From NCBI GenBank assembly GCA_000004985.1, contig GG738885.1: a DNA stretch of 64,000 nucleotides; one strand, 5' to 3'. The stretch comes from Naegleria gruberi. Taxonomy: Eukaryota. The notes under the pieces were generated by a model. It made no database searches and was not told the DNA's origin. It saw only the letters and a list, made by a program, of their open reading frames with translations. The position numbers and the translations under genes are program-made. Of this stretch, positions 1 to 64,000 are shown piece after piece. Numbering within the stretch: position 1 is the stretch's first letter; the number at the start of each line of letters is the position of its first letter.

Positions 1-60
1 AACAGGTCAATCAATGGAGTGTCAGTGACGCCTCATGTTTATACTAACTGCATCAAAAAA

Positions 61-2535
61 ATGAAAATATCGAAACAGCTGCTACAGCTTACATGCTTAC
101 TTGCTTTATTTCTTGGTGCAATATGTCTTCACTCAGTTTGTCAAATCTCCATCTTCACAACAGCCCAAACAACACAGTACACACGCTCCACACTACTCGT
201 GGATACTTCAATACACGATGTAGCCGTAAGTTCCACAACAGATGAAGTGTACTTTACTTCGTATTTAAAAGTTCAAAGATTATCAAAAAGCGGTCAATTC
301 ACAACTATAGCAATACATTACATGCATGCAGATGGCCTCGCTCTTTATTCGAATAGTATTGATGATGTTGAAGTTTTTTTCACTGATACCAACCTAATAC
401 GAAGAACGAAGAATGGTACTAACACAGATATTGCAGGAAGTTTGACAAGTGGTTATAGTGGTGATGGAGGATTGGCAATTAATGCACTGTTGGCTACCTC
501 AATGGGAGTTACCATCTCTCCTAATCGTGAAATTTACATTGCAGATACTGGCAATAGCGTTATTAGAAAGATAAATAGTACTGGCTACATTCATACTATT
601 GCAGGAACGGGAACATCTGGACACAGTGGTGATGGAGGGTTAGCAGTAAATGCCAAACTCTTTCACCCTAGGACAGTTACAGTCACCTCAGAAGGTGAAA
701 TTTTAATTGCAGATACAAGTAACCATGTTATTCGAAAGATTACAAAAGATGGGTATATTTTTACAATAGCAGGTAAACCTAGCACTTCTGGTTATGGTGG
801 CGATGGTGGATTGGCAAAGGATGCCTTATTATCGTCTCCCCAGTGTGTTAGAATAAGCCCAAGTGGTGACATTTTTATTGTTGAGTATGGGGGTGCTAGA
901 ATTCGTAAAATTAATTCTAAAGGAATAATCTCTACATTTCTAGGTACAGGACAACAGAAGTTAAGTGGTGATGGGTTAATAACAAACCAAACAACATTGA
1001 ATTACCCAGTTGCTATTGCTTTTGGATTGAATGGAATTATTTATTTTGCAGAATCTGGAGGACTTAGAAAACTAACACCGATTTGTGTGGAAGGAAGTAT
1101 TCTAATGGAGAATGGATTGTGTGAATATCAGTGTTTTGGATATACTAATCTTAATTCGAGCATTGTTTGTTCAGGTAAAGGTGAATGCATTTCATTTAAT
1201 GTATGTGAATGTAAGGAGAATTATTATGGTAGTAGTTGTGAGAAGTTCAAATGTTTTAATGTTGAAAACAATAGCTCGAATGTTTGTTCATCTCATGGAA
1301 TGTGTGTATCTCATAATAATTGCTCTTGTATTGAAGGATATCATGGTTTGAATTGTGATTTATTTGAATGTAATGGAATACCTTCAAATGATTCAAAAGT
1401 TTGTTCAGGAAAAGGAAATTGTACTTTATTTAATCAATGTTTATGTGAATTGGGTTATTTGGGAAATGACTGTCAACAATTCTATTGTAATTCCATTCTT
1501 AATGATAATTCAAGTGTTTGCTCTTCAAAGGGACTTTGTCTTTCACCAAATAATTGTTCATGTTTTGACAATTTTAGAGGAGATAATTGTGAAATGTATG
1601 ATTGTTATGGTGTTGCAAGAAATGATTCGAGTGTCTGCTCCTCTCATGGTATATGTACTTCTTTTAATAATTGTTCATGTCAAGTAGGATATTATGGAAA
1701 TAATTGTGAATTAACATCATGTTTTGGTGTTGAGAAAGTAAGCTCACATGTTTGTAATGGAAATGGAACTTGTGCATCATTTGACATGTGCAATTGCTTT
1801 GACAATAGCAGATGGTTTGGAAAAAATTGTAATTTGACTTATTGCTTTGGTAACTCATCTGATGATGTCAATGTTTGTAATTCGCATGGAGATTGTTTAA
1901 ATTATGACATTTGTCACTGTAGACCTCACTATATTGGTAATCAGTGTCAATTCAGATTCAATTCTCAACAAATGAATTTTACATTCAATAGTTCAATTGA
2001 TTATTTGGAAGATATCACGACAATTTTACTTCTCTCCATTCAAGATTTACAATTTATTGATTATTATTCAAGAAAGAAGATTGATTTCAATGTCACTTTC
2101 TTTCTTAATAACCAATTTTTATGGAATCAAGTTACACAAGAAGAATTGCGTTCACCTTTAAGTTTCTCGCTTCCATCTTCTCTTTCTAATGGTTCTCTAT
2201 TGGCTTCAATTACTTTGAGTTTTAATTCAACTTTAATTTCATTAGAAACTGTCACATTATCTCCTCTATTAATAATCCGAAAAGAGAAAGCATCAGTATC
2301 AAATTCAATTCCTTTACCAAAGACATCCATTTCACAACCGAAAAAGGATAACGAAGCAATTTCTTCCACATCTGAAAACACTACTGGAATAATTGTTGTT
2401 GCTGTTGTTGTACCAGTGGTCACTTTAGGTGCTTTAGGCGTGGGAATCGCTGTTATTGTGTTAGTTGTTATTTTAATGAAGAAGAAAGCAGCCACAAGCA
2501 TGGTCGCAAATACTAATAATTTTGAAATGAAGTGA
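61..2535 (+). CDS. Type I membrane protein with N-terminal NHL repeats and about eight EGF-like cysteine repeats (teneurin/tenascin-like architecture)
   Basis: The ORF at 19..2535 begins on GTG; the first in-frame ATG is at 61 and sits on an A-run. A hydrophobic signal peptide (MKISKQLLQLTCLLALFLGA) follows. Five to six repeats of the form GxSGxSGDGGLA(x)A.L match NHL repeats. They are followed by repeated CxxxGxCxxxxxCxCxxGYxGxxCE units (EGF/tenascin type), a C-terminal TM helix (IIVVAVVVPVVTLGALGVGIAVIVLVVILM) and a short basic tail. Confidence 0.7.
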   Translation: MKISKQLLQLTCLLALFLGAICLHSVCQISIFTTAQTTQYTRSTLLVDTSIHDVAVSSTTDEVYFTSYLKVQRLSKSGQFTTIAIHYMHADGLALYSNSIDDVEVFFTDTNLIRRTKNGTNTDIAGSLTSGYSGDGGLAINALLATSMGVTISPNREIYIADTGNSVIRKINSTGYIHTIAGTGTSGHSGDGGLAVNAKLFHPRTVTVTSEGEILIADTSNHVIRKITKDGYIFTIAGKPSTSGYGGDGGLAKDALLSSPQCVRISPSGDIFIVEYGGARIRKINSKGIISTFLGTGQQKLSGDGLITNQTTLNYPVAIAFGLNGIIYFAESGGLRKLTPICVEGSILMENGLCEYQCFGYTNLNSSIVCSGKGECISFNVCECKENYYGSSCEKFKCFNVENNSSNVCSSHGMCVSHNNCSCIEGYHGLNCDLFECNGIPSNDSKVCSGKGNCTLFNQCLCELGYLGNDCQQFYCNSILNDNSSVCSSKGLCLSPNNCSCFDNFRGDNCEMYDCYGVARNDSSVCSSHGICTSFNNCSCQVGYYGNNCELTSCFGVEKVSSHVCNGNGTCASFDMCNCFDNSRWFGKNCNLTYCFGNSSDDVNVCNSHGDCLNYDICHCRPHYIGNQCQFRFNSQQMNFTFNSSIDYLEDITTILLLSIQDLQFIDYYSRKKIDFNVTFFLNNQFLWNQVTQEELRSPLSFSLPSSLSNGSLLASITLSFNSTLISLETVTLSPLLIIRKEKASVSNSIPLPKTSISQPKKDNEAISSTSENTTGIIVVAVVVPVVTLGALGVGIAVIVLVVILMKKKAATSMVANTNNFEMK

Positions 2536-2700
2536 TGTCAGAAATAAAGTTTAGAATATATTTAATCACTCGTACACCAATTGATGATCCCATTTATTGA
2601 CATTGAGTTAGAGAGACCTTCGAATATACATGGAATATCTTCTAGAAGGTAGGAACAGATTTATGTTAATTTGGCTATTTTATTTTGTTATGATACAATA

Positions 2701-4383
2701 TTAATTCTTTGATTTGAATGCAGAAGATCCGAGAGCCTTATCTCCTCTCTTAATTCCAGTATTGGCAACAATAATGTCAGAAAGAGTAACTCTCTCAATG
2801 GACTTTCTGAGTTGTTTAACCCAAGATTCCTTTCTGTGAGTGTAGAAACATGGATCACCCTTAATCAACTTTAAGAATTGATCCTTAACAATCTTGGTTC
2901 CTAATTTACCCAACATTGAATCTCTGGATTTTGGTTCCATCAAAATACCGAGCCAAGGATCCAAATCGCTCAATTCTTCACCATAGTATTGAACTAGTTT
3001 TTGCTTGAGTTCAGAATTGGAATTGGAAATTTCAGTGGCTGTCAATTTCTTGAGTCCAAGTTGACTTCTCAAATCATTGAATGAGGCAATACCACAATCA
3101 CGAGATCTTTGCAAATTGAAGGCAGCCAAATCAAATCTGACATTAGGTCCAAACAAGAAATCTCTTAAACCATCAGCAACCTTTTCATCAAGATTTTGTT
3201 GAGCATGTTTACACAAACCTCTCAAAATAAGATCCAATTCTTCCTTACTATTCTTGAAACGATTGAAACCATTAAAAGCATCCTTAAATTCAACTCTTTC
3301 TTTCTCAATACCATTTTCGTCAATTCTCTTCAAGAAACATGAAACAAGAGAGTGACCAAAACGATAGGCAACAGTAGCGAATTCTGTACTTGGTGTCACT
3401 TGAACATCTGGATTGAATTTGACCTTTTTTGGATTAAAAGAATGAGATTTACCAATCAATGCTGGAACATATTCCTTATAAGTGATGGATTGAATTTGTG
3501 CACAATTGATGGCTCTAGCTGTTTGATATAACCATTCATCATATTTTGGACTCTTTGCATCAGATTTACAGACATTGAATCTCTTTGCAAGAAGTCTGGC
3601 CAATCTGTTGTGCTCTCTCAAGAATAAGGTTTGAATTGAGGTGATAGGCAATGCCTCAGTTACTCTATCATCACCTGCTACGATACTTTGGTTTCTGCCA
3701 CCAGAGAAGAATAATCCATTAGTATGAGGGAATGCAGAAGGAAGGAACTCTAAACCAAACTTTTCATCATATTTTAAAAGACCTCCTTTGAGTAATCTCA
3801 ATGCTCTTCCCTTAATTGGATCACTTCCGTAAATTTGTGAACAATCCAAGTAACCAGTAATTTGATTGACTTGATTCAATGGTTGACCAATGAAAATTTG
3901 TTTCTCACTTGCAAAATTGGCTCTAGTGAATGGCATAGTTGGAGTGGTAAATCTATCTCCAGGTGGAATTGGAATTGGGAATGATTCAGTATTGATACCA
4001 GTTCCAATTGAATCAATATCGTGATCAATGAATTGGGCAAAGGCATAAAACATTGAACTCAAACCATACTTGTTAGAATCGTCACACTTTTCTTGTTTAC
4101 AGAATACATTACTGATTTCTCTGGCAGAGTACTTTTGTCTTGGTGGGACTTTAATACCATCAGTGTAAGCAGCTTTGGTAAGTCTTGGGAATGGCTCGCC
4201 AGTTGAACCCCAAGTTGGGTGCTTCTTATTCACTCCAACTCCATCATAGGTATAACAAGATTGTTTTACTGGCTTGGTCAACTTTTTGAGATCTTTGAGT
4301 GAAATTTCTCTTGACAAAACGTAGACCATGCACTGAAGTAGCAACAGGACAACAAAAAGAGAAAGGGTCAACTTGTTGTTCAT
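2701..4383 (-). CDS. Secreted animal-type heme peroxidase (peroxinectin/peroxidasin family)
   Basis: The motifs FAQFIDHDI (distal His), RFGHSLV (proximal His) and the calcium-site region LTxAAYxDG are those of animal heme peroxidases. The first ATG with a signal peptide (MNNKLTLSLFVVLLLLQC) is at 4383; the ORF-track extension to 4509 precedes it. The gene is convergent with the NHL/EGF gene. Confidence 0.8.
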   Translation of the reverse strand: MNNKLTLSLFVVLLLLQCMVYVLSREISLKDLKKLTKPVKQSCYTYDGVGVNKKHPTWGSTGEPFPRLTKAAYTDGIKVPPRQKYSAREISNVFCKQEKCDDSNKYGLSSMFYAFAQFIDHDIDSIGTGINTESFPIPIPPGDRFTTPTMPFTRANFASEKQIFIGQPLNQVNQITGYLDCSQIYGSDPIKGRALRLLKGGLLKYDEKFGLEFLPSAFPHTNGLFFSGGRNQSIVAGDDRVTEALPITSIQTLFLREHNRLARLLAKRFNVCKSDAKSPKYDEWLYQTARAINCAQIQSITYKEYVPALIGKSHSFNPKKVKFNPDVQVTPSTEFATVAYRFGHSLVSCFLKRIDENGIEKERVEFKDAFNGFNRFKNSKEELDLILRGLCKHAQQNLDEKVADGLRDFLFGPNVRFDLAAFNLQRSRDCGIASFNDLRSQLGLKKLTATEISNSNSELKQKLVQYYGEELSDLDPWLGILMEPKSRDSMLGKLGTKIVKDQFLKLIKGDPCFYTHRKESWVKQLRKSIERVTLSDIIVANTGIKRGDKALGSSAFKSKN

Positions 4384-4702
4384 TTTGTTTTTTTGTTTTG
4401 ATTGTCTAAATGAGTGGAGTTGTAACTTGAATTTTAAATGGCATTGGAAAAGATTTGGGTGCTCATCACATCTATTAACTGTCTCTCCAAATTTCAAACT
4501 TGGAAACAAATGGAGAATTTGATGAAGTTATCAATTTATTGTGATGTTAGACATAAAACAAGGCCTAATTTGATCTATTGAGAAAATTTGTTGATTGTAT
4601 TCAAAAGAAACCAAAATTGAATGTATCACTCTCACCAAATCAGAATGTCTGTAATCTACTGTAGATCAAATGGTTAAACAAGTCATGATTCACTAAATTT
4701 AC

Positions 4703-6256
4703 TCATTGACTATGTTGATGCTCACTTGTATCTTCAGTATCATCAATATCGACCACAAGTTCCTCTTCAAAGACATGATCATCTCTCTCGTCCACCAATT
4801 TAGTGTGTGGATGAGTTTTTCTCCAAACACAATAACCAAAAACGGTTAAAATAATAATGACTCCAGCCAATCCAATGCACAGGACAACGACCAAGATGTT
4901 AACCCAGAGTGACTCATTCTCCACAATAGAAACTGTCTTACTCACCACAATGTAATTGTCCATCATGATTACAATTTGAGCTCCAGAGCTTGGTGAAGAA
5001 GCAACACAGAGTACAGTTCCAGATCCATAACTATCTTTAGGAGAAGTGCAGTTGAGATCAGTGTCAGGACTCACGAATGACAACTTTTTCAAATCGAGTA
5101 CTGGGGTAATAGTTCCATCATTATCATAGATGGTGTACTTGATCTTGAATTCAGAATTTACAATTACTGTAGCTGGTACAATTTCAAAAGATCCTCTGGA
5201 TGCCATTTTAACAACGAGTGCAGAAGGTGCTGTAATGTCAGCAATAGCATTTCCATGCATGGCTGTGCTTGGAACAAATTTTAACACAAGTGTCACAACT
5301 CCAGAACCAACAGGAGTGAATTTGACAACACCAATTCCATCAACAACTGGTACTTCAGGTTGATTTCTGTAATTTGTAACAGAAAGAGATCCCTGAATCC
5401 AAGTATCAACCAATGAAAATCTATTCTTGAATGCAACTGTGAATGTAATGGGATTTCCAGCATAGAATTTACTCCAATCACCAAACTTTGAAGCAGAAAC
5501 CTCAATTGAAGAGAATGGAGGAATGACACACGACATCTGAATATTAAACCTCACATCAGTAGTATTGACAACACTCTTTGCAATAAGATATACTCTTCCT
5601 CCATCTCTTGGAAATCTCACTGGTGGCTTTGAATCGGAGACACAATTATGAGCTTCACTTCCACCACTCTTCAGAGTGCTATAATCAAAACCTTGTCCTC
5701 TAATTGCCTTCTTCTTATTATCCTCATCCACCAGATAGTACTTGAATGGAGGTAAATCATCATCAATTGTTTCAATATTTATGAGTCCTACACTTGCAAC
5801 CTGACTGTATTTTCCACACGTTTCCAACGAGGCAAGAATAACAATTTCATCACTCTTCAATTGTCTTGGACACATACTTAGTTGGTTATTGCAGACACAA
5901 TTAGGGCATGAGCATTGTTCATCAGTGTAGATATTTCTATTCTCCACCCTGTCTATTGAGGATGATATTTCGGAGGACCAATAATGACTATGAGAAACCA
6001 CCGTTACATAATTCGATGAAGGAGTCGCTAGGGATAGTATTGTTCTTGTTTGAATTAAGAGAATTATTAGTAATATTGTAAATAATGGCCATTTCTTAGA
6101 TTGAGATTGGTTGATTCCTAGTTGTTGTTGTTCATGATGATTGTTATTCTGATGAATATTACTCCTCATATTCGTGTTATTAACGTAACTGCTGCAGTTG
6201 ATGCTACAGTATTCAACCTGTCTAGTACTTGTTGAAGAAAACCTCAAAACCATCAT
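4703..6256 (-). CDS. Hypothetical type I membrane glycoprotein (N-terminal signal/anchor, Cys-rich module, beta-rich ectodomain, single C-terminal TM, acidic tail)
   Basis: A long ORF starts with ATGATG immediately after an in-frame TGA. A hydrophobic segment (WPLFTILLIILLIQ) lies near the N-terminus. The motif CSCPNCVCNNQLSMCP and many N-glycosylation sequons are present. The C-terminal TM (VNILVVVLCIGLAGVIIILTVFGYCVW) is followed by a D/E-rich tail. I recognise no family for it. Confidence 0.5.
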   Translation of the reverse strand: MMVLRFSSTSTRQVEYCSINCSSYVNNTNMRSNIHQNNNHHEQQQLGINQSQSKKWPLFTILLIILLIQTRTILSLATPSSNYVTVVSHSHYWSSEISSSIDRVENRNIYTDEQCSCPNCVCNNQLSMCPRQLKSDEIVILASLETCGKYSQVASVGLINIETIDDDLPPFKYYLVDEDNKKKAIRGQGFDYSTLKSGGSEAHNCVSDSKPPVRFPRDGGRVYLIAKSVVNTTDVRFNIQMSCVIPPFSSIEVSASKFGDWSKFYAGNPITFTVAFKNRFSLVDTWIQGSLSVTNYRNQPEVPVVDGIGVVKFTPVGSGVVTLVLKFVPSTAMHGNAIADITAPSALVVKMASRGSFEIVPATVIVNSEFKIKYTIYDNDGTITPVLDLKKLSFVSPDTDLNCTSPKDSYGSGTVLCVASSPSSGAQIVIMMDNYIVVSKTVSIVENESLWVNILVVVLCIGLAGVIIILTVFGYCVWRKTHPHTKLVDERDDHVFEEELVVDIDDTEDTSEHQHSQ

Positions 6257-6952
6257 TAAGGTTCAAATAAGGATTTCTTAAGGTTGTTTTTGTGTGAATT
6301 TTTTGTAATTTGTTTCACTAAAGCCAAACAGGAAAGATTCCCAATTAGTGTGTGGACTCTAAAAAATCGTTGTGAAAGAATGGAGCCGTTACGTTATTGG
6401 TTGAGATTAAGCGAGCCCATAAGAAGATTCTAAAAAGTATCTGAAGAATATTTGTGGCTGATTGAAAAGGAAGGTTGTATGTTTGTGTTTGGAGGTTCCC
6501 TGCATTGGATGTGTTGGAAAAGAAGGATCTTTTCTGAATGGTGTTGTTTGTGTAGTAAGGTGCAAAGTATTGTACAGATATTCAATAAATTGGTTGTAAA
6601 ATATGACGCTTATACGTAAGCAGACTGGCGAAGAATCGAATAGAAGTATGGATTTTAGATGCTAAGAAGGGAGGGATTGAAAAGACTTGATGCCAGATTG
6701 AATCCTTAGCAGAGAGGACTTCCAAGAATTTTTAACTTACCTCATCCATGGAAACTGCACTTTCCACCACCCAATGAATGGTCAACAAGAACTTACCCAT
6801 TGAAATTCTTGAAACATTCTCAACAAGAATAAATACTTGCGGTCGCAAGAATGTACAATCCAAAAGTGCGACTCCACTTCGCAACCATCATTTCCAAATA
6901 AATAGTAGAGACTAACCAAAGCAAGACACAAAAACAAATTCAAGCAAAAAAA

Positions 6953-8008
6953 ATGTCTACTCCAACAATTCCTTCCACTCAAAAAGCTTACAAATGGTCG
7001 CAATTCACTGGAATTGAGAATCTTGTCTTGCATTCCAATGAAAAAATCGAAAAGCCACAAAGAAAACAAGTTCTCGTTCGTTTACATGCAGCCAGTTTGA
7101 ATTATAGAGATTATTTGGTAGCTACTGGTACTTATCTTGCTCCATGTAGTGCTGGATTGATTCCACTCTCAGATGGTGCTGGTGAAATTGTCCAAGTTGG
7201 TCAAGATGTTACTCAATTCAAAGTTGGTGATCGTGTTGCTGGAACCTTCTTTGAAAATTGGCAAGATGGTGAAGTTAACGATCATGCAATTTCTCGTTCT
7301 TTAGGTGGTGGTTCTGTTCCAGGAGTTTTACAACAATACAGAGTATTTGAAGAGGATGGTTTAGTCAAGATTCCAAACTATTTAACTTATGAACAAGCTT
7401 CAACACTTCCATGTGCTGCATTGACTGCATGGGTTGCTCTAGTTGAAAATGGACTTGATAAGGTTGGTCCTAACAGTACAGTCTTGATTATTGGAACAGG
7501 TGGTGTTTCATTGTTTGGTTTACAATTTGCAATTTCTGCTGGAGCCAAGACAATTGTTTTATCTTCAAGTGATGAGAAATTGGAGAAGGCCAAAGCTTTG
7601 GGAGCAACTCATTTGGTCAACTATAGAAAACATCCAGATTGGCATGTTCAAGTTAAAGAACTCACTAATGGAAGAGGTGTTGATCATGTTGTTGAAGTTG
7701 GTGGTGATGGAACCTTGTTTAGATCTTTGAATTCAGTTAGAAAGGGGGGTCATGTTCATATGATTGGTGTTCTTTCAAAGGCTCAAGATCATAATAATCT
7801 TGCTGGAGTATTACTTTCTAATTTGATTAATTTGAAAGGAATATTTGTTGGTTCTCGCGGATCATTCGAAAGAATGAACAGAGCTTTCGAACAACATGCT
7901 ATTCAACCTGTTATTGATAGTGTGTTTGAGTTTGAAAAGGCTAAGGAAGCTTTGGAATATTTGGCAAGTGGAAAACATTTCGGCAAGATTGTTATCAAGA
8001 TTGATTAA
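6953..8008 (+). CDS. Medium-chain dehydrogenase/reductase (zinc-binding alcohol dehydrogenase / quinone oxidoreductase-like)
   Basis: The Rossmann motif GTGGVSLFGLQFAISAGA is present, and the layout is a GroES-like N-domain followed by an NAD(P)-binding domain. The ATG at 6953 sits on an A-run. The gene is a single exon. Confidence 0.8.
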   Translation: MSTPTIPSTQKAYKWSQFTGIENLVLHSNEKIEKPQRKQVLVRLHAASLNYRDYLVATGTYLAPCSAGLIPLSDGAGEIVQVGQDVTQFKVGDRVAGTFFENWQDGEVNDHAISRSLGGGSVPGVLQQYRVFEEDGLVKIPNYLTYEQASTLPCAALTAWVALVENGLDKVGPNSTVLIIGTGGVSLFGLQFAISAGAKTIVLSSSDEKLEKAKALGATHLVNYRKHPDWHVQVKELTNGRGVDHVVEVGGDGTLFRSLNSVRKGGHVHMIGVLSKAQDHNNLAGVLLSNLINLKGIFVGSRGSFERMNRAFEQHAIQPVIDSVFEFEKAKEALEYLASGKHFGKIVIKID

Positions 8009-8089
8009 TTGTAAATAAATTGTAAGATTGTTAAATGTAGGCTAGTTCAATAGAATTGAAATGAATTGGTAGTATCTTTAATAATTCGA

Positions 8090-11000
8090 CTAGTTGGCCT
8101 GTTTATCTAAAATCATTTTGTGGAAAATATCTTTCTTTGTTTTTCCACTTGTTGGTAAGAGCCAAGAGAGATCATAATGTTTTTCATCATTCAAGGATTT
8201 GCTCTCCAAAATAGTTAGCATGGCAATTTCGTATGCTGTGAGGCCATAAGCATTGATCAGGTCCTTGTCAGCCCCATATTTTTCGACTAACACCTTTCCC
8301 ACGGTGAATAAGGAAGGGAATGGTAAATAGGCAATCACATGTAGCACAGTATTGAGATCATTATTAAGAACATTGACAATCTTTGGTTGCTTTTCAATAA
8401 TTTTTTCGTAAAGTTCGATATTTGTAATTGTTTGCTCGCTAATAATATGTAAACAAGTATTTCCCCAACTATCTTGATACAATAATTGTGATGATGTCAT
8501 TACATCAATAGCATACAGTACTAAAATCTCAGATCCAACACAAGAACACAGTAGATCCAAAATATTTGTAGTTTGGTCTCTTAATTTGTCTTCAATACAA
8601 TTTTCATCAAGGATGGATGAATCAATTTTGGTTTCTAAGTCTGTAATCCCTTTGTGATAAATGATTTTCAATAGTTCTTTTCTTCTTTCGATCTTTGTTT
8701 CATATTCAAACATAGTACCATAAGAATCCTCAATCACTGCTGCCATGTTGTTAACCCGACTGACTTTAGATTTCAAATTACTTGTAGAGAATGGTTTGAT
8801 AAATAGTTCATTGAAGTTACTGAAGCAGTGTTGGGCTAAGGTAAGGCAAGCCTCTACCAAACTAAACTCTTTTGCACATACCAACAAAGCGATATAAGAG
8901 GAGATCTTATCCAAATTAAATGTAGATTTTTGGTGTTGGTAATATGTATGCTGTTTTGGTTTTGAGATATATGTAAAGAAGAGCTGGAGAGTTCTTCTTG
9001 TTCTTTCATGTGAGAGATTAGATACTGTATCACAAGCCCATCTTTCTGCTTCTTCAATAATGTCCTTTTCGGTGCAAATATTTAAATGGTGATCTAGATA
9101 ATAGATGAATAAGTCCATGTCTGCATTTTCATAAAACAATTTTGCCAAGAACAATTTGGTAAAAACTGAACTATGAGAAGATACTGGAATGTGAGTTCTT
9201 ACACATTTGTGTGCAATTGCAGCGAAACATGCTTTTTCAAATTCTTGAGGATTTGAAATTAAATCAAGACCTAAATAAATATCACAAAAAAGTTTCTCAT
9301 GAGTTAAAGGGGTACTATAAGCTCTTGCGTTTTTGAGTATTGGATTCTTTGAGTGTTTCCTTCTAAATATTAAGTATTCTTCAAGTGCTCTTGTATCTTC
9401 AGAATAGGAATTAAAAGAGTCAATAAAGTATGATTCTTTAAATCCCCTTTCAAGAAAATAATCTATGATTTCTTTTTTTTCTTGAAGTTGAGATTTAGAT
9501 TCGAAAATAGCAATGACAAAGGTTGGATAGTGAAGTAAGTCAATTTCCAACTCTTTCTCTAAAGACTCAATATTATGAGATTCAAATTCTCTAATTGAGG
9601 AAAAGCAAATACTCAAACAACCTTCCCCTAAAGTTGTATTTTCAAATAAAGGATTAGTATCGACAGTTTCTGCATCAACTACTTCTTCATTATACCCCAT
9701 TGTTGTCAAAGGGCAACTTTGTGCCTTGAAAATAATCTTCTCCAAGTCATATGATAATGATTGTCTAATGTCTTTGAATTGAATTGAAGAAGTAGTATTT
9801 TGGAATGTATTCATTGGAGTATAATGTATATTTGGGCACAAGATAGATGCTCTTATTTCTTTTACATTTGGGAAATGTGTACAGATCAATTCAATTTCAT
9901 CCATTATCCCGTAAGCATCACGATGAAGATGAACATCAATCTTTTGTACATTATTTTCAAGTGAGGAAATAACTGCTGTTTTGACACTTTCTCTAAAATC
10001 AACTTGTTTCTTTGTAAACAAAGCCAAATTATCATGATCATTTACGCCTACTCTTCGTACATGTCTAGAGTTTTTTATACATTCAAAAAGTGAACTGAGG
10101 CCAAAATTAACAAATGTTATTTCCTCTAAGCCATTCTTTTTGAAATTCTTGGAGAGTAATAAATCTTCATCCAAATTTTGGGGAATTTCTTTTCCATTTT
10201 CAAGCAGCAAGTGTAAAATAAGATTGTTATATATATTTCCTTCAGACGAAATTGTCAAAGATTTAAAAAGTGTGATATTATCATCATAAATTGAACTAAA
10301 CAGTTCAGGCAGTGCTTTTTTCAATTTTCTACGAATCAAAATACTGTAATATCTCTCCTTTCCAGCAGCCGGTGAAAGAGGTTTAATGGAGGGGATAATT
10401 TCTGGAAGCTTTCCATTTGGAAACAAAGTTTCTAATTGCCTAAAGGTTGTTTTTTCAAGTGAATCATTTATCATCTCAAGGGACATGTCTCCATGTGGAA
10501 TGCCTTTCACTGTGTCAGTACATGTTACAGCATGGAACTTACCTTTGAAATCTAACGATTTGTTTTGTAATGCTATTTTTTTGTATTCTTTCTTCTGATT
10601 CTCTCTATCTGATCTAGAGATTATATAGTCAAAATTATGTCTTCCATAGTTAAGATCTTGGAGTTCAAAATATTTTACAATATCCTCCTCAGTTTGAGGT
10701 GCTATTTCAGTATCTTTTGGTATATACTCTGGCTCAACGAATATACCACCAAACTCTTCTGTATCTTCATTCTGAACTATTTGTTTTTCTTCCTGTTTGT
10801 CCTTGTCTTGATCTTCAAGTTCGAGATCAGTTTTATCAGAATGAAAGAAAGCTATGCTAGAATTAAAATAGAGTGTCCCTCCTACAAAGTAATGAGTGAC
10901 CAAATTATTCATCTCTGCACAACAGGAACGTAAACATGAATGAATTTTTGAAAAGTCTTGGTAAATATTGATATTCTCAACATCTTTGGTCCTACCCAAA

Positions 11001-11596
11001 ACATACTTTCTTTTGGAATTGATAAATGAAAGTAAATAAGCTGTTTTAACCAAATTTTCAAGCTGTTTTGGTGTTTGGCCCATACTAAATACCTTTGCCA
11101 AGTTGAGTGAATCTAATTCCATCAACTTTTTTTGCATTCTATTATTAAACTCTTTGGAGATAATTCTGTACTTGTGATATGAAACAAATGCAGAGTCTTT
11201 CACATTACAATCAATTGAAAAATCATCAGGAAACAATTCACTCCACTGCTGATTTTCATATTGTCTCACAATTCTGGAAGTTGAAGGAATCATTGAAATA
11301 ATTCTAAACTTTAAATCGAATGATAATTTCCCTCTAATTAATTCAAGCAAGGATGGATCAGCTATTGTTTCCTCCACCGATTCCTCATCTTGCTTGTTCT
11401 GAGAAGATTGCTCTTTTCTTTGATATTGGTTGATCCAAATTCTACCCAAAGGACTCAATTTTCCTCCTTCTTCAGCATGGAAATCATAGGTTGATCGGTA
11501 GGAATCTTTGGACTATGAATTGTTAAAATCACTAGTACACCATATAATATTATTTACCTTTTCCGAAACTTTTGGAAACTTTCCATTGCCATTCAT
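8090..11596 (-). CDS. Large hypothetical protein with C-terminal ankyrin repeats (two exons)
   Basis: The 1122-aa ORF begins on TTG. Upstream in the same frame, the exon MNGNGKFPKVSEK (ATG at 11596) joins through a 45-nt GTAAAT...TCATAG intron (11513..11557) to SKDSYRSTYDF... The C-terminus carries ANK-like units (GNTCLHIISEQ, LNTVLHVIAY, GADKDLINAYGLTAYEIA). Its function is unknown. Confidence 0.55.
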
Positions 11597-11962
11597 AACA
11601 AAATTATTCAAAAAGGTATTATATTCTTGTCTGGTTGTTCTTGGTTTTGGTACTGATCACAATTTAATCATTCAAATATTTAAATAATTAAAAACCTACC
11701 ATGATCTGGCACTTGATAGAGTTGATCATCACCAATCCTATCATGAATAAAATCCATCCACTTGTGAGCATTCACAAGATCCAACTCAAACGGAGGAAAA
11801 GCATCCGACATTTTTTCTTATTGTTTCCCATCAAATACTACTCAACTCGAACATCCAATGAACACACCATGTGTCAATCTTTCATCTAAGGAATGTACGC
11901 GGACTGGCAAGTGTATTAAAACAAGCAAACATAACAAACATGAATATTTTTTAATAATTTCC

Positions 11963-11975
11963 AAGGCGGGAAAAG
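11963..11975 (-). promoter_or_regulatory. E2F-like GC-rich element TTTTCCCGCCTTGG (shares the 11-mer AAGGCGGGAAA with the SPT16 upstream site)
   Basis: This is an isolated GC-rich motif in AT-rich intergenic DNA. Its reverse complement matches the E2F half-site TTTCCCGCC. Confidence 0.25.
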
Positions 11976-12344
11976 ATATCACTTCGCTTAACACGTACAC
12001 TGTTTGATTGAAATAATCTCTTTCCCAATTCATAAGACGAAGAATAAATATATTCTTGGATGAATTTCAAAAATTTGTTCTTTTCCCTTTCGCTGCCCCT
12101 TGTTCCTGCTTGATTCAGAGAAGACACTATGGGGTTGCTTGAATTTTAATAAAAACAATACTGTTATCCTCAATAATTGATTCTTTATATCATCAGAAGA
12201 TAAAGGGAAAGGGGAGTTTACATTAGAGAGATGAATTCAGGTTGTTTTTGGTGCCAGTGAGTTTGGATAAACAATTTACTGAAACATTATTATACAATTA
12301 CAATCAGGGAAAGTGTACTAATTTAAATTAGATTCTCTTATCTC

Positions 12345-12768
12345 TTATTTTTCGAATTTCTTTTGATTTCTCCTTGCCATATCAATTTGTTTCTTTTCAG
12401 AAGTTGAATTGAACGTTCTCTTATCAAGACGAGATACAACATCATTGTATCCTTTTCCTGAATTTCTCATTTCTCTCATAATATGAGTGGTTGCTGAACT
12501 GCTCTGTTGCTTTTTGAGTTTTCCAAGAGCTGTTTTAAAACTCACATCCAACAAATACAAAGTTTTAACGATGGAACACTTCTTCTTCTTGATAGTGGGT
12601 GTCTGACTGTTGTTGTTCTTTTTCTTCAGTTTCGGTTGTACGTACACGTGGTTTCAGAAATGGGATATCATTGACCTGCTTAGAAGCGAATAGAGGCATT
12701 TTTCTAGGAATAAATACCATACTTACAGAGAAGTTATTATTTCTTTGCTGGAGAACCCACTTAATCAA
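12345..12768 (-). CDS. Unresolved small basic protein locus, probably spliced
   Basis: Two overlapping minus-strand ORFs lie in different frames, neither with a convincing ATG start. A GTAAGT donor sits at 12726..12721 on the minus strand. The exon structure cannot be resolved from sequence alone. Confidence 0.2.
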
Positions 12769-13004
12769 GATTTTAGCATCAACCCCATAAACAGCTTATT
12801 ATTCTTCTGAGTTATTTCATGATTTGTCGTCAAATTTACTACACATTGTGTAAAGAAATTAGTGGAACTAATGATTATTTCATAACTCCATATTTCTTTG
12901 ATATTAAGATTGTAGATAAAATTAATCACAACATGAAAAATGCCTAAATGATCACTAAATTAAATTATCATTTTCCATACTTAAATTATGTAACATTTCA
13001 CTAA

Positions 13005-13457
13005 ATGATTTCTCGGCTGTTCAGAACCTCTAATAACAACATTTTTTCAATAAAAATGAGTAATGAAGAAGTAAAAGATAAATTGGATGAATTGGATCAT
13101 GATTTGTTATCAAATCTTTTACACTTAATAACAGGTTCAAATATGAGTAAAAGTATTCAAGAAACTTTATTTTCAACTCTTTCATATCTTAACGGCAATA
13201 CCAAATTAGATCCTTATTTAAATTATACTAATTTTCATAATTATTTTAATAATAGTGAAATGGATGAAAATATTGAAGTGCTTACTCTAGAGGCCATTGT
13301 GAAAAAGTTCCGAGATGGTAAACAAGCGGATTTTAAAGTAGTAGAATTAAAGTCAATATTAGGTAGATTTGGATTGCCAAAGAGTGGAAAGAAAAGTGAT
13401 CTATTAGATAGACTAAGAGATCATTTAGAACAGAAAGGGCATTTGAATAAACAATAA
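13005..13457 (+). CDS. SAP-domain protein
   Basis: The C-terminal segment LKSILGRFGLPKSGKKSDLLDRLRDHL fits the SAP helix-x-helix consensus (LxxLKVxELRxxLxxRGLxxxGxKxxLIxRL). The ATG at 13005 follows an A/T-rich leader. Confidence 0.55.
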   Translation: MISRLFRTSNNNIFSIKMSNEEVKDKLDELDHDLLSNLLHLITGSNMSKSIQETLFSTLSYLNGNTKLDPYLNYTNFHNYFNNSEMDENIEVLTLEAIVKKFRDGKQADFKVVELKSILGRFGLPKSGKKSDLLDRLRDHLEQKGHLNKQ

Positions 13458-13503
13458 TATTGAATTCTTCCTTTATACATAGTTTTTGAAATAATTATCG
13501 GAA

Positions 13504-15070
13504 ATGGCACCTGATTCTGTTGTATTATATTTGGATTTAATATCCTTTGAATCAGAATTATTAAGTAGTAAAATCAGAGATGTGCCAATGAAGGATAAAT
13601 TTAAATTGATATGGAATCCGATTTATTATTCCTTTGCTTATATAGATGAAGAAGATGTTGCGGAGGATGAACAATTAGAGAGAGAAAAGTTTGACTATCT
13701 CCTGAAGAATATTTACTCGGGTGAATATATGTTTAATTTAATGACCAATGCAGATATTTGGAAGATTGATTTAATTAGAGATCAAACATTTATTATAAAA
13801 CAGCTTACGCAAATATCTTGGGAAAAGTTTGCTGAAATTTCTACTAGATTGAATCTTTGGAAATTGAAATCATTTGCTGAGAAGTTTGTGGAATGTTTAG
13901 GAAGATATGTACTCGTATACATACCTATTGAATTAAGAAGTAATAGAAAGTTTATGTTACATGCTATTAAGCTGGATAGACATGCTCTTGGATTTGCTTC
14001 TGAAGAAATCAGAAATGATAGGGAAATTGTAATGGAATCTGTTAAACAAACTGGATGGGTTCTCAAGCATGCATCTGATGAATTGAAAAGAGACAAAACA
14101 ATTGTTCTTCATGCTGTTAAGCAAAATGGGCATGCACTTCAATTTGCTTCTGAAGAATTGAGAAATGATAGAGAGATTGATGGAGGCGGTTAAGCAGAAT
14201 GGCGGTGCAATAGAATTTACGTCTGATGAGCTAAAGAGAGACAGAGAAATAATAAGTGAGGCTGTTAGAAAAGAGGGAAACGCACTTTTGCTTGCATCTG
14301 AAGAGTTTAGAAAAGACAGAGAATTGCTTATTGAAGCCGTTAAGCAATATGGAAGGGCATTACAATGGGCGCCTAAAGAATTTAAAAATGATAGAGAAAT
14401 TGACTTGTTTGCAGTCAAGGAATATGGATCAGCAATTGACTATACTTCTAGTGAATTGAAATGTGATAGGGAATTTGTTTTACAAGCTGTTAAACTAAAT
14501 GGAATGGCACTTCAATATGTATCTTTTGGATTGAGAAATGATAGAGAAATAGTAATGGAAGCTGTCAAACAAAATGGATGGGCGCTTGAATGTGTATCAA
14601 GAGAATTAAGGAAAGACAGAGAAATTGTTGTCGAGGCTGTTAAACAAAATGGAACTGCTCTTGAATATGCACCAGAAGAATTGAGAAATGACAGGGAAAT
14701 TGTGTTACTAGCTATCAACCAAAATATTTCTTCATTCAAATATGTATCAGATGAATTGAGAAATGACAGAGAAATTGCAATGCTAGCAGTTAAAAAAGAC
14801 GGATATGCCATTGAAAAAACTTCTAGTGAATTGAGAAATGACAGAGAAATTGTCACAGAGGCAGTTAAACAAAACGGACTATTGCTTAGTGAGGCATCAG
14901 AAGAATTGCGAAATGATTGTGAAATTGTATTGCTTGCTTTTAAAAATAATGAGAGTTCACTGGTATATGCATCTGAAGAATTGAAAGCAGATGGAAAATT
15001 CATTCAACTTCTTCGAAGTTATTTATTTGAAAAGCAGCCTTATGAACTTCCAGGTAGATCAAGAAAATAG
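13504..15070 (+). CDS. DUF4116-like tandem-repeat protein with an internal 2-nt frameshift
   Basis: At least 15 consecutive ~30-aa units of the form xAVKQNGxAL[EQ]YASEELRNDREIV are encoded by ~90-nt DNA repeats. The reading frame switches at 14179. Upstream the sequence reads ...NDREI; one stray g follows; then MEAVKQNG continues in the +1 frame. Every other unit has REI-xx-[EHQ]AVKQ, so two nucleotides are missing here. The two halves appear as ORFs 13504..14193 and 14165..15070. Confidence 0.6.
13930..15010 (+). repeat. Coding tandem repeat array, period about 90 nt
   Basis: The string gaattgagaaatgacagagaaatt and near-variants recur about every 90 nt. The reverse-strand ORFs over this region are low-complexity artefacts of the repeat. 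Confidence 0.7.
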
Positions 15071-15134
15071 CTTTCCTGATGCAGTTTATCATGATTACAA
15101 TAATTCAAATCTTGGTTGATCAAGAAGAAAAAAA

Positions 15135-16619
15135 ATGACTTCAGAAATCCCACACCCATTCTCACACTATAATTCAGCACCGGATCTTTTTTTGTCTTCC
15201 TCATCAGGTTATGCTGCTCCATCAACATTGATAAAATTCTCCACAGGAAAACAATATAGGAACATGATGGAAAATTCCTTCCGAGATGTTGTTTGTAAAT
15301 TTAGGGAGTATTCGTTCTTGATCAGAGAAAAATCTTTTTATGATTATTTAAAGCCTGAATTTATGCAACAATATAAAATTGAGAGAAATTTGAGTTTATT
15401 TGTGAGTGAGATTTGGAGCGGAACATCGGCTACGTGTGTTAGGGGAGGATCTGGTTTAAATCCGTATGTTCTTGTTGTGCCAAGATTGGAGTTGGTGGAA
15501 CAGGTGATTAGAGATTATTTGGAATGGTGGAGATCGAATGATTTGTTTAACTCTGTAAAATATTGGAATGATTTTGATATATTTAGAATAGCAGATTCGA
15601 ATACAGATGGAAGAGGTGAATTGAAAAGTGTTTTTGAAATGACGTGTTTTACTTTGGAGGAAGGGGAGTATGTTAAAAACATTTCAGATAAGGGTTATTT
15701 TGAAATGACATTCTTGACTAATTTAGGACATTTTTATCACATTATTCAAGATAGAAATGGTGGGAAGAATATAATTACAAAATCAGCTGAATTATTTACT
15801 GGACTAGCAGTTGGTGGATCATTTTGGATTGGGTGGACAAGTACTAACCTTTTTCTATTTGGACATAATTTTTACATTCATATGCAAAACAGGAAAGCAA
15901 GCATACCTAGTGAAATTCTATCAATTGATGATGTTAGTTGCGGATGGGATAATATATTTATTGTGGCCAATTCTAGGAAAGATGTATTTGGATTTGGCAG
16001 AAATTTTGGGTCTTTTTTCACTCCAAACCACAAACAAACACCAAATATAGTTCAAATTCCACTCGACAAATTAAAACTCCCAGAAGAAACCATTCAAAAG
16101 GTCTCCGCAGCAGATGAAGCAGCTGTAATTTTATTGGATTCTGGAAATTTAATCATTAATAATTATGCACTGAATCGAACTTCTTTTAGTATTTTTTCTA
16201 GTAAATTATGGACTAGAATTGATGCTGCCAAAACTTTGAACAAATTTCAAGACTCGAGAATTATTGATGTTGGAGTTGGAAGATCCAAAATTTCTGTACT
16301 TACTTTCAATCATTGCATTTCAGTGTACTCATTGGATTTTACATTGGAATTTGAAACCAAATTACACATATCCTGTTCCTTAGATTATCCTCTATTTGTT
16401 ATGAATAAGACAAAGATTGTGGATGAAAGCAAGAAAAGAATAGTTCAAGAATCATTTAATCCCTCCCTCATTTTCAACCCAACAATCATACAGGCAGAAG
16501 AGAGTGTTCAAGTATGGTATCATGCTCATAATCCAATCGATTTATTTCAATCAGATTATAGACGAAATATGATTTCCTCTTCACTCCACTTTTCAGATTT
16601 ACAATTCAACTTTGTTTAA
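15135..16619 (+). CDS. Hypothetical protein, possibly an RCC1-like beta-propeller
   Basis: The 494-aa ORF starts on an ATG after an A-run. Repeated glycine-rich turn motifs (GWDNIFIVANSRKDVFGFGRNFG) suggest a propeller fold. There is no confident family assignment. Confidence 0.4.
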   Translation: MTSEIPHPFSHYNSAPDLFLSSSSGYAAPSTLIKFSTGKQYRNMMENSFRDVVCKFREYSFLIREKSFYDYLKPEFMQQYKIERNLSLFVSEIWSGTSATCVRGGSGLNPYVLVVPRLELVEQVIRDYLEWWRSNDLFNSVKYWNDFDIFRIADSNTDGRGELKSVFEMTCFTLEEGEYVKNISDKGYFEMTFLTNLGHFYHIIQDRNGGKNIITKSAELFTGLAVGGSFWIGWTSTNLFLFGHNFYIHMQNRKASIPSEILSIDDVSCGWDNIFIVANSRKDVFGFGRNFGSFFTPNHKQTPNIVQIPLDKLKLPEETIQKVSAADEAAVILLDSGNLIINNYALNRTSFSIFSSKLWTRIDAAKTLNKFQDSRIIDVGVGRSKISVLTFNHCISVYSLDFTLEFETKLHISCSLDYPLFVMNKTKIVDESKKRIVQESFNPSLIFNPTIIQAEESVQVWYHAHNPIDLFQSDYRRNMISSSLHFSDLQFNFV

Positions 16620-16670
16620 ATTAAAATTATTATTTAAATACTAATGCAAGTTTTATCTATGGTTTATTTT

Positions 16671-17540
16671 CTAAAGTAAAAGAGAACAGACAAGAACAGT
16701 GAGAGTTACACCTAAAAGATCCATTACAACTGAAGACATTGGACCAGAGGATATGCCAGCATCGAATTTCAAAACAAAATGAATGAATAGTGGAATGAGT
16801 GCACACACAAATACACTCACAATGACAATCATTATAACACTCAAGGTAAGAGCTATTAATTCTTTCAATAGAGTTGGATTATAAAAGATGGCAATGAATG
16901 GTGACATTCCCATTGCTTCTTGTGGAGTGAGACTGAAAACTCTGTAAATATAAACTCTCAGAAAAGCAATTAATCCAATAGCCAAGCTCAATAGAATACC
17001 AATTCTAAATTCCCTCCACACAACTTGAAAAATATTTGATTTTTTAAATTCACCTGTTGTAATTCTTCTCACAATTTCAATAACTGTTTGTGATCCTGAA
17101 TTGCCTCCTGTTCCTATTAACATGGTTAAAAAAAGGGAAATAATAATATGTTTTTCTATCAGAGATTCAAACTTGGCCAAAATAAAACTAGAAAATGATT
17201 GCAAAATTAATAATAATATCAGCCATATGCCTCTTTTGTATACAATTTTAAATATCGATTGGTCAAAATATTTAACATCCACTTCGGAATTAGTTGAACT
17301 ATTTACATCTGTCTCGGAATTATTTTCATCATTATTTCCAATCAAAGGCTGATTTGATGAATAAATTTCATCATCCTCAAATACTTGAGATTCTAAATCA
17401 ACTTCGCTTTGAACTAACTGACTTTTTTCCTCTCCTATTTGTTCTTCTATTGTAGTGGTAGAGGTAGTGGCTGGAGTAGTACTGTTTGTGTTTTCCGATA
17501 TTGCTGATGATGGAAGATCTTTCAATTCCTTTTCACTCAT
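16671..17540 (-). CDS. MgtE/SLC41-type divalent cation (Mg2+) transporter domain protein
   Basis: The transmembrane domain carries the MgtE signature TGGNSGSQ (LTMLIGTGGNSGSQTVIEIV) and has about five TM helices. The N-terminus is acidic and Ser/Thr-rich. The ATG is at 17540. Confidence 0.6.
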   Translation of the reverse strand: MSEKELKDLPSSAISENTNSTTPATTSTTTIEEQIGEEKSQLVQSEVDLESQVFEDDEIYSSNQPLIGNNDENNSETDVNSSTNSEVDVKYFDQSIFKIVYKRGIWLILLLILQSFSSFILAKFESLIEKHIIISLFLTMLIGTGGNSGSQTVIEIVRRITTGEFKKSNIFQVVWREFRIGILLSLAIGLIAFLRVYIYRVFSLTPQEAMGMSPFIAIFYNPTLLKELIALTLSVIMIVIVSVFVCALIPLFIHFVLKFDAGISSGPMSSVVMDLLGVTLTVLVCSLLL

Positions 17541-17638
17541 TTTTTATTTGATTATTAATATTTTATGATATTTTTAGATGTTTAGAATTATTTTAATATG
17601 AAAATTGGGTCAATTAAGACCAAATGTTTTGTAAGGGT

Positions 17639-20600
17639 TTATTTCCTGTTCTTGCTACTCTTAGCTGGCTTACGATACTCTTCATCATCACTGATTTCTT
17701 CATCTCTCTTTCGTTTTTGATTATCTTCTTCCATGGCTTCATTTTCTAATTCTTCCCATGTTGGAGCATCTTCTTCCTCTTCTTCCTCGAAATCATCATC
17801 GTCTTCATCATCATCTGAATCAATGTACATTTCTTCATCATCGTCATCAACGTCTTCTTCTTCACCTGATGATGGTTCATATTCTTCGGCTCCTTCTTCT
17901 TCTAAATCTTCTTCAACTTGTTCACCACTCATAACGAGGAAAGAGGTCCAACCATTTTCACTGTATGGATCCCAGTTGTCTTCTTCACGAATAGTCTTAA
18001 GAATTGGACCCCACTTCAAAGATTGAGCACCTTCAAAGTATAATACATTGCTGTTTGTTAACCAATCCTTAATCTTATCCAAATGTTCAACTGGTATAGA
18101 TGTTATGGAGTGGTAAGTAGTAAGGTCTTTCAAAATAAATACAATATCAAAGTTCTTCAATCCAAATTTCATTCTTTCAAAGTGAGCAATTTCAACTTCA
18201 TCCATTGTCAACACAAAGAAAGGAGCTTCAGAGAGGGAAACAAGGCAATTTAGAGTTGGTACTAAATTTACATTTGATTTACCAGTAGATGGGACACCAG
18301 TAAATTCTAAATCACGGAATGGAATTTCAAAATCAACGCCTGACTTTTCTTCAACTTTCTTTACAAATGAAGCAAATTCCTTATTCAATTTAATCTTCAA
18401 AAGTTGTTCTCTTTCTTCTTCTTCAATAGCTTCTCTTTCAGAAACAGCTTGTCTTCTGTGTCTACCGACCAAGTGATCAAATTCTTCAATAACTTCAGTA
18501 AAGAATTGAATATCATGGAAGGCCTTCTTACCAATCATAACTGGATTCTTAAGATGGAAGTGAATAAGAACAATAATATCATTCTTGGCTTCTTGGAAGA
18601 AGGCATGTTTGATATTAGAGTACATAATTTCAATCTTAGCACCCTTGTTACTGGAGAATCTCAAACCATTTTCATGAGCTTCAATTACACCAACTTGTTT
18701 CTTACCAGGTCTCATGAAGATATCAGCAAGTCTTGGAGCCTTTTGACCCTTACTAACTAATTTAAGTTTTGGTTGATCAACTTCCTTATTATTTTCATTG
18801 AATTCTCTGTCTCTTTCTTCTTGACCAATTTGTTTCTTCAATTCAAGGATTTCTCTTCTAGCACTTTCCAAACGTTTGGAATCCTTTGCTCTGTATGAAA
18901 TTTCCTTGACAAAGACAAGGTGCTTATACAACTTGGCTGGTTCGTAAACCTTACCAAAGTTGAGTTTAGTATTGTTAAAGTTGATTCTGAGATGTACATA
19001 TTCACCTTCGTCAGTTGTGTTTACGTTCTTAATAGCGGCAATGTGGAATGGAACGTGAGAACCATTAATTGGCAACAAGACAGATCCATGTCTCTTATCG
19101 ACAATGATTTGGTTGGCAACCAATTGAAGATTCTTTGGAATAGGTCCAGTATAACTAACAACTTCACCTTTAGCGAATTTTTCATCAGCTGACAACTTTT
19201 TCTTTCTTGATGAAGTGCTTGAAGATTCATCCTTTCCTTCGTATTCTTCTCTCTTTCTTTGGAGAAGAGATAATTGTCTCTTTCTTCTTTCTTCATCATT
19301 GAGAGTAGAGTCAGATGATTCAACACCTCTAACCAAACCTGAAGCAATAGCAGCACTACGCTTTTGTCTTTGTCCGAATTCTTGATCAATCACTTCTGGT
19401 TCAACCTCTTCAGCTGCTTCTTCATCTTCAATTGAGTAAGATATTTGATTATAGTCAATCTTAATACGAGTCAAAACTTGACATTCTTCACGAACCTCAA
19501 CTTGATCATTTGATCTTGGCATACCATAATCTTCAGTTGAAACTACAACTGTATCAGCAATGAACATAGAATATGGAGCACGACCTGGTTCTGGAACATT
19601 TTCAAATCCTAATTGAACAACAAATGTCATATTATTTGCAATTTCCATCATATTGCCTTCAGCCATTTGCATGATTGGAGAGGAAGGTTGCCATCCTATA
19701 CAGAAACCAACCTTCGTTGTGAAATGTGGAACCAACTCTGGTTTCTTCTTTCTTAAAAATTCCCTAGCAGCAGCATAAATACTATCCATTGTTTGACCAA
19801 CTCTAATCTTCTTTTTGACAAGGAATTGGTAGACATTGTACAAAATTTCGTAATCCATTTCCTTTTCCACACTAGCATTAATGAAATAAGTTCTTGCAAC
19901 CATTGAACAGAATGATTTGTATCTGATACCAAACATTAAAATGATGTTATCAAATTTAAGGATTTTGTCATCTGATTTAACTGATTCGTCATTGAAATCT
20001 AAGTTAAGATTATATCCACCTCCAGATTGAATAATAGGATTAAAAGCTAATGTTAAATCAATTTCTGCAGCAGCTTTTGTCACCATATTTTCAATATTTA
20101 CGGCAAATTGACTGTGTTTGATTTCCTTTCCTTCATCGATAACACCTTCCATATCGGTGACAATTTTCTTGACGAACTTAGTGGTGTATTGTGAAGAAGC
20201 TTTAGCAAGTTGTACTTCTTCTGGCTCTCTTGTACAGAGCAAATCTTGAAGGGCAATCTTGACATCTACAACTTTTTGCTTCTTGAGAGTATCAATATAT
20301 TCCTTGTGTAATGGTCCTGTGTGTTTTTCTCCTTCAATTACACCAATAACAGTATTTGATGAAAGTGAAAGAGTAGCAAAGAAATCGGAAGTTGTTCTCT
20401 TCTTATCCTTTTCAAAGAGTTTGATCTTTCCTGATGTATTTGGAATGTCTTGCAACATTTTAATTTTGTTAGCACTAAAGTTTGATCGTATTCGAATTTT
20501 GTCATGATCTGTTACTTACCTAGTGAAGAAGTGCACAGATTTTGTATGAGGTTCAAAGGAAATAATAGTATCAGTGAATTCGTATCCAATCAGCCACAAG

Positions 20601-20776
20601 AGCATTAATTTGTGTACATCGTAATCGTTCTTTTCTTCTTGATTTACCTTGCCCATAAAAACTTGGAAAATTGTGCAATTATCATATAGAGTATCTTTGT
20701 ATTTGTCAAAGTGGTCAAACAGACGAGCAAGTCGCTTGTTGAATATTTCCCCATCAATTTTATTCTCGTCTGCCAT
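17639..20776 (-). CDS. SPT16: FACT complex subunit SPT16
   Basis: Exon 1 runs from 20776 to 20520 (MADENKIDGEIFNKRLARLFDHF...LLWLIGYEFTDTIISFEPHTKSVHFFT). A 45-nt intron (20475..20519, GTAAGT...CTTTAG) follows. Exon 2 begins SANKIKMLQDIP..., reproducing the conserved Spt16 N-terminal lobe. The remaining 939 aa include the middle and PH-like domains and a long C-terminal acidic tail (DDDDEEMYIDSDDDEDDDD). Confidence 0.9.
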
Positions 20777-20812
20777 TTTTTTTTAATTTTATTTTGTGTC
20801 AAATTTTTGGAA

Positions 20813-20821
20813 GGCGGGAAA
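20813..20821 (-). promoter_or_regulatory. E2F-like element TTTCCCGCC about 40 bp upstream of the SPT16 ATG
   Basis: The reverse complement of ggcgggaaa (context ttttggaaggcgggaaacatt) is a GC island in otherwise AT-rich DNA. This is the classical E2F half-site. Confidence 0.3.
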
Positions 20822-21007
20822 CATTCAAGAACCAATAATTTAGCATCCATCTAGATGCCCCAACTTGATTGAACCTTTTCTTTTTCTTATAGAATTATAA
20901 TATATTATATCTAAAACTAAATTGTTAATTAATACTTGACATTTTTCACATGAATGTTAAATATGATGAAATTAATAACACTAAGCAACTTTGGATCGGA
21001 CAGAGAT

Positions 21008-21016
21008 GCGCGCCAA
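21008..21016 (+). promoter_or_regulatory. GCGCGCCAA element 25-33 bp upstream of the TMEM97 ATG
   Basis: The site atgcgcgccaattc belongs to the same CGCCAA(A) family seen upstream of the TMPK, GH31, RPL14 and IFT56/coiled-coil genes. Confidence 0.25.
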
Positions 21017-21040
21017 TTCACAAAACTTCAAACAAAAAAA

Positions 21041-21602
21041 ATGGCAGTACCAAGCATCTTCTCCAGACCATTGCATTTGATTTTCTTCATCTACTTTTTG
21101 AGTCACATTCCAATCACTATCATGATTGACTCTCAAGTAAGTTTATCACATATGTTGTATCATTATAGTTTAAATAATTATAAAGCCTCTCTTGGTTGAT
21201 AAGATCCCACAACTCTATCCACCAATCATTAAACAAATTTTGAATGATCACTGGTTAGAACCATTCCAAGACAAGTTGATGGTTGTCTTCCCAGTTTGGT
21301 TTGCTAGTTTTACAGTTTGTGAAGTCTTTTTGCAATTCCCATTCTTCTTCTTTGCTTGTTATGCCTTCATTGCTGGTAAGAACTGGATCCGTATTCCATC
21401 AATTATTTATGCCACACACGTTATGACTACACTCGTTCCAATTATGAGTGCCTTCATATTTGATCCTGCTTTCCTTAATCACAATCCAGTCTTGTTGGCT
21501 ACCTATTCTGTCTACTTTATCATTCCACTCTTGTTATTGTTGAATATGGTTCTCTACACTAATCCATTCAATTATGAGGAAAAGAAGATCAAGAAGCAAT
21601 AA
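21041..21602 (+). CDS. TMEM97: TMEM97 / sigma-2 receptor (EXPERA domain) homolog
   Basis: Exon 1 is 21041..21136 (MAVPSIFSRPLHLIFFIYFLSHIPITIMIDSQ). A 67-nt GTAAGT...AG intron (21137..21203) follows. Exon 2 begins IPQLYPP and contains KNWIRIPSIIYATHVMTTLVPIMSAFIFD, ending ...YNYEEKKIKKQ. Together these are collinear with human TMEM97 (YFLSHIPITLFMDLQ ... [30 protein letters not shown] ... YKYEEKRKKK). Confidence 0.85.
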
Positions 21603-21673
21603 TTAGTTGCTTATCCGAATCTTTCAATTTTTAAATCAACACTTTAAATTATTAAAATCAATATTATTAAAAA

Positions 21674-22594
21674 ATGTCTTTCAACAAACCAATAACCATT
21701 CCTTCCAACAATGATTCATCACCACCAATACTAAATCATCAAGTACACAATTATTTTAATAATAATATTAGTGAATCACCGTCACCCACACTATCCGATA
21801 ATAGTTCTTCAAATATTAATACGAGTAATAGTCAATTTATTCTCAATATACGATTTCCACACTCTTCGGAAACTCATCAGTGTATTTTAAAATCAGGATC
21901 TAACACTATAGTGAGTGAATTATTACAAGCCATCAGAGAACAATGTTTGGAAAAGGATAAAACTTTACGATCTAATGAAAATTACTCTCCATCAAAGAGT
22001 ATTCTCAAATTAATTCATCATGGAAGACTACTAACGCCTCCTACATTTCCGATTTCGAGATTTAATATTCAACCTGAAAACTTTATACATTGCACATTTT
22101 CACCCATTCAACAACCTAGTAATAATTCACAACAACATAATACTAGCTCTTCATCAACTGATATTCGACAAGGATTTGACATGTTATTGAATGCTGGTCT
22201 TGCCAGAGAGGAAGTTAATGAAGTGAGGAGACAATTCTATGCAAGTCATTCAAATTTATTGGAATTGCACAGAAGAGGTCAACTCACTCAAAGGGATTTA
22301 TTTGAAATTGAGCAACAGTGGATGCAAAATGATCATGTTCAAACAGAAAACGATCAAAGCAGCTCAATAAGACCAACCAATACAATCATAGATACGAATA
22401 ATGTGGGAAATATTTATCATTTCTTCTGTGGAGTTTTCTTGGGATTCTTCTTGGGATTTGTTGCACTGATAGCTCTTTTGGAAAACTCACTCTCTCGAAG
22501 ATTTCAATTCGGTATAAGATGTGGTGTAACAACAATGGTTCTCTTGTCGATATTCAAGTATTACTTCCCGACACTTCTACCATACATGATGTAA
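21674..22594 (+). CDS. Membrane protein with a ubiquitin-like domain (TMUB/HERPUD-like)
   Basis: The N-terminus is N/S-rich. A UBL-like segment (ILKSGSNTIVSELLQAIREQCL...KLIHHGRLLTPPTFPISRFNI) is followed by a C-terminal hydrophobic hairpin (FFCGVFLGFFLGFVALIALL). Confidence 0.45.
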   Translation: MSFNKPITIPSNNDSSPPILNHQVHNYFNNNISESPSPTLSDNSSSNINTSNSQFILNIRFPHSSETHQCILKSGSNTIVSELLQAIREQCLEKDKTLRSNENYSPSKSILKLIHHGRLLTPPTFPISRFNIQPENFIHCTFSPIQQPSNNSQQHNTSSSSTDIRQGFDMLLNAGLAREEVNEVRRQFYASHSNLLELHRRGQLTQRDLFEIEQQWMQNDHVQTENDQSSSIRPTNTIIDTNNVGNIYHFFCGVFLGFFLGFVALIALLENSLSRRFQFGIRCGVTTMVLLSIFKYYFPTLLPYMM

Positions 22595-22876
22595 ATAATG
22601 TACAGTTCAGTCCTCTAAATTAAATAGTTGTCTAATCCAATAAATTCCACCATCGTACTATCATCACAATAATACAAATAAATAATAATAATTATTATAA
22701 TTTATTTAGAGCAGGAAGGAAAAGACGGAGGTTAAAAAGGGATGAGTTAATGATGTTGTAGATTATTATCCAATTAGTTTTTGTACAAATAAATCCGCGT
22801 CAACTTGTTGTTGTGGTCAACATCATCAAAAATCTAGGTGAATTAATATTCACAATATAAATTATGTAAGAATAAT

Positions 22877-23160
22877 TTAAGCGTTGTATGTTGCTTGATC
22901 TTCTTGTTCTTCATCCTTATCAGTAGTATTATATAACAATAATTTTTCAATAAGTTCGACGTGGGTAAGCAACATTCTTCTACAACAATATCTCTTCAAG
23001 CCTAATGTATTTAAAGCATCACTAACAACAAATCCATCTATTAAATCATCAGTATTTACACTTACTTTTCAGGATATTCGGAATTCAAAAGTTGGAGGTA
23101 CTTGTCCCATTTATTACCAATAACTTTACCACAAGTAAAACAACGAACAGGGATGATCAT
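22877..23160 (-). CDS. RPB10: DNA-directed RNA polymerases I/II/III subunit RPABC5 (RPB10); absent from the supplied ORF track
   Basis: The minus-strand ATG at 23160 opens exon 1 ([31 protein letters not shown]). A 44-nt intron (23022..23065, GTAAGTG...TTGTTAG) follows. Exon 2 encodes [48 protein letters not shown] and ends at a TAA. The product is collinear with human POLR2L, including the CxxC zinc site and the RYCCRRM motif. Confidence 0.85.
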
Positions 23161-23513
23161 TTTTTTTGAATGCAAAATTATCCAACGTTTTTTTTTTAAA
23201 TTTAAAAAACAACTTGAAGATTGTGTGAAGAATGTGAAGTTAAATGTTATTTAAAACATTGACTATTACATATTCTGAGCTTATCATAGGCAGTTGATTC
23301 ATTGTATCTCAACTTTCTGTTCACTAATCCATAATCCAAAATGCAGCAACATGAACCATTTGCTCACACCTCAATCAACCCAAGTAAATGTGCTTTGCAA
23401 ATTAATCTTAATAAGTCTTTTAACCTTCACAACATACCTTTCATATTACCCGCCATAACAACTCTCACCTTTTCAAAAAGTAAACTCCTCAAATAATTCA
23501 TCCTCAATATCGA

Positions 23514-23522
23514 GCGCCAAAA
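23514..23522 (+). promoter_or_regulatory. GCGCCAAAA element about 40 bp upstream of the GH31 ATG
   Basis: The site cgagcgccaaaaaaa is another member of the recurrent CGCCAAAA motif family. Confidence 0.2.
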
Positions 23523-23558
23523 AAACCCTTTAAAAACACGCGACTGAGCATTAAAAAA

Positions 23559-25867
23559 ATGTCAAACACGATTGCAACCAAGATGAGCTGCAAGAGTGCT
23601 ATGGTTCTTGTTGTCCTGATGATGGTAATGATGTTGATGGCGATTGGATTGTTGGCCAAGAGTGTACAAATAGATAGTGAAGATTATGTTGTACCACCAG
23701 TGCCTTTACAAAAGGCTCCGTATGCAGAGTGGGCTCATCATCATTGGGTGTGGTAAGTGATCAGTGTGTTGATAGTTTTATTCAATTAGTGATGATGATT
23801 TTGTGTTATTGATGATTTTGTGGATGTCAAATGAAATTGTAGGATTGATCACGGTAGAGAAAATCAACAAACATTGATGAATCTTGTAAATAGTTATCTT
23901 TCTTATGATATTCCAGTTGGAGCTATTGATATTGACTCTGAATGGAGTACTGGCATTAACAACTTTATTATTGACAAGTAGGTTATTCTTTGAATTATTC
24001 ATCATCAAACGAAAATTTCATCATGCATGATGGCTTGTAATTGTGATAGGAACAAATTCCCAAACATGTATCAATTTGTGAAAACACTTCACTCTATGAA
24101 TATCAGAGTTATTTGTTGGGTGACTAGTGTTGTTAATGTGGATTCATCAAATTACAACGAAGGAAAAGAGAAAGGATATTATTTGAATTCTGGATCCACT
24201 GTTAAATGGTGGCATGGACACGGAAGTTTTATTGATTATTCCAATCCTGATGCATTGAATTGGTGGCATAATCAATTGAATAATTTATTAATTTTGAATG
24301 AAACTGACAAGTCTGTTGGTATTGATGGATGGGTAAGTGGAAAAATCAATGTGGTTGACCTCAATCCTTTCTTAGAAATGTGATGGAACTGATCCATATG
24401 TCTTTGAATTTATTTACATTCATGGCCATAAAGGACATATTTCAGAACGTGAATATGCTAACATGTATTATAGAGATTTCTTCTATTATACTAGACAAAT
24501 TAGAGGAGATGATGCTTTAATTATGGCTCGTCCAGTTGACTCGTTCTTAGGATATGTGTACCTTGATTTTGCTCCAAGAGATGTTGTAAGTTTTTTGAAA
24601 GTATTATGTTATTTAAAGTTGTTTGATTTAAAAAAAGGTTTTCAGTGGTTGGGTTGGTGATCAAGATCCAACATTTGAGGGTTTGCAAAATGCCATTAAG
24701 AACATGTTCCACTCAGCTTGGAATAAGTATGTTTCCTTTGGTATGTTGTTTTTTTAAGACATGTTTTAATAAGTCTTCCTAAAACCAGGTACTGATATTG
24801 CTGGTTATCGTGGAGGTGGAAAGAGAGATCTTTCTTTATACATTAGATGGTTCCAAATGGGAACATTCAATGGATTGATGGAAAATGGTGGTAATGGTGT
24901 TCATGAACGTAAGTATTAAATGGAAAATGGTAAAAATTACAATAATGAACTAGCATGGGGATATGATACTCCTAGTTTGAATGTCACAAATATTTACAGA
25001 AGATACGTTCATATTCACTATGAATTGAATCCTTACTTGTACTCTGCTGGTATTAATGCTTATGCCAACGACAAGAGTATCATGACACCACAATGGTAAG
25101 TTATCTTTATACTGTTTTCTATAATGTGATATTTCAGTTCTTACACCATGTTCACACCTGAATTTTGGACCTACACCCTTGGAGACAATATTCTCGTTAC
25201 TCCAATGGTTGATTCTTCTTCTAATGTTGTGGTGTTCTTCCCTAAGGGTAAATGGGTTGACTATTTCAATCATGATCGTATTATTGAAGGAGGTCAAACT
25301 ATGACTCTCAATTACACTTCATATGATCAATTCCCAGTTTTCTATAAGGCAGGAAGCATCTTGCCATTCAATATTACCTCAGATCATGTCAATTTGTTTG
25401 GTAATTCCAGAACTAACAGAGGTTATTTGACTATTGCAATTCACTATCCACATGATAATACTGAACAAGTTCAAGATATTGAATCACATGGAATCCAAGT
25501 TAGATATATTAAGAATACTGCTGACAATACTCTTTCTGTTTCAATTTCTGCTCCAAACTCTTTCAGAAAAGATTTCAAGAATTTGAAATTCTTGCTGGAT
25601 ATTCGTGGAATGGTTCCTTCATCACCATCAGGATATAAGATTTCTCAATATTCATTCTACGAAAAGGAGTATGTCAACTTGCAAAGGGTTGATAATGTTG
25701 AATCATTCAATCGTAACATTCCATCATTTGGTTCCTATGTTCACATGCCAATCTCCAAGTATTCTGTTTTCAATTCAAAGAATCAAATTGTTGATTCTCA
25801 AAAGCACCAACCAGTCTTGATTAAATTGCATGATATCATCAGAGGCGTCAAATTGGTCATTCAATAA
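23559..25867 (+). CDS. Glycoside hydrolase family 31 protein (alpha-glucosidase/xylosidase-like), eight exons
   Basis: The exons are 23559..23752 (signal peptide), 23843..23977, 24050..24332, 24376..24585, 24638..24740, 24789..24908, 24954..25095 and 25138..25867. They are joined by 42-90-nt GTAAGT/GTAGGT/GTATGT...AG introns. The spliced product carries GH31 blocks (WIDHGREN..GAIDIDSEWS, KWWHGHGSFIDYSNPDALNWW, GTDIAGYRGG..LYIRWFQMGTFNGLMEN, ERPWGYD). Confidence 0.8.
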
Positions 25868-25917
25868 AATTTCAAAATTGTTTTTACTAATTTCTCAATC
25901 ATACTTTACAAATTATT

Positions 25918-26871
25918 TTACAAAATTGTGAACAAGCTCATTAAAATTACAATCATGAATCCAATAATCACCCTTGATGGTGATGATTGACTTTCTCCAT
26001 CACTCGAACGATTTGTCTTGGCAGTAAAAACTCCATAATATGAACCACTTCCAAATGTTCTCACATAACATTTCGTACACTGATTTGCATTATTACTTTT
26101 CCACCTATTTAAATCAAAAGCATCAGCAACCAATGCATGAACTTTCTTATTTCCAACAAGATTGAATTGTTCATCATAACTAGTTGGTACTCTTTCAGCA
26201 TATTTAAATGTCTGGTTGACTATATCTTCATAAATTGATCCAATATAGTAACCAATCTTGAAATTTGGTTTATCCATTTCAGATAATGAAGTAACATTAG
26301 GATAAATATCAATATCTAAATCACTTCTCAAGAATGCATCAAGTGAATATCCATATGGACAAGTGGCAAAGTTAACATCGGCAACTCTGTCAGCTGTAAT
26401 GGTTGTATCGGAAACTACCACATCACACCTTCCATCATTCACATAACTTTTCATAGTTTCGAAAAATCCCATTTCTGTTGTATTGACCAACACAAATTGT
26501 GTCTTTAATGAAAGTCTGAAATTCGAATTAATATTCGAAACAATGCTTTCACCCACCAATTGATACAAACCAATCCAAGCCTGTTCAATATCTTGTGCAT
26601 CTTCGTAACACATCTTGAGTGAGGAGACAGATGATGGAATTGGGTTTCGTGAAGGAAAGGAAGGAGAAACTGAACATGTAGGAGGACTCAGAGGTAAATT
26701 CTTATTCACATAATCGATAAATGTTGAGGAGGCGACCATTCTAGAAGTAGCAGCTTCTACTGCTTGGTTGAATTCAATACTCGAAACTATAGATTGTGAG
26801 ATGGAAACTTGACTAAAGAATAGAATAAACAATGAAAGACAAAGAGTAATACAGGAATGATATCTAGTCAT
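25918..26871 (-). CDS. Signal-peptide, C-terminally anchored protein with a periplasmic solute-binding (family 3, PBPb-like) fold
   Basis: A signal peptide (MTRYHSCITLCLSLFILFFSQVSISQ) leads the protein. The core has the two-lobed PBPb pattern (RCDVVVSDTTITADRVADVNFATCPYGYS ... KIGYYIGSIYEDIV ... KVHALVADAFDL). A hydrophobic C-terminus (VIIGFMIVILMSLFTIL) follows, suggesting a TM or GPI signal. The family call rests on pattern recognition only. Confidence 0.4.
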   Translation of the reverse strand: MTRYHSCITLCLSLFILFFSQVSISQSIVSSIEFNQAVEAATSRMVASSTFIDYVNKNLPLSPPTCSVSPSFPSRNPIPSSVSSLKMCYEDAQDIEQAWIGLYQLVGESIVSNINSNFRLSLKTQFVLVNTTEMGFFETMKSYVNDGRCDVVVSDTTITADRVADVNFATCPYGYSLDAFLRSDLDIDIYPNVTSLSEMDKPNFKIGYYIGSIYEDIVNQTFKYAERVPTSYDEQFNLVGNKKVHALVADAFDLNRWKSNNANQCTKCYVRTFGSGSYYGVFTAKTNRSSDGESQSSPSRVIIGFMIVILMSLFTIL

Positions 26872-27631
26872 TTTTTAGAATAATGATAACAGTATTTTCA
26901 CAAGCCATAGTTGAAAGATTCGTCAATAAAATGCGAAAGAAACCAGACGAAAACTAAATGCTACCAAAACAGTTCAATATTTCCTACTTTCATCACTACC
27001 ATTTTAGGAAGGATCATAGAAATTCGGCAAGAGATTGTTTGAATTGGTCACTTGTCATTTCGCATAACATTATATTCATGTTAGAATAGTATTGATGTTG
27101 GGGATTTGTTTTAGATGGAAAGTTGTCCGTTGTTGTATTTACATAAATATGAAGATTCGAATGAGATTCATATTCAAGTAGTACAGATTCAGAATCACCA
27201 TGTTTCGTTGGAGTTTCCTCTATTTTTCTTTGGGTTGTTAGTTACTTTCTTTCCTCACTTGTAGAGTTTCAAATTTCATTGCTTTACTTGCTTACTGCCT
27301 CACACATTTATTCGAAAAAGAAGAATTGAGATTTAATACGTAAATTGTTCTTTTTCAGCATGTTTTTGTGCGGATTTTTGACTTGACTATAATTAGTGGA
27401 GGTTGTTGAAGCGTATTCTATTGAGATTTTCACTTTCGTTGTATCTTCAATTCATAAATTTCAATTTTCTTTTTATTAAAATGAATATTCAATATTGGGG
27501 CCATCAATTTGTGAATTTGTTGGATTTTTCTCATATTTTGTAAAACTCGTCAACTAATCAGCAATCAAAGGAATGAGTCAAATTGTCGACATTTTAAAAG
27601 AAATGGATGATTTTTTCAAAAAGAAAACAAC

Positions 27632-27871
27632 ATGCCACCTAAACCTCTCCCAGTTTTCAATAACACTGCTACAGGTCACGGAGAGCCATACAAAGGCAAC
27701 ATAAACGCTCCTCATATCGTTCACTATGGTGTAAATCAGACCACTGGTCAAGTACTTCCAATGACAAGAGCTCCAAATCGTGGTGAGAAAGCTCCAGGCA
27801 ATGGTCAAACCTTACATGGTGGAGTAGTTGGTGAAAGAGATAAAGGAGGAAAAAGAGTTGTTTGGCACTGA
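27632..27871 (+). CDS. Small Gly/Pro-rich hypothetical protein (79 aa)
   Basis: The ATG sits in an aacaacATGcc context. The product has no hydrophobic segments and repeated GxG/KG motifs. It is unsupported beyond ORF integrity. Confidence 0.3.
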   Translation: MPPKPLPVFNNTATGHGEPYKGNINAPHIVHYGVNQTTGQVLPMTRAPNRGEKAPGNGQTLHGGVVGERDKGGKRVVWH

Positions 27872-28005
27872 AGTCTTTTCTGTAATTTGGTCTCTACAAT
27901 GTTTTAAGATATCAGTGGTTATGTTAATCATCAATTTCTATGTCATTTCTCAATACGAATTGTATGAAAAATCCAGATCTGTGAATGAAATTTTCTTTTA
28001 TTATT

Positions 28006-30881
28006 TTACCACAAACATTGTTTCAACATGACCAAAATTCGTTTCCATTTTTCATTCTCTTTAGTGTCAGTATTTCTATTCGAATGCATGCCAATAATGT
28101 TTAAGAAAACTTGTTCTAACGAATCTTGATTCAAGGCAAATTCCTCAATTCCATTTCCAACCTTTCCTTCTTCCATGTGTTTGAATAAACCTGAGAGAGA
28201 TTTGATTTCTTCTTCCTCCTCTTCAATGTAAATGTTATTAGAAAGTGATATTGGAAAGTGTGGAATTTTGAAAATTGACATTGTTTCTGATAGAATTAAA
28301 TCCTTTCTTGCTTGTGGAACATACTTGAGCACATATTGTTCAGCCAAACTTTCGAATTGTTTCGGATAACTTATACTCAATACATAACCATCTCCAAACT
28401 TATTTTTCAATCTCAATCCAGATCCCAAACATTTAAATTCACCATTTGACATGATTGTCATCCTATCACACAAAACGTCAGCTTCTTCCATTGAGTGAGT
28501 TGTCAAAATGACAGTTCGATTCTTCTTTTGTTCTAAAATAATGTCCCATAAATGTCTTTTAGAAAGTGGATCTAATCCAGTGGTTGGTTCATCTAAGAGA
28601 ATTACCTTAGGATCTCCTATTAAGGAAATGGCAATTGACAGGCGACGTTTCATGCCTCCTGAGAGTGATTTTGAAGGTGGAGAATTCTTCATCTTGAGAG
28701 TTTCATTATCTAAACCAACTTGTTTCAATAAAGATTGAATGTGTTGTTTTTCATGTTTGATTTTGACAGCTTTCAATCTTGCATAAAATAATAAATGATC
28801 TTCACATGTCAAGTCTGGATATAAAATATCGAACTGAGAGGTCAGACCCATAATCTTGTGAATGGAATCCATTTCTGTACGAATATCTTTACCATATACG
28901 AAAGCAGTTCCAGAGCTAGGTCCAAACATTCCTGACAACATTGAAATAGTTGTTGATTTACCAGCTCCATTCAATCCCAATAAACCAAAGCATTCGGATT
29001 TACCAATTCTTAGACAAATATTGTTGACTGCTGTTTTTGAGTTGAATTTCTTTTCTAGATTAAAGAGAACAACACCAAAATCATTCTTCAACTTTCGAAT
29101 ATGTTCTTCCTGTTGATCTCGAGTAAGATTGGGTGGAGTTACTCGATTATTCTCCTCGGCAACATCTGAATCTATTGTTGCTATTTGATTTTCTTCATCT
29201 ATTGTTGGTTTTACTCTCTTTCCAGAGATTCGTTTCTTTAGAATATTTCTAAAAGGTTTCCATAACCAATTCATAAAGAAAAGTGGACTCTTTGACACGC
29301 CAAATGGTTGGGGAATGACAGCATCTAAATACAATCCAAGAATCATGTATACTAAACTCATTCCCAACATGTAAATCAACGAATAGAATACTGAGCTATT
29401 GTTGTAAATATCGACAAAGTTGGTGATGCAACCATTGCCAGAATTACACGCAGCTGTGGTAGCATATACGAAATGAGTGATTTGGAATGGAAAGATTGTC
29501 AAGATACCATATTTGGACTCTGGAACATTCGTATAAAGTGACGAATCTAGAATTACGCCAACCATTGGTCCAATAAGAACAATCAGATAGGAAACTATTG
29601 TGGCTACAATAGTAGTCCCAATACATGAAGATAATAAGAATGAGAAACTAATCAGCAAATTTCCCCACAATAAGAAAAATATAACTATTAGAAAGTTAGG
29701 AAACAAACATCTTTCCAACAACAATACTTACTCAAAATTATTGGGTTCGTCTTGGTAACAAAGCTGAAATTAAAGAGTGCAGAGAATATTATAAACATTA
29801 CAACTGAAATTGCATACATTCCATAAAAGAACATATACGAAACAAGAAAGTAATATCTCATCTTCATTCCCATAAGTTTCATCATTTCACGCAACTTGAA
29901 CTGCTTTTCCATGACAATTGTAAACGTAAAAGAAGGCAACAGCAAACATAATATCATTGGGAAAAACAATGAACCCAACAAATCCGAAATGTTAGCCGAA
30001 GGAAAACTAATGGTATAACTCATTTGAGATGTATAGGTTCTGATATTGTATCTACCAGTAATATTCTTCAAAAAGGCGTCATTCATCCAATGTTGCATGG
30101 AAACTCCCATTACATTTCTGCAACTTGTGATTACAAAGCTGATTGGAATGGTTTTGGACAAGTAGTCACAGAAAAGTGACTTTTCATTGGAATCGTATTG
30201 GATTGTGTAGTTTAAAATAGCTCTGGTTGATGTTGTCAATTGATTAATGATATAACCACCGACAGCATCAAGAGCATGTTTGGATTTTCCATCAGATGCC
30301 AATTTTTCATAAATGACATTTTCCATTTCTGTGCTATTGTTGAATGATGAGACAGAGTATGGAATTGATATCATACCAGTTGTTTCAAAAGTACCATTCA
30401 CTTGCATGGATGGAATTTTTCTTGAAAACGGACTGAAATCTTTCAAGAATCCATTCGAAACTCCAAACTTTGAAGAAAGTTGCCCAAAATTAATATTGTC
30501 CAGATAGTCCCTTCTATTGGAAGAAAAATAAATTGATTCTGGAGGATTGAAAGTCAAGTTTTGTGAATTCTTCACTTGAACCATCAGTTGAGATAGCTCA
30601 ACTGAGGTTGAGTTGACTTTCGTATTTGCCAAACCTTGTTCAGAAAGAAAATTATTGGTCAAATCTTTAGTAACCACTTGTAACAAGAATATAAACACCA
30701 AACAAATGACTGGAAAGAACAATAGACAGCAGTTGGACCTTCGTATTGATAATTCGAAACAATTCGAAAGAAACACTTACTTTTTCTGTTTCATTTGCAA
30801 TGAGAATGACTTGAAGAGTAAACCCCTAACTTGACTCAAATCTTTGGACAAGTTAGTGTCCATTATCAAGTCACTGTTCAT
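28006..30881 (-). CDS. ABC transporter, A subfamily half-transporter (TMD-NBD), three exons
   Basis: Exon 1 is 30881..30781 (MNSDLIMDTNLSKDLSQVRGLLFKSFSLQMKQK). A 42-nt intron (30739..30780) follows. Exon 2 runs 30738..29732 and begins KSNCCLLFFPVICLVFIFLL. The junction reproduces the ABCA N-terminus ([30 protein letters not shown]). A 47-nt intron (29685..29731) precedes exon 3 (29684..28006), which encodes the NBD with Walker A (LLGLNGAGKSTT), the signature (LSGGMKRRLSIAISLIG) and Walker B (ILLDEPTTGLDP). Confidence 0.85.
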
Positions 30882-31133
30882 TATTAAATATTTTAATTTT
30901 TTTGGATTCTTTACTTTTGAACTGTTTAGTCCATACTATTATATTAGTTAGTCATGATTCTAATGTAAATGTTGTTGGAAGCAAAAAGGAGGTGGAAAAG
31001 GAGTTTGGGGCTGCGGCGAATCCTAAATAGGTCAACTATAAGTCGAAAAGATATACTCGAAAGTAGTTTAAACTTGATAGATGATGAAAGCAACAAGAAA
31101 ATTGTCTCATATTTGAAAACTCCATAAAAAAGA

Positions 31134-33870
31134 ATGAAATATCTTGTTGAGGTGTTGAAACAAACACTTGTATTACTCAAGAAGAATGCCTTGCTATATG
31201 TAAGTGTTTCTTTATAGTTTCGTCTGACATGTAATTATTCCAAAGACAAGAAGATGGAAGTCCACATGTTTACAACTCGCTTCGCCAATCATTATTCTTG
31301 CCATCTTACTCATCATGTCTCTAATCATGGAAGTAAACTTTGACAAATCAATTCTTACTCAACCAACAAGAAATATTCATGAAATTGAAATTCCAAGAGA
31401 AGGAAATTCTAAAAAGTTACAATTCTATGAATGTAAAGCAGCACCTAATGTTCCATGCTACAAGATAGTCTACACATCTGATGGAATTTCATTTGGAGAA
31501 ACTGTCATGAGTCAACTTGTGTCAGATTATCAATTAAAACTTGACAAGGACTTTAAGAATTTCACATCTGTAAAAGAAATGGAAGCATGGATGTTTAGCC
31601 ACCAGAATGAAACAATGTTTGGTCTTGCGTTCATACCAAACTCCATTTTGGATACAGTTGATACTTTATCTTACACACTTTACTATAATAGGTCAAGAGA
31701 GGAATTACATTTTCCATTGTTGAGTTTACAAAACATAATTGATAACAATATAATCTATTTAAGAATGAAAGAGTTGAATAGAACTCAAGATTTGATGGAT
31801 TCTAGATACTCTGTCCAAGTTGACTATAAGAGTTTTCCTCAACCATTGACAACCAAAGATGGACAAACTTTAGTTTTCAAAATTTCAGGCCCAACCTTCT
31901 TCAGCATATCCGCAATGTTTATTTTAATTGTTTCTTTGAATAATTTGGTGGTTGAAAAAGAGTTTCGTCTCAGATTTTCAATGATCATGATGGGAATGAA
32001 AGAATCGGCATATTTCCTTTCATGGTTAATCACATTTTTAGTGATTAGTTTAGTTTTTGCTTTGGTGAATGTGTTGGGTGGAATGATCTTTCAAATGTCC
32101 ATATTTTTGAATGCAAATTTTGTTGTTTTGTTTCTTTTATTCTTTAGTTTCTCATTTTCACTTATTTGCCTTTCATTCTTTCTGTCAACTTTTATTAAGG
32201 AATCAAGAAATGCATTAATTCTTGGATTTACAGTTTTGGCTATATCATTTGTAAGTTCTCAATATTTTTTGTAATTTATAATATTGGAGAAAGATATTGA
32301 ACTTGACAGTTTCGAATGGAGGAATTGTTTATCTTCTCTATTCAGACAAAATTTCTCCCTTCTTCTATATCATCTTCTCATTCTATCCACCATTTAATTT
32401 TGCAAAGGTTTTCATTGATATTGCTTCTAAAACCTTACCTGAATACGATTCTGCACTGAGAAGATTTGTTAGTGGTCCTGGTTACTCTTTTACAGATTTT
32501 TTTGTTGGAAAGAACTCTTATGATTATGTACCTGCTTCTTGGATTGGAGTTGGTCTCTTGTTCCTAGACGGTTTGTTCTTTCTAATCCTGTATTGGTATT
32601 GTGACAATGTCATTTCTGATGGAAACGGTATTCGAAAGTCACCAATCTTTTTTCTCTATCCTTCCTATTGGGGAATTCAATGCTTTCGTTCAAAGGAACA
32701 CAAAGCACCATCAGATGATAACATTACCTTCTCCAAATTTGAAACAGATGATGTCAAGGTAGAATTTAAAAGAGCAAGAGATTGGAGTCAACCAGCAATT
32801 GTTAGAATCATTTCATTAAGGAAAACATTTTCTGGCTTTTTTTCAAGAATTGCACACAAAATACTTCCTCAAAAGTATGCTGACAAATTTTCAGAGAAGA
32901 AAGCACTCAAAGAGTTGAATCTTGTTGTGAGGGATAATGAATGTGTCAGTTTGTTAGGGCATAATGGAGCTGGCAAGTCAACTACAATGAATATTTTGAC
33001 AGGTTTGTTTGAGCAATCACATGGTGAGGCATATGTTTCTGATTTAGATGTTAAAACTTCCATTTCTGCTGTTAGAAAACAGCTTGGCATTTGTCCTCAA
33101 CATGACATTTTGTGGGATGATTTGACAGCTGAAGAACATTTGGAATTATTTGGAGATTTGAAAGGAATTCCAAGAAAAGAATGTAAAGAGCAAGTTAAAT
33201 CGTTATTAGATTCTGTCGAGCTGTCAAAAGTTGGACATCATTTGACAAAGACTTATTCTGGTGGAATGAAGAGAAGATTATCCATCTGTATTGCATGTAT
33301 TGGAAATCCTAAATTGATTCTTCTCGATGAACCAACAACTGGATTAGTAAGTAAGCTCTTCAATTATTCATTTACCAACTCTATTCGAAATAGGATCCCT
33401 ATTCAAGAAAGAAAGCTTGGAATTTAATTCACAACATGAAAAAAGGAAGAGCCATGATTTTGACAACACATGCAATGGATGAGGCTGATTATCTTTCGGA
33501 TAGAATTGCAATCATGGCCAATGGTGAGTTGAAATGTATTGGAACCTCACTTTCAATCAAATCTCAATATGGAAGTGGTTACAACTTGATGGTTGTGGCC
33601 AATTCAGGTCACGAAGATAGTATTCTCACATTAATCCAACATAAAGTTAAAGATCTCAAGGTTGTGAGTGAAAATGCTGGAAATTTCATATTTAACATTC
33701 CAAAGCATCAAGTGAGTGAACTTTCTGATTTGATTTCAGAAATGGAAAAGCAATCATCTAGAATAGATGGTATCATTAAGGATTGGGGAATTTCTCAAAC
33801 CACATTAGAAGAGGTCTACTTGAAAGTTACTCAAAAGTCAGAGTTTTCCTTTTCCAAAAACAAAACCTGA
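31134..33870 (+). CDS. ABC transporter, A subfamily half-transporter (TMD-NBD), four exons; divergent paralog of the upstream gene
   Basis: Exon 1 is 31134..31199 (MKYLVEVLKQTLVLLKKNALLY). A 46-nt intron (31200..31245) follows. Exon 2 (31246..32250) begins TRRWKSTCLQLASPIIILAILL. An approximately 43-nt intron precedes exon 3 (about 32294..33346), which encodes Walker A (LLGHNGAGKSTT) and the signature (YSGGMKRRLSICIACIG). A 47-nt intron (33347..33393) precedes exon 4 (33394..33870), which encodes DPYSRKKAWNLIHNMKKGRAMILTTHAMDEAD. Confidence 0.85.
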
Positions 33871-34024
33871 TTGTTGATAAAGCACCAACATTCCTTTACA
33901 ACAATCAAAACTCTTTCAATGACAGTGTAATCCAATCAATTCAATACTTGTTACTAAAATCTGTAAAACTCTAAAGATTCTCATCACACAATAAAATTAA
34001 CTTTTTTTTGCATTTAAAAAAAAA

Positions 34025-36274
34025 ATGTTTTTGCAAAAGTCAAAAGTGAGCAGAGTTTTGGTTCACACCTCTGCTCGCCATCAGCAGCAATCTCATCATC
34101 AATTTAAGAAGAACAATGTTGTTGTTCATCATGGCACCAACGGAATGACTTCATCATTGACTAGACACAGATCCATCGCTTTGAATAATAGCAATTTTAT
34201 AGAAGCTTCATTATCCAGCTTGGTATCATCCAATAATAATAATAATAATCATAATGGATTGAATAGTCATGTAATTATTAGTAATGCTAAACAGAAGAGT
34301 TATTCTACTACCTCTTCTTCATCTTCTTCATCTTCTTCATCTCTTTCAGTTTCTAAACCATCAAATCAACAAACAATTTTAACCTTTATTGAAACAACAA
34401 AAAAGAAGAGAATTGAGACTGAAAAGAAGGAAATGGTTAAAGATATTCTTGATACCTTCTCCGATGACCCATTCACATCTAAATTCTTGACTAACATCAT
34501 TTCAAGCAAGGTTTTTGCATATTCTACACCAAAGAAATTGAAGGATACCTTTCAAGTTTTATTATTGAGAAAATCTAGAAAGACTATTCTGTCTAGTAAA
34601 TTTGATGAATTACCGGAAGAGAGACAATATTCATTAATGTGTAAAACATTGAGCGAAGACCTTCTTCCCTTCATTCAAGAATACATTAGTGAAGGAAAAT
34701 TCGATTTCTTGAAAAAGGATACTATTTTACAATCACTCTTCCTTCCAACAAGATCTATGAGATATATTTCTAGAGATGTTGCTTTATATCTTTTGGAGAA
34801 TAATACTTATATGAAATTGAATATCAAGAGAAGTATTGTTGAAGATGCAGTGCTTTCATATTATAGAGTTATGGAAGATTTATCAGGATTTACCAAGTTT
34901 GTTACTGAGAATCAACTCGACATGTCTGTTCTTCGTTATGGAATGTTCATAGAATTGATTAATAAGAATGGAGATTCTAATTCATTAACAACTGTTTTCG
35001 AGGAATTGTTGAATTATCTTTTACAGAGAGAAGAGTTAAATCTCACTCCTAAAGAATGGGATATTATTTCCAAGTCTTTTAGTTTAGCTATTAATCATTA
35101 CCAATTATTAGGAGAACTTGACAAGGCAGAGGAATTATTCAGTCTTTCCATTCACTCTCAAAATCTGTACTCTAAACCATCCAATTTTAAAACTGAAAAG
35201 GACATTTCAATTTTGAAATCACATATTTATAGCTCTTTGACTACATTCAATTCAATAATCAAGACCTACCTTAATGCTGGAATGGTAGAACAATCTTACA
35301 AGTTAGTGGAAGTTGCATTTGCAGAGTTAGCATATTTGGCAAACAAGAAAATTATTAATGCTCCTCTTGTAAAACAATCCAAGCAATTCATTTCTATCAT
35401 CAATCCATTGTTGAATGTACTTATTTCAAGGGGTAATTTGCAAGAAGCTGATAAGGTAGTAACATCGATATTTGACAAGTCATCATCTTTGCAAAAATCA
35501 TATAACCGTACTATGAACCAATTGTTTACTACTTCTGACTATTCAATTAATGCTGACCGTGTTACTTTCTTGATACTTATCAGAAGACATAGTATTGATG
35601 GAAATATTACAGAAATTGTAAATATTATGAGAAATATGCACGTTTTTGGCGTAAGTCCATCCAATGAAATTCTTCAGTCAGCCATTGTTAGTTTGGCCTT
35701 CAATGGTCAATCTGCTGGTGTTGAAGCACTATTACAATTCTTAGTTTCTGAATTTGATTACAAACTCACAGATTATGCTGCTTATGCCATAATGAAGTGT
35801 TATGTGCAAACAGGAAACATTCAAAAGGCTGAAAGAGTTTTAGAAGAATATTCTGGAATTGGCAAACCAATTATTGGCATGTATAATGTTGTCATTGGTT
35901 CTAATCTGACTCAACTCCATAACTATGAAGCAGCTTGTCAATATTTCTTCAATGCTGTACAGCAATCCGGATTGGCTTTCGCTGTTAACCAACATACCTT
36001 TACCCCATTCATTAACTTTTTCACAATTGCTGCCGATGAAACAGCTTTAAAGTGTATCAACACTCTTCAGACGCTTGCTAATCAAAATCCAAAGGAAACA
36101 GCATTCTTAAAATACTCTCAAATACTGAAAACTATTTATGAAGATATTTCAAAGGGAAGAAAGGGTGAAAATAATGGAGCATCAGTGGAATCTGTTGTTG
36201 AACAAGCAGTTCAAAAGACAAAGTCATTACTCTCTCAAGCTAAGAGTGAAATACATAAGGAAATGCGTAAATAA
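34025..36274 (+). CDS. Pentatricopeptide-repeat (PPR)-like protein, probably organellar
   Basis: The N-terminal region is basic and S/N-rich, with a polySer tract. The C-terminal half has degenerate ~35-aa helical repeats with PPR-like spacing (TFNSIIKTYLNAGMVEQSYKL, AYAIMKCYVQTGNIQKAERVL, MYNVVIGSNLTQLHNYEAACQ). Confidence 0.45.
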   Translation: MFLQKSKVSRVLVHTSARHQQQSHHQFKKNNVVVHHGTNGMTSSLTRHRSIALNNSNFIEASLSSLVSSNNNNNNHNGLNSHVIISNAKQKSYSTTSSSSSSSSSSLSVSKPSNQQTILTFIETTKKKRIETEKKEMVKDILDTFSDDPFTSKFLTNIISSKVFAYSTPKKLKDTFQVLLLRKSRKTILSSKFDELPEERQYSLMCKTLSEDLLPFIQEYISEGKFDFLKKDTILQSLFLPTRSMRYISRDVALYLLENNTYMKLNIKRSIVEDAVLSYYRVMEDLSGFTKFVTENQLDMSVLRYGMFIELINKNGDSNSLTTVFEELLNYLLQREELNLTPKEWDIISKSFSLAINHYQLLGELDKAEELFSLSIHSQNLYSKPSNFKTEKDISILKSHIYSSLTTFNSIIKTYLNAGMVEQSYKLVEVAFAELAYLANKKIINAPLVKQSKQFISIINPLLNVLISRGNLQEADKVVTSIFDKSSSLQKSYNRTMNQLFTTSDYSINADRVTFLILIRRHSIDGNITEIVNIMRNMHVFGVSPSNEILQSAIVSLAFNGQSAGVEALLQFLVSEFDYKLTDYAAYAIMKCYVQTGNIQKAERVLEEYSGIGKPIIGMYNVVIGSNLTQLHNYEAACQYFFNAVQQSGLAFAVNQHTFTPFINFFTIAADETALKCINTLQTLANQNPKETAFLKYSQILKTIYEDISKGRKGENNGASVESVVEQAVQKTKSLLSQAKSEIHKEMRK

Positions 36275-36294
36275 TAAATTTAAGGGAATTTAAA

Positions 36295-37609
36295 TCAAAA
36301 TTTTATGTCATAGGATCTTTTCTGTTGTGGAACCTCTTGAAAAGAGAGTTTTGGAGAAGGTACAGTGATAGATCTAGTTTCTAAACACTCTCCTTCCTGT
36401 TCGACATATTGAATAAAATGCTCACAAATAGATTTCAAGCCAGTGGAAATATTTGAAAATCTGCAAAATGTAAATAAATCTCTCACGGTTTGATTTCCAT
36501 TCATTTCAAAATAGTTTCTAAATCTACTGTCTAGCTCAACAAGATTTGCAAAATTGTCACTTTCTGAAATACCCACAACAATTACACTCATAGGAATACT
36601 TGAGCATTGTTGTAGCTCTTTGATTGTGGAGTTAATATCATTGATATCAGTATGGGTAAGTACAAGCACTGTGGTATAGCATTTCTCTGAAATACTTTGT
36701 TTCTTGATGATACTTCTGGCGTTGTGTACAATAGGTGCCAACAAATTTACCTGCCCGTTTGGAACAATATCACCTCTTTCTATATTATCCATTAAAATCA
36801 TTTGTTTTGCTATCAAATTTTGGTCTTGTAGGTTTGATCCACCAACCACCTCAAAACAACTTTGATTCACTCTTGATTTGTCCATTCTTAGTTTTCCTCT
36901 ATGATAGAAGAGCTTGTGTTCTCTTTTTGATCTGAAATTCTCCATCATACTACCAAACATGTGGATAGATTGTGAGTATCTTGAAGAAAATGATTCCAAA
37001 TTATTTTTCTCAAAATTCACATCAATATTTACAATTAAATCCAAAGAATATCCACTCTTCAAGTATTGATAAATGTTTGGTCTTGATTCAATGGAGAACA
37101 CATCCAGTTTTACAATTCCACTATTCACATAGTTTGGATTTTGGTTGTACCTTTCATTAACAAGTGAAAATTCTCTACCTTGTGAAATCTATAATTACGT
37201 ATCAATACAATAATTATTCTCAATAACAAACTAACCTTCAATTCGTTAAATGTCGTCTCAAAAACTCCAATAAATGAGTGTTTTCTCTTATCGCTACAAT
37301 GAATGTCAATTTTGTTTCTATTATTGAATATATTACTTACATATTCCAATCAAATACTTCAATCTTTAGGGGTGTATCAAAATTTGTGTTAGAAATGTCA
37401 AATGAAGCAATTTTTCTTTGTTTCCATGTTGGATTTTTGGTATGTTTATACTCTGTCACAATTACCTTCTCATAGAATCCCTCAACATCTTGCTTACTTA
37501 TCACCAAGTAAGGATCACTGGTATCTTGAATGTATCCCTTTCCATCCAAATTACGAGCAGAAAATTGCAAAGTAACTAGATTATTGTATAGGGAGCTCTC
37601 TTCTGCCAT
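36295..37609 (-). CDS. Copine-like protein (C2 domain(s) plus vWA-like domain), at least three exons
   Basis: Exon 1 (ATG at 37609) ends at 37341 and encodes C2 strands (SDPYLVISKQ..., KIEVFDWN). A 47-nt intron (37294..37340) follows. Exon 2 (37293..37236) encodes IDKRKHSFIGVFETTFNELK, the canonical C2 FDWD..KHDFIGEF block. An approximately 47-nt intron leads to exon 3, which ends at the 36295 stop. Its vWA-like region includes QVNLLAPIV, VLVLTHTDINDINST and IPMSVIVVGISESDNFANLVELD. Confidence 0.65.
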
Positions 37610-37718
37610 TATATTAATAGATCCAATTGTATTGATTCTATTCTCGTCATAGACATTCTTCCTTAATAGTGCTGATGATGTAGTAATCAAATCATTTGAG
37701 AATAAAAACTATGTTGTG

Positions 37719-38666
37719 TTAACTAATTTTGTTTGAAAAATCATTAATACTTACACATTCACCAATTATTTCATTATTCTCATTACTAATTGAAATACAC
37801 AATTTTTGTAAGTGATGAAATTTGTAATGATAGATTAGTGGCTTCTCCATTTTGAATAATTCAGAACATTTGATAAGGCTTGTCTCTGAAACCACTGGCC
37901 ACTGTTTACAATCACTCACATATACATTTTCCACTTTCAACTTGACTTTTAACACGTCTGCATTACATTGACTCAAATTAACATTTGCAAAAACCTCTAA
38001 AATCGTCTCTGAGGCACATTTTGAATCGGGTTTAGTTTTTTGAGGAGGTCCCAAGACATCCATCATTGAAGATCTTCCACTTGGTGAGGCAGGAAATACA
38101 GAAGGAATACTATTCGAATATCGATTCAATTCACTTTCTAATGATGGAGAGGGCGACTCGGCAATCGGTTTTAATGAATGATTGTTGCTATTATTAACTA
38201 TTATTGGCTTAAAGTGAGTCGTTGAAGTAGTGGGAATATGTTGTTGTGAAGGTATTTGATAATTACTTCCAGAATCTGATGAAAGGCTACCACCATGTAT
38301 ATTGATCGGAGAAGATGAATGAGATGGATTGTGAATAGATTCTCCATTCCGATTTCCAATTAGTGTTGTTGGAAGCCAATGCTGTGCCGACGATGTAAAA
38401 GTATTATTATTTGTATTTGCATTTGCATTGTTGATATTGTTGTGATTTACTTGTTGATTATGATCAAAGAATAGTGCTTGTTGATGTTGATGAGCATAGA
38501 ATCGATTCATATCTGGACTTTCCAAGGTTCCGAATGATAAATTATTTGCAAGGCTCGGAGTAACATTTAATGTTGTTGTTTGATATTGTTGTAATTGATG
38601 TTGCTGATGCTGCTGATGAGGAGAATTGAACATTTGATCATTGACTCCAGTAGTTGAAAGAATCAT
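37719..38666 (-). CDS. Q/N/H-rich low-complexity hypothetical protein
   Basis: The ORF is intact, with polyQ/H and polyN tracts. It lies immediately upstream of the copine-like gene on the same strand, in a different frame. No donor joins the two. Confidence 0.35.
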   Translation of the reverse strand: MILSTTGVNDQMFNSPHQQHQQHQLQQYQTTTLNVTPSLANNLSFGTLESPDMNRFYAHQHQQALFFDHNQQVNHNNINNANANTNNNTFTSSAQHWLPTTLIGNRNGESIHNPSHSSSPINIHGGSLSSDSGSNYQIPSQQHIPTTSTTHFKPIIVNNSNNHSLKPIAESPSPSLESELNRYSNSIPSVFPASPSGRSSMMDVLGPPQKTKPDSKCASETILEVFANVNLSQCNADVLKVKLKVENVYVSDCKQWPVVSETSLIKCSELFKMEKPLIYHYKFHHLQKLCISISNENNEIIGECVSINDFSNKIS

Positions 38667-38865
38667 AATATTAATAATATTATTTACGGAATCTATTTGA
38701 TAACAGACAGTGTAAATATCCTGTTGGTTGTAATTTATGGATCAAACCTTCCTTTCTGTTTTGTTTGCTTTTTTTCTTGGAATTTGAATTGGAAGGTAAA
38801 TGGTTTGTTGGTTATTATGAATTCTAAAAGGACTCTTGATTCCAATTCGGAACACAGGTTGCAGT

Positions 38866-40419
38866 TTATTGAGTTAAATCCATGAAATAAATCATTTCCT
38901 TGACTGAGGAAAAACGTTTGCTATTCAAAAGAATGTCTCTATGTTTGAAATGAATGTTGAAAGCGTTGGAATGTGTGGTAATGTGGTAGATGGTTTCGTC
39001 TGGATACCTAAAGAAGGATGGAGAAATATTGAGGGTGGAAAAGAGTTCTGAACTTTCTTGGAGTGTATTTTCAAACCTTAAACACAGTAATTTATGTCTG
39101 AGATATTTGAGGACATTCTCAAAATGTACAAAAGCTTTCCTATAATATTGAGATATTCGATTAAATGGGCAATTATCAAAAAAAAACACTTACTCTAATG
39201 TTAAGGTATTGTCTCTGACCATATCATGAACTTGAAGAAGACAATCCTGAAGTAAAACATCAATTGATTCACTGTTCAATAGAGTGGCGGCTGCTTCTGG
39301 AGCATTGAGCAACTTGGTTTGAGTCTCCCAAAATGGCTTTAAGGTGTAAGATGAAAATTATAATAGAAATACATACTGAAGATGATGATTCTGTAAGTGT
39401 CACTACTAAAATTACATTTTGATTAATTTGAATTTTGATTTCCAAGTCTGTTAGTTCTACAACAGTAAATTCTGTGTTGGTTGGTCTTGACACGCAAGCA
39501 ACAAGCTATTGAACTGTTAGAAAATGGTCACATCAAAAATTACACATACCGTATCAAATAATTCCAAATAAAAAACAGATTGCTGAGCTTTTTCTAAAAT
39601 GTCATCAACATTCTTGAGTGTATCTGGGTAGTGTTTTGAAATGACAGAGGTAAGCATTGATCGTCTTCCGTAGGTTGCTATGGCTGGAATAATTAAATCG
39701 ATTTTCTTAGCTTCCCTCTTTCTGATAATTTTTACAAGGATAGTTTCATACAGTTTCATAGAAGGGAAATTATAAGCAAGATCCACAAAAAAGTTATTAT
39801 TTCCAAATTGTTTCACTTTCCACTTTTTTTGTAATTTGAAAATAGTTTGATAAAAGTCACTGGTTCTTTCCGATCTTTTTCTCAATTGTTCACTTCCACT
39901 CTTTAAAATTCCATGAGTGTAGATAAGTTGTTCAATTCTACTTGGGAAAAGTTCTCCAGCTTTTTCTTTAGTCCTCAAGTCTTCATTAAAAGTTCTGTGA
40001 GCATTCACAGTTTCTATTAATTGATCATCCGATGTCTCCTTCATCATTTTGGAAACGTCGTGAATAAATTGTACTTCATAGATTGCTTGTCTTAACTTGT
40101 TTACAGTCTTTTCCCATTCTGGTTCTGGGACTTTTCTTATTGTTGGTGGAGGAAGTTGTTGTGAGTCATCAAATCTAATTGATTCCAATTGTCTTTGATA
40201 ATAGGTAGGAGTAAAATCGAATTTGTTTTGTATAATTCTGGCAAAATTCTCTTCAGCACCTAGATTTGGTACAATAGTTTCCTTGCCATCAGTATCATAA
40301 AATTGTATCCTAAATTCTTCGTATGGATCCAGGTTGAGAAGTATTTGTTCTCTCTGTGATGAAGATGATCCACCATTCTCGTTTTCATGTATTGTTCCTC
40401 CATTTGTATTTTCAGTCAT
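38866..40419 (-). CDS. Mediator subunit MED17-like protein (multi-exon)
   Basis: The ATG is at 40419. Exon 1 (to about 39517) contains NKLRQAIYEVQFIHDVSKMM and LQKKWKVKQFGNNNFFVDLAY. These parallel human MED17 [20 protein letters not shown] and [20 protein letters not shown]. Two further minus-strand exons (39269..39493, 38866..39189) probably complete the gene. Confidence 0.45.
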
Positions 40420-41774
40420 TTTTTTGTGTTGAATTTAAAAAATTGTTTTTATTCATCGGAATTGTTTTGTCTTGTTTACTTGCCAAGCCAATTTACCACA
40501 CAAAACCTATTCATAAGAAACTTGATAAAACACGAATTGTTGTTGAATTTCGTATGTCTTACCAATGTTGTATGTTTAAACAATAATGCCATGGTTGATG
40601 ATTCAAACAAATCAATTAAAAATATGATGATGGTTATTCTCCTTTGAATGCACTTGATGGGAAACATTTACTGCTTGCTATTGATACCTTTAAAACAAGC
40701 ATCCAAACAAGCAACAACTACCTCACTAATGAATGGCAAAATAATCAACAGAAGTGTTTCGGAGTTGATAGCTATTTGGTTAATTGAAAATTGTGTCAAT
40801 ACTATTAATTAGAAAATTGAGGAAACCAATATGAAACAGAGCCAACCAATCTATGAAATTATTATTAGGCATGGAATAATGCAAAATCAAAACTATTGGA
40901 AAGATATGATATTTCATCATTTCTCTCTTCTGAAATCAAAAATAAGATATTACAACTTGTGATTACAAGAAAGTTAGTAACAAAAAGTGACAAAGTGGAG
41001 AATGATTTAACTTGGTCAGACTTGGAGAACAGAGGATTGGTAATGTTAGAGCAATTTAATACAATCAAAGAAAACTCTTCACAAGAAGAGAATGCTCAAG
41101 TTCAGGTTACATATCCTATCATTCTTTCATCATTATTACCTACTAATTTAAGAGATATTTACAACAAATTATTCAATACCAACCTCTCTGAACTATAGAA
41201 GGCCATCTTCTTGGGAGGATGTAGTTTTTGAATATTATTATTTGACCCTGGTATTATCGAAAGAACAAAAATCATTAACATTGAAAGAATTATTTCCATT
41301 TTCAAAATGAATCCAACACATCAGATTTAATAAGACTTATTCGAAACATGAAGTTAATTTCATCATGATGATTTGGATTTCCAATAGTTGTAGCATTCTC
41401 CTCATTATGACGATGAGAACAACATCAAGACCTCCTATTTCCAAAGCTCTCTTCAGTTGCTCCCAATTGACTTGGTGTGAATAATTTGGTGGTGTTTGAA
41501 TGTTGTTTAACCCACCTGCCTACAGAATAATCAATGAAGTAAAATTAAAAGGCTGATGATGAATATGATTACATGATGAACTCATTACGGAATCGTTATT
41601 GTTGATCCAACTGGCTCTCTAACATTAAATATGTTTGGATTTGTGGATGTTGGTTGTGTTTTGATGTTTCTTGCAATCTTCTCCTTTCGTTTGGAATGTT
41701 GAGGCATTTTGCTCTCATTCTCTCCATACTAAGAGTCTGCACAATCAACAAGCCTTGTTCTCCTTTACAAAAAA

Positions 41775-43442
41775 ATGTCTTCCAAGCCTAATAGTAGTAG
41801 TGGTATCAAAAGTGACAAGATAGCAATATATCAAGCATGTTTCATTTCCCCCGAGTATGAAGAAAAACTATTGGAAGTGGATGCAATCTTGGAGGCTAGA
41901 AAGAAAGACAAATCTATTTCTATTGATGACTTTCTGAATCAATCACGTGATAGAAAAAGCAAGAAGAAAAAGAAGAGTGAAGATAGCCTTCTAATGGATA
42001 CTGAGGATCTAAGAAAGTTATTTGATGTAATCAAGAAGAAGGCTGACATTGGAAACGAGGATAACTCGTTCACTAGTAAAGGAAAAAGGGAAAAGGAAGA
42101 AATCATTATCAACCTATTAGCTGGTAATGAAAAGGCTTTGAATGTGTTTCGTGACATCCTCTCGGAATGCAAAAAGAATATAGTTGCTCACAACAATAGA
42201 TTTGTCAAAATTGAGCCAATTTGGCAGGTTGGTGTTGCTGTAGTTTTGACAAGCAAATTCAAAGATGACTATATCAATATTGGATTTGGTAATTTGAAAT
42301 CTGTACCAGTTGAGGGAAGTGAAATAGTCCAAGTAGAAATTAGACAAATTCTTGAACATGCTGAACAATTTGTAAATGGTGTTGAAATAGTTACGGGAAG
42401 TATTATTGATTATCCCTACTCTCTGCTCTCTAAATACATGACGGAACAGGATAATCGATTGTTGAGCAATCCTCCTCCATCCAGAAGAAATATACTGCCT
42501 GTTAATAATCTATTAATATTTGATAGCAGATCTACTCGAATGGATATTGGTGGTGAAGAAAGTGTAATGAATGTTGATCGTATGCATGTAGATCAACCTA
42601 TTATAAGTGATCTGGATAGAATAACAAGTAATAATTCCGATAGTGGTAGTAGTAATATCAATCAAATTGCAAATAATCCTATTCCAAATACTATTCAAAA
42701 TAATCATACTAGTAATCATAGTCTTGTTCCTACTAATCCAATCCATATTAATAGTAATCCTATTCTTACAAATAGTTCAATTAATAATCAAGTTGTCACT
42801 AATCTACACAACTCTTCAAATAATAACAAATTGAGTTTCATTTCAAATCATAATAATACTACTCTAATTGCTATGAATAGTAATGACAATATTCCAGCAT
42901 CTGCATTACTCCACAATTATGAGTACATGTTCGGAAATGATGGTATAAGCAACCCAAACACCAACAAGCCATTTCTAGTAGTTAGTACAAAAGATATGAT
43001 AAAGCTCTTAGACAGCTACAGTCAATTGATAGCACATTATGATATTATGAAAATGCAAATTGACAGTGACTCTCAATTAATCAATAGTTTCAAGATATTG
43101 GCCAGTGGTAGAAAAATAATTGATACTTCTGTTGTTGCAGTACAAACAGTTATCATCCTTTTTGGACAAAAAGAGAAGGTTATTACTAAGACTGAATTGG
43201 CTAATTTCAAAAAAATCGTTCATATTAATCATGCTCTGGACAAGATAGTCGAGTGGTTTGACCTTGAAGAAAGTAATTTAAGCAATCATGAACAACAGTT
43301 AAAAACATTTCTAAGTCAATACCATAAAGGTCTTGAATTGAATGAAAGTTCTTTGAGAAATAGAAATTCAAAGAAACCCCCTAAAAAGAAGAGAAAACAG
43401 GTACAAGACAGTAGTGGTGCAAGTAGTAGCAATGATCAATGA
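41775..43442 (+). CDS. Hypothetical nuclear protein, N-rich with a basic C-terminus
   Basis: The 555-aa ORF starts on an ATG after an A-run. It has KKKKK tracts and a C-terminal KKPPKKKRKQ NLS-like motif. No family was recognised. Confidence 0.5.
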   Translation: MSSKPNSSSGIKSDKIAIYQACFISPEYEEKLLEVDAILEARKKDKSISIDDFLNQSRDRKSKKKKKSEDSLLMDTEDLRKLFDVIKKKADIGNEDNSFTSKGKREKEEIIINLLAGNEKALNVFRDILSECKKNIVAHNNRFVKIEPIWQVGVAVVLTSKFKDDYINIGFGNLKSVPVEGSEIVQVEIRQILEHAEQFVNGVEIVTGSIIDYPYSLLSKYMTEQDNRLLSNPPPSRRNILPVNNLLIFDSRSTRMDIGGEESVMNVDRMHVDQPIISDLDRITSNNSDSGSSNINQIANNPIPNTIQNNHTSNHSLVPTNPIHINSNPILTNSSINNQVVTNLHNSSNNNKLSFISNHNNTTLIAMNSNDNIPASALLHNYEYMFGNDGISNPNTNKPFLVVSTKDMIKLLDSYSQLIAHYDIMKMQIDSDSQLINSFKILASGRKIIDTSVVAVQTVIILFGQKEKVITKTELANFKKIVHINHALDKIVEWFDLEESNLSNHEQQLKTFLSQYHKGLELNESSLRNRNSKKPPKKKRKQVQDSSGASSSNDQ

Positions 43443-44126
43443 TAGGTCAGTCGGAAGGACTTTACTTTGCAGTGTGGAAGTAGCAGTTAATTATTAGAAG
43501 CATTTGATGATGGCGATTATGGAATTGAGTTGTTGATTTTTTTTGTAATTATGCATGGTTTATTCAGCGTCTCCATATTGCTTGTCAGAATGAATAATAA
43601 TTGTGCTTACTCTCCACACAATTTGTACAATAACAACAATAAACATTCAATCCAAACAAATATAATTATTTCTCTCGAATCACATTTCCCGATTTGGGCC
43701 AAGAAGTTTTTCATATGTAAAAAAAGTTGGTAAAAATCCCAATTTTCTCAATCAAAACCACCTTCTTACTACCCTCAGTAGGTGTTTAGTAACAAAAGTA
43801 ATTATTCCCTTGTTCCGAAAATTCCATGATGATATCCACCAATACTAATTATCGAAGGAATTGTATCATGTATTATCGATGTTTGGTATGCTAGAAAAAA
43901 TATTTGTACTATTGCTCATCTAAATATTCACCACAGAAGTTCTATTAATCGAGGTAATACTATCTTTAATGTCCTTCAATTTACCATTATTATTGCTTGA
44001 TGATGAAAGCATGAAAATTGGTATTATTAAAAATCATGCCTCATTTTTTTTCATTGTAAATTACCAGTAGGTTAGACAACCTAGAATTTTGAAAAAGTTT
44101 GTTGAAAAAAAAATCCATAAATCTCA

Positions 44127-44134
44127 CGCCAAAA
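44127..44134 (+). promoter_or_regulatory. CGCCAAAA element abutting the RPL14 start codon
   Basis: The site ctcacgccaaaaATG belongs to the same motif family found upstream of several genes in this window. Confidence 0.2.
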
Positions 44135-44596
44135 ATGCCATCAAAGTTATTCAGTCAACTCTTGGTTCAAATCGGTAGACCAGTCGTCTTCTCATCTGGT
44201 GCCAACAAGGGAAAGTTAGCCGTTATTGTTGATATTCTCGATGCCAACAGAGTTTTGGTTGAAGGTGAACAAATCCCAAGACATATTGCTTGTACTGGTG
44301 ATATTCAATTGGTTAACGCCCTCGCTGCTGTTACCTCTGCTTCCACCACTGAAGAAGTCGTCAAGGCTGCCCAATCATCTGAAGTCCAATCTGCTTATTT
44401 GGCCAGTCCACTTGTTAAGTTGCACTTGAAGAGAGTTAAGAGACAAAACTTGACTGATTTCGATAGAGTCAAGGTTCAAATCTTGAAGAAGAAGAAGAAC
44501 GCTCTCATCAGAGAAAAGCTCTCTGCTTTGGTCCAAAAGAACGGAAGTGAAGTTGTGAAGAAGCTCGCTGCTAAGAACGCTCCATTGAAGCAATAA
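44135..44596 (+). CDS. RPL14: 60S ribosomal protein L14e
   Basis: MPSKLFSQLLVQIGRPVVFSSGANKGKLAVIVDILDANRVLVEG matches the eL14 N-terminal KOW-like region. The C-terminus is Lys/Ala-rich. Codon usage is biased toward C-ending codons, typical of a highly expressed gene. Confidence 0.9.
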   Translation: MPSKLFSQLLVQIGRPVVFSSGANKGKLAVIVDILDANRVLVEGEQIPRHIACTGDIQLVNALAAVTSASTTEEVVKAAQSSEVQSAYLASPLVKLHLKRVKRQNLTDFDRVKVQILKKKKNALIREKLSALVQKNGSEVVKKLAAKNAPLKQ

Positions 44597-44791
44597 ATTT
44601 TATAAAACAATAATTAAAATTCACAAATCTGTTCTTTCTTTTCCGATCATCATTAAACTAATAATAAAATCTAGGATATTGTTGATTTGCAGGATTTTGT
44701 TGAATTAAAGTGAAAATAGATTTTTATCTCCTGAAACTATTTCAAACTAATTAAGGCTGCAAGGTATTGCATTCTAAAAACTTCACATAAT

Positions 44792-46843
44792 TTATTCTTG
44801 CTTTTCCAACTCGTTAAACCTCTTTTGCAAAACTTTCATTCCTTCCTTTTGGTAACTCTCCTTTCTTTTCTTATTTGCCTGTCCGAGACCTCCTCCAGTG
44901 TTGGATTTTGCAAAGCCAAGACCAGTATTTTTTTCTGTTTGTTTGGCACTGATTGGAGTGGTGATACCTGACTTGTTCTTACCCAATCCTTCACCTTTTG
45001 TCCAACCAAGCTTTTCTAACATTTTCTTACCGACATTGTTATCGTCAATTTCCTTCTTTTCCAATTCCTTGGCATTTACTGGCTTTGTATCACGCTTTCG
45101 TTTTACTCCTTGTTGGGATTTACCATTTTCTCTATTGAGTTGTGAGGTGGCCTGCTCAATATCCTTTTCCAATTGTTTTAATTGTTCATTGAATTCAGGG
45201 TTAGGAACAAATCCTCCTGAACTGATAACCTCAATGACTTGCTCCTTTTCCTCTTCTTGGGGTTTAGGAAGAGATGGTCCAATTACTTTGCCTTCAGTTG
45301 TTGGATTCTTTTCCTCAGAATTGTCGTTTTGTTCGCTTGCATCGGTTCCTTCAGCAGGGAATGCAACGTAAGTTTTATCTTCCTCATTATAATACATCCA
45401 GAATCCTCCTGCACAGTCATAGTAGTATCCGGTATTGATATCATAGTAATAATTAAGTTCACTATTATAATAGTAACCAGAGTCTGAATCAAAGATAAAG
45501 CCACTTTCTGCGAGTGCTTTATCCTGTTTTGAAAGGTTAGTATCTGCCGAGGAGCTCTCTATTATTTTTTGCTTTTCTTCTAGCTTTTGATCTGTGCCAG
45601 TATAACTGTATAAGGAATTCCAACTGGCTATTGTTGGTTCAGATTCATTTTCTTGTGACTGTTGACGTTTGGCATAGGCAACGTTAACACGAACACCATC
45701 AATAAATAGTTCAGAAACTTTTGATAGAGCGTTTGTGGCATCCTATATTGAATATTGTAGAAATGTAAAATATCAATAAAACATACCTCTAAAGAGAAAT
45801 ATTCCACAAAACCAAACTGTCTGGATATTTGGGTCGTCTTATCTCTAATAATTCTACATGCCTTGATTGGGGCAAAGGTAGAAAATACACTCAATAACTA
45901 GATATTGATAAGCTGAATGAATATTATAAACCAATCATACCGTTGTTTCATTAGTGAGAAGGTTAAGACCTCTCACAATAAGCTCTGTAGTTGGTGTGAC
46001 CTCTTCGTTAACATCGGAGGCATCTTTTGCCAACTCGTCTTTTGGAATAGAACAACCGAAACAATTAGTTCTATGCATAAAATTTTTAGTATTGCACTAT
46101 CAAAGAATTAATCAAATATTCAGTTATCAAAACAACTTACATGACCACAAAACCAATCCTTGAAACTTTTTTCATTTTCTTTTCCTTCCTCCGAGTGAGG
46201 TGTTTTGTGACTGTACTCCAACTCTACATAATCATTTCCAATAAACATTCCACCATTTGAAGAATTCATAAATTGCTCACTTTCGGTTAATGTAGCAAAG
46301 TCAACAAAACCAAATCCTCTACTTTGTCCAGTTGCTTTATCACGAACAATTCTGACACGTGTTGGTTGTAGTCCATGAATTTGAAAAACAAAATTTGAAA
46401 TATCATCTTCACTTGCAAGATTTGACAAACCTTTCAAAATAACAGAAGTAGATGGTTGAAAATGATTGCCTCTACGTTCTTCCCATACTTTTCTCTTCTT
46501 TTCCCTAAATTTTTGTTTGCCTTCATCTGGATTTTTAAACTTTTCTTGTAATTGTTCATATGCTTGTGTATGTCTTGGTTTTAATTGATGACCATCTTCT
46601 TCCTTTCTCTCCTGATGTGTTGTATTACTGAACGGATTACTTTTCAGTGTTCTTTGAAAAGGTTTCTTTTGATCCGATCTATTAAATCGTCATAATACAA
46701 GTTATTGTTAGATTGATTTTTGTTTAGTTTTAGATATGAATTTTATCCTGAACCGAACCTGTTTGAAGTGGTGTGACCGTGATCCCGGTTACTGCCAGTA
46801 TTATTTGAATATTGTTGTTGGTGTTGAGAATTGTCTTGTGGCA
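44792..46843 (-). CDS. RBM5/RBM10/SUA-like splicing factor: RRM, RanBP2 zinc finger, RRM, OCRE, G-patch (about five exons)
   Basis: An N-terminal exon starts at 46843 (MPQDNSQHQQQ...). The RRM1 exon (RGFGFVDF) ends ...KDWFCGH at a GTAAGT donor. A 44-nt intron follows. The RanBP2-ZnF exon (CNTKNFMHRTNCFGCSIPK) fits WxCxxCxxxNx6CxxC across the junction. The RRM2 exon contains RQFGFVEY. The final exon carries OCRE Tyr repeats (SGYYYNSELNYYYDINTGYYYDCAGGFWMYYNEEDKTYV) and a G-patch (GKKMLEKLGWTKGEGLGKNKSGITTPI). Confidence 0.75.
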
Positions 46844-47080
46844 TTTTTTCTAAGATTTAAAAATAATCTAATTTTCTAATATTTTATATTATATAATTCT
46901 TTAATTGTACCTTAATTGGCAAGTGGTTAATGATATTGTATTTAATATTGTATAGTAATCTTCATGTAAATAAACATTCATAATAAATAAAATCAAATAA
47001 TTACTCATTAATTTAAATTATTAATATTATTGTTTTAATTTCTTTTAAAAATAAAAATATATCACAATTAGATCATCAGG

Positions 47081-48483
47081 ATGAAGAGAAAATTAAACAA
47101 TAATTCCTCCTCACTGAGTAGTCTTTCGGAAGGCTATAGAAGTGATGATGAAAGTAGTCAGAATGCAATTGATGAGGAAAAGCCATCAAAAAAGTTAGCA
47201 ACCTCATCTTCACCAACAACTAATGACAATCATCACACAGATGGTGAAGAAAAGGATTTAACCAACAAGACAGTTATTATAGAAAAAAGTAATGATAATG
47301 ATTTTACATCAATACCTTCGGAAGAATTTGATATTGAACAAATTACAGGTTTTTCTGCATGTTCAACAGTGGAAAATTACGAGTTTTTAAATAATATTGG
47401 AAGTGGAACATTTGGTGTTGTGAGTCGAGGAAAATGTAAAGAAACAGGAGAGATTGTAGCTTTAAAGAGAATTAAATTAATGAAGGAATTTACTAGTAAG
47501 GAGGGATTTCCATTGACAGCACTTCGTGAAATGAATACACTTCTCCAGATGAGACATGAAAATTTAGTTTGTGCTAGAGAGGTTGTATGTGGATCTGATT
47601 TAAACAAAGTCTTTATTGTTATGGATTATATGGATCATACTTTGAAGGATGTTCTTGATAGATATAGCTTTAGTATGAGTGAATGTAAAAGATTAATGAT
47701 ACAATTATTATTAGGATTGCAATATATGCATGAGGATTGTTGGTTAATTCATCGTGACTTGAAGACTTCTAATATTTTGATGGATAATAAGGGATCTTTA
47801 AAGATTTGTGACTATGGTCTTACGAGAAAATATGGTTCTCCAATTAGAGATAATTATACTCCAGTTGTGGTGACACTTTGGTATAGAGGTGAGTTTTTTA
47901 TTATGTTTTAAATATGTTGATGAAATAATTTCAAGCACCTGAACTCTTATTGGGAGCTAAGAAATATTCGACACCAATTGATATGTGGAGTGTTGGATGT
48001 ATATTTTATGAAATAATTACTGGTGAATATTTATTTACATCTGACAGTGAAATTGGTCAAATGAAGAAAATATTTGAAGTTTTAGGAAAGCCAACAGAAT
48101 CAGAATATCCTGGATTTTCACAACTTCCAGCAATTAAGAAATTTAAATGGGATATTAGTAATGTGAAAGGAAGAGCTCAATTAATTAGACTTTTAAAAAC
48201 TCAATATCAACTCTCTGATCAAGGATGTGATCTTTTCAATAGATTATTATGTTTTGATCCAGAATCTAGAATTACAGCAAGGGAAGCACTTGCCCATCCA
48301 TTCTTCAAAGAAGCACCTCTTCCACAAACTAAGGAAAATATGCCGACATTCCCATCTGTACAAACAATTGACAGCTCAAAGAGAAAATCAACAAGAGAAT
48401 CTGGAAGAGATGAAGAACAAGTAGTTCAACACTCGAGAGCTAATGAATTGGAGAAGGAATTTAATAGATTCATGACGGAATAA
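47081..48483 (+). CDS. Cyclin-dependent kinase, CDK11/CDK10 (PITSLRE)-like, two exons
   Basis: The N-terminal extension is S/D/E-rich. Kinase subdomains include GSGTFGVV, the cyclin-binding helix PLTALREMNTLL, HRDLKTSN and DYGL. Exon 1 ends at 47888 (..TLWYR + G). A 47-nt GTGAGT...TCAAG intron (47889..47935) follows, and exon 2 restores WYRAPELLLG. Confidence 0.85.
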
Positions 48484-48485
48484 TA

Positions 48486-48497
48486 TTTCCCGCCAAA
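48486..48497 (+). promoter_or_regulatory. E2F-like element TTTCCCGCCAAA 42-53 bp upstream of the thymidylate kinase ATG
   Basis: The site taatatttcccgccaaataaa is nearly identical to the textbook E2F site TTTCGCGCCAAA. It lies upstream of an S-phase nucleotide-metabolism gene. Confidence 0.35.
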
Positions 48498-48538
48498 TAA
48501 ATCATTTAATTCCAAACGTTTTTTAAATTATCAAAAAA

Positions 48539-49186
48539 ATGTCTACAAACATTTCTAGAGGAGCCTTTATTGTTTTCGAAGGATTAGATCGATGTGGAAA
48601 AACTACCCAAACAAATAAATTGGTAGAATTATTGAAAAATCAATTCGGAGTAGTTCATGAAATTGCCTTCCCTGATAGAACAACTGAAACTGGAAAATTA
48701 TGTGATGAATATTTGCGAAACAAGAATAATTTGAATGATCGTGCTATTCACTTGATGTTTTCTGCTAACAGATGGGATAAGATGCAATGGATTCAAAAAA
48801 CACTCCTCTCCGGTGAGCATGTTGTTTGTGGAAGATATGCATACTCTGGTGTTGTTTATAGTGCTGCAAAGGGAATTGACAGAAAGTGGTGTAAATCACC
48901 AGATGTTGGTCTTATTGAACCTGACTTGGTGATTTATCTTCAAGTGGATCCATCTATTGCCTCTACAAGAAAAGAATATGGAAATGAAAGATATGAAAAG
49001 GAACAATTCCAAAAAGCTGTTAAGGAACAATTTGAAACTTTATTTGAAGAAGATGGTTATAAGAATGTTAAAGTTATCGATGGAACAAAGAGTATTGAAG
49101 AAATATCTGAAGAAATTGCAGAAATCACCAAATCAACAATAGAGAAAGTTAAGTCTGAACCTCTTAGAAAGTTGTGGAGTGAATAA
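48539..49186 (+). CDS. DTYMK: Thymidylate kinase (dTMP kinase)
   Basis: The P-loop GAFIVFEGLDRCGKTTQ, the DRYAYSGVVYSAAKG region and the LID-like segment are collinear with eukaryotic TMPK. The gene is a single exon starting 55 bp after the CDK stop. Confidence 0.9.
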   Translation: MSTNISRGAFIVFEGLDRCGKTTQTNKLVELLKNQFGVVHEIAFPDRTTETGKLCDEYLRNKNNLNDRAIHLMFSANRWDKMQWIQKTLLSGEHVVCGRYAYSGVVYSAAKGIDRKWCKSPDVGLIEPDLVIYLQVDPSIASTRKEYGNERYEKEQFQKAVKEQFETLFEEDGYKNVKVIDGTKSIEEISEEIAEITKSTIEKVKSEPLRKLWSE

Positions 49187-49214
49187 GTTTTTCAATACAA
49201 TATATGATAATTTA

Positions 49215-50952
49215 TTAATTTGAGATGAGATTGTTTTCATGAGCCCATTTGGCAATAATTTGAAGGATAATATTCTTTTCTTCTCTGCTTGAATTCTTCA
49301 ACATGTGGACAATATCACGTAAAGTTTCACTCGATTCCTTTCCTATTACTATTTGTTGGAATACACCTATACAAGCACCTCTCTTGCCTTCCCAAAATTC
49401 AGAATTCGAATCCAATCTTTCCAGAACATCGAAAGCCTTAGCAGCATAGTAATACGATCCAATCTTGTAACAATCATTAGCTATTAATTGGAGCAGATTC
49501 ATAGCATCTATTGAGGTTTCCATTTTCAAATATAATTCCCAAGCTAACTCTGGTTTGTTGTTCATAATGTAACATCTTGCTAACCAACTATTATATACAT
49601 AATCTCTCTTGTAACTTTCATCTGCAGCCATTGAAAGTGCTTTTTCTCCTTCCTTATAATTTCCAACAAATGCGTGAGCAATACCATAATTCCAATGGAA
49701 ATCACTATCATCTTGGAAGAAGTTTTCTACAGATTGAAGATATACTATTACATCGGCAAAACGTTTTGTCAAGAAGAAGCATGATGCCATACATTGTCTA
49801 CCTGGAATTGTGTCACATTCAGTATCTGATGTACCAACAAGTTGGAAGTAGTGTTCTGCGTTTTTGAGATGTTCTCTCGAATCGTGTAATTGTCCTTTAC
49901 ATGCATTAACAACACCCTTCAAAATATATTCACTTGCTTTCATTGGTTCCAAATCCTTAATTAATTCATATGCTTCATCTACATCTCCATTCTTTAAATG
50001 GTATATTACAAGGTTTAGCTTTGCTTCTGGTAAAATATCAAGAAGAGGAGGAAGCACTTGAAGAGCATTCTCTCCACTTCTGAAAACTACCATATTGTGC
50101 TTGATCAAATAGTTTTCAGCAGTATGTGAAGTTTGTTGGAGTTCTATAATTGGTTGGAGAACAGCTTCTGCTTTCTTTCCAGAATATGTCTTGAAGATGT
50201 TGCAAGCTCTAAGATTAAGTGCTGTTGGACTGTCTGGGTGTTTTTGAAGATAACTGCTCAGTACTTCCAAAGAAATATCAAAGAAATCTAATTTAAAGTA
50301 ACAAAGAGCTACATAGATTTGCAATGCTTCAAATGAACTGTCCTCCATCAATATATTTTTGTAAATATTTACAGCTGCTTGAACTTGGTTTCTAGAAAAG
50401 TGCATTGCAGCCAAACTCAATTGATCTTCAATATTGTTATCATTCAATTTTTTGTGACATTGATTCACTAAATCCTCTTTTTGGAGTTTATCTGCAACAT
50501 GGAACAAAATTCTATTTTGGAGTGGATTATCTGGACCTTTAATGCAAGCTTCATAAGCTTCTTCATATTCTCCTAAGAAGAAATAACAACAAGCAATATG
50601 AAGGAATACAAATGAATCCTTTGTTTTAGTGTATAACTCTTCCAAATATTCAATTGCTTTAGCGTATTCTCCTAAATGAAAACAACAATAGGCCAACCAT
50701 GGAAGTGTTGGTCTCACTCTTGGATGTTCCTTTCCGAGCCCCTTAAAGAACTAAAATACAAAATATTATTCCGACTTATCTTCTTATTAAACATACCTCC
50801 AACACTGCAATAGCACCAGAAAAATCACGTTGTTGTATCATTGATACGATATCAATTTCTGTTTGTTCCGTCTTTTTGGTGTTTGCAACAGGTTTCTTTG
50901 CCTGTTGGGCAGCTGCTGTTTTCAGCTTTCCTGTAACTGGTCGTTTGAACAT
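49215..50952 (-). CDS. IFT56: Intraflagellar transport protein 56 (TTC26 / DYF-13), two exons
   Basis: Exon 1 runs 50952..50797 (MFKRPVTGKLKT...MIQQRDFSGAIAVLE). A 46-nt GTATGT...TTTTAG intron (50751..50796) follows. Exon 2 begins FFKGLGKEHPRVRPTLPWLAYCCFHLGEY. TPR repeats run throughout. The N-terminus matches TTC26 (KRDFTGAITLLEFKRHVGEEE..LWIGYCAFHLGDYKRALEEYE). The stop lies 28 bp from the convergent TMPK stop. Confidence 0.85.
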
Positions 50953-51019
50953 TTTTTATTCTTGTTGTTGTTTTCTTAGAAGTGCAAGTAATTGAGGTTA
51001 GACGATTAATCGTAAACAG

Positions 51020-51031
51020 TTCGCGCCAAAA
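51020..51031. promoter_or_regulatory. E2F-like palindromic element TTCGCGCCAAAA, with a second GGCGCC 25 bp away, in the IFT56/coiled-coil bidirectional promoter
   Basis: The site cagttcgcgccaaaaccagttcaaagaaatggcgccacaaa lies in the 265-bp divergent intergenic region. Confidence 0.3.
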
Positions 51032-51217
51032 CCAGTTCAAAGAAATGGCGCCACAAACAATTAAAATTATTAAATTTATAAAAAATTCAAAGCTTTGCAG
51101 AACTACAACCTCTTGATAATAGATTATTCATAATATCTGCATTGAAATTGAATCAGAATCACGAATGATAGTTAATTGCTAGAGGAGGAAATATTGGAAT
51201 AATTATTAAAAGGAATC

Positions 51218-53011
51218 ATGAAACGAAGAGATGTCAAACCACCCGATTCAGCAAAAGGACTGATTTCAAGAGGAACCTCTGCAAAGGCAGGCACTTTAAT
51301 GAGACCTCAAAGTGAGTCAGTGAAGAAAACGTCAGAGTTTGGAGTTGTTAGGAATGTTCCATTTACAAAGGGTTTAAATACTGGTATGATGAATAATCAC
51401 TTTACATCACAAACCGAATCACAAAAGGATTTATTGGAAAAATTTAAAAGTGATAGTAGGGGTATTGCTAGTAAATTAACTCAACTCACAAAGAAAGTAT
51501 CTACCAAAAAACAACAAATCAAAAAGGTTGCTCATAACACCGAGTGGGGAAACGAATGGAAAAAGCTCAGAAAAATTCAAAGAGAGTTGGAAAGTGAAAT
51601 AGTGGACGAAATGAAGGCCGAGAGAGAAGAGTATTATTACGAAATAATGAACCAAGTTGAAGAGGGACAGAATAATCCTCTGAAATCAATTAGAGAAAGT
51701 ATTCATCGGCTTATTCTGGATAAAATTGAGAGGACAACGTGTGAGATATATAATTTAGAGAACGAAATCAATACCTTGTTTAAAAATTATGAGAGCTTAA
51801 ATCCCAACTCTATTGATATGGAAATTGATAATAATACATTCTCAGCGGATGAGTTTGTCAATAATATTTTGAGATCATTCAACTATTCCATAGACACGAC
51901 TTTAACCTTAATTCTTGAGGAGTTCAAGAAGAAGATCAATCAAATAATTGAGCTATACAAACAAGGGAAAGTTGTTCTTACTCCACATAATTGGGCAAGC
52001 GAGGATCATGAAAGATATAAACATGTTTATAGACAATATCAAAATGGAGAGCATTTTGGAAAGAATCTAGTATCATATTGGGAGCTACTGAAAAATACTC
52101 TTCCAACGAAATCGGAAACAGATATCAAAGATCATGATATGTGGTACAAGAAAGTTCACAAAATTGAGATCCACAAGATTAAGGAAAACAAGGAAAGACT
52201 TTTGAAAGATTTGGAAAAGATAGAGAGCATCAGTAAAGAGACAATCTCTTTTTATATCGAATCAGAGGAGAATAAGAAGAAAGAGGAATTGGAAAGGAAA
52301 CGGTTTAATGTTATTGCAGAAGAAGCTCGCAGAATGTTAGAGGAACAATTGATTTTGAAGGAAGAAAAAACCAAGGTAGACAATGAGAGAAAGGCCAAGG
52401 AGGAAGAAATCCGAAAGCAAGAGGAAGATGAAAGAGATTTGAGGGAAAGAGAGAGAAGAGAAAAGCTTAAAGAACAATTAGAGAAATATTTCAAAGAGAA
52501 GGAAGAAATCAATCAAATTCAAGAGGAGGAAAGAAAGAAAGAACAAGAAAGATTGAAAGAAGAACAAGTCCTAACCCAAAAACTCAATAAGGAAAGAGTA
52601 GACTTTAGAAAAAACAAAGAGTTTGAAAAGTTGGAAAAGAAAAAAGAAGAACAAAAAAAGAGAGAAGAGGAAGCTCTTAAAAGGGAGGCTCAACTCAATA
52701 AGCTCATAGAAAGTGTTTATGAGGAGATGAATTTATTGGAAATAGATATTGATACAAAACGTCTAAATCAACCAACTCAATCACTATTAAACAAGCAAAA
52801 GGAGGAAGAAGAGCAAGTTGAAAAGCTCAAACTTTATGGATATACTGCAGATCAATTAATGAAGGACAGAAAGTTCAAATTGCAACTCCTACTACAGGAA
52901 GCTGGATTACTCAATACTGATTATGCAAGAGAAATATTCAGTACATTGAAACCATCTCGATTGACAAGAGTAGATAATCTGACAACTGACCAAAAGACTC
53001 GCATCAACTAA
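51218..53011 (+). CDS. Charged coiled-coil protein (E/K/R-rich), hypothetical
   Basis: The 597-aa ORF is intact and starts on an ATG. Its central ~250 aa are E/K/R heptad-rich (EERKKEQERLKEEQ...). It shares a divergent promoter with IFT56. Confidence 0.55.
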   Translation: MKRRDVKPPDSAKGLISRGTSAKAGTLMRPQSESVKKTSEFGVVRNVPFTKGLNTGMMNNHFTSQTESQKDLLEKFKSDSRGIASKLTQLTKKVSTKKQQIKKVAHNTEWGNEWKKLRKIQRELESEIVDEMKAEREEYYYEIMNQVEEGQNNPLKSIRESIHRLILDKIERTTCEIYNLENEINTLFKNYESLNPNSIDMEIDNNTFSADEFVNNILRSFNYSIDTTLTLILEEFKKKINQIIELYKQGKVVLTPHNWASEDHERYKHVYRQYQNGEHFGKNLVSYWELLKNTLPTKSETDIKDHDMWYKKVHKIEIHKIKENKERLLKDLEKIESISKETISFYIESEENKKKEELERKRFNVIAEEARRMLEEQLILKEEKTKVDNERKAKEEEIRKQEEDERDLRERERREKLKEQLEKYFKEKEEINQIQEEERKKEQERLKEEQVLTQKLNKERVDFRKNKEFEKLEKKKEEQKKREEEALKREAQLNKLIESVYEEMNLLEIDIDTKRLNQPTQSLLNKQKEEEEQVEKLKLYGYTADQLMKDRKFKLQLLLQEAGLLNTDYAREIFSTLKPSRLTRVDNLTTDQKTRIN

Positions 53012-53059
53012 TTTATTACTACACTACTTTACACTATTGTACATATAATTTTTAACAAA

Positions 53060-53365
53060 CTACTTTGAATTTGTCTTTGAGGAATGAGGTTTTGCCTTTA
53101 AATCTCTGGAAAAAAGAGAAGAATGATTGATACGTTGCTCCTCTTTGAATGTCTTTACAGGACTGAATGTCTTGTAATGCCCAGCATAAAACAAGTTGGA
53201 ATTAGCTGTTAATGGTTCAGTTTTATGAGTCTTGTGGTGATCCTTCTTCAAGTGTTTCAGGTCTCTAGAGAATAACGAATAACTGCGCACATGTTCACTG
53301 TTAGATGTTCTCACAAAGAGATTGGAGAATTGAGTTGACTTTCTCTTGAGGGCACTAATGATCAT
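53060..53365 (-). CDS. Small basic K/S-rich hypothetical protein with an internal duplication (SLFSRDLK twice)
   Basis: The ORF-track start is TTG, and the first ATG is at 53365. There is no family assignment, and the ORF could be spurious. Confidence 0.25.
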   Translation of the reverse strand: MIISALKRKSTQFSNLFVRTSNSEHVRSYSLFSRDLKHLKKDHHKTHKTEPLTANSNLFYAGHYKTFSPVKTFKEEQRINHSSLFSRDLKAKPHSSKTNSK

Positions 53366-53635
53366 CTTTTTTTTGAATTGAAATATTTGTAAGGACCTAA
53401 ATGGTTGTAAAAATAGTTTCAAAAAGAACGCGAGAGGAGGAAAGGAAAATTTTCACTTAAGGCGAATGTACAAAAGTTACCAAAGAAACCATTGAAAATA
53501 ATCTGACCAGAAATGTAACGAAACTTTTCAGTTAAATTATTACCATTTCAAATTGAACCTATGAAAATCCAACAAAAAGAGATTCAATAATTATTATTAC
53601 AAAATAATTATTGAATTAATAATGCAAATAAAAAA

Positions 53636-54834
53636 ATGCTCAAAAACCAAACACTAGGAAATCACAATGGCAAACAATATAATTTTGGAAGGGAATTGCT
53701 CACCACCATCACCATGATGATTATTCTAGTTATCGGGTTGTGTACATTATTTTGTGCTCAACCATCGGAGGCTTCGGAAGTTGTAGCAATTGGTGATTTG
53801 CATGGAGACTATTCAATGTTTTTAGAATTATTAAATTATTTAAATCTTACGAGAGATGAGACGAGTGGATGGATCAATACTGGAGATGTTGAACTTATTC
53901 AGACAGGAGATGTTTTGGATAGAGGAGAATATGGATTGGAACTTGTTAGACTATTTATGAATAATACAAATAATTCTAAAGTTGAAATGTTAATAGGTAA
54001 ATATTTATTGATGATGTATTTTGGTCAACTTTGTTAGGGAATCACGAGGAATTAAATTTATTAGGAGCATTTCACTATGTAAATATTAATGAATATTCGG
54101 AAGAATATAAAGATTCAATGTTAAATAAGTCTTCATTGATAAGGAAATTCCTATTGAGTAGAAAGGTTGTGAAAATTGTTGATGGTGTAGTTTATGTGCA
54201 CGCTGGTATTTTACCATCATTCATTGAGAAGGAGGACTTTGCTAACAAGGAACCAAATGATATTGTGCAATATTTGAATGAAATTATATCAAATTTACTA
54301 GATCATCTCACTTCAATTCATGTGAGATCATCAAACTCATTACTAGGTCACAGAGGTCCACTTTGGCTCAGAGATTATTCAGAGGGAAGAAATTGTGAAA
54401 GTTTATACAGAGTTTTGGAAATTCTTGGTGCTAAACATATGGTGGTTGGTCATGAAATTCAACAAGATATTACCATCAGATGTTATGATCCAAAGAAACA
54501 AATGAGTGTTATTTGTATTGATATTGGAATGAGTAATGGATATGGAGGAGCAAATCCAAGTGCAATCAAAATTGTGGATGGAAAGACTTTATATGTTTAT
54601 GAGAACATTCCAACAGTTAGAATGGTTGACTTGGCTACCAATACTGTAATGCATTTGGATTCTAATGCATTTACTGGAGGATTCAGGATTGGAATTTTTG
54701 GAGTATTTATTTCCACTCTTTTCGTTGTGTTATTGACAATAGTCTTATGCAAACCACCAAAAGAAATAATTACAGATAAGGATGACATTCAAATTGTTTT
54801 TAATTTTGACAAGAATAAGGAACTGGGTCAATAA
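53636..54834 (+). CDS. Membrane-anchored calcineurin-like metallophosphatase (PPP/Shelph-like), two exons
   Basis: The metal-binding motifs are GDLHGD, GDVLDRG(EY) and, across the splice, GNHE. Exon 1 ends at 53996. A 41-nt GTAAAT...TTGTTAG intron (53997..54037) joins ..KVEMLI-G-NHEELNLL. The protein has an N-terminal TM (IILVIGLCTLFCA) and a C-terminal TM (IFGVFISTLFVVLLTIVLC). Confidence 0.7.
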
Positions 54835-54867
54835 ATTATTTTCATTTTCTGAAATCATTAATATAAA

Positions 54868-56808
54868 TTACTTTTTAAAAAATTCATTAAATTCTAATGA
54901 AGTATAATCCAAGAATGGAGCATCCCAACCATTGAATGTTGGTTGAGCTACAGAAATATCAATATTAATCTTTCCATCATTCATAGGTCTAAACATTATA
55001 CTATGTTCAGTGTAACCACGGCAAGCCCTTTGCAATACTTGTCTCATTTGAGAATTGCAATCAATTTCAGCAAGATGGGACGATTTGGTTTGCTCAGTAA
55101 TTGGTAATTCAATAGAACGAGCCCACTCATCAATCAAATTTGAAGCTGCTTGATATCTCCACATTGATGAAAATCCATTACCTTGACCAAAGTTCTTCAT
55201 TGAATCACGATCTCCACTTTCAACACCATAAAGATGATTGTGATTTGATGCTCCAATTGAATTGTTTACAAAATAAGGGTAAGCTTGACCAGGTACCCTC
55301 ATCATTCCACTCTTCCAATCTCCTTCATAGACAAAAGATGGTGGATACTTATTCGAAACGTTATTAACACGTCTAGAAAATACCAAGATACATCCAGTCA
55401 TACATGATCCACCCATTGTTCCCTTTCTAGATTCAATTTGCTGTTGAATGAAGGGTGGTGTTGCCATGGCAGCTGATGTTTTTTGAATAATATCCTTAAC
55501 AATCCATGCTACTATTGTTCCTTGTGACCATATTGTTCCAGGTTGATTAACTCCGTAATTCATCATTGAATAGACTCCATCTTCATTGATGGCACTCAAT
55601 GTTCCAATGAAACCAGGCCACATTACTGATACATATCTCTTATCTTGAGGATTATCAGATTCTACTGTAGTAATCAATACTGAATGAACAGTAACTTTCT
55701 TCATATCGATTTCTCCATCCATATTTCTAACAGAAATAATATTCGATTGTTGTTCCTTTGGACAGTTGGCAGATGTAAATTTACCCCAAACAGAAAATTG
55801 AGTACAAGCAGCATTACTATCAGATGATTTCTTTCTGTTCATTTTGATTCCTCCCTTAAGAGTTGAAAGTTCTCCTACTATTTTTGGAACACCATGTCTA
55901 CCAATATATTCCAATTCAATATATCCATTAATTGCAATGATATCAATTGGCAGAAATTTTCTTCCTAGCTCAGGAATAGTCAAATCAACTTTGGAATCCA
56001 ACATTCCAGAATAAACTCCTTGAATACCAGACATAAATTCCTTATCATAGGTGAATGCAGCACTATTCAAAGCAGGAACGTGTACATTAAGATAACTAGA
56101 AGCTGATTGAATTGTTCCTTCCAAAATATAAAATCTGAAAAAGTCAATTACATGTTGAGCCATAAGATATCCATGAGCATAACCTCTCTGAGCTTCATTT
56201 CCAAACAAAGATAACACAGGAAGTCCTTTAATAAATCTGAAATATCCGTATTGATGATAACCTTCCTTTGGATATGGAGTCACTCCTTCCACAATAAAAT
56301 CCAAATCATTTAAACTATTTCTTTCACTTGTTAATTTAATAACTTTGAAATATTCGGCTGGTCCATCTCTATACCATCCATTGAAGCTTGTAGTTTTCAT
56401 TCCAGAAACAATCTGTCCAAGAATTATATAATTTTGATTCAATTCAACATTGAATTTGTATCCAATTTGTGTACTTTTTGGATAATTATCGGACAACATT
56501 TGTAATTTTGTGAAATTTGTAAATTTTGGAGTCAAAGTTGTCAATTCTACCAAATCAGGAATATATGGATACGAATTATTATCACTTTCTACAATTTGTA
56601 ATTCATAAATTGAAATTTTAAGTGTGATCATTGATTGATCATCAATTAAAGCATTATATTGATTCGGATTATTAATTTTTAATGTAATCAAGCCTCCAAT
56701 ATTATTTTGCGAAGTGGTGATGATTGTTGTATGGCCATATTCAAAAACTCCTCCCAACATGACCAACAAAACCATCAACAAATAAATTAATTTGATTTGA
56801 GCTGACAT
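54868..56808 (-). CDS. Secreted hydrolase-like protein (possible Ntn-hydrolase / peptidase C45-like)
   Basis: A signal peptide (MSAQIKLIYLLMVLLVMLGGVFEYGH) leads the 646-aa ORF. An internal AACTQFSVWG segment resembles the Gly/Ala-Cys autoprocessing site of Ntn hydrolases. The fold assignment is tentative. Confidence 0.45.
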   Translation of the reverse strand: MSAQIKLIYLLMVLLVMLGGVFEYGHTTIITTSQNNIGGLITLKINNPNQYNALIDDQSMITLKISIYELQIVESDNNSYPYIPDLVELTTLTPKFTNFTKLQMLSDNYPKSTQIGYKFNVELNQNYIILGQIVSGMKTTSFNGWYRDGPAEYFKVIKLTSERNSLNDLDFIVEGVTPYPKEGYHQYGYFRFIKGLPVLSLFGNEAQRGYAHGYLMAQHVIDFFRFYILEGTIQSASSYLNVHVPALNSAAFTYDKEFMSGIQGVYSGMLDSKVDLTIPELGRKFLPIDIIAINGYIELEYIGRHGVPKIVGELSTLKGGIKMNRKKSSDSNAACTQFSVWGKFTSANCPKEQQSNIISVRNMDGEIDMKKVTVHSVLITTVESDNPQDKRYVSVMWPGFIGTLSAINEDGVYSMMNYGVNQPGTIWSQGTIVAWIVKDIIQKTSAAMATPPFIQQQIESRKGTMGGSCMTGCILVFSRRVNNVSNKYPPSFVYEGDWKSGMMRVPGQAYPYFVNNSIGASNHNHLYGVESGDRDSMKNFGQGNGFSSMWRYQAASNLIDEWARSIELPITEQTKSSHLAEIDCNSQMRQVLQRACRGYTEHSIMFRPMNDGKINIDISVAQPTFNGWDAPFLDYTSLEFNEFFKK

Positions 56809-56981
56809 TTTTTAAAAGTAAAATTTATGTAATTTAAAATTATTTGATTATTTACAACAGAACAATTTTGGGATAGAATTAGAGAAGAAACAAATAAGAA
56901 TTTGCCAAATATTAGTTTAATACTCAATGTTTTGAATGAAAGTTAAGCTCTTTCAAGTTTCCTCTTATTTCTAGAAAAAAA

Positions 56982-59900
56982 ATGACATCATTAGATTGGC
57001 TGCAAGTGAGCGGAATTCGTTCCTTCGATCACACAAGTGGAGCACAAACGATCAAATTCTTCAAGCCTTTGACAATTATTTTGGGAGCCAATGGTGCGGG
57101 AAAGGTTTGTACTAGTAAAATTATATAAATATTAATATTAATATGCGATCAAATATTAAATTATGATAGACGACAATTATTGAATGTTTGAAATGTGCAA
57201 CAACAGGTGAATTGCCACCAAATTGTGATCGTGGTAAATCATTTATACACGATCCCAAAGTTTCGGGTGATTCGGAAGTAAAAGGTCAAATTAGGCTTCA
57301 ATTCAAGTCTGGCAACAAGAAACGATACATCACAGTAAGAAGTTTTCAAGTTTCACAGAAAAAGAAAACAACTCAGTTTAAACAATTGGAGGCTGTACTA
57401 CAGACTAAAGGAGAAGATGGAGAAGTGAAGAGTAATAGTTACAAATGTACAGATATGGATAAATTGATTCCGGAATGTATGGGTGTTAGCAAAGCTATTT
57501 TGGAAAATGTTATATTTTGCCATCAGGAAGAAGTAAATTGGCCACTCAGTGACAGTTTATCTTTAAAGAAAAAGTTGGATGATATTTTCTCTAGTACCAG
57601 ATATTCTAAAGCTTTGGAGGCTATTAAAAAAACAAAGAAAGAGATAGGACAACAACTTTCGGATTATGAAAAGGAATTGGCTGTAGCTGAAACAGAAAAA
57701 TCTCAATCTGTCAAGCTGAAAAAAGAAGCTGAATCAGAAATTGTTAAACTACAAAAATTGAAGGAAAGTATGGAAAAATATGAAACAGAAATGCAAGAAA
57801 TTGGTGATAAGGTATCAAAATATGAAGGCGTTATCGAAAAAATCAATAGCTTGAAACAAAAATTCACTGAGAAGGATACTCAAAAGAAAATGCTTCAAAA
57901 GCAAGTAGCTGAGCTCTATGCCGGTTTGGAACAAGAATTCACTGAGACTGACCAGGAGGTGGAAGATTTTGAGAAAAATTTCAAGAAACAACTCGAGAAC
58001 TTGAACCAGAGCAAGATAACCACCGAAAGCTCACTGAAAACAAATGAAGTAACAAAGAATTCTGTGAACAAGGAATTGAATGGCCTGAATGAAGAATTGG
58101 GAAAGCTCAAGTCCTTTAAGGAAACTCATGAGAGTAAATTAATGGATATCAGTGCTGAAATATTCACTTTAGCTGAGAGATACAAGATTTCTGGATATGA
58201 CCAATTGCCACTTAATGAAAGTCAAATTGACGCATTTTCTAAAGTGATTTCAAAACTTTATGAAGATAACAAGAAAGCTTTTGATACCTTGAAAATGCAA
58301 CACAAGTCAGAAGTCGATCAACTTACTAAGGAAATGAACGTTGCCCACCAAAAGAAGGAAACCGTTCTCAAACAAGTTAAAGTTACAGAGCAACTCAAGA
58401 CGAAATATGAGAGAGAAGAAAAAGATTTGAAAGAAAAACTTAGTAAGATTAATACTAATGCAGCTATTGTTAAGAAGGCAGAAGAAGAATTCCAACAATT
58501 AAAAACAGCACTGAAAGAAAAGCAAGAAAAGAAAGAATCTGAAAGTTTCAAAAATCAAATAGAATCAAATAATAAGCAATCTAAAGAAATCACTCAAAAG
58601 ATTTCCTCCATCAATAAGGAACTCACATCCAGAGAAAAAGAGAAGGAAATTAGTTTCAAGATACAAAATCTGAAGGAAGAACTCACCAAACACAACTCTT
58701 CCCTAGAAGAAAAGCTTCTAGACCTTAAAGGACGTTACGAAACTGTTTTAGGTGTTCAAGAAAATGATGTAACAACAGCCAACATTGAACCAAAGATCAA
58801 AAACCTTATTAAGAAAAGCACGGAACAAGTTAATGCTAAAAACGTTTCTATTCAATCGACAGAGAAGAGCATTTCTGTAACCAAATCTAAACTTGAATCT
58901 ATTACAAACCAGGAAAAGAAGATTAAGAGAGACATTGAAACCAAAGAAAAGAATGTCGAATCAGTGCTTCCTTCTGGTAAGTCTTGGGAAGAGGCTATGA
59001 GTGAAGCTGAAGAAGCTGTTTCTGATTTAAGAAACGAGGTCAGTTTGACAGAGGCTCTCAAAATGTGTTATGAAAACTTTGTAAAGCACGCTCGTACAAA
59101 CCATCAATGTCCTGTTTGTGAAAGAGGCATGAACACAGAAGAATGCTCTACTTTTGAAAGTTTACAAATGACCAAGCTTGAACAAACTCCAAAGTTTCTC
59201 CAAAAGAAGAAAGCCAAGTTAGAAGTGGCTATCCAACAACAAGAAAAGATTAGAGAAATCAAACCAATTATTACAACTATCCAAAACTTGAAGAGTAAGG
59301 ATCTTCCAGATGCAGAAAAAGAACTTGCATCTCTGAATGAAGAAGTACAAAGACTCAACTCTATTGTTTCTAAATTCACACAAGAACTCGATACTCTCAA
59401 GCAAGAAGAAAAGAAAGCCAACGATCTTTTACCTAGTGTTGCTGATTTGAAAATCTTACAATCAGCTATTCGTTCAAGTCAACAACGTTTAACTGAGCAA
59501 GAAAATGAACTCAAAAAACTTGGACTTCCAGAGGATCTTGTACCATACGAAGACTTGAAGCGAAATCTTGAAGAATCCCAAACTTTGAGAGAGAAACTTG
59601 CCCAACAAAATCAAAACTTACAAGTTGAATTGGAGAAAGCCCAGAGTGAGTTAACAAAACTCAATAACGAGGTTCACCAAAAGCAAAATTTATTACAAAA
59701 ATTACAATTTGAATTGAAGGAAATGGAAAGATTAAATGAAAGTCTTGCACAAAAACAAAAAGATTTGCAACAAACAATCACTGATATTGAAAAACAACAA
59801 CAAGATATACCTACCCTTGAAAAGACGGAGCAAAATCTTAACACCTCACTAACAGAATTGAAAGAAAAGCATAGAAAGGAAGAATACATCATGGAAGGTA

Positions 59901-60997
59901 CAGTCACTGAGTATCAACAAGAGCTTTCAAAATTGAATGCCCTGACAATGGAAATTAGGAAGTACAGAGAAAGAAACGTTGAAGACAATCTCAGTACTGT
60001 TCAAATGAAAATTGCCAAACTAGAGGTAAGATTGGAAGAAAATAAGAAGGAATATGAAACCCTTTCCGAGAATCTCAAAAAGTACAACAGCATGCTTGAA
60101 AAGCAAAATGTTATCAAAAAGAATATTGAATCCAATCTCAAATACAGAGCAAAGAAGAAGGAAAATCAACAAGTATCAGATGAATGTGATAAACTCTCTG
60201 CTGAAATTGAAAAAATCACAGGTAGTGATGCATCCTTAGATAGTTACCAAGATATCAAATCCCTCAAAGAGAGACAAACAGAATTATCGAACAAGAGATC
60301 ACAAATATCAGGTGCCAGAAGTACCATAAAGAATAGAGTTAAATCTATTCAAGATGATCTTAACTCTGATCAATACAAGGATATCGATAACAAGCACAAA
60401 TCCTTATTGATCAAACTGGTAACTACCAAGCATGCTGTAGAAGATTTGGATAAATACTCAAAAGCTTTGGAAAAGGCATTGACAAAATACCATAGTATGA
60501 AAATGGCTGAAATTAATGAAATTATCAAAGAACTTTGGCAAAAGACTTACAGAGGTAACGATATTGATACCATTTGCATCAAATGTGATACTGAAACAGA
60601 AAATAGTAGAAAGACTTATAATTACCGAGTTGTAATGGTAAAAGGTGATGTGGAATTGCAAATGAGAGGACGTTCTTCTGCTGGTCAAAAAGTATTGGCC
60701 TGTTTGATTATTAGATTAGCTCTTGCTGAAGCATTCAGTATTGACTGTGGTATTTTGGCTCTTGACGAACCAACAACTAATCTGGATTTGGACAATATTA
60801 ACAGTTTGGCCGAATCTTTACGATTCCTGATTGAAGATAGAAGAAAATTGTCAAACTTCCAACTCATTGTCATTACTCACGACGAAGAGTTTGTGAAAAA
60901 GCTTGGAAGAGCAGAATTTGTGGAAAATTACTATAGAATTTCTAAGGATCCAAGAAATGGAGGTTCCATGATTGAACAACAAAAGATTGCTGAATAA
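56982..60997 (+). CDS. RAD50: DNA repair protein RAD50, two exons
   Basis: Exon 1 is 56982..57104 (MTSLDWLQVSGIRSFDHTSGAQTIKFFKPLTIILGANGAGK, the Walker A P-loop). A 65-nt GTTTGT...GATAG intron (57105..57169) follows. Exon 2 begins TTIIECLKCATTGELPP. The protein has a long coiled coil with a zinc hook (HQCPVCERG), and a C-terminal signature/D-loop region (SAGQKVLACLIIRLALAEAF, LALDEPTTNLD). Confidence 0.92.
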
Positions 60998-61341
60998 TTT
61001 GTAAATAGTTGTACTAGTACTTGTTAACTTATTGGAAAATAAAAATGATTCCTCAATACTATGTACAACAGTACCCTCACCAAGTTAGAAGATTCCACCA
61101 TCACATCATTAGATATTTATCTTCATTGATTTCATGTATCACACATTAATACAACAATAAGATTGATGGAAATCGGCGCGACTTTTTCAATTCAAAAATC
61201 TGGCGAATACAAAGTCCCTCCTCAGTTATAGAAATCCTTTTTAGTCTTTCAAACTTCTCAAACCTAAAAACAGCCCACAACAAGATCAAACAACAAGAAC
61301 ACATTGAAGCTGCTATAAATTCTTCTTCTTTTAAAAAACAA

Positions 61342-62217
61342 ATGATCAACGACTTTTACTCTTCAAATCAATTCAATAGAGGGGTGGCAACACAGATCAG
61401 CGTTGCTACTAATGCTAATAACAACAATTTTGGGTATTCTGGTTTCAGATCATCGGTTCCTTCCTCAATATTTAGTCACAATGTGAGTCAGGCATTAGAT
61501 AGTAAGACATGTCCTATTGGTCAATCTCAAATAGTACAAGAATTAACTCTGCTCCATTCACTACTCGTCCAATATTTGAAAAACAATACTTCACCAACAT
61601 CGTCAACATGTTCTTCCAATAATAGTGTATGTTTCACCACACCAACAAAATATTCAATTGGGAGTGATTCAATGAATTTTGCATGTGGTAATAGATTCAC
61701 ATCCAGTTCTTATTCATCTGAGTCATCCATTTCCAATCCACTCCTAATGAGCAGTAGTAGTGCTACTTCACCATATGGTGGATGTTCAAGTCCTGTCAGA
61801 TCATCCATTGCAACAACTTCATTCTCTTCACCGACACACATCCAACGAACATTTAGCAATTCGAATTTCCAATCATTTTCATCAACACCACTCAGTTCCA
61901 TGAGTGAATACGAGGAGAGAATTTCCAAACTAGAACAATTAGTCAAACAAATTCTCAGTTTAATTTATAGAGGCGATTATAAATCACCAGCAACAGATAA
62001 CAAGTCAAGCTCACAAGTTGTTAAACTTGATTCTACTAACTCAATCAAACAATTACTAACCAGTAAAATTAAGGAAACCTATCAATTAGATATGGAACCT
62101 CTCAAACAAATAGTTGCCTCAGTTGTTCATCATGAACCAAAACGATTAAATATGGGATATGATATCATCTTCCAAATGAAAACTGAGTTGACGTATTTAA
62201 GTCAATTGTGTAAATAA
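61342..62217 (+). CDS. Ser/Thr-rich hypothetical protein
   Basis: The 291-aa ORF starts on an ATG after an A-run. It is low-complexity S/T/N-rich with a short C-terminal helical region. No family was recognised. Confidence 0.4.
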   Translation: MINDFYSSNQFNRGVATQISVATNANNNNFGYSGFRSSVPSSIFSHNVSQALDSKTCPIGQSQIVQELTLLHSLLVQYLKNNTSPTSSTCSSNNSVCFTTPTKYSIGSDSMNFACGNRFTSSSYSSESSISNPLLMSSSSATSPYGGCSSPVRSSIATTSFSSPTHIQRTFSNSNFQSFSSTPLSSMSEYEERISKLEQLVKQILSLIYRGDYKSPATDNKSSSQVVKLDSTNSIKQLLTSKIKETYQLDMEPLKQIVASVVHHEPKRLNMGYDIIFQMKTELTYLSQLCK

Positions 62218-62222
62218 ACAAT

Positions 62223-63138
62223 TTAATTAAATAAGAATTTCAAAATGAATCCACAAATAATTATTCCAATAGCGATCAGAAAAACCTTCAATCCAAATGT
62301 AGAAGCATGTTTGGCACATCTATCCACAACTTTGAAAGTTTCCTCTTTCAAATATGTCTTATCTTTACAATTGTCAATTACAAAATTACTTCTTCTAGCT
62401 TTCTCTTCAACTGGAAGTTGAGATTTAATTCTTTGCAAAGCTTCCTCTTCACTATATCCATTTCTACTCATTAGCCATTGTAACTGTCTTTCATCTGATG
62501 TTTTAATACAAACTATTGTCGAAACAATATATTTAAAAACTTTGGTTTCGAATAAAAGAGGTAATTCCACAAAACACAAAGTTTCCTTTCCAATTCTTGT
62601 CATGGATTTGAAAAATTCTTTAAATATTCTAAACATTATTTCTTTAAATATCTCCATATGTGTGGCTGAATTAATCATTTTCCTAACCTTAACATCTTCC
62701 ACAAATCAACTCAACTCAATCCACAATTTACCTACCTTTAAAAACAGCAGCACTCAACTTGGCTCTATCAATTGTTTTCCCATCATGATTGAAAATATCA
62801 ACTCTCTCCCCTGTTTCACTATCCAAATAACTTTCAAAAAACAATTTTACAGTTTTGTAACATTTAGATTCGGGTGAGTAGATGGAGTGAGCAATTTCAT
62901 CACTATCAATAATGACAACATGATATTGATCGGAATAAATTTCACCATATTCCCTCAAATATTGTGTTATAGTTGTCTGTATATTCATCATGTAAATAAT
63001 TACAACAATTAATTGTTGATATTAATAGTAATTTACCTTTCCTAAATATTCCGAAATTAAATAAATTGTTGTTGATCAAATGATGCTTGTTTCTTACCTA
63101 CCACATGATATTCCTCCAGTAACACCAATTAATTTCAT
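62223..63138 (-). CDS. Dephospho-CoA kinase (CoaE/DPCK) with a C-terminal TM anchor; four exons including a candidate 5-nt micro-exon
   Basis: Exon 1 is 63138..63102 (MKLIGVTGGISC + G). A 60-nt GTAGGT...ATTTAG intron follows. The candidate micro-exon GAAAG (63041..63037) follows, then a second 60-nt GTAAAT...TATACAG intron. Exon 3 runs 62976..62736 (TTITQYLREYGEIY...AAVFK + G). A 40-nt GTAGGT...GGAAG intron precedes exon 4 (62695..62223). Only this path gives the in-frame P-loop GVTGGISCGKTT. The exon 3 and 4 sequences are collinear with CoaE. Confidence 0.75.
63037..63041 (-). other. Candidate 5-nt micro-exon (GAAAG) encoding part of Gly and the Lys of the DPCK P-loop
   Basis: The micro-exon is flanked by an AG acceptor (ATTTAG) and a GTAAAT donor, with 60-nt introns on both sides. 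Without it no canonical GT-AG path keeps the Walker A motif in frame. Confidence 0.5.
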
Positions 63139-63423
63139 TTTTTCAAATTATTAAAAACAGAACTATTTCTAAATTTTTTCTAAAGTCTTTGAAATTGAAT
63201 TCACAAATAGTAATCCATCCTGGGTGCTGATTAGAGTTTATTAGATTCATGCAAAAATCTAAGTGTCTTGTGTTAAATCTATCAGGTTTGAATGTGTTCA
63301 ATCTTCCTAGTATCTTAATTATCTTAATGCCAAATTATTCTCTCTCTTGACGTATCGGAAAGTGTTTGATTGTAATTGAATCGGTCAATCTTGTTTACAA
63401 TAAACAAATAAATAATAAAAAAA

Positions 63424-64000
63424 ATGGAAGAAGAACTGCCAGCCATTGTACTCGATATAGGATCAGCATTTACAAAAGCTGGATTTGCAGGTGATGATTA
63501 TCCACGTGGATCCGAACCAATGCCCACACTCGTTGGTCTTCCAAAGTCTAGTGTTGGAGTGCAGGAGACTGCTGGAGATGTGGCCTTCCTCAGACGTTAT
63601 CAATTTAGAATAGTTCATCCAGTGAAAAGAGGTTTAATTCAGGATTGGGATTGTTTGGAGAAATTATTATATTATTCATATTGGACATGGTTGAGATCAC
63701 ATCCGAAAACTTATGGTGTGTTGTGGAGTGAATCAAGTTTGAAATTGGATAGAAAAAAGATTACTCAATTGATGTTTGAAAAGTTTGAAGTACCTGCTTT
63801 TCATTTGGTCAATCAAGGAGTTTTGGCATTGATGGCAACTGGACGAACGAATGGAATAGTTTTGGAGGTAGGAGATGGATGTTCACAATCTATTCCAGTT
63901 GTGGAAGGGTATGCATTGAGACATGCAATAATGGAAGTGGATTTTGCTGGATACGATTTGACAAGGTATTGGATGGAGAGTGTTGGAGCTAGTTCTGAAT
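63424..64000 (+). CDS. Divergent actin-like / actin-related protein (5' portion; continues beyond the window)
   Basis: MEEELPAIVLDIGSAFTKAGFAGDDYPR.. ILEVGDGCSQSIPVVEGYAL matches the actin-fold phosphate-1, connect-1 and phosphate-2 regions. Identity to conventional actin is low. The ATG at 63424 follows an A-run. Confidence 0.75.
   Translation, partial: MEEELPAIVLDIGSAFTKAGFAGDDYPRGSEPMPTLVGLPKSSVGVQETAGDVAFLRRYQFRIVHPVKRGLIQDWDCLEKLLYYSYWTWLRSHPKTYGVLWSESSLKLDRKKITQLMFEKFEVPAFHLVNQGVLALMATGRTNGIVLEVGDGCSQSIPVVEGYALRHAIMEVDFAGYDLTRYWMESVGASSE

What the first reader, a model, noticed from the sequence alone, without database searches (positions are those of the whole stretch)
62977..63101. 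Candidate 5-nt micro-exon supplying the Walker A Gly-Lys of dephospho-CoA kinase
Exon 1 (MKLIGVTGGISC+G) and the next long exon (TTITQYL...) cannot be joined in frame by any single canonical GT-AG intron. A 5-nt segment GAAAG (63041..63037), bounded by an AG acceptor and a GTAAAT donor and flanked by two 60-nt introns, restores the P-loop GVTGGISCGKTT exactly. Such tiny micro-exons are rare and usually mis-annotated.
Basis: inference. Interest (0 to 1): 0.7.

Follow-up and report, generated by a model that had tools for sequence, protein, structure and literature searches.

The report
5-nt micro-exon in Naegleria CoA kinase
A real five-base exon, kept in at least four Naegleria-type amoebae, supplies the essential ATP-binding lysine of the last enzyme of coenzyme A synthesis; it is a neat but ordinary example of a known kind, and a sister species' public annotation already includes it.

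Summary
On the minus strand, a dephospho-CoA kinase gene starts at 63138. Exon 1 (63138-63102) and the TTITQYL exon (62976-62736) are 125 nt apart. The only splice model that keeps the Walker A loop uses GAAAG (63041-63037) as a 5-nt exon between two 60-nt GT-AG introns. This gives GVTGGISCGKTT and a 251-aa protein (Pfam CoaE, 112 bits).

Chance is unlikely: 45 of 20,000 dinucleotide shuffles of the gap give any P-loop-restoring micro-exon. Three other Naegleria-clade sequences have the same 5-nt exon at the same codon position. Their flanking introns cannot be aligned and vary from 38 to 73 nt. One of them carries a synonymous change (GAAAA). The outgroup Willaertia magna has an intronless gene that reads GGIACGKTT continuously.

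The GenBank protein of N. lovaniensis is reproduced exactly only when the 5-nt exon is spliced in. That annotation was guided by RNA-seq.

No transcript of the window's own species could be examined. The statement that no single GT-AG join is in frame is slightly too strong: three exist, but each deletes P-loop residues. This is a new member of a known kind, of modest interest.

The parts
63102..63138 (-). Exon 1 (37 nt): ATG to TGTG. It encodes MKLIGVTGGISC plus the first base (G) of Gly13.
   Evidence: The alignment to orthologues and to PDB 2IF2 starts at residue 1.
63042..63101 (-). Intron 1 (60 nt, phase 1): donor G|GTAGGT, acceptor TTTAG|G. It contains TTTGATCAAC, a TGAT-type candidate branch motif.
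   Evidence: The GTAGGT donor is invariant in all four species.
63094..63097 (-). Decoy tandem donor, TGTGGTAG|GTAAGA, 4 nt downstream of the real donor. Using it with the micro-exon shifts the frame and gives a stop at codon 27. Paired with acceptors inside exon 3, it gives in-frame products that lack the P-loop.
63037..63041 (-). Micro-exon GAAAG (5 nt). It supplies bases 2-3 of Gly13 (G+GA) and the whole Walker A Lys14 codon (AAG).
   Evidence: It is the only P-loop-restoring model. Chance is 0.2%. It is conserved in L001, L003, L004 and L005.
62977..63036 (-). Intron 2 (60 nt, phase 0): donor AAG|GTAAAT, acceptor ATACAG|A. It contains CATGATGAAT 8 nt upstream of the 3' splice site, another candidate branch motif.
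62736..62976 (-). Exon 3 (241 nt): TTITQYLREYG...KLSAAVFK plus the first base of Asp95. It carries the conserved IDSDEIAH motif.
62696..62735 (-). Intron 3 (40 nt, phase 1): donor AAAG|GTAGGT, acceptor GGAAG|AT. It was placed by homology (AAVFK-D-VKVRKMIN).
   Evidence: The orthologues have an intron of 39-98 nt at the same position.
62223..62695 (-). Exon 4 (473 nt including the TAA stop at 62225-62223). It encodes the rest of the CoaE domain and a hydrophobic C-terminal tail (FLIAIGIIICGFILKFLF).
   Evidence: P0002 is 98% identical over this exon.
63139..63423 (.). A 285-bp divergent intergenic region, presumably a promoter, between the kinase ATG and the ATG of an actin-family gene on the + strand (63424 onward).
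   Evidence: Pfam Actin 154 bits. The promoter function is inferred only.

Best explanation
The window comes from a Naegleria-type heterolobosean amoeba. On its minus strand lies a four-exon gene for a 251-aa dephospho-CoA kinase (CoaE/Cab5/DCAKD type) with a tail-anchor-like C-terminus. Its second exon is a constitutive 5-nt micro-exon, GAAAG. The micro-exon sits between two short (60-nt) canonical U2-type GT-AG introns, each with its own donor, acceptor and TGAT-type candidate branch motif.

Splicing exon 1 + GAAAG + exon 3 gives ...TGT G|GA AAG|ACA ACT..., which encodes GGISCGKTT. So the catalytic Walker A lysine is encoded entirely by the micro-exon.

Five nucleotides cannot hold a 3' splice-site complex and a U1 complex at the same time. 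The two introns are therefore most probably removed one after the other under intron definition. This step is inferred, not shown.

Inclusion is obligatory. Skipping the micro-exon, or using the decoy donor 4 nt downstream, shifts the frame and ends translation after 23-26 codons.

The arrangement predates the split of the sampled Naegleria lineages. The fowleri/lovaniensis-like branch added a further intron, which created an adjacent 11-nt exon. Willaertia has no introns in this gene at all.
For: Shown by tools:
- It is the unique P-loop-preserving splice solution.
- CoaE scores 112.4 bits, against 103.4 and 88.8 for the alternative models.
- The protein aligns without a gap to PDB 2IF2 through MKxIGxTGxIxCGKxT.
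- Only 0.2% of shuffles give any such micro-exon.
- The same 5-nt exon, in the same phase, is present in N. lovaniensis (GAAAA|gtatgt, a synonymous AAG to AAA change), L003 (GAAAG|gtaagc), L004 (GAAAG|gtacgt) and L005.
- The flanking introns range from 38 to 73 nt and are not alignable between species, with z mostly within +/-2.
- All four spliced models give collinear proteins of 249-251 aa with 61-85% identity.
- The Willaertia gene is 735 nt for 244 aa, so it is intronless, and it reads GGIACGKTT.
- The N. lovaniensis CDS built with exons of 26/11/5/241/473 nt is 100% identical to its GenBank protein.
- Skipping and decoy-donor use both give premature stops.
- There is no competing ORF, Rfam hit or unusual RNA structure.

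From the literature:
- The N. lovaniensis annotation used BRAKER1 with RNA-seq, and the median intron there is 80 bp (PMC6125883).
- Sequential removal of the introns flanking a micro-exon is the model discussed for plants (PMC8831610).
Against: - No RNA or cDNA from the window's own species could be examined. A search for the spliced junction in JGI metagenome contigs found nothing.
- No full-length protein at or above 90% identity is in the protein collection.
- The N. lovaniensis record I read is assembly version .2. I could not see its exon table or its RNA-seq hints, so transcript support there is inferred from the method description and from the exact protein match.
- The order of intron removal and the branch points are inferred.
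- The decoy donor AG|GTAAGA fits the general eukaryotic consensus better than the donor actually required.
Confidence: 0.93

Rival explanations
1. The gene is spliced with one ordinary intron and makes a protein without a proper Walker A loop. One candidate pairs the consensus-like donor TGTGGTAG|GTAAGA with the acceptor TATTTGAG|GGA (144-nt intron) to give MKLIGVTGGISCGREYGEIY. Another gives MKLIG|TTITQYL. On this reading GAAAG is simply intron sequence.
For: These joins are in frame, open and use GT-AG. They still pass the Pfam CoaE threshold at 103.4 and 88.8 bits. The GTAAGA donor looks strong. This is the kind of model an ab initio gene finder would probably choose.
Against: Both models delete the invariant Lys and Thr, which are conserved in all five heterolobosean proteins and in the solved kinases. 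They score lower in Pfam. Neither explains why AG|GAAAR|GT persists in four lineages inside otherwise unalignable introns. Neither explains why the intronless Willaertia gene has GKTT at exactly that place.
Confidence: 0.03
2. The micro-exon is real but facultative. Some transcripts skip it or use the decoy donor, giving frameshifted mRNAs that are degraded, so that splicing adjusts the amount of active enzyme.
For: A tandem donor GTAG|GT sits 4 nt from the true donor in all four species. Skipping and decoy use both give early stops. Micro-exons are prone to skipping or intron retention in other organisms (PMC8831610).
Against: There is no transcript evidence at all. GTAGGT is simply a common donor in these genes (6 of 14 introns), so the conserved second GT may be no more than part of the donor consensus. 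The gene appears to be the cell's only dephospho-CoA kinase; only one hit per species appeared. That argues for efficient inclusion.
Confidence: 0.08
3. The locus is a decaying pseudogene, or carries an assembly error, and the apparent micro-exon is a coincidence.
For: Stop codons lie between exon 1 and exon 3 in every frame. The collection shows no annotated protein for this species.
Against: Chance is about 0.2% in a single species, and the pattern repeats in three more. An independent environmental contig, L005, is identical in the micro-exon and in exon 3, with only 7 differences in 882 nt. All the other exons are open and conserved.
Confidence: 0.01
4. The reading frame is restored by a non-canonical mechanism: a U12/AT-AC intron, RNA editing, or ribosomal frameshifting.
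For: Several AT-AC joins are formally in frame.
Against: None of those joins keeps the P-loop. No Lys codon lies next to exon 3, where the intron ends ...TATACAG, so no single join of any type can produce GK-TT. No U12-like donor (ATATCC or GTATCC) is present. The canonical two-intron solution explains everything.
Confidence: 0.005

Closest known systems
Naegleria lovaniensis gene C9374_012577 (GenBank assembly GCA_003324165.2; protein P0001), annotated as hypothetical protein / dephospho-CoA kinase
   Same: It is the orthologue (68% identity). It has a 5-nt exon at the same codon position and phase (GAAAA, L001 3140-3144), the same G|GTAGGT upstream donor, and the same downstream intron positions. 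The public protein sequence requires the micro-exon.
   Different: It has one more intron, which creates an 11-nt exon just upstream, so the P-loop is spread over exons of 26, 11 and 5 nt. The micro-exon's last base is A, not G. Its introns are 50-55 nt. Its neighbouring genes differ: Nup85 lies upstream instead of an actin-family gene.
Ultra-short (1-15 nt) conserved coding microexons of land plants (Yu et al., Nat Commun 2022, PMC8831610)
   Same: These are constitutive, frame-critical internal exons of a few nucleotides inside conserved protein domains, flanked by canonical introns and conserved across species. They are often missing from annotations. The paper reports an adjacent 5-nt + 12-nt pair. 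It also reports intronless copies in some lineages, attributed to reverse-transcriptase-mediated intron loss, which parallels Willaertia.
   Different: The lineage is different (Discoba rather than plants) and so is the gene. The flanking introns here are much shorter (38-73 nt). The plant cases have direct RNA-seq and RT-PCR proof; the window's species has none so far.
Neuronal alternative microexons of animals (3-27 nt, SRRM4-dependent; my own knowledge, Irimia et al. 2014)
   Same: They are very short internal exons that alter or complete protein surfaces.
   Different: They are alternatively spliced, tissue-regulated, usually a multiple of 3 nt, and flanked by long introns carrying enhancer elements. 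The exon here is 5 nt, shifts the frame when it is absent, and is therefore expected to be constitutive.
Dephospho-CoA kinase family (bacterial CoaE, yeast Cab5, animal DCAKD / COASY C-terminal domain; Pfam PF01121; e.g. PDB 2IF2)
   Same: The protein has a full-length CoaE domain, an N-terminal Walker A G-x4-GK[ST] and the D-x-D motif (IDSDEIAH against LDADKLIH).
   Different: It has a hydrophobic C-terminal tail that the bacterial enzymes lack. Its activity has not been tested.

Membership tests
Dephospho-CoA kinase (CoaE, PF01121) | Match to the family profile above the curated threshold over the whole domain | tested here: met
   112.4 bits against a cut-off of 27; profile positions 2-174 of 180. 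PDB dephospho-CoA kinases match at E = 1.7e-18 and below.
Dephospho-CoA kinase (CoaE, PF01121) | N-terminal Walker A loop G-x4-G-K-[ST] | tested here: met
   GGISCGKT at residues 8-15, but only when the 5-nt exon is spliced in. It aligns column for column with GNIGCGKS of 2IF2 and is invariant in the five heterolobosean proteins.
Dephospho-CoA kinase (CoaE, PF01121) | Conserved acidic D-x-D motif after strand 2 (substrate and Mg site) | tested here: met
   IDSDEIAH aligns to LDADKLIH of 2IF2. D38, S39 and D40 are invariant. The role of the motif is from my general knowledge of the family.
Dephospho-CoA kinase (CoaE, PF01121) | Catalyses ATP-dependent phosphorylation of dephospho-CoA | not testable with these tools
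   This needs an enzyme assay or complementation of a coaE/cab5 mutant.
Ultra-short coding micro-exon (15 nt or less) | Internal exon of 15 nt or less, bounded by a canonical acceptor and donor | tested here: met
   tttAG|GAAAG|GTaaat, 5 nt, at 63041-63037.
Ultra-short coding micro-exon (15 nt or less) | Needed to keep the reading frame and a conserved protein motif | tested here: met
   Skipping it gives a stop at codon 24. It is the only model with the P-loop.
Ultra-short coding micro-exon (15 nt or less) | Conserved in position, size and phase in orthologues while the introns diverge | tested here: met
   L001, L003, L004 and L005 all have a 5-nt exon in phase 1. The introns are 38-73 nt and not alignable.
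Ultra-short coding micro-exon (15 nt or less) | Seen in mature transcripts (junction reads or cDNA) | tested here: inconclusive
   No transcript data are reachable for this species; the junction search found 0 hits. Indirect support: the N. lovaniensis model that includes the exon came from RNA-seq-guided BRAKER1.
U12-type / AT-AC intron | Donor ATATCC or GTATCC with a TCCTTAAC-like branch site, giving the correct product | tested here: not met
   No such donor is present. All in-frame AT-AC joins destroy the P-loop.

The most novel reading that the evidence does not exclude
The start of this gene may be a splicing-controlled gate on coenzyme A synthesis. Three introns fall within 42 nt in the fowleri/lovaniensis-like branch, and a conserved tandem donor sits 4 nt from the true one. 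Together these could let the cell switch between productive mRNA and frameshifted, degraded mRNA, for example during encystment or flagellate differentiation. The same locus would also record a recent intron gain inside a P-loop.
Probability: 0.06. Interest if true: 0.55.

Novelty: new member of a known kind. Interest (0 to 1): 0.3.

Why it matters
- **Annotation.** A gene finder that misses this exon would either drop the gene or produce a kinase without its catalytic lysine. The last step of CoA synthesis would then look absent or broken in metabolic reconstructions of Naegleria, a genus that includes the brain-eating N. fowleri and in which CoA-pathway enzymes are sometimes considered as drug targets.
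- **Splicing.** The case shows that a short-intron, intron-defined splicing system in Discoba can faithfully handle a 5-nt exon, and an 11-nt + 5-nt pair in a sister lineage, over long evolutionary time.
- **Intron evolution.** The locus offers a compact test case: complete intron loss in Willaertia, and an extra intron in one Naegleria branch.
- **Limits.** None of this is conceptually new.

Tried and rejected
1. My first model of the last intron (donor 62731, acceptor gttag|G, giving ...VFKGRKMIN..., 248 aa) was replaced by the homology-supported 40-nt intron giving ...VFKDVKVRKMIN....

2. Species identification failed by three routes. Exact look-up of two window ORFs found nothing. The 291-aa neighbouring ORF has a homologue only on the metagenome contig L005. 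RAD50 gave 63% identity to N. fowleri and 56% to Willaertia, with no near-identical annotated protein. I could therefore not check how the reference annotation of the window's own species models this gene.

3. A search for a spliced transcript with a degenerate junction pattern in JGI metagenome contigs gave 0 hits.

4. A search for more genomic orthologues in the metagenome contigs gave 30 loci, all at 23-40% identity. These are distant coaE genes, probably bacterial (I did not check), and no heterolobosean sequence was among them.

5. Literature searches: Naegleria + microexon gave two incidental papers. Naegleria + dephospho-CoA kinase gave none.

6. I tested whether the extra 5' intron of N. 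lovaniensis and L003 arose by duplication or reverse-splicing of intron 1, because both share TCGGAA near the 3' end. The similarity is not significant (z of 2 or less), so the idea is rejected.

7. I looked for a functional RNA or an unusual structure in the introns. There is no Rfam match, and the folding z-score is -0.17.

8. I looked for a competing gene on the + strand. It has only short ORFs and one 111-aa TTG ORF antisense to the exons. I did not check these for homologues.

Full report
**What is in the sequence.** Read on the minus strand, an ATG at 63138 opens MKLIGVTGGISCG and runs into a stop. 125 nt further on, in the same genomic frame, a long open stretch begins with TTITQYLREYG.

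I enumerated every GT/GC-AG and AT-AC single intron, and every two-intron model with an internal exon of 1-40 nt. Exactly one model keeps a Walker A loop:
- exon 1, 63138-63102
- a 60-nt intron (G|GTAGGT...TTTAG|)
- GAAAG at 63041-63037
- a second 60-nt intron (|GTAAAT...ATACAG|)
- exon 3, starting at 62976

Three GT-AG joins are open and in frame: MKLIG|TTITQ, GGISCGR|EYGE and GGISCGS|DEIA. Each deletes the Lys-Thr of the loop.

No Lys codon lies next to exon 3, because intron 2 ends ...TATACAG. So no single join of any splice-site type could produce GK-TT.

**Is it more than chance?** I held the outer donor and acceptor fixed and shuffled the rest of the 125-nt gap, preserving dinucleotide content. 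Only 45 of 20,000 shuffles (0.2%) contained any micro-exon that restores MKLIGVTGG-x(3,4)-GK[ST] with introns of at least 30 nt.

**What the gene is.** The spliced product matches Pfam CoaE (dephospho-CoA kinase) at 112.4 bits. The two best single-intron alternatives score 103.4 and 88.8 bits. The product aligns from residue 1 with the solved Aquifex enzyme 2IF2 (MKRIGLTGNIGCGKSTVAQMF against MKLIGVTGGISCGKTTITQYL), with no gap at the junction.

The closest proteins are from Naegleria lovaniensis (251 aa; 66% by BLASTP, 68% in the alignment) and Willaertia magna (244 aa, 52%). The neighbouring RAD50 ORF is 63% identical to N. fowleri and 56% to Willaertia.

The window is therefore from a Naegleria-type heterolobosean. 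Its GC content of about 33% fits N. gruberi or a relative; PMC9928731 gives 35% for N. gruberi. I could not name the species, and I could not find its own annotation.

Homology also corrected my first model of the last intron. The final model has exons 63138-63102, 63041-63037, 62976-62736 and 62695-62223, introns of 60, 60 and 40 nt, and a 251-aa product.

**Comparative test.** This is the strongest evidence. I fetched the orthologous loci.

| Locus | Source | Micro-exon and splice sites | Flanking introns (nt) |
|---|---|---|---|
| Window | Naegleria sp. | TGTG\|gtaggt...tttag\|GAAAG\|gtaaat...acag\|ACAACT | 60 / 60 |
| L001 | N. lovaniensis | TGTG\|gtaggt...ctgtag\|GAAAA\|gtatgt...gcaag\|ACAACT | 52 / 55 |
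| L003 | Unannotated assembly from run SRR29240419; 85% identical to N. lovaniensis | ...ggaaaag\|GAAAG\|gtaagc... | 56 / 73 |
| L004 | Environmental contig; 61-66% identical to the others | ...gttgcag\|GAAAG\|gtacgt...cttag\|AGTACA (giving CGKST) | 38 / 40 |
| L005 | Environmental contig | Identical to the window here; 7 differences in 882 nt, none in the micro-exon or exon 3 | starts within intron 1; intron 2 is 60 |

The micro-exon is 5 nt, and the intron preceding it is phase 1, in every case. The single change within it (AAG to AAA in N. lovaniensis) is synonymous. The upstream donor GTAGGT is invariant.

The introns themselves are not significantly alignable between species; global alignment z-scores are mostly within +/-2.

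All the spliced models give collinear proteins of 249-251 aa.

The Willaertia gene is 735 nt for 244 aa, so it has no introns. It reads GGAGGGATTGCTTGTGGGAAGACAACG, which encodes GGIACGKTT. This is an independent statement of what the Naegleria mRNA should encode at the junction.

**Is it already annotated somewhere?** Splicing the N. lovaniensis locus with exons of 26, 11, 5, 241 and 473 nt reproduces the GenBank protein C9374_012577 exactly. So a public gene model already contains this micro-exon. That genome was annotated with BRAKER1, which uses RNA-seq intron hints, and the paper gives a median intron length of 80 bp (PMC6125883). The model is therefore plausibly supported by transcripts, although I could not see the hints themselves.

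**How it most likely works.**

Shown:
- Both flanking introns are canonical GT-AG units of ordinary Naegleria size.
- The micro-exon carries bases 2-3 of Gly13 and the whole Lys14 codon.
- Skipping it gives MKLIGVTGGISCDNYNTIFEGIW-stop.
- Using the consensus-like decoy donor 4 nt downstream (TGTGGTAG|GTAAGA) gives ...CGRKDNYNTIFEGIW-stop.

Inferred:
- A 5-nt exon cannot hold complexes on its acceptor and its donor at the same time. The introns must therefore be removed one after the other under intron definition, as argued for plant microexons (PMC8831610).
- TGAT occurs 17 times inside the 14 introns of these orthologues, against 3.6 expected, and is present in 10 of the 14. One copy lies in each intron flanking the micro-exon, so it is a candidate branch-site motif.
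- I found no RNA family match, no unusual fold and no competing ORF.

**Comparison with what is known.**

The protein is an ordinary member of the dephospho-CoA kinase family. The profile match, the Walker A loop and the D-x-D motif were all tested here and met. Activity was not testable.

The exon is an ordinary member of the class of ultra-short, constitutive coding microexons, which is best documented in plants. That work describes the same features: conservation inside protein domains, frequent misannotation, an adjacent 5-nt + 12-nt pair, and intronless copies in some lineages (PMC8831610).

It differs from the alternatively spliced neuronal microexons of animals (my own knowledge). It is not a multiple of three, and it shifts the frame when it is absent.

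I found no paper that discusses microexons in Naegleria or this enzyme in Naegleria.

**Verdict.** What is missing is a transcript from this species. Novelty is a new member of a known kind, and the sister species' annotation already has it. Interest is modest (0.3). The value is mainly for annotation quality, and as a compact example of micro-exon maintenance and of intron gain and loss in Discoba.

Noticed in passing
L001 3027-3144 (N. lovaniensis) and the equivalent part of L003: These two species have an extra intron (GG|gt...acag|T) that the window and L004 lack. It creates an 11-nt exon (TATTGCGTGTG) directly upstream of the 5-nt exon, so the P-loop is spread over exons of 26, 11 and 5 nt, with three introns in 42 coding nt. 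By parsimony this is a gain in that branch. The intron is 80% identical between the two species but is not significantly similar to intron 1.
   Followed up: yes
L002 3001-3735 (Willaertia magna): The orthologous gene has no introns at all (735 nt for 244 aa), whereas the Naegleria orthologues have three or four. This is consistent with wholesale intron loss, or with later gains in Naegleria.
   Followed up: partly
window 63094-63101 and 62728-62735 (minus strand): Both GTAGGT donors of this gene are followed by a second GT 4 nt on (GTAG|GTAAGA, GTAG|GTAAAT). At intron 1 the second donor would be lethal to the reading frame. At intron 3 it can pair with the acceptor gttag|G to give an in-frame variant, ...VFKGRKMIN (248 aa), in place of ...VFKDVKVRKMIN.
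   Followed up: partly
window 63064-63078 (intron 1) and L003 intron 1: An exact 15-mer, TTGATCAACAACAAT, is shared by the window and L003 in the intron upstream of the micro-exon (local alignment z = 6.2). N. lovaniensis, the sister of L003, lacks it. It might be a branch-site region or a splicing enhancer, or convergence in low-complexity sequence. It is unexplained.
   Followed up: partly
all 14 introns of the four orthologues, including window 63042-63101, 62977-63036 and 62696-62735: TGAT is about 5-fold enriched inside the introns (17 observed, 3.6 expected). ATGATGA and TGATCA recur, while the yeast-type CTAAC is absent. This is a candidate Naegleria branch-site motif.
   Followed up: partly
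window 61342-62217 (+) against 62223-62225 (-): A convergent 291-aa ORF ends only 5 nt from the kinase stop codon, so the two 3' UTRs must overlap. The ORF has no Pfam domain, and its only homologue is on the environmental contig L005. In N. lovaniensis a different convergent gene (Metallophos family) ends 4 nt from the kinase stop.
   Followed up: partly
window 63424-64000 (+), compared with L001, L002 and L003 upstream of the kinase: In the window, the upstream neighbour is a divergently transcribed actin-family gene (Pfam Actin, 154 bits) 285 bp away. In N. lovaniensis, L003 and Willaertia the upstream neighbour is Nup85 on the same strand. Local gene order has therefore been rearranged in the window's lineage.
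   Followed up: partly
window 57188-60997 (+): A long ORF encodes RAD50 (63% identical to N. fowleri FDP41_001171). It starts at TTG, so the true N-terminus (about 48 aa by comparison) presumably lies in an upstream exon. In Willaertia, RAD50 and the kinase are on the same contig, about 19 locus tags apart.
   Followed up: no
window 62223-62300 (minus strand), C-terminus of the kinase: All five heterolobosean kinases end in a hydrophobic stretch of about 20 residues that varies in sequence (FLIAIGIIICGFILKFLF in the window). This looks like a tail anchor and suggests a membrane-bound enzyme. It was read from the alignment only.
   Followed up: no
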